Origin: Eledone cirrhosa
Taxonomy: Eukaryota
Reading direction: 5' to 3'
Assembly: GCA_964016885.1 (NCBI GenBank)
Contig: OZ024742.1
Span: 101,556,001-101,620,000 of the forward strand
DNA length: 64,000 nt
Part shown: positions 1 to 64,000 of the stretch, one piece after another
How positions within the stretch are numbered: position 1 is the first letter of the stretch
Layout of the letters: every line of letters starts with the position of its first letter
Translations under genes and position numbers: made by a program
Notes under the pieces: model-generated
The model's input: the letters and a program-made list of their open reading frames with translations, nothing else
Database searches by the model: none
Told to the model about the DNA's origin: nothing

Positions 1-165
1 CTGTAAAGAAGTTGGCATAAGGAAGGGCATCCAGCTGTAGAAACCAAGCCCAAAATGGAACTTACAACCAAGACATAGTCAGCTAACTAGTCTATCCTGA
101 AAATGTGACAACCCATCTAACCCATGCAAGCCTGGAAAATAAATATTTAATGGTGATGATGATGA
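1..165 (+). mobile_element. 3' tail of RTE-related SINE/LINE
   Basis: ggaagggcatccagctgtagaaac ... ccatgcaagc ... (tga)n; the same tail motif is on the RTE copies in this window. Confidence 0.7.
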
Positions 166-376
166 TATATATATGTATATATAACTTACAAATAAAACAT
201 AAAATGCTATATACTTTGGGGTGGTCTCTAATTAAACAGTGTCATTTCCATGGGTTCAGCTAATATTTATTGAAAGCTTATGCAAGAATGGTACATTGGA
301 AATTTAGTATATATTTTCTCTTTGTGTCATCACATGCATATTCAGTTGCCTGTATTTTTTTTTTGTTTTTTTACAG

Positions 377-455
377 GGAGCTATAATTGGTATTGATGAT
401 GAAGATGATAGTACTTTTACTATTACAGCCAACCAGAAAACCTTTCATTTCCAAG
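377..455 (+). CDS. OSBPL9: OSBPL9/ORP9 homologue, PH-domain coding exon (79 nt, phase 0 to 1)
   Basis: Polypyrimidine tract plus ttacag acceptor; translates [26 protein letters not shown]+G; donor gtaaac at 456. Near-identical to the ORP9 PH segment [26 protein letters not shown] (recalled). Confidence 0.93.
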
Positions 456-1045
456 GTAAACTTTTCCTACTATCTCATTCTAAAATAACATTTAATCATT
501 TCACATTTGTTATTGTTTATTTCTGGACATACTTTCATATAGCTAGAGCTACATTATGCTGGTAAGGATATAATTTGAGAGCAATCTGATTGCTATTTCT
601 AGCAGAAATATATTTATAGTGTATATAATAATGGTTTCTTATTTACGCACAAGGCCAGCAATTTTGTTTAATTCCTTTTACATACTTTCATAGGTTGGAT
701 GATATTGGGAAACTTAAATACTACTGCATTGTCAAAGCAGTCATTTTTTCGGGCTTGATAAAATAAAGTACAAGATTTAATCAACTTTGCCTTTCCCATA
801 AATTAAATGTTCTTCTGCCTAAATTATAAATCCATAAATATATATATATGATATAAAGACTTTGCAACTTATGCCAGTAACAAACGGATTGCGGTATTGA
901 TCTCCAGTTTTAAATACCTAGTATCCAATTCATGTAACTGCATTGAGTGTTGAAACAGGTATCACTTGTAGGAATTTATATGACAATCATCACTATATAT
1001 TTATATATATATGTATATATATGTGTATATATATATGTATATATA

Positions 1046-1341
1046 TCATCATTTTCATCATTTCATTTTACGTCCACTTTTTCCCTGCTTGCAAGGGTGG
1101 GACGGGAACTGATTCTGGCTTTATTTCTACAGCTGGATGCCCTTCCTAACACCAACCTCATTTACAGTGAGTGCTGGGTGCTTTTTTGCCGTGGCACCTA
1201 CACGACCACTTTGCAGTGGAATGATAGGGACCTCAGTCCCTATCATCTCATTTCTACAGCTGAGTAAACTGGAGCAATGTGAAATAAAGTGTCTTGCTCA
1301 AGGAAACAACACATCACCCGGTCTGTTGTTTCCTTGAGCAA
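1046..1341 (-). mobile_element. SINE with CORE-like domain and RTE-type tail, 5'-truncated
   Basis: (cat)n tail, ggatgcccttcctaacaccaacc motif, CORE-like aaagtgtcttgctcaagg segment; ends in an 18-bp fold-back at 1294-1341. Confidence 0.65.
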
Positions 1342-2377
<1,036 letters not shown>

Positions 2378-2379
2378 TG

Positions 2380-4130
2380 TGGGCGAAGCTAATCTTTAGT
2401 GTGGAGAGAGCGGTTGACAGATCTGGATGATCAACGAGATCACAGGGAGGAAGAAAAGGTGTTCGAGTCAGATCCAGGGAACGGGGCCCGAGGATAGGAA
2501 GAGGAAATGGCTAGACCATTTTAGGACCCTACTAGGAGAGCCACCCTCCACAGCCCAGAGCACTGGGGAGATTAGGCGGCTGTTTGAGGAACTGGATGTT
2601 GAGGCAGAGCCCTTCACCAGAGAGGAGCTTCAGAGAGCCAAGAAGAAGATCAAGGAGGGCAAGGCTCATGGAGAAGATGGAGTGGCATCAGAGGTGATGA
2701 AGAGGTGTGATTTTGATGATATCATCCTGGGGTTCTGTAACGGGGCACTGGAGAAAGGAGTTGCCCCGAATCAGTGGAGGATCAGTAACATCGTCCCAGT
2801 GCCAAAGAAGGGAGATCTCTCTAACACCAACAACTACCGGGGGATCTCACTGACGTCACTTGTGGCAAAGACCCTCAACAGGATGATTCTTAACAGGATC
2901 CAGCCTGAGATGGAGAAGAAGCTCAGGGACAACCAGAACGGCTTCAGAGAGGGTACATCAACCACCAGTCACATCCTGATGCTGAGGAGGATATTAGAGG
3001 GAGCTAGAGCAAAGTGCCTTCCTGCGGTCATGGTTTTCATTGACTTTAGGAAGGCCTTTGATTCTGTGGACCGTTACTGCCTGATGAAGATCTTACAGGC
3101 TTATGGAATCCCCAAGAGGATAGTGAACCTGATATCACTGCTCTACACCAACACCAAAGTCATTACACCTGATGGGATGACAGAGTTCTTTGAGATACTG
3201 GCTGGAGTGCTCCAGGGAGATACATTGGCTCCCTACCTTTTTATCATCGTAGTGGACTATTGTATGCGCCTTGCACTGGAGAAACACCAGGACTCTGGCT
3301 TTACTGTAGCACCAGCTCAGAGCAGGAGAGTTGGGGCGAAAAAGGTATCGGATGCTGAATTTGCCGATGACATAGTTTTGGTGACAAATACAGTGAAGGA
3401 GGCAGAGGATTTGATGCGGGAGGTTGAGACTGTGTCGATGAGTGTGGGGCTGAGAATGAATGAGACTAAAACAAAATATCTGGTAGAGAATGTTGAGAAG
3501 CCAGAGGGGATCACTAATGTAGGCGGGAAGCCGCTGGAATTGGTTGAGGACTTCCTGTATTTGGGAGCAAAGATTGGGAATACGGAAGATGATGTGGTTG
3601 AGAGGAAGAGCAAGGCCTGGGCGGCGTGTCACAGCTTGAGATCGGTGTGGAAGTCGGACCTTCGTAGAGACCTGAAAATCCGCCTCTTCATTGCTGTAGT
3701 GGAGTCTGTGCTGCTGTATGGGTCTGAGACTTGGACACTGACCAAGAGACTCACTCAGATGGTGGATGGGTGCTACACGAGAATGCTGAGGATGGCTCTG
3801 AACATTAATCAGTATACACTGAGGATGAAAAACTCAGAGCTGTATGGGAGCATCCCAAAAGTCAGCTCAAAAGTGACACAGAGGAGACTGAGGTTGGCTG
3901 GACATGCTCACCGACATCCAAAGTTGACATTGCACTCAGTGATCCTTTGGGAGCCCCCCTATATGGACACACTAGAAGAGGAAGACCAAGGTTAACATAT
4001 GTTGATGCCCTAAGGACAGACACTGGTCTGTTGGAGATGCAGGATATGGCAGCGATAATGAGGGACAGAGACCGCTGGAGAGAACTCGTCCATGGATCTC
4101 GGGAATTTAACCCGCCTTAGATAGATAGAT
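2380..4130 (+). mobile_element. RTE-like non-LTR retrotransposon, 5'-truncated, long RT ORF (2427-3995, 522 aa)
   Basis: RT motifs PKKGD..NYRGISL, QNGFR, FIDFRKAFDS, GVLQGDTLAP, FADD, FLYLG, LLYGSETW; frameshift near 3960; ends tag(atag)n. Confidence 0.93.
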
Positions 4131-4133
4131 ATG

Positions 4134-4169
<36 letters not shown>

Positions 4170-4170
<1 letters not shown>

Positions 4171-4845
4171 CATCATCATCATCATCGTTTAACGTCCATC
4201 TTCCACGCTTGCATGGGTTTGGACGGGAATTTTCCCACTTGAGGCAAGATTGGTTGTCTTGCTCGCATAGGACTGTGGCGGGTTTTCTACAGTTGGGTGC
4301 CCTTCCTAACACCAACCACGTTTACAGTGTGGACTGGGAGGTTTTTACCGTGTTACCTACACGGCCACATTACAGCGTGGACTGTGTGTCTTTTTGTCGT
4401 GACACCTACACGACCTCATTTATTTCGGACTGGATGTTGTGGTACCAACATAACTTTACATTGAAAGGGGTGGTGTGGATGGGGTGCGGGGTAGTGGGAC
4501 GGGAGTGTATTTTTGTTAGAGGTGCCTACTGACTGTAGGTTTCGCTTTGTACTTAGGCAAGGCGGGTCTTCTGTATTACTGTGTAGCGCCGAAGATCTCG
4601 GTCCAGTGACATTGTCTTGGAGAGGTGTAAGTGTGTGAGGTCGGAATTTATCAAGTCGTCCCAGGTTTTTCTGGATCTGCCTACTCCGTGGCTACCGTCT
4701 ATTTTTATTGCCCTGCACTTTTTTATACAGCTGTCGTCTTTCATGCGCATCACGTGACCATACTAACATAGTCTTCTCTCGAGTAAACAACATCTGATCC
4801 CTCTTATTCCTAATTTCACCCTTAGTTCGTTTATGCTTTGCCGTT
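4170..4845 (-). mobile_element. RTE LINE family A, 3' fragment with 3'UTR
   Basis: MMRMKDDSCIKKCRAIK..KTWDDLI, shared 3'UTR and (tga)n tail; near-identical to 29787-30745. Confidence 0.9.
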
Positions 4846-5655
4846 GATATATATATATGTAATTGTGTGTATGTATATGTGCCTGACTGTGTGTATATAT
4901 ATATGTATATATATGTTGACTGTGTGCATATATATATGTATGTGTGTGTATGTGACTGTGTATGAGTGTGCGTATGTATATACGTGTGACTGTGTGCGTA
5001 TATATACACATGCGTGTGACTGTGTGCGTATATATACACATGCGTGTGACTGTGTGTGTATATGTGTGACTGTATATATATGCGTATAACTGTGTGTATA
5101 TATATATATATAGGTGTGTGTGTGACTATGTATATTTATGTGTGTGAATGTGTGTGCATTTGTGTGTATGTATATGTGTGTGACTATGTATATATGTGAG
5201 TGACTATGTATATATGTGTATGACTGTATGTATATATGTGTATGATTGTATGTATATATGTGTATGACTGTATGTATATATGTGTATGACTATGTATATA
5301 TGTGTGACTGTGTATATATGTGTATGACTGTATGTATATATGTGTGTGGCTGTGTATATATGTGTGTGACTGTGTATATATGTGTGTGACTGTGTATATA
5401 TGTGTATGACTGTGTGTATATATGTGTGACTGTATGTATATATGTGTATGACTGTGTGTATATATGTGTATGACTGTGTGTATATATGTGTGTGACTGTG
5501 TGTATATATGTGTGTGACTATGTATATATGTGTGTGACTGTGTATGTATATGTGTGTATGACTATATATATGACTGTCTATATATGTGTGTTACTGTGTG
5601 TATATATGTGTATGACTGTGTGTATATATATGTGTATGACTGTCTATATATGTAT
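4846..5655. repeat. Minisatellite of about 20-22 bp units (tgtgtatatatgtgtgtgac-like)
   Basis: Recurrent tgac anchor inside TG/TA runs. Confidence 0.85.
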
Positions 5656-5829
5656 AACACAAACAAACAATTATCACATATGTATATTGTTATAATGTCC
5701 ACCCAACCATTTTATTAGATATATCAGCTGATACATACATATAGATCAATATCTGCATACACATAGATAGCTATGTAGATACATACATACATTCATTCAT
5801 TGATACATACATACATATACACATATACA

Positions 5830-6650
5830 TAATGAAAGGCAGGCTGTATGATGCCTGCATACGAACAGCAATGTTACATGGCAGTGAGACCTGGGCATTG
5901 TGTGCAGAGGATATATGCAGACTGGAGAGGAACGAAGCTTGCATGCTCCGCTGGATGTGTAATAGTAATATACGTGAACAGCAAAGCATAAACGAACTAA
6001 GGGAGAAATTAGGAATAAGAGGGATCGGGTGTTATTTACTCGAAAGAAGACTACGTTGGTACGGTCACGTGATGCGCATGAAAGACGACAGCTGTATAAA
6101 AAAGTGCAGGGCAATAAAAATAGACGGTAACCACGGAGTAGTCAGACCCAGAAAAACCTGGGACGACTTGATAAATTCCGACCTGACACACTTACACCTC
6201 TCCAAGAAAATGTCAGTGGATCGAGATCTTTGGCACTACACAGTAATACAGAAGACCCGCCTTACTTAAGTACAAAGCAAAACCTACAGTCAGTAGGCAC
6301 CTCTAACACAAATACACCCCCGTCCCACTACCCCCACCCCATCCACACCACCCCTTTAAATGTAAAGTTATGTTGGTACCACAACATCCAGTCCAAAACA
6401 AATGAGGTCGTGTAGGTGTCACGACAAACAAACACACAGTCCATGCTGTAATGTGGCCGTGTAGGTAACACGGTAAAAACCTCCCAGTCCACACTGTAAA
6501 CGTGGTTGGTGTTAGGAAGGGCATCCAGCCGTAGAAAACTCGCCAGACAGTCCTATGCGAGCAAGACAACCACTATTGCCTCAAGTGGGAAAATTCCCGT
6601 CCGAACCCATACTAGCGTGGAAGATGGACGTAAAATGATGATGATGATGA
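5830..6650 (+). mobile_element. RTE LINE family A, 3' fragment
   Basis: ORF 5832-6269 (LHGSETW..RRLRWYGHVMRM..RPRKTW), 3'UTR and (atg)n tail. Confidence 0.92.
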
Positions 6651-6651
6651 T

Positions 6652-6698
<47 letters not shown>

Positions 6699-6878
6699 AA
6701 CGAGTAGAACCCCGACGGCTGAGCTCATGCCGTTTCGACAGCTAATTCTGAATTAGTCCAGAATTAGCCATCGAAACGGGGTCCCACTCGTTCCTATTAC
6801 CCACTCTACTACCCTAAGTATTGAGTACTTTGGTGCGTTATGGTCCACCTGGTTCCTTACCACATTTCATTTCCTGCG

Positions 6879-6911
<33 letters not shown>

Positions 6912-6914
<3 letters not shown>

Positions 6915-6975
6915 AGGCACATGGCTTAGTGGTTACAGCACTGGCCCCGCAATCGAAAGGTTGTGAGTTCAACCT
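6912..6975 (+). mobile_element. tRNA-derived SINE head
   Basis: A-box tggcttagtgg and B-box gagttcaacc; truncated by the (TA)n array. Confidence 0.55.
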
Positions 6976-6981
6976 TTCGAT

Positions 6982-10136
<3,155 letters not shown>

Positions 10137-10732
10137 GTTGGTGCTACTGGTAACATGTATCCCAGTACAACCTGATTCATGGTCGGGTCGTTGGCGACTA
10201 AACTGGCAACCCCACCAAGGTTTCTTGGTGAGGAGGGTGACTTTGGACATCCTGCAGGACTAAAAACAAAACCTGTCAAAGGGCAAAGGAGCTCTTAAGA
10301 GTCAATGGCCATCCAAATCACCGGGAGAGATGACCCCTTAGCCTTTGTCAAGGCAGAATTCTAGGAGAAGGAAAACTCTGATATAACACCTGCAACCTTG
10401 ATGGTATCCAATGATGTTGACTTGTTCTTCTTTTTGGTAAATATCATCTTGGTTAAGAGAGTGGGACTGGCTTTGTGCAGTGCCTTTGCTCACTATAAAA
10501 GCTTCACGGCACAGGCATTGCTTTATATCTGGAGATCTCTCTGCACTTGTCCTCACATGGTACCATGGGCCCAGCACTATGTGTCAATAATTGTCACAAG
10601 TGTAGTGTTTGTACTAGAGTTTTCAAGTCGCTGGCTGGCCTAAAAAGTCACACTCATGCAGCGCTTCGGTAGGGGTTCTCCTACATGGATATAAAGTAGT
10701 GGCCGTACTCGAAAACGCGAGTTGGCAGCCAC
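10137..10732. mobile_element. Probable LINE 5'UTR-derived island between TA arrays
   Basis: Non-repetitive, GC-richer island; the left part resembles RTE 5'UTR motifs (tactggtaaca..cccagta, cgactaaactggcaaccc). Confidence 0.4.
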
Positions 10733-13930
<3,198 letters not shown>

Positions 13931-13986
13931 TTGATTTAAAACTGCACTATCAACAAGTGTTTTTTAGCCTTCATATCATGTTCTCC

Positions 13987-14057
13987 TGTTTTATCTGATG
14001 AAAACACAAATATTATTGTTTGATGATGTTTGTTTTTGAAATGCGCATAATAAAATG
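13987..14057 (+). ncRNA. Type I minimal hammerhead ribozyme
   Basis: tgttttat-CTGATGA-(stem II caaatattattg/tgatgatgtttg)-GAAA-tgcgca-TA-ataaaatg; stem I pairs over 8 bp with G.U; stem III is the palindrome ATGCGCAT. Confidence 0.8.
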
Positions 14058-14092
14058 TATGGAACTCCTTTAACCATCTTTTGATCTTATAT

Positions 14093-14110
14093 TATGTATA
14101 TATATATATG

Positions 14111-14199
<89 letters not shown>

Positions 14200-14422
14200 G
14201 TATATATATATATGTATATATATATGTATATGTATATATGTATATATGTATATATGTATATGTATATATATATATATGTATATATATATGTATATATATA
14301 TATATGTATATATATATGTATATATATATGTATATATATATATATATGTATATATATATGTATATATATATGTATATATATATATATGTATATATATATG
14401 TATATATATATATATGTATATA

Positions 14423-14497
<75 letters not shown>

Positions 14498-14498
14498 G

Positions 14499-14547
<49 letters not shown>

Positions 14548-14923
14548 GTATATATATATGTATATATATATGTATATATATATGTATATATATATGTATA
14601 TATATATGTATATATATATATGTATATATATATATATGTATATATATATATGTGTATATATATACATGTATATATATATATGTATATATATATATGTGTA
14701 TATATATACATGTATATATATATATGTATATATATATATGTATATATATATCTATGTATATATATATATGTGTATATATATATATGTGTATATATATATA
14801 TGTGTATATATATATATGTGTATATATATATATGTGTATATATATATGTGTATATGTATATATATACATATATATATATACATATATATATATACATATA
14901 TATATATACATATATATATATAC

Positions 14924-14994
<71 letters not shown>

Positions 14995-15007
14995 CATATA
15001 TATATAC

Positions 15008-15038
<31 letters not shown>

Positions 15039-15057
15039 CATATACATATATATATAC

Positions 15058-15088
<31 letters not shown>

Positions 15089-15089
15089 C

Positions 15090-15143
<54 letters not shown>

Positions 15144-15410
15144 ATACATATATATATACATATATATATATACATATATATATATACATATATATATATA
15201 CATATATATATATATACATATATATATACATATATATATATATATGCATATATATATACGTATATATATATATATGTATATATATATATGTATATATATA
15301 TATGTATATATATATATGTATATATATATATGTATATATATATATGTATATATATATGTATGTATATATATATGTATATATATATGTATATATATGTATA
15401 TATATATATG

Positions 15411-15497
<87 letters not shown>

Positions 15498-15965
15498 GTA
15501 TATATGTATATATATATGTATATATATATATGTATATATATATATGTATATATATATATGTATATATATATGTATATATATATATGTATATATATATATA
15601 TGTATATATATATATGTATATATATGTATATATATATATATGTATATATATATATGTATATATATGTATATATATATATATGTATATATATATGTATATA
15701 TATATATGTATATATATATGTATATATATATATGTATATGTATATATGTATATATGTATATGTATATATGTATATATATATATGTATATATGTATATGTA
15801 TATATATATATGTATATATATATATGTATATATATATACATATATGTATATATATGTATATATATATATATATATGTATATATATGTATATATATATATA
15901 TATATGTATATATATGTATATATATATATGTATATATATATATGTATATATATATATGTATATAT

Positions 15966-16010
<45 letters not shown>

Positions 16011-16022
16011 TGTATATATATG

Positions 16023-16054
<32 letters not shown>

Positions 16055-17525
16055 TGTATATGTATATGTATGTATATATATATATGTATATATATATATG
16101 TATATATATATATGTATATGTATATGTATATATGTATATATGTATATGTATATGTATATATGTATATATATATATATGTATATGTATATATATGTATATG
16201 TATATATATGTATATATATATATGTATATATATATATGTATATATATGTATATGTATATATATGTATATGTATATATGTATATGTATATATATGTATATG
16301 TATATATATGTATATGTATATATATGTATATATATATGTATATGTATATATATGTATATGTATATATATGTATATATATATGTATATATATGTATATGTA
16401 TATATGTATATATATATGTATATGTGTATATATATATGTATATATATATGTATATGTGTATATATATGTGTATATATATATGTATATATATATGTATATG
16501 TATATATATGTATATGTGTATATATATATGTATATGTGTATGTATATATATATGTATGTATATATATATGTATGTATATATATATGTATATGTGTATATA
16601 TATATGTGTATATATATATATGTGTGTATATATATATATGTGTGTATATATATATATATGTGTGTATATATATGTGTGTATATATATATGTGTATATATA
16701 TATATATGTATGTATATATATATGTGTGTATATATATATGTGTGTATATATATATGTGTGTATATATATATGTGTGTATATATATATGTGTGTATATATA
16801 TGTGTGTATATATATATGTGTGTATATATATATGTGTGTATATATATATGTGTGTATATATATATATGTGTGTATATATATATATGTGTGTATATATATA
16901 TATGTGTGTATATATATATGTGTGTATATATATATGTGTATATATATGTGTGTGTATATATATATGTGTGTATATATATGTGTGTATATATATATGTGTG
17001 TATATATATATGTGTGTATATATATATGTGTGTATATATATATGTGTATATATATATGTGTGTATATATATATATGTGTGTATATATATGTGTGTGTATA
17101 TATATATATGTGTGTATATATATATATGTGTGTATATATATATATGTGTGTATATATATATATGTGTATATATATATATATGTGTATATATATATATATG
17201 TGTATATATATATATGTGTATATATATATATGTGTGTATATATATATGTGTGTATATATATATATATGTGTATATATATATATGTGTGTATATATATATG
17301 TGTGTATATATATATATGTGTGTATATATATATATGTGTGTATATATATATATGTGTGTATATATATATATGTGTGTATATATATATATATGTGTGTATA
17401 TATATATATATGTGTGTATATATATATATATGTGTGTATATATATATATATGTGTGTATATATATATATATGTGTGTATATATATATATATGTGTGTATA
17501 TATATATGTGTATATATATATATAT
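14093..17525. repeat. Giant interrupted (TA)n array, about 3.4 kb
   Basis: G-interrupted, with an internal C-interrupted block at about 14865-15260 and a TGTG-rich right end. Confidence 0.96.
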
Positions 17526-18611
17526 GTTGTTATATTTGGGGAGGGTCATATTTGCGTAATATTGCCAGAATTAATAACAGAACACACTCACTGTTTGGTT
17601 GGTTTTCGCTTCTCGCTGTCTTTTATATCTGCGATCTAACTTACTCGGTCCTCAATGTTGCCATTGACTGACCGGCGGTCAAAAATAATACAGATACAAT
17701 ATAGACACAAACACATATATATAGTTTACATAATTTACATAAATCTTTCGTTGCACATCTGCAACATCGTCAGTGGTGTTATATTCATTGTTCCTCCTGT
17801 TGTGTTGTATGTCTACGCCATTTTTTTATTCAGTCTGTCTATATATTTATTTATTTATTTGCTTGTTTGTTTATCTTATTTTATTTTGTCTTCTTTGCGC
17901 ATGTGTTTGTGTGTGTGTATAGTGTTATGTGTGATGTGTGACTAGTGTGTATAGTGTTGTGTCTGCTGGGTGACTAGTGTGTGTTTATGTGCTTGTTGTT
18001 ATTGTGCTTGTGTATGTATTTATTTATCTTATTTTATTTTATTTTATTTACTTATTTATACTTCTCTTAGGTCAGTGTTGTTTGTTTGGGTGTTGTTGTT
18101 GTTGTTCCACTCATTCTTTCTGTTTAGCTTTGGTCTTCTAATTTCTATTTCACTGGCCTCTCTGATTTGCCTATCTGCTGGGTCATTCCTATGTTTAGAT
18201 ATTATTCTAATTTCTATGTTGTCTATGTTACCGTCATGTTGTTGTCTAGCATGTTCGTATAGTACTGACCCGTTTTTTCGTCCTTTTAGTTCCTCCCAGT
18301 GTTGGTCTATCCTTTCACCTATGCTACGAGCTGTCTCACCTATGTATGTTGTTGTCATGTTTCTGCAAGTACCCTCTGTACATCTTATGCTATAGACTAC
18401 GTTTCTAGTTTTACAGTTTATCCGGGGGTTCACCTTACATATGATACATTTCCTATAAAAGACAGATATAAAAGACAGCGAGAAGCGAAAACCAACCAAA
18501 CAGTGAGTGTGTTATGTTATTAATTCTGGCAATATTACGCAAATATGACCCTCCCCAAATATAACAATATCTGTTTCGACACACGATTTCATATAAAAAA
18601 CCTCGCTAAAC
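17526..18611 (-). mobile_element. Penelope-like element 3' fragment (GIY-YIG endonuclease) with inverted pseudo-LTR segment
   Basis: ORF 18056-18499: CKVNPRINCKTRNVVYSIRC..C..YIGETARSIGERIDQH..LYEH..REASEI..PKLN; about 105-bp inverted repeat at 17526-17631 and 18462-18568. Confidence 0.88.
17736..17780 (-). ncRNA. Penelope-type minimal hammerhead motif (stem I weak)
   Basis: Minus strand reads acca-CTGACGA-t-gttgca-gatg-tgcaac-GAAA-gattTA-tg; core and stem II intact, stem I only about 2 bp. Confidence 0.5.
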
Positions 18612-18889
18612 TATATATATATGTGTATATATATATATATGTGTATATATATATATGTGTATATATATATATATATATGTGTATATATATATATATGTGT
18701 ATATATATATATATATGTGTATATATATATATGTGTGTATATATATATATGTGTGTATATATATATATGTGTGTATATATATATATGTGTGTGTATATAT
18801 ATATATATGTGCATATATATATATATATATATATGTGTGTATATATATATATATATGTGTATATATATATATATATGTGTATATATATA

Positions 18890-18938
<49 letters not shown>

Positions 18939-19405
18939 ATATATGTGTGTGTGTATATATGTGTGTGTGTATATATGTGTGTGTGTGTATATATGTGTGT
19001 GTGTGTATATATGTGTGTGTGTGTATATATATATGTGTGTGTATATATATGTGTGTGTATATATATATATATGTGTGTGTGTATATATATATATATATGT
19101 GTGTATATATATATGTGTGTATATATATATGTGTGTATATATATATGTGTATATATATATGTGTATATATATATGTGTGTATATATATATGTGTGTATAT
19201 ATATATGTGTGTATATATATATGTGTATATATATATATGTGTGTATATATATATGTGTATATATATATATGTGTGTATATATATATGTGTATATATATAT
19301 ATATATATATGTGTATATATATATATATATATATGTGTATATATATATATGTCTATATATGTGTGTATATATATATATGTGTGTGTATATATATATGTGT
19401 ATATA
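18612..19405. repeat. (TA)n/(TG)n compound array
   Basis: Direct inspection. Confidence 0.95.
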
Positions 19406-19901
19406 TCATCATCATCATCATCGTTTAACGTCCGTGTTCCACGCTTGCATGGGTTTGGACGGGGGTTTTCCCACTTGAGGCAAGAGTGATCGTCTTGCTC
19501 GCATAGGACTGTCTGGCGGGTTTTCTACAGCTGGATGCCCTTCTTAACACCAACCACATTTACAGTGTGGGGCTGGGAGGTTTTTACCGTGTTGCCTACA
19601 CGGCCATATTACAGCGTGGACTGTGTGTTTTTTGACGTGACACCTACACGATCTCATTTGTTTCGGCCTGGATGTTGTGGCACCAACATAACTTTACATT
19701 GAAAGGGGCGGTGTGGATGGGGTGGGGATGGTGGGATGGGGGTGTATTTTGTTAGAGATGCCTACTGACTGTAGTAGGTTTTACTTTGTATTTAGGTAAG
19801 GCGGGTCTTCTCTATTACTGTGTATCGCCAAAGATCTCGGTCCAGTGACATTGTCTTGGAGAGGTGTAAGTGTGTGAGGTCGGAATTTATCAGCTCGTCC
19901 C
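19406..19901 (-). mobile_element. RTE LINE family A, short 3' fragment
   Basis: (cat)n tail, same 3'UTR as 4170-4550, and the end of the ORF. Confidence 0.88.
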
Positions 19902-21181
19902 TTAGACGGGTTGTCCTGTTGTGGGCAGAGTCTGGTCGGCTGACCATGCCTTGCTCATACAGGAACTGATTTTGGCTTGGTTTCTATAGCTGGATGCCGT
20001 TCCTAACACCAACCTCATTTACAGTGAGTGCTGGGTGCTTTTTTCCGTGGCGCCTACACGTCCACTTTGCAGTGGGAGGGTGTGGGGGCATATTGTCTAT
20101 ATGCTTCAGCTTGTACCCATGGGAGTTCGGGTACTCTGTATTACTGTGTGACGCCAGAGGTCACGGTCATGTGTCATCGCCTTTGAGAGGTGTAATTGGG
20201 TAAGGTCGGCTTTTATCACTTCATCCCAGGTCCTCTTCGGCCTCCCCACTCCGCGATTTCCATTGACTTCTAGTGCTCTGCACCTTTTTATGCAGCTGTC
20301 ATCCTTCATACGCATCACATGTCCATACCAACGCAACTGCCTCTCCTGCACACACCATTTGATTCCTCTTATGCTCAGTCTCTCTCTCAATTCATTTATG
20401 CTTTGCCGTTCCCGTATATTACAAGTTTTCCACCTTCAGCTCCCAGGTCTCACTACCATGTAACATTGCTGTTCGGATTCACGCATCATACAGTCTGCCT
20501 TTCATTTTGAGGGAGAAGCAATTTGCAGCTAGCAGTGGCAGTAGTTCCCTGAACTTATTCCATCCCGTTCTTACCCTAGTTATTGTACTTTCTGAACACC
20601 CACCTCCGTTGCTAATTCAGTCACCTAGGTAGCAGAAGCTGTCTACTGTTTCTACAGAGCCCTCCCAGAGATTGGTGGTACTTGTTCCTGTGGCTGTTTG
20701 CTGCTTGCTGTCCCAGCACAGCTGCTATATGTGAAGCCTACATTCTTAATTAAGCTTCTTGAGATCCTGCTACATTTCTTGTGTACCCATTTTTTGAATT
20801 TGGAGCAGAGAATGGAGTTCCTACCTACACCTTTCCTACATACTGAGCAAGGCCATTTCCCTGAGGGGATCTGGGTTCTGTTTTCTCGTCTACTTACAAG
20901 GACCTTAGTCTTTGTCATGTTGACTTTGAGACCCTTTCTTTCTAGTCCCTACTTCCAAGTTTGGAATTTCTTCTCTTGTTCTACCATAGATTCAGCTATA
21001 AGTGCGAGGTCATCTGCATACAGGAGTTCCCATGGGCATCCGGTCTTAAACTCCTCCGTTATTGCCTGCAGTTCTATGATGAACAGGATAGGGCTAAGAA
21101 CAGAGCCCTGGTGGACACCAACCTGTACGCTAAATTCCTCGCTATACTCATTGCTAATCCTAACTTTGCTGACTGCTCCCC
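19902..21181 (-). mobile_element. RTE LINE family B, 3' part (interrupted by LTR element)
   Basis: [54 protein letters not shown] region. Confidence 0.9.
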
Positions 21182-21761
21182 TTTAGCAGTATTGGTTATA
21201 GAGTAGTCGCCACTTTAACAGGGTAGATGATTGAAGGTCGTTAGTTGCCAGTGTGGTAAGTGATAGTATCCTCGTTGGATTATCTTGTCGACATAGACGT
21301 GAGGGAAGGTCCCTCGATCTATTTACCATCTATTTACAATATTCCTTTCGTCAGGTCGCCAATTCCAGCAGCATGGATTATAGATGTTATTGAGACACGA
21401 GTAACATAATAATGATTTCAACAGCAGTAATTAGAGATGAAATGTTTGTTTATTTTTGATGTAGTACAAACAATGTTTGTTAACTTATATGGTTGAAGTT
21501 ACAGATAAAAAGAGGTTACAAAAGGGAATGTGCCATTGCGCCGTTAAGCTGGCGAGGCTAGGGTGCAAATCTCACCGTTACATTATGCGTGTTGCTGGCT
21601 TGAAGTTTCCGGTACAAGAGAGAGATTCTTCAAATCTTCGCGGGGAATTTCTTCCTCAGGGCGCGTAGGGATACATCCTCTTCTACTGGCGCTGATTGGC
21701 TGAACTGAGCCAAATCACGCACAGAGAATGTATGTGAGCCCGCGGAATGTAGGTCACTACA
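21182..21761 (-). repeat. 3' LTR (580 bp)
   Basis: Matches 23343-23902 except for an extra 20 bp (21201-21220) and about 3 substitutions seen by eye. Confidence 0.9.
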
Positions 21762-23342
21762 TCACCTCCGATCAGATTTTCAGCCGAAAATCGATAACGA
21801 AGAAACCAAGGACCCACATATTATTGAATCAGCAAGAACAAATGCTGAAAGAGCACATCAGTGAAAAAATAATTGAGCAGAAAGATTCATGCAAGAACAA
21901 AAATAAAAATTAGGAGCAACGAGCCGTGTTGAGCCGCTGTCAAATGACTAGCTGTTTTGTAGTTCAAACGAGACCCTCAAGGGCCTACCAGAAAACAGAT
22001 AAAGTCTGAAATGGGCGAAGTTGCTGTTCTTGCATTAAATGTTAATGGTAAGCGTTGTACCAGTAGCTGTGAACGAAGCTATTATGGTAGTTTACCAGTG
22101 CTGGCGAGAAAATGATGGCCCCCAGATGTATTGTCGAATGTGCTGTGGAGCCAGGAAAAAATGGCTGGTTGCTTTGTAAAGAAAAAAAGGCAAGTTTAAT
22201 CTGTAGGTGGGTTGCAGTGTAAATTCCATAATTCGGGCGAATCCACAGAAGTGGCTGAAATATTGACAAGTCCAGTTCAATTTGTTGCTTTCCCAGCGAG
22301 TCGGGCAAAAACAACAAGACGGATGGCCGTCATGGACGATCAGTGTGCAACGAGATGCGAAGCTGTTTGAGTTCAGCTGCAATTAGTATTCTCGTGTTGC
22401 GGTGCCTGTTTGAATCCAGTGGATTAAGCTCTGTGAGCTGCTAGCATGTGACAGCATCTCAACCAGGTGAAAAGGGACTCGCAGAATATTACGTTTGAAG
22501 AACATATACCAAGAACAACATGTTGGTGTGTGATAAAAAAAATGTGTGCATATGCAGGCATGTAAAACAGCAAAGAATGTGAATGAACAAAAACCATGAG
22601 CAAACAAATAGCAAAAGAGCACAAAACAAGTAAATGCATTCTACAAAGAAATATGTGAATGTAACAAACTGATAATTCAAAGTCAATCTTGGGGAGCAGA
22701 GAAATTGCTCAATAAGTTCAAAGTTTTTCAAAGTCAAATAGTTCACACATCACCAGTGTACAGACACTAGTTCTATCTGAAAACTGAAAAAGAAGTTTGC
22801 TAATGCCGTTAGGGGTTAGATGTATGGTGTTTTTGTGAGATTTCGTGGCCATCTTGTGTGGCATAAGGTTGTGTTGCTTATTATTGAAGCAAAGTCAAAG
22901 AATCTTCTGTAGAGTAGCGGTCACCAAATATGGCAGCCACGTCTGACGCCATAATGGTGCGAAAACTACTGTCTCAAATTCTCGCGTCCCTGTTGTAACG
23001 AGACAGAAGGTATGGTGGTTGGACAGAAGGTATGGTGGTTGCGTCGGTAAAGTTACAAGCCGTTTTGAAATTTCCGATGTGTGGTGGTTTGCGTCGGTAA
23101 GGCTATGAAGCTGCCACTCACTGTTCCCTGTATTGGTCAGTAGTTAAACAACGCTGTCGCTGCTGCTGTCGTTGTTGTCAAGTGTAGCAAAAAGTTTTTG
23201 AAATACTGCTAATTTTTCAAAAAAAACTTTGAAAGGAATATATTGTATCTTCGCAAATTGCGAAAAAGGCCGGCAACGTGGCAATAAATGTTCAACTGAA
23301 TGAAAAAGAAGGGCTGCGTTAAATTCTTACGTCGGTCACCAC

Positions 23343-23902
23343 TTTAGCAGTATTGGTTATAGGGTAGATGATTGAAGGTCGTTAGTTGCCAGTGTGGTAA
23401 GTGATAGTATCCTCGTTGGATTACCTTGTTGACATAGACGTGAGGGAAGGTCCCTCGATCTATTTACCATCTATTTACAATATTCCTTTCGTCAGGTCGC
23501 CAATTCCAGCAGCATGGATTATAGATGTTATTGAGACACGAGTAACATAATAATGATTTCAACAGCAGTAATTAGAGATGAAATGTTTGTTTATTTTTGA
23601 TGTAGTACAAACAATGTTTGTTAACTTATATGGTTGAAGTTACAGATAAAAAGAGGTTACAAAAGGGAATGTGCCATTGCGCCGTTAAGCCGGCGAGGCT
23701 AGGGTGCAAATCTCACCGTTACATTATGCGTGTTGCTGGCTTGAAGTTTCCGGTACAAGAGAGAGATTCTTCAAATCTTCGCGGGGAATTTCTTCCTCAG
23801 GGCGCGTAGGGATACATCCTCTTCTACTGGCGCTGATTGGCTGAACTGAGCCAAATCACGCACAGAGAATGTATGTGAGCCCGCGGAATGTAGGTCACTA
23901 CA
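23343..23902 (-). repeat. 5' LTR (560 bp)
   Basis: Minus strand begins TGTAGTG, ends CTGCTAAA, followed by g-TGGTGACC. Confidence 0.9.
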
Positions 23903-24520
23903 CCCCTATACATGGCTTGTACAGCTTTCACAAGCCATTTATCTACTCCTAGTTTTCTAAGAGCCCACCAGATTATAGCACGTGGAACTCTGTCAAAGGC
24001 TTTCTCGAGATCGACGAATGCCAGGTAGAGTAGCTTACTTTTAGCTAGGTACTTTTCCTGTAACTGCCTCACAAGGAAGAGGGCATCAGTGGTGCCTCTT
24101 CCTGGTACAAACCCAAATTGCATCTCATCTAGTTTCACCCGGTCCCTAATCAACTGTGCTATAATTCTTTCTGTTACTTTCATGACCTGGTCCATCAGCT
24201 TTATACCTCTATAGTTTCCTCTATCTAGTGCATCACCTTTACCTTTGTAGCAGTTGACAATGATGCTACTGCACCAATCTTTTGGTATGACACCTTCTAG
24301 TATTACCTGGTTAACAATACGTGTGGTTATAGTGTGACCTACAGACCCAGATGCCTTCAGCATCTCGGCAGCTATACCCGATGGACCCGTTGCCTTCCCC
24401 ATCTTAATATCTTTGATTGCCTTACTTACTACGCTGCTGCTGACTTGTACTGCTGGCCCCTCTATAGGGTCTACTTGGGGTAGGGTCTCTTCTTCCCATG
24501 CATTCTCCTCATTTAGTAAT
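23903..24520 (-). mobile_element. RTE LINE family B, upstream RT part
   Basis: [48 protein letters not shown]; continues at 21181 (AVSKVRI). Confidence 0.92.
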
Positions 24521-24529
24521 CTATACATA

Positions 24530-25117
24530 CACAATTCCTTGCTTCTTTCAGCAATTTCTTGGCATTCGAGATGTCCAGTGCCTTGTATGTCTGTGTTTCT
24601 CGAGCCACCTGTGCGAAGGAGACTGCAGCTGTGGGTCCGTTTTCTTTTGTGTTGTTATCGTTGTTAGTGTTATTCATGTTGGCTTGCTTTTTTCGTTTGT
24701 TGGTCTTGTCATTATTGCTGTTGTTGGTTGTGTTGTTATTGTCATTGTTGTTCTTGTTTGTGTAATTGTTACTTTTGGGGTTTTCACCCATTTCCACAAT
24801 TTTCTCTTTTGATTCCATGGTGTCTTTTGCGGGAGTGAGGAAGGAAGGTTTACAGCGTTGGGCTGATACCTTCTCTCTATCACTTTCCTTGGGGGGCATG
24901 GCATGTGTTGTCCATTGTCACTAAACGACTTTTTATCGATAACTTATAACTATCAAATTTCAGCCCAAAAAGGGGCAAAATTAATTTTACCCAACGTCTG
25001 CAGGCCCAGGTGAGGGTTAAACACAACAAATAACAAGTAGCTTAAACAAACCTACCGCTTCTCATAATAAATTCCGACAAAATGCAGGAGCGAAACATAA
25101 ACACGTCTATCTTCTTC
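24530..25117 (-). mobile_element. Probable 5'UTR plus ORF1 start of an L1/Tx1-like element
   Basis: ORF 24513-24899 with Asn-rich linker and SFAQVA motif; upstream agacgtgttt..tcgctcc resembles L1/Tx1 5' ends (recalled). Confidence 0.45.
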
Positions 25118-25159
25118 GAGATAGATAGATGTGTGTGTGTGCGTGTGTATACATATATT

Positions 25160-26705
25160 GCAGAGGTGACATCTGCTGTGCATAAACTGAACTGTGGTAT
25201 GTCTTCTGGTATGGATGGTCTGAGTGCAGAGGTTTTGAAGTGTGGTCGTGAAAATTTCACGCAGCGTCTGACTGACCTCATGAAAAAGGTGTGGAAAGAT
25301 GAGAATGTCCTACAAGTTTGGAAGGATGTATTCATGGTGATTCTCCAAAAAGGAAAGGGTGGGAAAGACAAATGTGTAAATTATTGTGGCATATCACTTC
25401 TTTCAGTAGTTAGTAAAGTCATGTGTCAAATTGTGATGGATAGATTGATCTCAAGGGTTGCTCTGAATGTGTTGCCTGAGTTGCAGTGTGGGTTCAGAAA
25501 TGAAAGAGGAACAGTAGATGTGATCTTCATCACTCAGCAGCTGACAAAGGTCTTTGACACCGTCAATTGAACTACGTTGTGGAAAATTTTGGAAAAGCTT
25601 GGCTGCTCTTCAAAGTTTCTAAAAATTCTGCGTCTTTTTCATGATGACATGAAGGCTTTGGTCAGTATTGGTGGTAGCATCTCTGAACCAATATCAGTTG
25701 AAAATGGAGTGAAGCAGGGGGACATTCTGGCTCCAACTCTGTTTTCCTAATATTTTATGATAGTATTTCTCATGGCATTCAGGAAAAATGCTCGTGTGGA
25801 GTTTACATCAGGTATTGCCTTTCAGGATGGTTGTTCAACATCAGGTGCTTTGATGCAAGCACGAAGGTATTAACATCTATAATCTGAAAGTTTTTGTATG
25901 CAGATAACTGCAATCTTTTTGCACACTCACAAAGTGACATGCAGCATATTATGAACTCTTTTTCTGAAGCTTACAGCGCTTTTGGCCTCACAATAAACTT
26001 TTAAAAGACTGTTGTGATGTACCAGCCAGTAACTAGGAAACAATATACTACACGAAGTGTGTACATGTACGGACAGAGGCTAAAAGTTGCTGACAAGTTT
26101 GTTTACCTTGGTAATACGTAGAACAATTCATGCACACTTGATGATGAGATATCCTTAAGAATCAAGAAAGCCAGTGATGCTTTTGGACAACTGAATAAAC
26201 ATTCATGGTCCAGACGAGGTATCACCATTGAAACTAAGGTAAAAGTGTATCTGACTTGTGTCCTCTCCCCTTTGCTTTATGCTTGTGAAACGTGGGTCAC
26301 ATACAGAAAACACCCCAAGGAACTGGAGAGGTTTCACCAACAATCTCTTCGTAAGATATTTGTGGTGCGATGGAAAATGTTCGTCAGCGATCTGGAAGTT
26401 CTTGAAAGGAGCCGGTGTATGAGCATAGAGAGCATGGTCTTTCAGCATTGGTTGAGGTGGTGCGGTCACGTGGTCTGGATGTCTGATGATCATATTCCAA
26501 AGCAACTTCTCTATGGTGAACTGTGCAAAGGAAGGTGACCTCCACACAAACCAAAAATGTGGTACTGGGACTGTGTCAGAGGCACCTTGGCTTGCGCTGG
26601 AATTTCATCTGACAAATAGGAGAAAATGGCTCAGGAGCATGTGAAGTGGAAACGTTTGATGAAGTTAGGAAGTGAACACTTTGAAACTCGTCGAAGAGAA
26701 CACCT
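25160..26705 (+). mobile_element. Decayed RTE-BovB-like LINE
   Basis: NYCGISLLS, QCGFRNERGTVD, NGVKQGDILAP, LLYACETW, LRWCGHV..IPKQLLYGEL; multiple stops and frameshifts. Confidence 0.88.
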
Positions 26706-26719
26706 AATGATGATGATGC

Positions 26720-27172
26720 TGATGATATCATCATCATCATCAACGTTTAACGTCCATCTTCCACGCTAGCATGGGTTTAGACGGGAATTGTCCTACTTGA
26801 GGCAAGATTGGTCGGGTGACCATGTCTCGCTCGTATAGGGCTGTCTGGCAGGTTTTCTACGGCTGGTTGCCCTTCCTAACACCAACCACGTTTACAGTGT
26901 GGACTGGGAGGTTTTTACCGTGTTACCTACACGGCCACATTACAGCGTGGACTGTGTGTTTTTTTGTCGTGACACCTACACGACCTCATTTATTTTGGAC
27001 TGGATGTTGTGTTACCAACATAACTTTACAGAGAAAGGGTGGTGTTGGTGGGGGTGGGGTGGAGTAGGGGTAGTGGATGGGGTATATATTTGGTTAAGAG
27101 GTGCCTACAGACTGTAGGTTTCGCTTTGTACATAGGCAAGGCGGTTCTTCTGTATTACTGCGTAGCGCCAAA
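26720..27172 (-). mobile_element. RTE family A 3'UTR fragment
   Basis: (cat)n tail and the shared UTR. Confidence 0.85.
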
Positions 27173-27408
27173 GGTAAAAACATTAACCGAATGAGTAGAA
27201 AAATATGACTTTCAAGTTTCAGCTTCATTGCTTCACCAGCATCATCTTATGGACATGAGTTGGTAAATATTAATGTTATTTGATAGACTCCAAGGCGATT
27301 AATATAGCAGGAATGAAAATTCCTGTTATTTTAATTGGAACATTTATCAATTAATTAAATGATTTTAATTTAAATTCTGGTTATTTTTATATATATATAT
27401 ATATATAC

Positions 27409-30400
27409 AGAAATGCTTGAACATAAGGAGGTTGATGTTTTCTGTATCCAAGAGACCAGGTGAAGTGGTGGGTCTGCTAGATTCATTGTGGGTAAAAAAC
27501 AATGCTATAAGCTTTTCTGGGTGGGAAATGACAATGGGCTGGGTGGAGTAGGAATCATGTTAGCAGAAAAATGGGTAGATAAGATAATAGACGTAAATAG
27601 AGTGAACGACAGAATAATTAAAATAAGACTTGTCCTAAATAGAACTACTGTGACAGTAATATCTGCGTACGCACCTCAATCCGGACTGCCTGGCATTATA
27701 AAAGACAGATTCTATGAGACATTGATGCTCACTACCTCCCAAATAACTGACAGTGACTACATAATTATTGCTGGCGACCTAAATGGTCACGTTGGATAAC
27801 ATTGTGAAGGCTATGACGGAATCCATGGAGGTTATGGGTTTGGTACTAGAAATGAGGAAGGCGCCAGAATCCTGGAATTCTGTGACGCAAATAACCTAAC
27901 TGTCTGTAACACTAACTTCAAAAAACGAGACAATCACTTGATCACCTACAGATCAGGGGAACACGCCAGTCAGATAGATTATATCCTTACCAGAAGACGT
28001 GATAGAGTGTCTGTTGTAAACACTAAATCCCTCGCCCATGAAGAATGCACCTCCCAACATACTCATAGTCAGCGACCTCATAGTCAGGACAAGACGTACT
28101 CGAAAACAGAGGAGGACTATCCTCAGGAGAAAAATATGGAAGCTAAAGGACCCCACAGCCAGTAATAAATTTCAAAGCATATTACTTGATGCTTTCGACA
28201 GTAAGGAAGAGCATTTAGAGTCGTACAATATAGAGGAACAGTGGGAATTCCTGAAAGCAAACCTGCTGATGGCGGCAGACGAAGTCTGTGGCCGGAGCAG
28301 GCCTATAGGCAGGAGGAGAGTAACGTGGTGGTGGAATAGTAAGGTGGAGGAGTCAATTAAGGCCAAAAAGCAGGCTTGGAAAGTATGGCGGGATGGGGGA
28401 AGTAGAGAAGACTATCAAGTGGCCAGAGGGAAGCTAGGAGACAAGTGTACTTAGCAAGAAGGGAAGCAGAGGAAAGAAAGTTCAAGCATGTTCTACAACG
28501 CGAGGACCAAAAACGTGAGGTGTTCAGGATTGCTAGGCAATGTGTCAAGGAAAACCATGATATTGTCGGGGAGAAGTATGTCCTTAATGATGATGGTGTA
28601 CTTGCCATCACTGACGCTTGGAAGTGTCACTACGAAAGGCTACTAAATGAGGAGAATAAATGGGAGAAAGACAGTCTCCCCCACATCGATCCAATAGAGG
28701 GACCAGCAGTGCTAGTTGAAGGTAGTATAATAAGGCAATCAGAGATATGAAGACGGGTAAGGCGGCTGGGCCTTCGGAAATAGTTGCTGAAATGCTGAAA
28801 GCATCTGGAACGGTGGGACACACTATGGTCACCCGGATAGTAAACCAAGTCATACAGAATGGGGTCATTCCGAAGGACTGGCGTAGCAGCATCATCATTA
28901 ACTGCTACAAGGGTAAAGGAGATGCCCTAGATAGGGGTAACTATAGAGGCATTAAATTAATCGACCAGATCATGAAGGTCACAGAAAAAGTAATAGCACA
29001 ACTAATCAGAGAGCGAATTGATCTAGATGAAATGCAGTTTGGGTTTGTGTCAGGAAAAAGTACCACACGCTCTTTTCATTGTATGACAACTACAGGAGAA
29101 GTACCTAGCTAAAAGTAAACCCCTATACTTAGCTTTTGTTGACTTGGAGAAAGCCTTTGACAGAGTCCCCCACTCCATTATCTGGTGGGCTCTTAGAAAA
29201 CTAGGTGTTGAGGAATGGCTTGTGAGAGCTATACAAGCCATGTATAAAGAAACAGTCAGCAAGGTTAGAATTAACAACGAATATAGTGAAGAGTTTAGCG
29301 TAAAAGTTGGTGTTCATCAGGGCCCCCGTCCTTAGCCCCCTCCTATTTATTATTGCTCTTCAGGCTATAACAGAGGAGTTCAAGACCGGCTGCCCATGGG
29401 AACTCCTATACGCAGATGATCTAACGCTCATAGCTGAATCAATGGCCGAACTAGAGAAGAAATTCCAAACATGGAAGCATGGCCTAGAATCAAAAGGCCT
29501 TAAAATTAACCTGTCTAAGACTAAAGTTTTAGTTTGTAGGAAGGAAAATAAGGCACCAGTCCCATCTGGGAAATGGCCATGCTCAGTGTGTAGGAAAGGA
29601 GTAGGCAGAAACTCCATTTTATGTCCCAAATGCAAAGTATGGGTGCATAAAAGATGTAGTGGGATCACAGGTAAGCTAACTAAGAATATAGATTTTATAT
29701 ATGGCCGGTGCTCTGGTGCAATAAGTAGCAGCAAGTGCTCATAGAATACTAGCTCATTCCATTGCACAGATGGTTCTATAGAAATAGTGGACACCTTCCG
29801 TTACCTGGGTGACAAAATCAGCAGTGGTGGAGGGTGCTCTGAAAGTACAGTAGCTAGAGTCAGAACGGGATGGAAAAAGTTCAGAGAGCTTATACCACTA
29901 TTGGCCGCTAAAGGGTTCTCTCTAAAAATGAAAGGCAGACTGTATGATGCCTGCATACGAACAGCAATGTTACATGGCAGTGAGACCTGGGCATTGTGTG
30001 CAGAGGATATACGCAGACTGGAGAGGAACAAAGCGTGCATGCTCCGCTGGATGTCTAATAGTAATATACGTGAACGGCAAAGCATAAACGAACTAAGGGA
30101 GAAATTAGGAATAAGAGGGATCAGATGCTGTTTACTCGAGAGAAGACTACGTTGGTACGGTCAAGTGATGCGCATGAAAGACGACAGCTGTATAAAAAAG
30201 TGCAGGGCGATAAAAATAGATGGTAGCCACGGAGTAGGCAGACCCAGAAAAACCTGGGACGATTTGATAAATTCCGACCTCACACACTTACACCTCTCCA
30301 AGACAATGTTATTGGACCGAGATCTTTGGCGCTACACAGTAATACAGAAGACCCGCCTTGTCTAAGTACAAAGCGAAACCTACAGTCAGTAAGCACCTCT

Positions 30401-30745
30401 AACAAAAATACACCTCGGGCCCCACTACCCCCACCCCATCCACACCACCCTTTCCTATGTAAAGTTATGTTGGTACCACAACATCCAGTCTGAAACAAAT
30501 AAGGTCGTGTAGGTGTCATGACAAAAAAACACACAGTCCACGCTGTAACGTGGCCGTGTACGTAACACGGTAAAAATCTCCCAGACCCCACTGTAAACGT
30601 GGTTGGTGTTAGGAAGGGCATCCGGCTGTAGAAAACCCGCCAGACAGTCCTGTATGAGCAAGACAACTCATCTTGCCTCAAGTGGGGAAAATTCCCGTCC
30701 AAACCCATGCTAGTGTGGAAGATGGACATTAAATGATGATGATGA
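27409..30745 (+). mobile_element. RTE LINE family A, near-complete but disrupted (APE endonuclease, RT, Cys-rich insert, 3'UTR)
   Basis: CIQETR, SAYAPQ, AGDLNGHVG, QIDYIL (APE); NYRGIKL, YADD, FRYLG (RT); CSVC..CPKC..WVHKRC; (tga)n tail; several frameshifts. Confidence 0.95.
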
Positions 30746-33118
30746 CACACACATACATATACTTGAGCTTTTTTCAAGCTGAATATTACTGAAGCGTGTT
30801 TGTAATCAGGTCATTTGCAGTGCATTAGCAAAGTGGAAGCAACTTGCTAACATAGTAGAATAGAACTTTCAAAACTTTTCATATTGGTGACACACTTTTT
30901 AAAGATTGACTTTTTTGGGGACATACTAATTAATTGTCACTGACATGAAATTAATTGATAAATATACAAGGAAATATATCACGTTACCAGTCACGTGTTT
31001 AATTGTTTGCAGAATTTACAAGGCTCGAATGCATTTCACAGCTAAACATTTGTAAAAATTGATCAGATTTGGATTGCAAGACAGTGTGTTACAGCAAACT
31101 TCTATGACAGTGCTGACTTGCTGATGGTGGACAAAAAAGTCTATCTCAGCCTAAATGGACAAGTAATTGTTTAGGTGTTCGGTAGCAGTGACCGAAGACT
31201 ATGCATTTTGCCACATTACTTTTTACACATGAACAGCAGGTATTTCAGGGCTTATCTAACATAGTTGAGGGGTTGGATGGAAGAGTGTTCAACAGATACC
31301 AAACCTCTTTAAAGAAAGAGGAGCAGGTTTGTACAATGACATTTTCTCCAAACCTATCCTCTTCTTTAAAACAAAATCTTATTTAATATCATGACACCAT
31401 TATATTAGTTCCTGACTGTATTGTGAAAATATCTGTTTTAACTGTAGGTTAATGTGCTATGTATGTTTATTGTCTATTGAGGTTAACTTTGCCTTTCATC
31501 CTTTTGAGGTTGTGCTAGGTCACTACTGGAGTAAATTCTTCCCCTATATCTCTTTTGCACTTCCTCTCTATCACAATCTTTCTTCTTTGGAAGAAATTGA
31601 CTGTTTTCTGACCTGGAGAGGTTATGGACTCTGCCATGTTTTAAAAACTGGCCAAGACATATTGTATATTACTCCATCCACCTTATGACTCCATCAAAAG
31701 TTACAAAGTCTATACATATTCTGTATATATGTACACAGTTCGATTAATTAAAATGACTGGCTAAGACACATTTAAGAAACCAACTAAACTGGTTATTTTG
31801 CAGTGGTTTCTCCAAAGAACTACTTTGTAATTCTGGCCCTTTGCCATAGTACTATTGTCTTCTGTCTTGGCCATTTTAGAAGCTTTTATTTAGTTGAAAA
31901 AAAATTTATATTGAATTACGTTTTGGCATGGTATATATCCATAGCACGTTTATTGGCCATGTTTTACAAATTAGTATTTTTTCTCTACCTGGCTATGAAG
32001 CAATTCGGTCAACGACTTAAAAACCTATTAGTAAATAAAAAGAAGAATTTGAGGAAATTGAAAAAATTTTTCAGATTATCTACAGGTAAGAATGAATCCT
32101 ATCTTGTATCAGCATCATTATCGTCTTCATTTAACACTGATTTCCTTGCTAGCAAAACAAGAGTTGGATGGGTCATCACAGACCAAGGCAGCACTAAACA
32201 GAGCTACTGACCATCTCACATACTCTGTGTATTGGGGGTGTTTTATCATGGCACGAGCACTAGCGAGATTGTCATGTCTTTGACTCAATTGAAGAGTCCT
32301 CTCAACCCTTAGTTTGACTAATTTTCTATAGCTGGATGCTCTTACTATCACCAATGACTTTACAAAATGTAACCACTTTACATAGTTTATATTGAGAATA
32401 TTTATAAATAAAATGACATATTTACTTGTTCTCAGCTTAATTTGTGTTTAACAATGAAGTGAATCTTTTTTCAGTTAATTCCAGTTTAAGTTTATTGAAG
32501 GATATATATATATATATAGTTCTGTTTGGTTATTTTATAACCTTCAAATTTAGCTGTTTTACAGTTTTAAAAAGTTTTTTTTTTTTTTGTTATTTTACTT
32601 TTAGCTATGTTCTTACTCTATTACGTGTTCCAGCCGATAGGTTGAGGCCATGCTGGAGCACCGCCATTGTACTAAACTTTCTAAATAACAATTCAACCAC
32701 AATTTAGTTATCAAATTTATTTATCAGTGCTGTTATTTTACTTTTAGTAATGTTTTTATGCACTAAACTCTCAAATAACCATCAACTACCATTTAGTTTA
32801 TCAAATTTATTTATCAGTGCTGTGTATGATAAACATTTCCTTTTCAACACAACACTGTTTACTCTTGTGACAGAAGTTTGGCTCTTTCTTTCTGATGTAA
32901 TCTGAGAGATACACCATACTGATGCTGGTGTGTCCACATCAACTATGGTAATTCTATTTCAGTGGGAGAAGAAGTGGGTTGCGCTGAATACTTCCACTCC
33001 TTTTTTTTTTTTTTCCTGTTCAGCCACAACTACTGTTGTTATCCTTCGGGTATTCTCTAAGCTGTCTATTGATTTATTTATATATATTTTTCCTTCTCTT
33101 CATCTCATTTCTTTACAG

Positions 33119-33195
33119 CCCGAGATGCAGATGAAAGAGAAAAGTGGATTAAATCACTTGAAAATACCATATTGCGGCATACCCATTTTGTTAAG
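33119..33195 (+). CDS. OSBPL9: OSBPL9 homologue, next exon (77 nt, phase 1 to 0), end of PH domain
   Basis: Acceptor ctcatttctttacag; (A)[25 protein letters not shown]; donor gtaagg. Joins the 377-455 exon in frame (G+CC=Ala); matches ORP9 [21 protein letters not shown]. Confidence 0.93.
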
Positions 33196-34599
33196 GTAAG
33201 GTTTGTTTATTTAAAATATCATCATCGTTTAACGTCCGTTTTCCCTGCTTAACAAGGGTTAGAATAATGTTACTTTTATTAGCTATTTATTTACAACCGT
33301 TTAAAATTCCAGAGGCTGGTATATTTTATATCTCTTTATAAAATTCTTATTACTTATCTCTTCCTGTTTTAGAGAGGCATGGTATATGTTTATGATATTG
33401 TCGTTTATAGCCGTGTTATGTCTGGTAATATCTTTTTCTTCGTAATTACTTTACGTGTATTTCTATTTTCTAGAAGTTTTGGGTATTTTTTTTACATATT
33501 AATACAATTTATATAATAAATATGATACACTAGAGAAATAAATCAATAAAAATTAGTCATTAAAAAAAACCCCAAAAAACAGTCGGCGTTTGTACTTAAT
33601 TACTCGCTAGAACAGAGAATACTAGTGTTTCGCCCTAAAATATTTTGAAGCAAGCCAAAACACTGGCCTTGCAGCTGGTGACAGCTAGGCTAGGGCGTTG
33701 GAATAGCAACCTCACCAGTCGCCAACAAATATGAACATTTTATGAATGTGTGTCGCCTATCAGTTTTAGCATTTCTCTAGTGTTTTCTCATTTTATTTGT
33801 TTTAATAACCCATTCCAAAAGACTGATGTAGGTTTTGTGTGTGTGTGTGTGTGTGTAGATAATACACATACATGTAACAGTTAACTTATATGTAGTAACG
33901 AGGGTAGTGATCTGTATATTACTCTTAGTTTTATATAAAGAAATTGTTATTACGGGGTCGATAAAATAAAGTACCAGTAATGCACTGGGTAATTGATGGC
34001 CTTGTGCCTAACGTAGAAACAATTATTAATATATCTTGATTATGATATAAATTTATTTTGTATTTAGAATCATAACTAAACAAAAAAAAAGAGGATAAAC
34101 TTTATTGTATAGTTTTACTATCTTACTTGTTTATTGCAGTCCCCTTTTTGTGGGTGAGTAATCTGCACTGGTTTAGTTAGAAGAATAAAACATTTACATT
34201 AATCTATATTTATACATCATCATCTCATTACTTAACAGTTTGCTTGTATAACTCATATCAACCAACCAACCGACTACCTGTCTCTCGCTCTCTTTGCAAC
34301 GTTTGCTCACTAACTGCTGACTAACATCAAACAAATATAAATAACAAGCTTTCATTAATGCTATCTCCTATATACACCGTCAATTATATTTGTATAGACA
34401 AAAATATAACATTTTCTATTCGGCAGCTTTCTGTTAATAGTTACACAAACAGACTAGAAAATATTTGAATTTGAAAGCATTAAATCCTTCTTCCCTTATG
34501 GACACGGACACACACACACACACTGTCAAGTATGACGGGAAAGGTCTTAAGAGGAAGTAATATAGATATTACTTGTTGAAACAACTCCTTTCCAGAAAT

Positions 34600-34910
34600 A
34601 ATTTCTGGAAAGAAGAGGGAATGTGTGACGTCCGAACAAAGTATCTTCTACCTCCAACTAAGTTACTCTTCACCTCTGGGTCCCTGTCAACAGGCGAGGG
34701 AGACGCGCTGGAACATCCATTCCACTTCGCGGAGCTCGCACCTGCGGACAGTTGACTCCGTTTCCGATAGCAGTGAGTATGGATGTGGTTCTGGGGCCAA
34801 GAACGCCGGAAGTCGCAACAGCTACAGGCTCTTCTACCATAAACCTATCAGAGAGCGATCGATACATGGACAGTTTGTCATCTTGGGCCTGGCGGGCAGC
34901 AAAGCCTGAA
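34600..34910 (-). mobile_element. CRE-like RLE retrotransposon C-terminal fragment
   Basis: YRSLSDRF..PVAVATSGVLGPRTTSILTAIG and WMFQRVSLA motif. Confidence 0.7.
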
Positions 34911-34974
34911 TTTCATTTGTTTTCTTTAATAATTAACCGAGGACTCATTTATTTCAAAGCAATTGGGGGGGGGG

Positions 34975-35013
<39 letters not shown>

Positions 35014-35105
35014 AATTTAGTTTTGTATTGTTACTGTTATTTCCTTAACAATTAATACTACTTCTTTACAACTTTATAAACTGAGCCTCTTTTAATTGTC
35101 AGTAA

Positions 35106-35831
35106 TCTACTAACGTATAATTGTTTCTACTTGTGGCACAAAGCCAGCAATTATCCAGTGCGTTACTGGTACTTTATTTTATCGACCCCGTTAAGATGAA
35201 AGGCTAAGTTAACCTCGGCGAGATTTGAACTCAGACTATAAAGGGCCATAACTCTATGCTACAAAGCATGGCGTCCGACCCTCTATCGATACTGCCAATC
35301 CACCGCCCATTAAAATGTATAATACGCTTGTGTATTTGTCCGTCATAAGAAATGACTGAGGAAATAGGGGGTGATGACAGACTGAGAAAGGAAGGTGTGA
35401 TAACGTCGACTTAGAAAGGAGGGGTGGCAGCGTCCAATATTCACTACATCTATGTGTGTATATGTATAGCGAATTGACTACACATTGGCTGTTATGATTA
35501 TGTGTTTATTTAGAAAAATACATAGACAATGGAATTATAAACACTCACGAATCTACATATATATATAAACAGACACACTAGAAAAAATAATTATTACATA
35601 CACACTCATCTATGTGATGACTGATCAAGGAGGGAGTGAGCAATTATAGAAGGCCAGCGTTCTAAGATTCGTCACAGCTGTGTGTTTGTATTTGTAGCGA
35701 TTTGTTTACACACATTCACTGTGTGTTTGTTTGTTTGTATCACTTGTGTGAATAAGCGCGAAGGAACCAACCAACATCTCTTTTTATATTATGTATACTT
35801 ATTCAATTTTTGACGGCACGGGGCCAGCTGG
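35106..35831 (+). mobile_element. Possible non-autonomous Helitron with a nested SINE
   Basis: A|TC start, GC-rich subterminal segment and CTGG|T end; internal diverged tandem units. Confidence 0.4.
35119..35308 (-). mobile_element. Nin-domain tRNA-derived SINE
   Basis: Reverse complement of the ggcggtggattggcagtatcg..gagttcaaat..ctttcatc..ggggtcgataaaataaagtaccagt family. Confidence 0.85.
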
Positions 35832-36399
35832 TAATATATATATTCTTTTACATATATATACAGCATTAAAATATGTCTCTTTGGCAGAAAAAAAATGTTT
35901 AATGTACGTTTTTGATTTTTAATTGAAGATACAAATTTCAATCGAAAATTGTTTTGAGGGAGAAATATTTCACTATATATATATATATATATATATAATT
36001 TTTAAATGCATATTGTAAGAGATGACTAGAAAAGGTTGGCTTTACATTCTAAGTTCAAATCCTGTCGAGGTCAACTTTGCCTTTCATCTTTCCGGAGTCC
36101 ATAAAATAAAGTACCACTGAAGTACTAGGGTTGATTTAATCAACTTTGCCCTTCTCTTTCATTTGCTGGTTTTGTGCCTTAGTTATAAATCATTGTTCTA
36201 CTCTTATATCAAAGTTAAAATATTTGTTCAAAACTTATGTGGTGATAACATTACAAATTGTTCGCAATTATTTCAGAATGAAAATATAAACACATATTAA
36301 ATACAATTAACCATTGTTAGGAGCCTCACTAAAATATACGATCAAAGTGAGAGAAAGAAAAAAAAGGAAACAAAAACCACTATCAATTGACCGCACATC

Positions 36400-36800
36400 A
36401 CAGGTCAACTGAGATTTTTGAGGCAAGCCAAACACGCTCGCAGCATTACCACGGGTGATGGCGAGACTAAGGCGCTGGAACAACCTGGCACCCTCAAGGC
36501 CATCACCTGACACTTGGTAAGGCGAGCCGCCAATGATGACAAGAACTTCGTTGTCAGCAGTCCAACTCCACCAAACGTCTCGAACGAACGTCACAAGGTG
36601 GGGAAAATAATTGGTGGATAGTTCCCAGCATTTTCGGATTTTATTCCGTTTGGCAATAGAAGCAGTAACCCTCACATTTACCGCGGCACCCATGATGTGG
36701 GAGAGAGCAAAAGAGTCACTGACTGTGACGTCACAGATGAGACACCTGCATCTTCCCCAGGGACAAAGGGTAAAACTCTCTGTTCTCTTCCCATCACTTC
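36400..36800 (-). mobile_element. CRE-like RLE fragment
   Basis: DGKRTESFTLCPWGRCRCLICDVTVSDS..LFQRLSLAITRGNAASVFG. Confidence 0.75.
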
Positions 36801-37002
36801 TTGTGATATTAGGATTATAAACAAGGTTTATCATTCTTTCGGAAGTTTTGGTAGTTCACAGCTAGTTTCATAAGCCTAAAAAAAGTCGCTATTTCATATA
36901 TTTTTACATAAGACTCGAAATCAATAAATTAAAGAATGTAGTGGCCAACGATAACAGCTCGAACCAGCCAATGGAATTAAAAGTCAATTCACATGTTTCT
37001 TA

Positions 37003-37192
37003 TTTAATCCTTTTGATACCCAAGCACACGAAATAGCCTCCAGTTTTATACGAAGCTGTTTATATTTAAATAAAACCTTTCATCATAATACCAACTTTAA
37101 TGAGGAAGTTAGTTACATTACTAAATCCTTCTAAAGTATTAGAAAATTATAGGCAATGTCTTCCGTTAGAAATATTGTAACGAAATGGTTAA
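37003..37192. mobile_element. TTAA-flanked MITE-like repeat
   Basis: ttaatcctttt..aatggttaa ends; related termini near 53187, 58871 and 59076. Confidence 0.45.
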
Positions 37193-38149
37193 TGCAGGAT
37201 TAATTTATTTTAAAATACTTATTTCCTTTTTTGTTGCGTTATGCAATTAAAATAATTTTATATTTGGTGGACCATGTAGGTTTTCTTATGGATTTTGCGA
37301 AACACGTGGAAAATTTGTGCATTTAAACTGTAGACGTTCCCACTGTTACTTAACTTATCAATGGATAGTGTCCCTGAAACATGTCAGAATACGAAATATT
37401 TATTGGGTTGTAATTATTTGTAGAGGTGGAAGGTTGGCAGAATTGTTAGAACGTCGGATAGAATACTTTACGGTTTTTCGTTCCAGTTCTCTGCTTCCTG
37501 AGTTCAAATCCTGTCGGGGACAACTTTGCCTTTCAACTTTTCTATCTTGATAAAAAAAGAAGTACCAGTCAAGTACTGAGTTCTATTCTTGCTTTATATT
37601 TTCTTTCCTAATTCCACTCTCTCACTCTCTATCTTTCTTCGGAAGAAATCGGTTGTATTCGGAACTTGAAAGGGATGGGCTCCACCAAGTTTTGAATGCC
37701 TTAAACACACCGTATATCATGACGACGCCCCTACACCATATCAGGAGTTGTGGGTCCATTAATTGCAGGATAAAAATTTAAACCTTTTGCATTAATAAGT
37801 TAATTGAAGAGTGGTTAGTTTAAAGGATAGGGTGTTTAAGTGGTAAACATACTTTATGTCTATATTTAAATTTGCAACAACAAAGTTTGCTATTCTAGAA
37901 AATGGACGTGAAACGTTCCACATTGTCTTTATAAAAAAAAAAAAATAGACCTTCAAGTAATGGATATTGTTTGAAAACATCAACTAGGTTACTAATTATC
38001 TTGATTGCCTGATTAACTAATTGATTACTAATTAAGCAATTATTTAGTATGTCTACGTCTATGTGGCTGTCCTTGAGATAGAAGCTGAAGCTACAAAGGA
38101 AATTAATTTTCCTTAGATGCCAAATAACTGACCTCTTGCTTTTACTTTC

Positions 38150-38298
38150 TCCACCGATACTGCCACAAACGATATCAACAACAACAACACTACCACCACC
38201 ACCAACAACAACAACGTTACGGCCACCAACACTACTACCACTGCCACCACCAACAACAACATTATCGCCACTACCAATAACACCACTACTACCATCCC
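38150..38298. repeat. Degenerate (CAA/CAC/CTA)n trinucleotide repeat
   Basis: Direct inspection. Confidence 0.85.
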
Positions 38299-38488
38299 TA
38301 AATAATATAGCTGATGTGGTACTTGCTCAATTGTTTAGGTCGGCAGATGTAGTATTTCCTTCAAACTGAAATAACAGGTGAACTGGCAGATAGGATGCTA
38401 CACTTAAACAGGAAGTAGTAGATTAGTGATGAAAGCTGGTGATGAGTAAAAAACCTGTGTTTGTTAACTGCAAACAGCAGTACATTGA

Positions 38489-39018
38489 AATAATTGTTTC
38501 TACTTTTGGCACAAGACCAGCAATTACTCAGTACATTACTGGTACTTTATTTTATCGACCCCGTAAGGATGAAAGGCAAAGTTAACCTCGGCGGGATTTT
38601 TGCAATAATGATTTCTAATTTAGGCTCGAGTCCTGCAGTTTTGGGGTGAAGAGAAAGTCGATTATACCGGCCTTAGTGCTTAACTAACACTTTATTTTAT
38701 TGACCTCGAAAGGAGGAAAGGCAAGGTTAACCTCGTCAGTATTTGAACTCAGAAAATAAAGACCCGGAACAAATACTTCTAAGCATTTGTCTGGCGCTCT
38801 AACGACTCTGACAATCCACAACCCTCACAATTTCATTGAAATAATTGTTTCTACTTTTGGCACAAGGCCAGCAATTACTCAGTACATTACTGGTACTTTA
38901 TTTTATCGACCCCGTAAGGATGAAAGGCAAAGTTAACCTCAGCGGGATTTTAACTCAGATCGTAAAGGGACGTATCTACGCTGGAAAGCATATCTGACCC
39001 TCTACCAATACTGCCAAT
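38489..39018 (-). mobile_element. Cluster of three Nin-domain SINE copies
   Basis: Repeated tttatcgaccccgtaaggatgaaaggcaaagttaacctc-type cores near 38550, 38700 and 38905. Confidence 0.8.
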
Positions 39019-39159
39019 GGCACATAGCTGGAATAGCAGGGGCTTGAACAGAATTAGTGAATGTCCAAGAATTTTTCTTTTTTAGTTTTACTTTTGTACT
39101 GGTTTCAGTCATTAACCATCAGCAACCTTTACCATCGCTTTCTTCAATGAGATATGCCT

Positions 39160-39420
39160 GAATAAAGTTCTCTGGTGCCTGCCGCAACACTGTCCCAGTG
39201 AACACAGTGAAGAGAACGTTGACCCCAGAGGATAGCAACGGAGATACGTTGAAATAGTAATTCCAATTCGCGTTGCGTAGTTTTGCGAGTGACCAACTCT
39301 GTCTCGATAGCAGTGAGTATGGAGGTGGTGGTTCGGGGACCAAGAACGCTAGCAATCTCCACCGCTTTAGGTTCAACGAGAAACCTATCAGAAAACAGCC
39401 AATCTTCAGCTTGTAGGGCA
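39160..39420 (-). mobile_element. CRE-like RLE fragment
   Basis: SDRFLVEPKAVEIASVLGPRTTSILTAI..LLFQRISVAILWG. Confidence 0.7.
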
Positions 39421-40869
39421 ACAGTCAACCTGAACCCTCTAGTGAAGTCAATATTTTCTAAATATATTTGGCTGGCATCTTTGATTTCCTCCCACTTTCT
39501 TAAATCATTCGTACTCAGCTCACCCTTCTTAAACATTTTTAATCATTATCATCATCGTTGTTTTTTTACGCCTGCTTTTCCATGAGTAGGACGAGATCTT
39601 TTAGGGCAGTTTTTTTCTTCTCTCCAGTCGGATGTCAGTCATGATGCCAACCCATACATTAGATCAAACCTTCCGGCGCTAAAGGGCGTTTGAGGGGACT
39701 TAAGCCCTCCTATAATTTGTTTCAATATACTTGTGCCTTGGTTTTTACTACATTGATTTTCTATTGACTCTAAATATGTTAGTGTGATCGTGTTTTAAAT
39801 TTCTTTCTTAGTCTCGTATTAGTGATAAAAAAAAAAGTGTGAGCTAATAATAATAATAATAATCGTGTACACTATATATACTTAATTCCCCATCCCAAAA
39901 CTGTAACGGAAGCTCTAGTTTAAAGTATGGTATATACCGCCGACGTTTGTCGAACTGATAAGCTGCGTGACATTGTTTATGAGAGACACAAATAAACATT
40001 ACCGTTTGCTTTTAATGTTGATATGAAGACGAATGCGTTAAACTGATTCACATAAACACATACACGAGTACATACAGCCAAGTATAGTTGTACGTACCCG
40101 GTTTTTAGAATAGATACGCTATATCTCTGGACATTGTAGGAAGCTACTAAAAGTGTTGGTATCAGGAAGGGCATCCAGCTATAAAACATTGCCGCAAACA
40201 TTCATATCTAACTCAGGTCGACATGGAAATGTGGAGGTAAAAAAAAATGATGACGACACACAGACATACATGTCTCCCTCTACTAAATTCATTGATAAGG
40301 CATTGGTCAGTATGGTGCTAAAGTAGAAGACACTCGCCCATTGTGTCATGCTGTAGGATGGAACCCAGAATCACATTTTTCTATATAAAAGGTTAAGTTT
40401 TCTGTATTTTCTACCATACAATTCATACATTTATTATATATAGATATGGTATTTACATGCAATGAAAAAACAATGTCGTTTTCCTTAGATGCCGTTCATC
40501 ATCGTAACCCTACTTTCGTTAATTCCATTTCAAGTATTAATTAATCCTCAATTAATTAGAGAATAGATCTTACTTATTACTGCTTCTATAGGCGGTAAAT
40601 TGACAAACTCGTTAGAAAGTCTGATAGAACAGTTTGCCGTATTCGTTCCGACTATCTGCGCTCCCTTTCGCCCTTTTTGGGGTCGATAAATAAAGTAACA
40701 GTTCAATACTGGTCTCCATTTTTCTTCTCTCTCTCTCTCACAGAAAGTGTCTGTGTTGAGGCATGGGGAGGGGCACCGTCAGGTGTTAACTGTTCAAGAC
40801 ACGCTGTATGTCAGACACTAAGGCGCTCCTACAACTCCATCTCTCTCTCTCTATATATATATATGTATG

Positions 40870-40910
<41 letters not shown>

Positions 40911-41700
40911 AACTGCTGCTTCCAGTGAGTCATCTAAGCAGTCGGTGTTTCTTAGCTACAATGCAATCGATGTTTTGAATGGCCACTGGGCTTTTTAGTT
41001 TTAGTTTGTCTATACTGATTATTTAGTAGTGTGTGTGTGTATATATATATATATAAAGTGTGGATCCTGGGGGTGTCCTCGTGACATTCGGCGTTTATCA
41101 GAGTCCATCCCTCCAGGTTAAACATACCCGATTTCTTCTTAGATAGAGAGAGAGAGAGAGAATCGGCTTCAGTACTTGACGTACTTTTTTATCGTCATCA
41201 AATGGGTTTAAGGCAAAATTGACCTCGGTCGGTTGTGAACGCAGAGCACAGAGAAGCACCTATTATTCGGTTTTGACGTTAAGTGTTCCAACGGATCAGG
41301 CTGCTCATGAAATTAACGTTCAAGTGGTTGAGCATTCCGCAGACACGTGTATCTATAACGTAATTCTCATGGAGATTCAGGGTGACACACTGTGTGACAA
41401 GGCTGACCCGTCGAAAAGTTGTAGGTTATAATTATATTTGAATTTGTAGTGGGCTCCAATTAATAAAGGGAGGAGTGCTGGACAGCGTCCCTTTTATATA
41501 TTTTTTATCCCGTTAGTAAAATAAGTTGAATTACTTTGAACAAATAATGAATGAATATTATGTAATTTATCTACTAAATTTCGTAGCTCTTGATTAAACA
41601 TAAATATTTTTATATTTATTTTCATTTTCGAACGTCGTGTTTACATTTTGTGTGTGTGTTTAGATCTAAATTAGTGTCGTTTTAACTGATTATATATATA

Positions 41701-42086
41701 TGACGGTTGAGAGAAGAGTACTCAATACCGAAGTAATCTTGTAATGAGGCTTGCAGAATGGTGAGTCCGCCATTCTAGACGCTGCTGCCTTGCAGAAGTC
41801 CCAAATCGAAGCTCTGACACTCTCGTCCCCATCATTCAGCAGGGATTTTGCTAGGCAGCCGCATCATCTCCGATGGTTGGGCTTCCTATTTGGAAATTGA
41901 AGGTGGGATTTACGTTCATGATGTTGTGGTGCACGAACGGAACTTTGTAGATCCTGCGGACCTTGATGTGCACACACAGCTCATAAAGAACACATGGAGC
42001 CGTGCAAAGAAGAAGCTTCGTCGCCAGCATGTGCAAGCCTCATTACAAGATTACTTCGGTATTGAGTACTCTTCTCTCAACCGTCA
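41701..42086 (+). mobile_element. Merlin/IS1595 (ISXO2-like) transposase fragment enclosed by a 55-bp inverted repeat
   Basis: GSRIISDGWASY..HDVVVHERNFVDP..VHTQLIKNTWSRAK; IR arms at 41701-41755 and 42032-42086. Confidence 0.75.
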
Positions 42087-42088
42087 AC

Positions 42089-42121
<33 letters not shown>

Positions 42122-42128
42122 ACGCACA

Positions 42129-42180
<52 letters not shown>

Positions 42181-42559
42181 GTTGCATATTTTAACATTCA
42201 CTTCTTTAAAATTTTCAAATGTCAACACTTCCTGTTAACGTCCTTTATATCATAACGTTCATATATTTGTATCGTTATATAAGGTTTATATTTCCATGGC
42301 TAATTTTCTCCTTTTTCATAACATTTTAGTTTATCATATATGCAGTTTATATATAATATTGTCTTCTTTTAATGTATCATGAATTACTTTACTGATTACA
42401 TAAGAGAGTGTAACACAGACTTCGTTCAATTTCTGTGCATATTGTCAATTGCGATTTTATTTGACGTGTCATATCTATATGCATATATACCTGCGTATAA
42501 TATCAATATGCACACTACACATGCTAGCAGAAAACCACCTGAAGGGTGGTTTTTCTTCT

Positions 42560-42895
42560 AGTAATTTTAATGATTGTTTGTTTGCTATAAGTAATATTTG
42601 AAAAAATCGGATAAAATACCCTTGGAGGTGGAAAAAACGTGAAGATACGCCTGCAAGGAGTCGAATCATACGCCTCTTGGATGCCAAGCGAATGCGTTAA
42701 CCATTGCATATGTTTACATTCTAGCTATAGGCTTAAACTTTATAAAATAGGCTTCTTAGCGTAATGGCTAACGTACTCGGTCGGCATTCGAAAGATGCGT
42801 GGTTCGATTCCTCGCAGACATCTCAGCTCGCTTATTTCCGCTTCCATTAGTAATTTACCCGATTTTTCTAATTATTGTTTATAGAAATAATCATT
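42560..42895. mobile_element. Divergent pair of related tRNA-derived SINEs
   Basis: Minus copy (aatggttaacgc..gattcgactcc) and plus copy (aatggctaacgt..ggttcgattcc) with similar bodies. Confidence 0.55.
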
Positions 42896-43424
42896 ATAGT
42901 TATCTGCGTTGTGACCTCTATATTTTCAAATTTCCCGAATGCTTTGTAAGCATTAAAAAATTATAAGCCAATTTATTGTATTATGCATCATATTGGTGTT
43001 TCAAGTTTATGAATCCCAATCAATTAGCAGCTGTTTAAGCATTGCAGTATTTGTTCTAGCTATCTGTACACTGAGTTCAAATACCACTATGGTCAACTTT
43101 GTCATTCACCCGTCCAGGGTGGATAAAGTACTAGTCTAGGTGGGTTGACTGGAAGAATTATTAGAACTTCGGATGAAATACCTTAAAGTATCTGTACCTA
43201 TTCTGTACGTTCTGAGTGCAAAACCTCTATATCTTACTGAAGTCCCATCAGTTATAAAGGTTATTGTGAAGGGCTGGTATCAAACCCACTGAAAAAAAAA
43301 AAAAGAACTTAATATGGCAGTATTTTTTATTCAAACTAAAATATTCATATTGATTATAAAATTTTCATCTATTTGGCAGTTAAAGGTAATAAGAATATTG
43401 AACATTTAATTAAAATACATAGAA

Positions 43425-43617
43425 ATAATTGTTTCTACATTTGGCACAAAACCAGCAATTTGAAGGGCAGGGGAAAATCGATTAAATTGACGCCAGTACC
43501 TTACTTGTACTTTATTTTATCGACCCCGTAAGGGATTTGAATTCAGAACGTAAAAGGCCGTAACTATATGGCGCAAAGCATGTTACCGACGCTCTACTGA
43601 TACTGCCAATCCACCAC
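43425..43617 (-). mobile_element. Nin-domain SINE (internally deleted)
   Basis: Family head and tail present. Confidence 0.75.
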
Positions 43618-44285
43618 TCTTGATAAATAGAAATAGTGGAAAGGAGATCAAGGACAAAATAGAACAGAGTTGTGAAGAGTGAGCTCAAGAAACTGAACTT
43701 AACGGAGAAGATGGCACAATCGTGATAACTAGCGGCTCGCCTTGTTTGAAATGACCTTGACCTACCCACCAATACGGTTGCGACGGTATTAAAAGTAAAT
43801 ATGGTGAGATAGTGATTGCGTGGGGTGGAAGAGGGTCCCTTTAAACCTGCAGTACACCTTGTAAAGTGGTTGACGGATAAATCAAGATAATGTAGAGTAG
43901 AAATGAAGCACCCTTTGGTTTTGTCGAGAACTTGGCAACCTCTCTGGTGCTGATGTTACGATAAAATGTACCCAGTACATTTTGTAAAGTCTTTTTAGTA
44001 GATAACTTAGAGACATTGTCTACAAAAAATGTTAAATGATAATTTAAGATCGTGTTGATAGAAAGCATTAAAAACCTAACTAGAAATAATTATGTAGTGA
44101 GGGGGAAAACCCATTTAGCTAAACAATTATATTTTTTCATACCAACATTTTTATGTTTCGCTGATGAAATCTTAAAACCGAAATCTGCTCTGGGTAATTG
44201 CTGATATTGTGTTTCGCTCACTACATAATTATTTCTAGTTTTCCTTTTAATGCTCACTACATTAGTTGTTAATATTTACTTAACT

Positions 44286-44500
44286 AGGGTGGAGGATTGG
44301 CAGTATCGGTGGAGTGTCGCTCAAGATTCTTTATGGCATAGAGTTACGACCCTTTACGATCTGAGTTCAAATCCTGCCGAGGTTAGCTTTGCCTTTTATC
44401 CTTACGGAGTCGATAAAATAAAGTACCAGTAATGTACTAGGTGATCGATATAATCGACTTTCCACTTCCCAAAAATGGTTGGCCTTATGCCAATATTAAC
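44286..44500 (+). mobile_element. Nin-domain SINE
   Basis: ggattggcagtatcgg..gagttcaaatcctgccgagg..gtcgataaaataaagtaccagt. Confidence 0.8.
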
Positions 44501-44752
44501 TTAACTATACTGAGAAGAACTATAGTTAAGATAAGACTCACACATACATATGTATATAAATATGTGTGTGTGTGTTCAGTATTTCCTTGTTTCTCCATTG
44601 ACATTTGTATGACTAATATTACTGATAAAGGAAATTATTTTGGTGTTAGGGCGTAGGACAGATGATTAGTAAAAGTACAAGAGTCGATATAGTCGTGGTC
44701 CCAACCCACCATAAAATTGCTGGCTTGTTCCTAAATTAGAAACCATTATTTA

Positions 44753-45100
44753 GGCGGTGGATTGGCAGTATCGGTAGAGGGTCGGACGCCATGCTTTCCA
44801 GCATAGTTACGTCCCTTTACGATCTGAGTTCAAATCCCGCCGAGGTTGACTTTGCCTTTCATCCTTACGGGGTCGATAAAATAAAGTACCAGTAATGTAC
44901 TGGGTAATTGCTGGCCTTGTGCCTAAAGTAGAAACAATTATTTAGGCGGTGAATTGGCAGCGCCTTTAAAACATTGGACAGAATGCTTTGTGGTATTCGT
45001 TCCTGTTCTCTGTGCTCTAAGTTCAAATCCCGCCGAAGTCAACTTTGCCTTTCATCTTTTTGTGGTCGATGAAAAAGTAGCAGCCTAATACTTGGTCGAT
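44753..45100 (+). mobile_element. Two head-to-tail Nin-domain SINEs
   Basis: Copies at 44753-44942 and 44945-about 45100, each preceded by attattta. Confidence 0.85.
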
Positions 45101-45125
45101 TCTTCCTCTCTCTCTTTTATATATA

Positions 45126-45156
<31 letters not shown>

Positions 45157-46129
45157 ATTTTCCTCTGGGGGGAAAAAAAATCAACTTTGTTCAGACCTGA
45201 AAAGGGATGGGTTCTGCCACGTTTAAATATCGGAGACAACACCGTATATATATCACGACAGCAACCCTACAATTTTAGCGGGAATGTCTAAGTGAAAGTG
45301 GTAGCTGTTTCAGTCATAGGGTTGTGTCTTTTCTTTATGAACTAGTTATTTCTTTTAATACGAAGAGTAATATGTATTGTCTTGGTAAAGAAAGAATGAA
45401 ACTGTTAATATGTTGAGTAGTGAAAATTTCTTAGAAACAATTGGTCTTCTTGCAAGGGATACATGAATGAAATCTTTATTTGTGAATTAAAATGGCAGTA
45501 GCCAGTATTTGTACAAAACAAGCTGGGCCTTGCTACTGAACTGTCTTAATGATACGTTAATTACGGCGCGACGTCTCATTCACTAGCTTCTACATGCGTA
45601 TCTATTTTTTTTTTCTTTCTTTCACTCTCTCTCAAAACAAGCTTTATAGCTATCCTTAATTTTTGTTCTTTTTTTCTTTGTTCTCTCTCTCTCTATCTTG
45701 CTTTTGTTTCTTAATTGTACGGGATATTAGATACCTTTCCTAGTCTGTCGTGGCTTACAAGTTTCTATATGAACGTCTGAATTGATTAAATAAATAAATG
45801 TTGAGTAGTGAATTTAATTTGAAACGATTGGTCTCCTGCAAAGGATACATGAATGAAATACTGATTTATTTGTGAATTTTAGCCAGCATTTGTATTAACT
45901 AAAACAAACTTTCTCCAAGGATACATCAAATACGATATGACGTCTCATTGATTAACTGTAACTTCTTATTCAACAAATTTCAGATTCATGTTTTCAATGA
46001 AAGAGAAAAGAAGAATTGGGGAGGGAGCGACAGATTCTACATCCCTGTTTAGGCAATATATCCCAGTTGCACCTCGCAGATAAAATAGCGAGGGCATTGC
46101 CAGAGAGAACAACCAGCAACATCCACTGC

Positions 46130-47990
46130 ATCAGCCACTCCACATCATGGAGTTCCTTCCTCAGACAGGCTGTACTCTACTAAATTTTACGGAGAAAACT
46201 GCAGTTCGGGGACTCTGGACACCAGAGATCTTGACGGCGACCGACACAAATAGGAGGAGGCGGTCGGTCAATCCCCATGTTTAGTTAACTTCCCCTCCCT
46301 CGTGTGACGGGCGGCAGCGGCTGGAGTTTTATGGTCAAATAAAGTTTGTACCAGATTAACGATTTAACTCCCTTTAACGGGCGCTCACCATCACTCCGCG
46401 GAACAGGAAGAGTGTCAATGCCATCTGGTCTTTTGCCGTCCCCTCAGTCCAGGCCATGCTTTATGATCTCGTTGAGAGTAGCATGGCGTGTGAGGCGGCC
46501 AGCGTCGTAACGGCACGACAGGGGGTGGAGAGCAAAAGGATCCACAGTGGTACCGCAGCGGCATTTGTGAGGTTCACAGACGCGGAAACTAAGCCTCAGG
46601 GAAACACCGATGCGCAAGCAGTCGCTGTCCAGCTGAATGCCAGTCACACGTGATGGAACTGCGTTGAGCCAGGTACCACAGTGGAGTTGGGAGGATGAGC
46701 GGAAACATGTCAGACGGTGCTGGTCGAGCCGGCATTCCAGTCCGTTTGAAATTATGTTGTAAAGGATGGCGTCCCATTTGTTTTGGAAGAACTGGGCGTC
46801 TACATAGGGGAGGAGGGAATGGATGAGGCTGAGCTGTTTCTGTGTTGCGTAGGCCGCCTCGCGCTCCTCAATCACAGAAGATTCAGTTGTGTTGTGAAGA
46901 ACCTTGTTGATGTGGACATGGAAAGAGGTCACCGACGAAAGGGCCACTGAGACAGGAGACCAAGGGCGCAATATTTGACAATTAACTTGGCTTGCTGCCA
47001 TCCGGTATCGTCAACCCGGACGTTGCATATCCTAGTGAAGTAGGCCGAAATGATGAGGCCTCGGGAATAAGGGTCCAGGGCACCGTGAATGAACTCGTTG
47101 GTGAGGGCCAATATGGGCACATTCGAGGCACGATGTGTCAGGCCGACACAAGAGTTGATGGAAACTGTCGCACGCTGAACTGTCCACGTATCGCCCGCTC
47201 TCGGATAGGTTTGTGGAGACTTCCAGCGTTCTTGGCCCCCGGACCACATCCCTACTCTCATCAGCATCACAAACCCATACCTCACCCATTTTCAAGATAC
47301 CAATCAGTGCCTCAGCTGGAACGACAACGTGGGTGAGGTATGGGTTTGTGATGCTGGTGAGAGTAGGGATGTGGTCCGAGGGCCAAGAACGCTGGAAGTC
47401 TCCACAAACCTATCAGAGAGCGGGCGATACGTGGACAGTTTACCTTCTCCATCCAAGGCTACAGACCGGGACGAGCCTGATAGCCGACAAGTACCGCGAG
47501 GGAAAGTTGAAAAGAACTTTGGAGGGAGAGTGAAACCACCCAAGGTTTAAAAGGGTAGGGTCGTTCACCGCGATCACGAGAGGACTCGGTCCCCTGATGT
47601 AGGGGCGCGGTTATTTGTGAATTAAGATTAGACACGTTCTCCGCCACCAACTTGGTCGCTTCGGCCACAAACCCCGGTACTGCCGCCCGCAATGCAGAGG
47701 AAAGGAAGACAACAAATACCAGGGATTGTCTAGCCGCTTCCTCTTCGCACCGGTCGCTGTCGAGACTTTAGATGTACTCGAACCCCGTACTGCCGAACTC
47801 CTCCGCAAGATCGGAACATCAGCAATCCGTCTGAGAAAGGAGCCCCGCGAGGTGAGGTGGCTGTTGCAGCGGGTGTCGCTGGATATTGGCCGCGGAAATG
47901 CTTTTGTAACTTCGTCCGTGACCCTAAAGCCCTTGCCTTTTCCCTCCGTTTTCGTTTTTAAATATTTGTAGTGTATTTCTAATTATTTTA
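46130..47990. mobile_element. Rearranged CRE-like RLE retrotransposon pieces in both orientations
   Basis: Minus: WLNAVPS..LRIGVSLRL..HKCRCG..HPLSC..RHATLNEII..DGKRPDG; plus: FAPVAVETL..WLLQRVSLDIGRGNA; about 110-bp IR at 47178-47288 and 47330-47440. Confidence 0.8.
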
Positions 47991-48593
47991 TATATTCATT
48001 CATGTATTTACTCATAATTTTATTAAATAAATGTTCAGATGGCAGTAGTCAATGAAATAAGTTGGATCTAGCTACTGAACTGTCTCGTCGATACATCAAT
48101 TACAACGCGACGTTTAACTGAATACATGCATGTCATTCACCTATCTCGTTCACTACATTTCACTCTGTTTTAGTAAATGACACTTGTTGTTATTGTTTTG
48201 TTTTTTTTATTCATTTTCTCCGAAAGTATCGGAATACTTTTTCTCTATATTTCCCCTTTAATAATATTTATTTGCTTAGTTATATCTATCTGTTTAGGCG
48301 GCAAACTCGTAGCATTTGGCAGTTTATCTCATTCATATTGCCACTATTGTGTGTGTATATATGTTTATATAGACACATATATATACATTTATAGTATATA
48401 TATACATACATACATATATATATATACATTTATAATATATATATTATAATATATATATAAGCAAAGCGATATTTAATTTGTTGGTAATTCAACAAATATA
48501 TATATTTATAACTGATTCGAAGCACTCGACAGTTTTCTGGAGTATATTATCAATGATATTAATAAATGGAAACTATATTTATAAAACCATATT

Positions 48594-48654
48594 TATTCTA
48601 TTATATATATTTCAAGGGTACCAAAATTTTGGTACGCTCTCATCAGATAAAATA
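48594..48654 (-). ncRNA. Type I minimal hammerhead, copy A
   Basis: tattttat-CTGATGA-gagcgtaccaaaattttggtaccctt-GAAA-tatata-TA-atagaata. Confidence 0.78.
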
Positions 48655-48752
48655 CAAAGTTTGTTTTATAAAGTTTGTTTTACTATCCAGGTAAAACTTG
48701 AACTGTTAAGATCTCGTTTCTGGATATGTCAATATTTATAAAACAAACTTTG

Positions 48753-48813
48753 TATTTTATCTGATGAGAGTGTACCAAAATTTTGGTACCCTTGAAATAT
48801 ATATGATAGAATC
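48753..48813 (+). ncRNA. Hammerhead copy B (G at cleavage position, probably inactive)
   Basis: tattttat-CTGATGA-gagtgtaccaaaattttggtaccctt-GAAA-tatata-TG-atagaatc. Confidence 0.65.
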
Positions 48814-48819
48814 AATATG

Positions 48820-48861
<42 letters not shown>

Positions 48862-48977
48862 AGCAATGAGTTATTTAATTTGTTGATTATTCAACAAATT
48901 TAGTTTATAACAGATTTGAAGCACTCAATAAGTTTATTAATATTAATAAATGGAAGCTATCTTTATAAAACCATATT

Positions 48978-49038
48978 TATTTTATTATATATATTTCAAG
49001 AGTACCAACATTTTGGTACGCTCTCATCAGATAAAATA
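48978..49038 (-). ncRNA. Type I minimal hammerhead, copy C
   Basis: tattttat-CTGATGA-gagcgtaccaaaatgttggtactctt-GAAA-tatata-TA-ataaaata; perfect 8-bp stem I. Confidence 0.8.
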
Positions 49039-49862
49039 CAAAAGTTGGTTTACAGATAGTGACATATTCAAACTAGAACTTAATGTTGTGAGATCTAAAC
49101 ATTAAGTTCTAGTTTGAATATGGTTTTATAAAGATAGCTTCCATTTATTAATATTATTGATATATATATATATATATATATATATCGCAAATGCATTCGC
49201 ATTCATCAGTTGTTCTGAAAATGAAATTTGTTTTTCATTGTTAATTAGCCTAGTGTAGTTTTGGTGATTCTTTTCAAATAACCGACTATTTCAGCGTTTC
49301 TTTTTTAGTTCTGACTCTTTATTTTTTAAATGCCTCGTACCTCGTGGGGCTCCTCGCCAGAAGTGATGATGGTGTACTGATTGGCACAGTCCCTCTACCA
49401 TCGTCGAAATCGACGGAGGTCCATTCCACCAGTTTCCTCGGAAACGTCTAATCAAAAGAAATCAATGCTAGTTTTGCATGAAACATTGGATTTACAATAT
49501 CGAATAAATATATATTTGCTAGTTTAATGTACAATTTAAAGAGGATTTTTTTTATTTTTTATATAAGATCGCCTTGTAAGGTATGTTTGGTATGTTTAAG
49601 AAAAGATTCATTAAAATGTTCAAGGGCGTTAATATGTAATGAAAACTTATATTTAGCATTGAAGTCGTCAGCTCCATTCTGGTATGGTTTCTATAACTGG
49701 ATGTCTTTCCTACAGCCAACCACTTATAATAATAATGAAATTATTGTGTACAGTGCTCAGGTACACTACAATTCATCTAAGGTGCATGTATAGTACATAG
49801 AATAATGTACAACTGTCAGGAAAGTGAACAGGTATTTACCGAGAAGCTATCTTTATAAAACA

Positions 49863-49923
49863 TATTTTATTATATATATTTCAAGAGTACCAAAATGTTG
49901 GTACGTTCTCATCAGATAAAATA
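49863..49923 (-). ncRNA. Type I minimal hammerhead, copy D
   Basis: tattttat-CTGATGA-gaacgtaccaacattttggtactctt-GAAA-tatata-TA-ataaaata. Confidence 0.75.
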
Positions 49924-50163
49924 TAAAAGTTGGTTTACAGATAGTGACATGTTCAAAGATTCATTAAAATTTTCAAGGGCGTTAATATGTAATGAAAACT
50001 TATATTTAACATTGAAGTCGTCAGCTCCATTCTGGTGCGTGTTATCGTAGTACCGCCATTACTACTTGATACAAATTGTATTTGATAAAATATATTTCTA
50101 AAATAAAATAAAATACTATAACTATCAACCATAATAATTACGTCCCGTATCTGTATATTTATA

Positions 50164-50262
50164 TAGTGTTCCCCCAAAATGTATACACACTTTGATTACC
50201 TGTACCGGCAATATTTATTAGAATGCTGTTGAAGTGTGTATATATTTTGGGTGGACACCCTG
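50164..50262. mobile_element. Tc1/mariner-type MITE, about 100 bp
   Basis: Right end ggacaccctg|ta, imperfect IR caaaatgtatacacacttt / aagtgtgtatatattttg, TA flanks. Confidence 0.6.
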
Positions 50263-52149
50263 TATATCCAATCACAAGGTCCTGCGTTCTAACCCTAAAT
50301 TTGTCCCTGTAAATAGTTATTTCTCGAAAGTTACTCACACTTTTAATTCTGTATGGTTTTGCACACACATAAAGAACAATTTATTAATATATTCTTAACC
50401 TTAGTCACTTCTGTGTTTATGTAAATATATCCTAAAAATAGATTATTAAAATATTTATACCTTGAATCACTTCCACATGTCAGTAATCAACATAGGCTAT
50501 AAGGTTTCTCTTATGCAAACCATTATTTTATTAAAACTAAAATTTCCCAGTTTGTATGGTTGTTCATATATCTGGTAATACTGGTATATATGACATACCA
50601 ATCCTGGACACCCCCAAATGAAATACCTTTAACTCTATTGCCGTGACTATTGATGTCACTGGGTCCACTAGTACGTATATAAAATTCCAGAGCTGTATTT
50701 CTAAGTTATATTACTATTCTTAAATATTATGACTGAGACCAGTAAATGCGCAACAAAATTTGTTTTAATTAGTTCGAATACAATAAAACGGATGATTCTA
50801 CTCTAGAAAACGATTGTGTATATACTGTTTGATTTGTGATGTTTAACATAATTGTACTGTCTCATTATAAACCTTAATAGTTGTTTCTATTTTGGGCACA
50901 AGGCTAGCAATTATCCAGTGCATTACTGGTACTTTATTTCAAGGATGAATGGCAAAGTTAACCTCGGCAGGATTTGAACTCGGATCGTAAAGGGACGTAA
51001 CCAGTCATCATATACATATTCTATCTTTGTATGGGTTGTCAAACATTTTTTCCTCAGTAACTCAGTAAATTAAGATTTTTTATTTAACTCTTAACATCTT
51101 GCAATGATTTAAGCAGAAAATATCTAAAAACGGGTTTGTAATTTAAATACTTGTAGTATCTTTACTGGTAGACTACCAGTAAAGACACTACACATTATCG
51201 TTTGCAGTGTTATCTCTTAACGTCCTGCAATGATCTAGCAGAAAATATCTAAAAACGGGTTTGTTAATTGAAATGTGTGTAGTATCTTTACTAAGGGCAG
51301 GTCATTGTGAAAATTAGCACCAAACTAAAGACTAATTTTTAATGTCATGCAGTTTTAGCGTGGTTCTGTACCTTCCAAGGTTGTCTTACTAATGCGGTTT
51401 CATCTTAATCAATCAATTCAGATTTAGCAAATAACCTTGCTGTTGTTTTTTTTTAAGAAATGAGTTTGTAAAATATTGTGAGCATTGTCAATTATCTCTA
51501 CCTGATATGACAATTAAGATTGGGTGGAATACAACCAGTTGTATTGAATATATAAATACAACTGCTTAATATTCTATTTTAACAACAGACAGTAATTTGG
51601 CAACAAATAAATAGAAACTACACAAGAAAAAATAAATGTTCACACATTATATATTTAAAAAATCATATATAAAGAACGTGTGGCTTAAAACAGATGCATA
51701 ATTAGTAATTAGTGTCAGCCTTTTTCATTACCATATTTCTAATGAAAGACATTGCCTATGGTTCTCAAATGATTTTTAAAATAATCAAGAATTTCGAAGA
51801 ATTGTAAGTTTCTCATCATTAAGTTGGTTTTTGGAACTTAACAAAGATTCTAACGTAAAATTACGTATGATGGAAGGTTTTTCGGATAAATATAAATACT
51901 TTAATACAAATTAGCATCATTGAACCAGGAGTGGATTCAGTTGGTTTAGTGTAAAAAATATGTTTAGGAATGATCACGGAAAGTAAGGCAATGGGTTGAC
52001 AGTATTGATAGACCATTGGATAAAATGCATTTGTAGTATTTATCCTGACTCTTTACATTCTGAAGTCAACTTGCCTTTTATCCTTCTTGGGTTGATAAAA
52101 TAAAGTACCTGAGCACTGTACACAATAATTTTCATTATTACGGGTGGTG

Positions 52150-52328
52150 CGGTGGATTGGCAGTATCGGTAGAGAGTCGGATGCCATGCTTTCCAGGATA
52201 GTTAACGATCTGAGTTCAAATGCCGCCGAGGTTGACTTTGCCTTTCATCCTTACGGGTCGATAAAATAAAGTACCAGTAATGCACTGGGTAATTGCTGGC
52301 CTTGTGCCAAAAGTAGAAACAATTATTA
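52150..52328 (+). mobile_element. Nin-domain SINE
   Basis: Near-identical to 44753-44942. Confidence 0.85.
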
Positions 52329-53606
52329 GCAGAAAGCAGGCATTCTATGTATATATTCTAAACTTCATCATTCGTGTTATTTTCTTCATTCAAGAGAATC
52401 TAGAGTAATGACAAACAAAAATTGATATATTGTCAGCGTGAAGACAGATCTTTTCCACCCCTTTATATATATATATATATATATGAAGATCCCGTTAAGT
52501 GTGAAAGCAGCGATTCTTTGCTTAAACTTTAATCTGTTATTTTAATAAATATGTGCGCGCGCGCGCGCACTTACACGCTGTATGGACTCGTGTAAGAGTG
52601 AACCCCTTATTTTTAGCCCCAACATTTGTATTTTTTCATGATTCATACAAAAGTACAAAAAAGGCATTATCCTGAACAGGATTTACAAAAGAAACAAATC
52701 AATGAAAAAAAAAATATGCTATACACCATTCATTAGCGTTTACATTACTTTTTATCTGTTGGTTAAATATAAACATGGAAAATTGTTTCGTCATTTCTTC
52801 CAAGTTCATGTTGATAATGAATTATGTCAATCAGGATAACATCAGAATTGTTTTTATGGAAATCTAATCTTATTTCTATAACTAAGAATCTTTTTAAAAA
52901 ATAAGGAAAGAGAGACAGACAGAGAAAGACGAAAAAGGAAGTTTGCTTCTGTGCAGATGCTGTTTACTTGGATCCATAGGATTTATACCTGTTCCATTTA
53001 TTAATACTAAACTCACTGGTGTGTTGGAATGGGTCCAATAAATATTCACTAAAATTTCTTCACTTGACCAGCTGCACTACCTAGAGCAAATATAAAACAC
53101 TATGTATTTAGGTGTTGGATATGTACTGTCTATCTTACGGTTCAAAGGGTTTTTTAAACATCCAACTACTTGAGTCAGAGAAACTATTAACCCTTTTGTG
53201 ACTACATTTCTGATGAAAAACACTGCTAATGTTTCAGTTAATTTTGATTATAATGGTTTCAGATTTAGGCACAAGGCTAGCATTTTTTTTTTTTGGGGGG
53301 GGGGGGGGGGGTTTAATTTAAATAATTAGCATTTTAAAACATGTGGTGGTCAGGGGTTTGGAAACATCTTTTCATGAGATCTCAGGATAACAACAACACC
53401 TCAATTGCATTTTCATTGACCAAAAGCCAGTATGAAATAAACAGATATTATATTCTCTAGATTTAGTTTTATCAATTTTACTTCCTTGTAGATTTTTATC
53501 TGCAAGGAAACATTAATCTTTTTAACATCAAAATCTCAATATAACATGAATATAATGAGATTTTAGTTGATCATTAGGTTTTAGTTGATCATTAGATTTT
53601 AGTTGA

Positions 53607-54207
53607 TGTAGGCGGGAAGCCGCTAGAATTGATTGAGGACTTCCTGTATTTGGGAGCAAAGATTGGGAATACGGAAGATGATGTGGTTGAGAGGAAGAGC
53701 AAGGCCTGGGTGGCGTGCCACAGCTTGAGATCGGTGTGGAAGTCGGACCTTCGTAGAGACCTGAAAATCCGCCTCTTCATTGCTGTAGTGGAGTCTGTGC
53801 TGCTGTATGGGTCTGAGACTTGGACACTGACCAAGAAACTCACTCAGATGGTGGATGGGTGCTACACGAGAATGCTGAGGATGGCTCTGAACATTAATCA
53901 GTATACACTGAGGATGAAAAACTCAGAGCTGTATGGGAGCATCCCAAAAGTCAGCTCAAAAGTGACACAGAGGAGACTGAGGTTAGCTGGACATGCTCAC
54001 CGACATCCGGAGTTGACATTGCACTCAGTGCTCCTTTGGGAGCCCCTACATGGACACACTAGAAGAGGAAGACCAAGGTTAACGTATGTTGATGCCCTAA
54101 GGACAGACACTGGTCTGTTGGAGACGCGGGTCATGGCAGCGATAATGAGGGACAGAGACCGCTGGAGAGAACTCGTCCATGGATCTCGGGAATTTTACCT
54201 GCCTTAG
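53607..54207 (+). mobile_element. 5'-truncated copy of the 2380-4130 RTE-like family, with TSD
   Basis: ORF 53629-54207 is nearly identical to 3530-4120; flanked by ttagttgat on both sides. Confidence 0.92.
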
Positions 54208-54547
54208 ATTAGTTGATCAACACCAACATGTTATATATCTATGTACCTGTAACTGCTGATTAAGTTGTCAGGGCGCTATCATGACAGCGTATTTTGGACA
54301 TTTTAAACCTGGTGAAACCTATCCGCTATTTAGGTCTGAACACAACTGATTTTCTTCCAGAGAAGGAGAGAGGGAAATAATCAATGATGATGATGATGAT
54401 AAGTACTGGACTGGTACTATATTTATCAACCTTGAAAGGACATGTAATCACAGAAGTAGTGTGTAGCTGTGGGTTGAGAACCTATTTACACAATATTTCA
54501 TCACTAGGTGCGATAATCGACTGCACCTCACACCTTAGGAGTTAGCT

Positions 54548-54710
54548 ACACACGCAGCATTACCACGGGTGATGGCGAGGCTAAGGCGCTGAAATAACCT
54601 AGCACCCTCACGGGCATCACTCGACAGTTTAGTAAGGTGAGCCGCCGGTGATGGCAACAACTTCACTGTCAGCGGCTCATCCCCACCGAACATCTCGAAC
54701 GAACGCCATA
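54548..54710 (-). mobile_element. CRE-like RLE C-terminal fragment
   Basis: Similar to 36430-36590 (LFQRLSLAITRGNAA). Confidence 0.65.
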
Positions 54711-55953
54711 TAATAATTTATTCTCCACAGTAACTGTTGTCAAATTGCAGTTCACAGACCACATATGTCTTATTAATAATATTCAGAAATATGTTCCCTA
54801 AAAACTCATTTTGGCTTATCATTAATATAAAAGTTTTAAAAACATGTGAAAAGTATCATTTAGTGTGTATGCATTAAGTTTGGCTACCTTTGCGTATTTT
54901 TGTACAACATTTACCAAGACAACAAAGACTTCATTTTAAAGATATCAGGAAATATAACCCGAAATCAAAAAGGTAGCGAATTAAAACAACTGTGATGAAA
55001 TATTTTTGTTATAGGTTTGTTAATGTTAAATGGTCCATTGCAAATTATAATCATTGAATGTTTTAAAGACATGGGTTTAGCCATTTTGATACCTGAAACT
55101 GCCTTGAAATTTAAAATGTTTATCCTTAGTTTTATTTTTAAAATGTTTCCTAAGTAATGTTCTAAATATCAGCTTAATAAAGAAAAACTTAATTATTTCA
55201 TTAAATTGCTCTAAATGTTTTATTTTCAAAATGAATTGAAACACATAGGAAGTGTATTTCATTAGAAATACAGTAGGGAAGGTAACAGACTTTAATTTTT
55301 AATGTAATACAGTCATAATACTTTTCAAAAATGTCTTTCTAACACAGTTTCATGTACAGGGTATTAATAATTAATGATGCCTTACTCTAAAACTTCTATG
55401 TTATATCATCTTGTGAGTGGTGGCTTGATCATCATATGTTTGAGAATAAGAAGTATGAATTACTATCACTTGTTTCCTACATGGCAGGTATTCTGAGGAT
55501 GATCACAATACACACACCCAGTATGCTCTGTAAAGTTGGTGAAAGGGAGAGCGTTCAATTGTAGAAAACCTGCTAAACAAAGAGTTTGAAGGACACTTCA
55601 GACATGACAACCTCTTTAGTGGTTCTACCATGATAAAATGCACTTGGTAACACGCAGAATCGTATGTAAATAGATGCTGGCCCCCAGCCTTTCAGTACAG
55701 TTGATAGAGTGCAGGAATGCATCTGAGCAGTCAGTAGTTTCACATCAATACTGACCAGTCTGTAGTAAGTTGTCCAACTCTTTCTAGCAGGGAAAATAAA
55801 CATTAACTGATAATTATGATTATGATAATGATGATGATAGCATGCTTTGCTGTATTTATTGTGATTCTCTGCATTCTGACTTCAAATCTTGCTAAGACTT
55901 AACCTTTCACTTTTATAGGGTTGATAGATTACCAGTCAGATACTGGAGTTCAT

Positions 55954-56199
<246 letters not shown>

Positions 56200-56499
56200 A
56201 CAGAACTAGAAAAGGATGGGCTCTGCCAGATTTAGATACTAAAGACATGCTGTATGTCATGGTGGGCACATCCAGAAGGAAGCAATGCATGGCTTACATG
56301 CACTGGCCTTGGGCACATGCCGTTCTCCCAGATGAAAATATAAAAAAAGGGGGGAAGATCTATAAGAAAGTTTTCTCTTGAGGTGCCAAATTATATATTT
56401 GGTTAGTTTTTGTTATTTTCTACTCTGATAGGATTGTGGCAATTATTGTTCAATATTCTTCTGTAGACCAGATTAGACTTTATAAACAAGACTAAAATG

Positions 56500-56695
56500 T
56501 GGGGTGGATTAGCAGAATCATTAGAACATCAAAGAAAATGCTGTGCAGCATTTGTAACAACTCTTTACATTCTGAGGTCAACTTTGCCTTTCATCCTTCT
56601 GGGTTTGATAAAATAAAGTACCAGTGAAGTACTAGGGTCAATATAATTGACTTTCTTTTCCTCCCCCAAATTGCTGGCCTTGTGCCTAAATCTCA
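56500..56695 (+). mobile_element. Diverged Nin-domain SINE
   Basis: gaggtcaactttgcctttcatcc..gataaaataaagtaccagt core. Confidence 0.7.
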
Positions 56696-57638
56696 TTATA
56701 GAAATCATTAATTAATAAGTAAATAAGCAGTGCTAAAGACCTTTCACCTTCCCCATAACTTCAACTATAGATTAGTGATAACTTGGTGCATTTGATATGG
56801 ATAGTATTCAGTACATTGGTATTTAAATGGCAAAAATTTATAAGGGCAGTGCCCCAGCATGGCCTCAGCCAGATGGCTGGAACAGGTAAAAGAGTATATG
56901 GATCTGTAATTCCTGATGGAATCATGTTGGTAGTTCAATATTCTACAGAAGAATATCAGGCCCATCCCCTCACCAGGTCTGATCACAGCTAATTTCTTCC
57001 AGAGAAGAAGTGTGATAGGAAGTTAGAAAGTGATATAGAAGAAGAACCTAGACTGATACTAAATTTATCACCCTCTAAAAGTTGAAAGGCAAAGTTGACC
57101 AAGGTGAGATTGGAACTCATAGTGGAAAGAGGTGGAACAAATACCACCAAATATTCTATCCAGCATTCTTACAACTCTGCTAATTTAACACCTCTACAAT
57201 TAATTACAGCCTAATAAATATTTTGTATTCTGTTCTATTTCGGGACACTATCCATATAATTCCAATGAATTGTAATCCTAAAGAGAAAAGAATGGGGTAA
57301 TGTGCTTTGTAAAGAAGTAAGGGCACAGATTCATTCATGAAAGGCAGGTGTATCAAATAGGTTTGGCTGGGAAATCTTTGAGCTATCATCTGTAAATATA
57401 AGTTATTTGTTAAAGAAGTTCTTTTAGCAACATTTTTTTTTTGTGTTATTATATTTGCTTTCTTTGCTTGCCACCATCATCAACACAATGTTTATTTTGC
57501 ATGCTTGCCTGGTTTAGATGGGTTGTCGTATGAAGCTAGTCAGGTCAGGTGGCCATATCTTGTCCATAATACATTCCAGTTTTTTTTTAATAGCAAAATA
57601 TTACTGAATCTTTTATTTTCTATTTTTTCAAATTGTAG

Positions 57639-57731
57639 CATGACCACCGAGCTGTTCCTTCTATGGCTGATTTTGAAAGGAAGTTGTCAGAGTCCGATGT
57701 TTATCTACAGATCCTTATTGAGCAAGTGAAG
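57639..57731 (+). CDS. OSBPL9: OSBPL9 homologue, post-PH exon (93 nt, phase 0 to 0)
   Basis: Acceptor ttttttcaaattgtag; [31 protein letters not shown]; donor gtgagt. Matches ORP9 [26 protein letters not shown]. Confidence 0.9.
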
Positions 57732-58166
57732 GTGAGTTTATTTGGTTTTCTCCTATAAAACAGTCTACTTTAGATATTTTTTCACTGTTTCAGGTAATAG
57801 AATAATTAGATGTTATATTGAGTTTGTTTGCTTGTTTTTTAAGAGAATTTTGAACCAGAAGCTTGAAGCTGTTTTCCTAGAATGTTCCCCCTCTGCCTTC
57901 TTTCTGTGATAAACAATAGCAGATCATTGTGCCTTACTATATTTCTTTGGTATATTCAGGTGTTGACAGAAATTTTAATGTTTAGTTAACTTTTGTTTCT
58001 TTTTTTAAATATTTCATCTATGTTCACTTTCGTCATTTCATGTCCACTTTTCCATGCTGGCATAGGTTGGACATGTTCTCTCCAGCATAGCCTCTTCTAT
58101 CATTTCTTTGTCATCTCCTCTGTGTGGTTTTGTGTTTAAAGATGAGCTTTGTCCACCTCTGTTAAG

Positions 58167-58212
<46 letters not shown>

Positions 58213-59169
58213 TGATGTGCTGTATTATCCAACTACAGCAACTCTTGAGTCCTGGTTTCTTTACTTCTTTCTTCCATCAGTTTTAGAGTCTTAACACTGC
58301 TCTTCTTCCTCTAAACTAAGATAGAAAGTCTTTTCTTGGTAATTTTCACTTGGGCTAGTTTTTTTTTTACCATAGAGCTAGATTGACCCAAGCCAATTGA
58401 GTGAAAGTGGGTTGACAGATATTGTGTGCAGATGGATTGTACATGTAATTCAAATGTCCAGCTTTGTCACATAGTGAATCAGCTTATTCCTGAGGATTAT
58501 GTTATGGGTTCATGTGCCTGTGGAATATTCAGCTATTTACATTCTAATCCAGTTGATTAAACAACTGAATATTCATCATTGAAACTGATTGAGATCCATA
58601 TATGTAATTAAGTTATGTGAGAAAGCTTGCTTTCTAAGTTTGTTACATAGTTTTCTAAATAAGTTAATGATATTACGATTAATTAATGAAGAAATTTTGA
58701 AGGATTTACTGAAATTACTAATTATTTCATTAAGATAAGATAATAACTTAACGTGTTCTGATATAAAATTATGTTGAGAGGTTTTAATTTAAATAGGAGC
58801 CCTTTAAAATGGGTGGTTTTGTTTCATAGAACCAGAGCCAGTTGCGGTTGGGTTGTTATCAAAAGAGTTAACACATTTATAGATTATTTGTTTTTATTTT
58901 GTTGACTTTGGCTGGCTTCTCCCTAATATTATACATCTTTGTATGTGAGAAAAGTGAAGGTCAGTCAAGCATCTTTTGCATTAATCTTTCATCTCTACTG
59001 TCCATTAAAAACACAGACATTCACTTCCATCCTCACCCCAGTTGTACTCTTGTCAGACTATTAAGCATATTAAGTTTAACCCTTTTGATACCAACCTGCC
59101 CAAAACAATCTCTATTAAAGTGTTCAAATATAAATTTAAACTTTGGACTGAAATCTCAATGTAGTATAC

Positions 59170-59432
59170 CATTATCATTATCATCATCATAACTGTTTTT
59201 ACATCCATTTTTCCATGCTTGCATGGTTTGGATGGATCCTTTTCAGCAGAACATATCTCCACTCACTGTGTTCCTTTATCATCTCCTCTTTGAGTCTCAG
59301 TGATTTGAGATCAGCTGTCACCACCCCTACCCAAGTTGTTTTTGGTCTACCTCTACTGTGGCTTCCCTTCACTGGGATTTCCTGGCACTTCTTCACCCAG
59401 TGATCATCATCCATATGCATCACCTGTCCATA
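59170..59432 (-). mobile_element. Old RTE 3' fragment
   Basis: MHMDDDHWVKKCQEI..RGRPKTTW plus (tga)n tail. Confidence 0.7.
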
Positions 59433-60284
59433 CTAGATAATAATAAATTTCATTAGTTAAGTATTTATATTTTGTTACAAAGTTAGTTATTTCATTAAAC
59501 TTATAATTTTGATAATCAAAACACAAAGATAGTATATTATTCTTAGAAAGAAATATGCAAACAAAAAGGTTTAGTTATGGTTTTACTCCAATTGTGTAAA
59601 ATTATGAGTAACGTCTCTATCACATTGAAATTTGTTAAACACTAAACTAATTTTATTGCTAGTTCAATTATTGATTAGAACAAACTTGAGTTATTTTGAT
59701 CTTATTGGCATGGTCTTGTTTTATTGATTGAATGCTTTTTTTTTTTTTCCTTGCTACTTTTTCTGTTGATTACCTGGTTTGCCATGTTTTTTTAATATCT
59801 TTTAAAACTATTCTCAGTCATCCATTTTGAGTCTGATAATTACTGGTATGTATTTCTAAAGATCAGTGTATACATTTTAGTATTCAAACGAATAATATAT
59901 ATATATATATATATTTGTTTGTCTTTGATATTTATATTTGTAATCAAATTCTTGCTATATTTGTTAGTTAGCATGCACTTTTAGGACACCACCTGGCTCT
60001 TTACATTCTGAGTTAAAATCCTGCCATGGTCAACTTTGCCTTTCGGGCTTTTGAGGTCAATAAAATATAGTACCAATCAAGTACTGGGGTCGTTTTAATT
60101 GACTTTTCCCTGCCTCCATATTGCTGGCTATTTGCCAAAATTATAATTATTATTATTAGTCTTACTTTTATTGTGTGTTACTGCATTACAGGGCACAGCT
60201 CTGTGTACCTTGGGTACACACTTTGTTGGTTTGGGTGATGTTATTTCTATTGTATTAAGAGTGCTCATCATACAATGTGTACCA

Positions 60285-60462
60285 TGGTGAATTGGCAGTA
60301 TCGGTAGAGGGTCGGACGCCATGCTTTGACGCATAGTTACGGCCCTTGCCATTCTGAGTTCAAATCCAGCCGAGGTTAACTTTGCCTTTCATCCTTACGG
60401 GGTCAATAAAATAAAGTACCAGTAATCTACTGGCCTTGTGTCAATAGTAGAAACAATTATTA
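60285..60462 (+). mobile_element. Nin-domain SINE
   Basis: Family head, core and tail. Confidence 0.85.
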
Positions 60463-60817
60463 TTGTTATTATTATTATTAGTAGTAGTATTATAATAGCA
60501 AATAGTAGTATTATTTGAACAAACTCCGTCTGGGTGTCTGAATATCCAATAGGACTCAATTTAGATGTCTGGTCTCATATATTGCATGTGGTTATTGTAT
60601 TTTAACTAAGCCTAATGATAAATAGCATGAATTAGATCAATGCTAATTACATCACTTTCCTATTAGGATCCTTTGTAATCTATAATCAATAATTAACATA
60701 CATGTAAATATTACCAGTAACCAGATTTTCATTAACTTAAGGACTAAACAGTGTTTAATTAGGTTTTGTGTGTGTGTGTGTACTATTATATAACCTGCTG
60801 TTTTTGTTTTTGACAGA

Positions 60818-60826
60818 ATGTATGTT

Positions 60827-60863
<37 letters not shown>

Positions 60864-60888
60864 ATATATATGTGTGTGTGTGTGTGTG

Positions 60889-60935
<47 letters not shown>

Positions 60936-61018
60936 GTGTGTGTATGTGTGTATATATGTGTGTGTGTATATATATATGTGTGTGTGTGTGTGTATATATA
61001 TATGTGTGTATACACACA
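60818..61018. repeat. (TG)n/(TA)n microsatellite
   Basis: Direct inspection. Confidence 0.9.
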
Positions 61019-61259
61019 CGTCTCTACACTGACACATATACATAGTGTATCCAAACACAGCGTTCTCTTTGCCTCTCTCTCCCCTCTCATTGGCATTATG
61101 CATATTAATTTAAGTTTGGCGTCGTTGAGGTGGATAGAGTCGTTTGAAACCTATGAACCAATGATAATCGAGAATTATGACACACGGAATACTGACATTG
61201 TTGAAATTAATATATATATATATATATATATAGATATATATATATGTGTGTGTGTATAT

Positions 61260-62991
61260 ATCATCATCATCATCATCGTTTAACGTCCATCTTCCATGCT
61301 AGCATGGGTTTGGACAGGAATTTTCCCACTTGAGGCAAGATTGGTTGTCTTGTTCGTGTAGGACTGTCTGGCGGGTTTTCTACGGCTGGATGCCCTTCCT
61401 AACACCAACCACATTTACAGTGTGGGTCTGGGAGGTTTTTACCGTGTTACCTACACGGCCACATTACAGCGTGGACTGTGTGTTTTTTTTTGTCGTGACA
61501 CCTACACGACCTCATTTGTTTCAGACTGGATGTTGTGGTACCAACATAACTTTACATTGAAAGGGGTGGTGTGGATGGGGTGGGGGTAGTGGGACGGGGT
61601 GTATTTGTTAGAGGTGCTTACTGACTGTAGTAGGTTTCACTTTGTACTTAGGTAAGGCGGGTCTTCTGTATTACTGTGTAGCGCCAAAGATCTCGGTCCA
61701 GTGACATTGTCTTGGAGAGGTGTAAGTGTGTGAGGTTGGAATTTATCAAGTCGTCCCAGGTTTTTCTGGGTCTGCCTACTCCGTGGCTACCGTTTATTTT
61801 TATTGCCCTGCACTTTTTTATACAGCTGTCGTCTTTCATGCGCATCACTTGACCATACCAACGTAGTCTTCTCTCGAGTAAACAACATCTGATCCCTCTT
61901 ATTTCTAATTTTTCCCTTAGTTCGTTTATGCTTTGCCGTTCACGTATATTACTATTACACATCCAGCGGAGCATGCAAACTTCGTTCCTCTCCAGTCTGC
62001 GTATATCCTCTGCACACAATGCCCAGGTCTCACTGCCATGTAACATTGCTGTTCGTATGCAGGCATCATACAGCCTGCCTTTCATTTTTAGAGAGAACCC
62101 TTTAGCGGCTAATAGTGGTATAAGCTCTCTGAACTTTTTCCATCCAGTTCTGACTCTAGCTACTGTACTTTCAGAGCACTCTCCACCACTGCTGATTTTG
62201 TCACCCAAGTAATGGAAGGTGTCCACTATTTCTATAGAACCATCTGTGCAATGGAATGAGCTAGTATTCTGTGGGCACTTGCTGCTACTTATTGCACCAG
62301 AGCACCAGCCACATAAAATCTATGTTCTTAGTTAGCTTACCTGTTATCCCACTACATCTTTTATGCACCCATACTTTGCATTTGGGACATAAAGTGGAGT
62401 TTCTACTTACTCCTTTCCTACACACTGAGCATGGCCATTTCCCGGATGGGACCGGTGCCCTATTTTCCTTCCTACAAACTAGAACTTTAGTCTTACAGGT
62501 TAATTTTGAGGCCTTTTGATTCTAGGCCGTGCTTCCCTGTTTGGAATTTCTTCTCTAGTTCGGCCATTGATTCAGCTATGAGCGTTAGATGATCTGCGTA
62601 TAGGAGTTCCCATGGGCAGCCGGTCTTGAACTCCACTGTTATAGCCTGAAGGGCAATAATAAATAGTAGGGGGCTAAGAACGGAGCCCTGATGAACACCA
62701 ACTTTTACGCTAAACTCTTCACTATATTCGTTGTTAATTCTAACCTTGCTGACTGTTTCTTTATACATGGCTTGTATAGCTCTCACAAGCCATTCATCAA
62801 CACCTAGTTTTCTAAGAGCCCACCAGATAATGGAACGGGGGACTCTGTCGAAGGCTTTCTCCAAGTCGACAAAAGCTAAGTATAGGGGTTTACTTTTAGC
62901 TGGGTACTTCTCCTGTAGTTGTCGTACAATGAAAAGAGCGTCTGTGGTGCTTTTACCCGACACAAACCCAAACTGCATTTCATCTAGATCA

Positions 62992-62996
<5 letters not shown>
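61260..62996 (-). mobile_element. RTE LINE family A, 5'-truncated (RT to 3'UTR)
   Basis: ORFs 62493-62978 and 61648-62226 are nearly identical to 29030-30365; (cat)n tail on the plus strand. Confidence 0.94.
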
Positions 62997-63038
<42 letters not shown>

Positions 63039-63312
63039 ATATATATATGTGTGTGTATATATATATGTGTGTGTATATATATATATATGTGTGTGTATAT
63101 ATATATGTGTGTGTATATATATATGTGTGTGTGTGTATATATATATATATGTGTGTGTGTATATATATATATGTGTGTGTGTATATATATATATGTGTGT
63201 GTATATATATGTGTGTGTGTATATATATGCGTGTGTATATATATATGCGTGTATATATATATATATACGTGTATATATATATATATATGTGTGTGTGTAT
63301 ATATATATATAT

Positions 63313-63346
<34 letters not shown>

Positions 63347-63645
63347 GTGTATATATATATATGTGTATATATATATATATGTATATATGTGTATATATAT
63401 ATATATGTGTATATGTGTATATATATATATATGTGTGTGTATATATATATATATGTGTGTGTGTATATATATATATATGTGTGTGTATATATATATATAT
63501 GTGTGTGTATATATATATATATGTGTGTGTATATATATATATATGTGTGTGTGTATATATATATATGTGTGTATATATATATATATGTGTGTGTATATGT
63601 ATATATATGTGTGTATATGTATATATATGTGTGTATATGTATATA

Positions 63646-63680
<35 letters not shown>

Positions 63681-63749
63681 GTGTGTGTATATATATATAT
63701 ATATGTGTGTGTGTGTATATATATATGTGTGTGTGTGTGTATATATATA

Positions 63750-63780
<31 letters not shown>

Positions 63781-64000
63781 GTGTGTGTGTATATATATAT
63801 ATGTGTGTGTGTGTGTATATATATATGTGTGTGTGTGTATATATATATATATGTGTGTGTGTGTATATATAGTGTGTGTGTGTATATATATATATATGTG
63901 TGTGTGTGTATATATATATATGTGTGTGTGTATATATATATGTGTGTGTGTGTGTGTATATATATATGTGTGTGTGTTTATATATATGTGTGTGTGTATA
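62997..64000. repeat. (TA)n/(TG)n compound array running off the window
   Basis: Direct inspection. Confidence 0.95.

Follow-up and report, generated by a model that had tools for sequence, protein, structure and literature searches.

The 162-bp island at positions 13,931–14,092 of the window (the whole 64,000-nt stretch of Eledone cirrhosa DNA analysed here) is very probably a young solo pLTR of an abundant Penelope-like element with Hydra-type motifs, inserted in an intronic TA repeat and carrying that element's hammerhead, whose full fold is predicted to require a dimer and which is likely to be inactive in the host intron. Read directly from the sequence, the island is a single unit between TA-type arrays, and the features on which the following description relies are these (window positions):

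377–455, + strand: host exon before the intron, from a PH-domain gene, in frame with the next exon
11,261–13,930, no strand assigned: upstream (TA)n-type array of 2,670 bp, the insertion target, read from the sequence
13,930–14,092, + strand: probable solo pLTR without a tail, from a Hydra-type Penelope-like element and spanning −120 to +43 from the predicted cut
13,987–13,994, + strand: hammerhead stem I, 5′ strand, pairing with 14,050–14,057
13,995–14,001, + strand: catalytic core C3–A9, CUGAUGA (CTGATGA in the DNA), from the sequence
14,002–14,037, + strand: stem II, 15 pairs with a C·U mismatch at position 4 and lacking G10.1-C11.1, from the fold and covariation
14,038–14,040, + strand: core G12-A13-A14, from the sequence (GAAA is 14,038–14,041)
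14,041–14,048, + strand: palindromic stem III, ATGCGCAT, with pairing predicted between two molecules only
14,049, + strand: H17 (A) of the AUA triplet, with cleavage predicted 3′ of A14049
14,050–14,057, + strand: stem I, 3′ strand; G14057 is the sole change unseen in close relatives
14,093–17,526, no strand assigned: downstream (TA)n-type array of 3,434 bp, read from the sequence
33,119–33,195, + strand: host exon after the intron, in frame with the preceding exon
48,590–49,925, both strands: four sister-family hammerhead frames with cores at 48,646 (−), 48,761 (+), 49,030 (−) and 49,915 (−) and stem III ATATATAT

The core at 13,995–14,001, GAAA at 14,038–14,041, the palindrome at 14,041–14,048 and a cut predicted after 14,049 are arranged as the initial annotation had laid them out and make up a type I hammerhead (CUGANGA / GAAA / UH, three helices, stem I closing); the cut position is assigned 3′ of H17 by hammerhead numbering. 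Stem I consists of six Watson-Crick and two outer G·U pairs. Stem II, which had been described as G·U-rich, is A-U-rich instead, with 12 Watson-Crick and three G·U pairs among its 15, a single C·U mismatch at the fourth position and a 4-nt loop. The position of the G10.1-C11.1 pair is taken by A-U in the island and is G-C in only four of 87 distinct stem II sequences. A search of the island against Rfam yielded no hammerhead match at E up to 10, the best 150 of the 352 Rfam matches listed for the whole window comprised microsatellite-driven miRNA matches only, and free folding of the whole island was no better than that of shuffles (z 0.30).

In a sample of 20 aligned rows chosen across families, in which related rows inflate the counts and the search pattern partly forced the core and stems I and III, the core is conserved in all 20 except at N7, and in stem II both partners vary between families in eight of the nine pairs tested. 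The covariation score of 0.41 compares with 0.24 in shuffles (0 of 500 reach 0.41) and with at most 0.17 in slid controls, and two counting measures, of pairs and of pair types, do not exceed the shuffles (92 and 107 of 500). Stem I has one-sided changes only and one of the four stem III pairs changes on both sides: of the structural covariation proposed between families, that in stem II is real and that in stem III partial, and stem I is simply conserved. Self-complementarity of stem III is kept in ATATATAT, ATACGTAT and ATGCGCAT, with the third position unpaired in three of the 20 rows, and 85 of the 87 distinct stem II sequences have no pair at the fourth position, where C almost always faces a pyrimidine. 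Because stem II covaries and both the palindromes and the C·Y mismatch are kept, the hammerhead fold is, to judge from these alignments, under selection in the lineage.

Relatives of the island across the 3.0-Gb genome comprise 42 near-full-length matches (88–100%) among 40 scored candidates. The 25-mer that covers GAAA, stem III and the predicted cut matches the genome exactly 21,961 times, the whole hammerhead frame of the island's family occurs 20,217 times, and sister families with the same frame and other stem III sequences contribute another 23,516; each reversed control gave 0. The total of more than 43,000 frames, about one per 70 kb, is high but no record, as the axolotl has 126,247 (PMC7229834). 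The family is also found in independent public sequencing runs. The island's nearest sampled copies differ from it by 1–2 nt, so that it looks intact because it is young, and relatives this close allow no inference of local selection on the copy itself. Substitutions at first taken as private to the island all turned out to be subfamily markers except A14057G. The island is one ordinary copy among about 20,000 young repeats and is not special to its locus. The copies at 48–50 kb, which had been compared with the island as a different family, form a homologous sister family (tail homology over 34 of 45 columns, E 9e-5), whose + strand frame (core at 48,761) has G at position 17. The sister hammerhead families (48,590–49,925 and loci L101–L113) share the frame, the stem II C·Y mismatch and a tail motif, and have tailed and tail-less 3′ ends, like the island's family.

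Of the 25-mer matches on contig C1, the first 100 in the list were taken irrespective of likeness, and the ends of 99 were mapped against one real copy. The 3′ ends fall into two classes: 49 copies stop in a TA-like motif at +39 to +54 and 48 reach the end of the tail (+125 to +131; one of these, with an internal deletion, was classed by eye), which leaves two elsewhere. At the 5′ side, 32 copies end at −119 to −128, 19 between −118 and −20 and two at the edge of the locus, while the 46 longer ones were left uninterpreted where they end beyond −130, these ends being mostly stops against a divergent reference. The family therefore has three recurrent breakpoints (−119 to −128, +39 to +54 and +131), and the edges of the island, at −120 and +43, are both modal breakpoints. 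Genome-wide, the junction of (TA)n with this pLTR start recurs in 462 copies; 15 of 20 such copies inspected by eye have no tail, and 13 are solo and tail-less like the island. Since the modal edges match and these 13 are alike, tail-less solo islands are a routine product, of which the genome probably holds a few hundred.

Copies also occur as 32 head-to-head pairs, of which 27 combine one tailed with one tail-less arm, three have two tails, one has none and one is unscorable; the one-tail rule thus holds in 27 of 31 scorable pairs (p 2e-5) and is broken by four. Between paired arms the median difference is 1 nt (20 pairs), compared with 13 nt between loci, which argues that both arms of a pair derive from one source, although later homogenisation of the inverted repeats could also have made them identical. 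Dimers between different loci are disfavoured as the origin of paired arms, as the arms match each other. Either arm may hold sequence that is absent from its partner, which argues against simple fold-back copying, and the tailed arm shrinks to a few bases at three loci (L043, L058 and L087; 8 nt at L043). Head-to-head junctions at about −124 (L047, L060, L063) often contain a few extra bases around a CATATG palindrome, which resemble untemplated or snap-back additions. Inverted copies and a tail on one side only have been described for Penelope-like elements (PMC8557442), as have an internal promoter and a frame with the repeat at each end (PMC2377424). The literature searched, which included few subscription journals, held no account of this family or of a one-tail-per-pair count; unsearched supplements may hold related sequences.

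Inserted copies rarely start at the predicted cut. TA junctions at this position were found in eight copies, compared with 462 at the pLTR start, the two search patterns differing slightly in length and degeneracy. A search of the first 25.9 Mb of C1 with a motif lying 3′ of the cut gave 56 copies. Of these, 48 also match the upstream 25-mer; of the remaining eight, one starts at the cut, one starts about 10 nt before it and six run on upstream with point changes. On account of this rarity, uncut or religated RNA is the source of the inserted copies. A two-primer model of insertion can be inferred from the ends and pairs, in which the nuclease of the element would open (TA)n and each of the two DNA ends would prime reverse transcription on RNA from a single source element, the first at the tail end and the second at the internal TA-like motif 43–54 nt after the hammerhead, after which the two arms would be joined head to head. 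Where the tailed arm is very short or absent, the result would be a tail-less solo pLTR between TA arrays, such as the island. Selection on the hammerhead fold would act on master elements and not on the island copy. All three breakpoints sit in TA-like motifs, where priming, nuclease cutting and microhomology joining are indistinguishable, and the latter two explain the breakpoints as well as priming does. A further reading would have the fold kept as a pairing handle instead of for cutting an RNA end, with the stem III palindrome holding two pLTR copies from a single source together while both (TA)n ends are primed, to give a one-tailed, head-to-head insertion. Copies rarely start at the cut (1 of 56; 8 versus 462), yet the fold and its C·Y mismatch are kept, and we regard this role as conceivable but improbable.

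The element is present as a full copy at locus L031, which contains a partial pLTR in inverted orientation, an open frame of 799 aa, roughly 0.9 kb of non-coding sequence on its 3′ side and a tailed pLTR of the island's kind; the unit measures about 3.6 kb and its tail 88 nt. The frame encodes a reverse transcriptase (RT) with a YRDD motif and a C-terminal nuclease-like region, the nuclease being read by motif, in keeping with the single frame for RT and a GIY-YIG-type nuclease of Penelope-like EN+ elements. The element has the hammerhead pLTR, partial tandems, inverted 5′ copy and one-sided tail of Penelope-like EN+ elements. Pfam gave no match for the element protein or for two homologues, a profile search found nothing among solved structures, and a homologue set carries PF26215. 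Motifs given for the Hydra clade are RWK, DKT rather than DKG, CxCx5C, CxxC and CxH (PMC8557442, section 11), and the element protein and seven of the 12 homologues found contain RW(K/I), D/NKT, CxCx5C, CxxC and CxH. The RW motif reads RLRWI in L031 and RWKA in five of the seven homologues; NKT is present in L031 and DKT in the copy at L032; the element protein has the CxCx5C linker, with CxxC and CxH near its end, and has neither GxK/R-F/Y nor CX2-5CxxC. Judged by eye, the nuclease core has no conserved cysteine pair in the homologue alignment, which contains no CCHH-bearing reference. Nearly all 3′ ends of the sampled copies adjoin TA repeats, and a (TA)n target is listed for all six new Hydra families and nearly all Repbase ones, each of them hammerhead-bearing and an Octopus bimaculoides family among them (PMC8557442). 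The parent element thus has Hydra-clade motifs, and its assignment to this clade is by motif. The Naiad clade, a first guess from a cysteine motif, was ruled out, as the nuclease is C-terminal and not N-terminal and a hammerhead is present. The protein (L031:1882–4278; L032:2139–4361, with the frame open in both) includes about 60 additional low-complexity residues ahead of the cysteine linker, which are missing from the seven homologues.

With Hydra-clade C-terminal EN+ elements such as Hydra-1_Obim (PMC8557442), the element shares a single frame for RT and C-terminal nuclease, the RW, DKT, CxCx5C, CxxC and CxH motifs, a hammerhead near the 3′ end, the (TA)n target, the inverted 5′ copy and a tail on one end. 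All three hammerhead stems of Hydra-1_Obim differ from those of the island, and because of this difference from the listed motif the element is a family other than Hydra-1_Obim; stem III starts with AC in all Hydra motifs listed there, whereas that of the island starts with AU. The published elements are also shorter than 3 kb with tails of 30–40 bp, compared with about 3.6 kb and 88 nt here (PMC8557442). The minimal, palindromic-stem-III hammerheads of metazoan pLTRs (PMC4209133) resemble the island's in their type I topology, short stem I, long stem II and small palindromic stem III, and in occurring as thousands of mostly single copies, with opposite-strand pairs 100–700 bp apart. The island differs from them in lacking G10.1-C11.1 and any obvious bulged base after A9, and in that all families sampled here keep a C·Y mismatch at the fourth stem II pair.

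The island is on the sense strand of an intron of 32,663 bp (456–33,118) between two in-frame + strand exons, which agrees with the sense-strand placement in a 32.7-kb intron first described. An upstream exon on the same strand, 15 kb before the window, has a Pfam PH match just under the cut-off (E 4e-5) and also matches the PH domains of PLEKHA3 and of oxysterol-binding protein-related protein 11. The two short host exons gave nothing significant in searches, no match to the oxysterol-binding domain PF01237 was found near the window among 36 candidates, and no oxysterol-binding motif turned up in the 160 kb downstream. The host, which had been named as OSBPL9, is thus a PH-domain gene on the + strand, with no oxysterol-binding domain located nearby; we presume it to be OSBPL9-like.

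The two arrays flanking the island had been given as 3-kb (TA)n arrays; TA arrays do flank it, with lengths of 2,670 and 3,434 bp, and are imperfect, at 78–84% TA dinucleotide. Both belong to one 10.5-kb array that holds another island. This array (6,982–17,526) is strand-skewed, with G and almost no C on the + strand and a GC skew near 1.0 over several kilobases, and includes a run of 18–20-nt units with GA at 10,815–11,260. Its second island (10,137–10,732) is a 596-bp repeat without a long frame, with near-full-length copies at 96–97% in four other loci (L015, L114, L144, L147). At 17,527–18,611, also in TA repeats, there is another Penelope-like fragment with a nuclease-like frame on the − strand (18,511–18,059) and inverted terminal pieces, 94–96% like copies in L050 and L070. 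Inverted copies of a repeat with 49-nt tandem units lie on either side of a TG/TA microsatellite, at 4,170–4,863 and 5,832–6,654; similar starts at 19,406 and 61,261 suggest that this repeat is another TA-targeting retroelement.

The initial annotation had proposed that the motif could cut OSBPL9 pre-mRNA. That it does so often enough to affect expression, alone or with element RNA in trans, we consider very unlikely, despite the sense orientation, a complete core, stems I and II that can form, a strong palindrome duplex, some 20,000 family copies that could supply partners, and a reported depletion of retrozymes in Xenopus introns (bioRxiv 10.64898/2026.07.22.740005). In the predicted island monomer, the pair probability is 0.00 for stem III, only about 0.45 for stem I and about 0.33 for inner stem II. 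Stem III does not close within one molecule, where closing costs 2.9 kcal/mol, and the predicted self-duplex of its palindrome is at −10.5 kcal/mol. The full hammerhead fold is thus predicted to need a dimer, as in known pLTR motifs. Only one second family copy occurs in the 264 kb scanned, and it is antisense, leaving no sense partner; the other sense frame in the window has a different palindrome and G17. The island further lacks the G10.1-C11.1 pair that is typical of canonical hammerheads, and in the experiments described in PMC4209133 cleavage was undetectable for single minimal hammerheads and low for dimers (dimer cleavage is also reported by Lunse et al., as cited in PMC6765202). Axolotl monomers with a short helix III were cleaved to 6–22% in an hour (PMC7229834), by analogy with which low-level cleavage of the monomer is possible, and the intact stems I and II and the strong self-duplex would also make cleavage with a partner RNA in trans possible. 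Given the predicted dimer-only stem III and the lack of a matching sense copy within 264 kb, cutting of the host pre-mRNA by this young copy, unremarkable among its relatives, is nevertheless unlikely. Conserved intronic ribozymes (amniote hammerheads and the CPEB3 HDV-like ribozyme; PMC6765202) likewise have a sense-strand motif in an intron, but those are conserved single loci, whereas the island is a young repeat whose stem III is predicted to be unable to close alone. As paired insertions leave both strands with a frame, the genome probably tolerates sense frames in introns by the thousand.

The annotation of a remnant of a TA-targeting "Penelope/retrozyme" stands in its first half, in view of the pLTR, the RT-nuclease parent and the TA ends, and fails in its second, as the island is single and part of a coding element. 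A monomer of a non-autonomous, retrozyme-like unit moving by itself as a 162-nt RNA would account for fixed ends that recur and for the fact that about 13 of 20 TA-joined copies equal the solo unit, and would suit the size (170–400 nt) and pLTR derivation of retrozymes (PMC7229834; bioRxiv 10.64898/2026.07.22.740005). Non-LTR retrozymes (PMC7229834; bioRxiv 10.64898/2026.07.22.740005) share with the island a short non-coding unit, a type I hammerhead and kinship with pLTRs, but they are tandem and cut at the hammerhead, whereas the island is not tandem, ends off the cut site and is a piece of a coding element. Both breakpoints also occur in arms that continue into the coding body, and with 462 TA-joined starts versus about 20,000 frames solo units make up only a small minority, which makes independent movement of the island highly improbable. 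The missing Rfam hammerhead match and the folding z of 0.30 would be expected if the motif were a chance match or an assembly artefact within a long TA array; such arrays are hard to assemble, and no contig confirmed this very site together with the flanking sequence. The copies of the motif run to tens of thousands against 0 in the controls, its covariation score is 0.41 against at most 0.17 for slid controls, and the family is present in independent public runs; these results refute the chance reading for the motif and leave this explanation a negligible probability.

The island is very probably a young solo pLTR, likely inert in its host, and the copy itself, as one of about 20,000, matters little. 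PMC8557442 describes as unclear both what the hammerhead does in Penelope-like elements and how their one-sided tail arises. This family is a modest test bed for both questions: it is young and abundant, its reading frame is open, its breakpoints fall at three sharply defined sites, and its A-U-rich hammerhead variant covaries.

Follow-up and report, generated by a model that had tools for sequence, protein, structure and literature searches.

A hammerhead cluster in Eledone cirrhosa very probably derived from truncated 3' ends of a high-copy Hydra-clade Penelope-like element

Penelope-like elements (PLEs) are described in PMC8557442 as combining a pLTR in partial tandem, an inverted 5'-truncated copy and a tail on one end. 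Hammerhead pairs on opposite strands, 100-700 bp apart, were attributed to truncated PLEs in 2014 (PMC4209133), where a metazoan PLE hammerhead left the monomer uncut and cut the dimer weakly; the role of PLE hammerheads is still called unclear in PMC8557442. The Hydra clade, e.g. Hydra-1_Obim and Penelope-13_HM, is diagnosed in section 11 of PMC8557442 by features that include RWK, DKT, CxCx5C and CxxC/CxH around E and N. As described there, it has in common with the Eledone family reported here a reverse transcriptase (RT) with C-terminal GIY-YIG, DKT and CxCx5C, (TA)n targeting with 5'-truncated inverted copies, and a sense-strand type I hammerhead near the 3' end. With the metazoan PLE hammerheads covered by PMC4209133, the Eledone motifs share a short palindromic helix III and a long helix II; in both cases a genome has many consensus families, most copies are single and truncated, and dual motifs occur on opposite strands at distances of 100-700 bp. 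Animal non-LTR retrozymes (PMC7229834; bioRxiv 10.64898/2026.07.22.740005) likewise have a type I hammerhead, low GC and PLE ancestry, but they are described as same-strand tandem repeats with a hammerhead per unit, whereas the Eledone copies are dispersed, variably truncated and inverted, and have a coding parent.

We analysed a window of 64,000 nucleotides of E. cirrhosa (contig OZ024742.1, positions 101,556,001 to 101,620,000). With high confidence, its hammerhead cluster is read as the 5'-truncated 3' ends of a high-copy Hydra-clade PLE, inserted in (TA)n, likely in an intron, with hammerheads predicted to work only as dimers in the parent RNA. Matches to CTGATGA-N-GAAA lie at 48610-48646 (minus strand), 48761-48797 (plus), 48994-49030 (minus) and 49879-49915 (minus); the core pattern occurs six times in the window against 0.62 expected, and none of 100 shuffles reached six. 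All four motifs are where an earlier sequence-only reading had placed them, on the same strands, and the units beginning after TA tracts and the inverted and direct repeats that it listed are all present. As 61-mers, hammerheads A-D fold with an 8-bp stem I, a long stem II and A-TATATA-T, the two-pair stem III coming from the palindrome ATATATAT, which bears out the claim of minimal type I hammerheads with a self-complementary stem III. That stem III had also been equated with the microsatellite; it is instead a fixed 8-nt palindrome, of which the form ATATGTAT, found in sister subfamilies, is the commoner one. A, C and D have the full minimal type I set (CUGANGA and GAAA core, UH triplet, stems I and II) with the cleavage triplet AUA, while B has AUG and thus G17; the cleavage base lies at 48602 in A, 48805 in B (where it is a G), 48986 in C and 49871 in D. 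The covariance-model check proposed with the earlier reading drew a blank: Rfam gave no hammerhead in the window even at E<=10, its sole output being noise that included microRNA hairpin matches below threshold.

Copy A (48458-48700, minus strand, upstream boundary approximate) is the 3' end of a 5'-truncated Hydra PLE and has the long tail (~80 nt); it matches the unit-2 query at 82% over q1-193. Its long 3' end meets a degenerate (TA)n tract (48356-48459, found by TRF), the landing site, and it holds hammerhead A (48594-48654, minus), with an intact core and A as cleavage base. Copy B (48706-48828, plus, start approximate) is its inverted, 5'-truncated partner without a tail and holds hammerhead B (48753-48813, plus). 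The two form a 104-nt inverted repeat (94%), and both hammerheads are predicted to be buried in the A/B duplex. A (TA)17.5 tract (48824-48858, TRF) separates this insertion from copy C (48860-49095, minus, upstream boundary approximate), which belongs to another subfamily, has a long tail and carries hammerhead C (48978-49038, minus), with an intact core and A as cleavage base, 126 nt from the long 3' end. The short inverted partner of C (49095-49159, plus, start approximate) lacks a hammerhead and has the short 3' end, next to a (TA)13 tract (49160-49185, TRF); it is the source of the hairpin at 49063-49122 and of the arm at 49117-49156, which pairs 40/40 with 48938-48977. A and B differ at 4 positions in 99 nt and have 9 non-majority variants in common, and C has none in common with either, so we take A+B and C as two insertions in one TA tract, B likely coming from the same insertion as A. 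Copy D (49843-49955, minus), a fragment cut at both ends, carries a hammerhead at 49863-49923 with A as cleavage base. It is 91% identical to C, and one stem II variant common to C and D occurs in 0 of 56 other copies, so D may be a local copy of C.

D is bordered by an 82-bp direct repeat (49602-49683 and 49955-50036, 98%), which we considered as upstream element sequence and rejected, since it occurs in only two places, both at this locus (29/29 candidates scored). The sequence-only reading had listed it among the repeats of the cluster; it is local DNA outside the element. This duplication encloses, besides D, two other repeat pieces: the filler at 49684-49842 consists of pieces of other repeats that match window repeats and L076, and one piece in 49602-50036 matches window 52105-52140 at 97%. 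The patchwork looks like a templated insertion at a break. A MITE reading of the inverted repeats was also rejected, as the arms are unequal, the 5' ends vary and a coding parent exists.

The genome-wide copy search that the earlier reading had called for, run with 48860-49160, delivered 4,103 first-look candidates in the 3.0-Gb genome, TA flanks and RT-bearing parents; 40 candidates were scored, and the best 20 are 82-92% identical to copy C. An exact 32-nt pattern for half of the hammerhead has 2,129 genome matches, and sister subfamilies with the stem III ATATGTAT, which have the same anatomy, account for 15,908 exact matches (reversed-pattern controls, 0 in both cases). These two non-overlapping exact patterns put the hammerhead copies at no fewer than 18,037. 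Oriented on the hammerhead strand, family copies have a common 3' end and variable 5' stops. There are two 3' end types, one short and one ~80 nt longer, and both run into (TA)n in most of the 41 copies shown, also in sister subfamilies. Among the first 100 matches listed, a hand count found 15 pairs of the A/B kind (minus then plus, less than 1 kb apart), one of the B/C kind (plus then minus) and none with both copies on one strand within 1 kb. All 13 back-to-back pairs in fetched loci have exactly one long tail, the partner being short in six and unclassified in seven. Insertions of this family thus normally have the structure seen here in the A/B pair, the nested inverted repeats and the ~80-nt tail at one end, and the family has the pLTR partial tandem, the inverted 5'-truncated copy and the one-end tail of PLEs, with a tail longer than the 30-40 bp described for PLEs in PMC8557442. 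From back-to-back pairs (48574-48833 and many loci), at least 100 bp of near-perfect dsRNA is expected in intronic transcripts of either strand, which may be a substrate for editing or small RNAs.

Longer copies lead to a coding parent. Three loci (L005, L020, L037) have more than 1 kb of common upstream sequence that reaches an endonuclease C-terminus, a region with 1,696 candidates whose loci carry RT motifs. Alignments of three others (L069, L070, L071) span 3.4-3.9 kb up to the same terminal hammerhead, with 79-88% identity to window copy C; the element length is ~3.9 kb, with 1.0-2.1 kb between endonuclease and hammerhead. The sister-subfamily copy L185 has a 743-aa frame with RWR, SDKTNN, YRDY, CNCRNKSNC, Y-VG and CSLC..EE..N..SCKH, and YRDD is found in L057 and L179 where L185 has YRDY. 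Of 74,339 RT candidates, 106 were scored (67-90% identity with the query), and none showed an intact full-length frame: all frames seen are broken or incomplete, the longest open ones being 743-787 aa. In four of six loci (L071, L072, L185, L187), the tail of an upstream copy joins the body directly, without TA, ~50 nt before the start codon, which is the pLTR; in the other two, an insertion splits L171 and the junction of L179 contains TA. The part of the sequence-only reading that called the units (TA)n-anchored, retroelement-derived and 'Penelope pLTR-like' was correct. Its further idea of a non-coding, retrozyme-like family does not fit the RT and GIY-YIG frame upstream, nor a window in which TRF finds no tandem unit.

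The parent elements agree with the Hydra description at several points: (i) the change of DKG to DKT is present (KSDKTNNLY); (ii) the CxCx5C linker is present (CNCRNELNC), the pattern occurring in 15 of 20 RT-picked loci; (iii) the endonuclease has a GIY-YIG-like YK..YIG, with CxxC and CxH around E and N (CHLCIEE...N...SCRH), and no CCHH was seen in the parent frames by eye; (iv) a sense-strand hammerhead with intact core lies downstream of the endonuclease in 8 of the 20 RT-picked loci, while a further 4 have one upstream of the frame; and (v) insertion is into (TA)n. Where the N-terminal RWK would stand (Hydra-1_Obim IRRMRWKAFFF), the Eledone frame has RWR (IRRLRWRAFHF), a conservative variant and not identical. 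A single ORF of RT followed by C-terminal GIY-YIG is indicated by the L185 frame together with Atlas leads (RT/HTH_animal clusters, 0.93-0.97; GIY-YIG clusters, 0.94-0.95). Pfam gave no RT and no GIY-YIG on seven parent frames and PDB nothing on one, so the assignment of the parent as a probable Hydra-clade PLE rests on motifs, comparison by eye with the printed Hydra alignment and the Atlas leads. Set against the Hydra clade of PMC8557442, the Eledone family differs in RWR versus RWK and in a length of ~3.9 kb versus less than 3 kb, the latter a descriptive trend and no diagnostic motif. Its hammerhead, with triplet AUA, matches none of those in File S2 of that source, and its protein is, by eye, clearly diverged from that of Hydra-1_Obim, a different family with a 2.5-kb length and another hammerhead. 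Literature searches turned up no paper on the family, Repbase and Dfam lying outside the search. It may nevertheless be catalogued already, since PMC13282606 lists 30 Penelope families in an octopus and gives neither their clades nor details of ribozymes.

Other mobile elements were noted along the way. Distant Hydra-type RT or endonuclease fragments (main matches 26-44% identity) adjoin family copies at L038, L011, L098, L104 and L136, which suggests that further Hydra families may stack in the same TA tracts. At 18056-18511 (minus) the window has another GIY-YIG endonuclease C-terminus (VVYSIRC...YIGET...EH...IRE...LN), by eye apparently of a different PLE clade. RTE/CR1-like LINE RT fragments, named by eye and including a 525-aa open frame, lie at 2418-3995 (plus), 23824-30365 and 61648-63977, and three (TA/CA)n-type simple-repeat fields of more than 3 kb each lie within 6800-17700.

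Whether the motif works as a ribozyme bears on the alternative that survives best, namely that it resembles a ribozyme without working as one and instead serves as a protein-binding or DNA hairpin signal at the end of the element. There are points in its favor: the lack of an Rfam match, the missing G10.1-C11.1 pair (A-U in 8 and G-U in 6 of 14 copies), a predicted monomer stem III probability below 0.003, and the weak or absent in vitro cleavage of metazoan PLE hammerheads, for which PMC4209133 keeps other roles possible. Since A-U pairs make up nearly all of stems I and III, actual activity is possibly very low, and the stem III self-duplex is weak (AUAUAUAU, -3.2 kcal/mol; AUAUGUAU, -2.2 kcal/mol), its palindrome allowing a dimer. 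Relative to the metazoan PLE hammerheads of PMC4209133, the Eledone motif has no G10.1-C11.1, a stem I of 8 bp that is almost all A-U, and an unpaired C-C (C-U in C and D) at the fourth position of stem II. A U before GAAA, as in the Eledone family, is also found in most of the Hydra hammerheads listed in PMC8557442, which at the G10.1-C11.1 site have U as well.

Conservation speaks against such a non-working signal. We aligned 14 hand-picked copies spanning subfamilies; identity is 98-100% in the core, 58% in stem II, 44% in the 5' flank and 75% in the 3' flank, the core figure being partly built in since most copies were found with core-containing patterns. The only core change is at the free position 7, so that the full consensus CUGANGA, GAAA and UH is kept across subfamilies. 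Pairing of stems I and II is kept: both partners vary in five of eight stem II pairs, and 98.4% of cells are paired. None of 500 shuffles reaches that fraction, although related sequences can surpass shuffles. The stem III change to AUAUGUAU stays self-complementary. On this near-invariant core and stem II covariation, the ribozyme appears to have been selected in active lineages, and we regard the non-ribozyme reading as unlikely. In every stem II type inspected, position four is an unpaired C-C (C-U in copies C and D, U-C in B; 48627/48618 region in copy A) next to pairs that covary; the mismatch is possibly a protein or tertiary contact.

Within inserted copies the picture is different. The core-versus-flank comparison proposed earlier holds between subfamilies, where the core exceeds its flanks, and fails within inserted copies, where decay is even across core, cleavage site and flank (1.2-1.8% per site): against 2,091 unchanged copies, and with each site counted singly, the cleavage base is changed in 38 copies, a core A in 26 and a flank A in 35 (p 0.3-0.8). 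Selection would accordingly have acted in transposing lineages and not in inserted copies. A flank-anchored check of the 20 RT-picked loci yielded 14 copies, 9 of them intact, 1 split by an insertion and 4 with different private core lesions, a pattern in keeping with masters that are intact and copies that decay after insertion. Those in the window are probably inert and under neutral decay.

This even decay also bears on hammerhead B, whose G had been put down to selection against cleavage of the host pre-mRNA. The host gene likely runs on the plus strand: a likely PH-domain exon of an OSBP-related gene at about 377-455 (plus), located by a sequence motif, has ORP11 PH as its sole PDB match (E 1.2, weak), and an Oxysterol_BP exon lies on the plus strand ~50 kb beyond the window end (E 4.3e-5, below the Pfam cut-off). 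The cluster therefore likely sits inside a plus-strand intron of an OSBP-related gene. Of the earlier 'OSBPL9 sense strand', the strand and the OSBP-related gene are supported, and the name OSBPL9 was given by no tool. B is the only plus-strand copy and has G at the cleavage base, as do only 19 of 2,110 otherwise identical copies, and it has three private hammerhead changes against none in A, too few to weigh. Yet this is a single case (n=1), a flank A is changed to G just as often (15 times; p=0.61), and some core lesion occurs in 4 of the 14 flank-anchored copies. Given equal decay in core, cleavage site and flank, the G that B has at its cleavage site is not enriched. B is moreover predicted to be fully duplexed with anti-A in plus-strand RNA and has no same-strand dimer partner, which leaves little to select against; that the host inactivated B to protect its pre-mRNA is very improbable.

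The remaining alternative is an independent non-coding, retrozyme-like family in which the C-to-A interval is released as a 384-nt circular RNA. C and A do have intact cores on the same strand with cleavage sites 384 nt apart, retrozyme monomers are given as 150-450 bp in PMC7229834, retrozymes are thought to derive from PLE ends (bioRxiv 10.64898/2026.07.22.740005), and short copies far outnumber long ones. The interval, however, is no repeat unit: it is made up of the tail of one copy, (TA)n, the antisense of B and half of A. Copies A and C, 82% alike, also represent different subfamilies and are separated by (TA)n and an inverted copy. Whichever strand is transcribed, A and B are each predicted to pair over their full length with the antisense of the other (-151 kcal/mol hairpin), and the stem I and II probability of A is 0.0 in context both before and after a cut at C, so that the circularising RNA proposed by the sequence-only reading fails on a copy still duplexed with anti-B after the cut. 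This 104-bp A/B duplex argues against the 384-nt circle, and the locus is predicted to make no circular RNA. C and D, 885 nt apart, are the sole plausible same-strand dimer pair, with predicted stem I probabilities in context of 0.05 and 0.006. With no same-strand 150-450 bp tandem repeats, no same-strand neighbors within 1 kb among the first 100 matches listed, 5' ends that vary as truncation predicts, and RT-bearing parents where a family without an autonomous parent would have none, we give the retrozyme reading almost no credence.

Returning to the Hydra-clade PLE, its anatomy and the cited papers point to the following course of events. A parent with an upstream pLTR would be transcribed, and the two hammerheads of its RNA would pair via the self-complementary stem III and cleave, which would free a ~4-kb unit RNA that may become circular. 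The GIY-YIG domain would nick (TA)n and the RT copy from the 3' end, usually stopping after 100-300 nt, and a strand or template switch would add the inverted second copy without a tail. At this locus at least two such events would have occurred, giving A+B and C plus its short arm, and D would have arrived with the 82-bp duplication, possibly as a local copy of C. A bolder variant, which we hold to be a long shot, is that of an unusually weak hammerhead switched on only by dimerisation together with binding of its own RT at the stem II mismatch. If true, in a family of 18,000 or more copies, same-strand neighbors such as C and D could dimerise and cleave host or antisense transcripts, and tandem pLTR-plus-ORF copies and the many subfamilies would make the role of the PLE hammerhead directly testable.

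The locus is ordinary transposon debris, its four motifs belonging to unremarkable, decaying copies of an element of known kind. What appears to distinguish the family, on sequence comparison, is its length, its longer tail, its 18,037 or more hammerheads, the lack of G10.1-C11.1 and the constant stem II mismatch. It would represent a very large Hydra-clade PLE expansion (74,339 first-look RT candidates) in a clade described from ~27 families, its 3' region being longer as well as its tail, and it provides naturally covarying sequences of a minimal hammerhead overlooked by Rfam, along with tandem pLTR copies suitable as substrates for work on the role of the PLE hammerhead.
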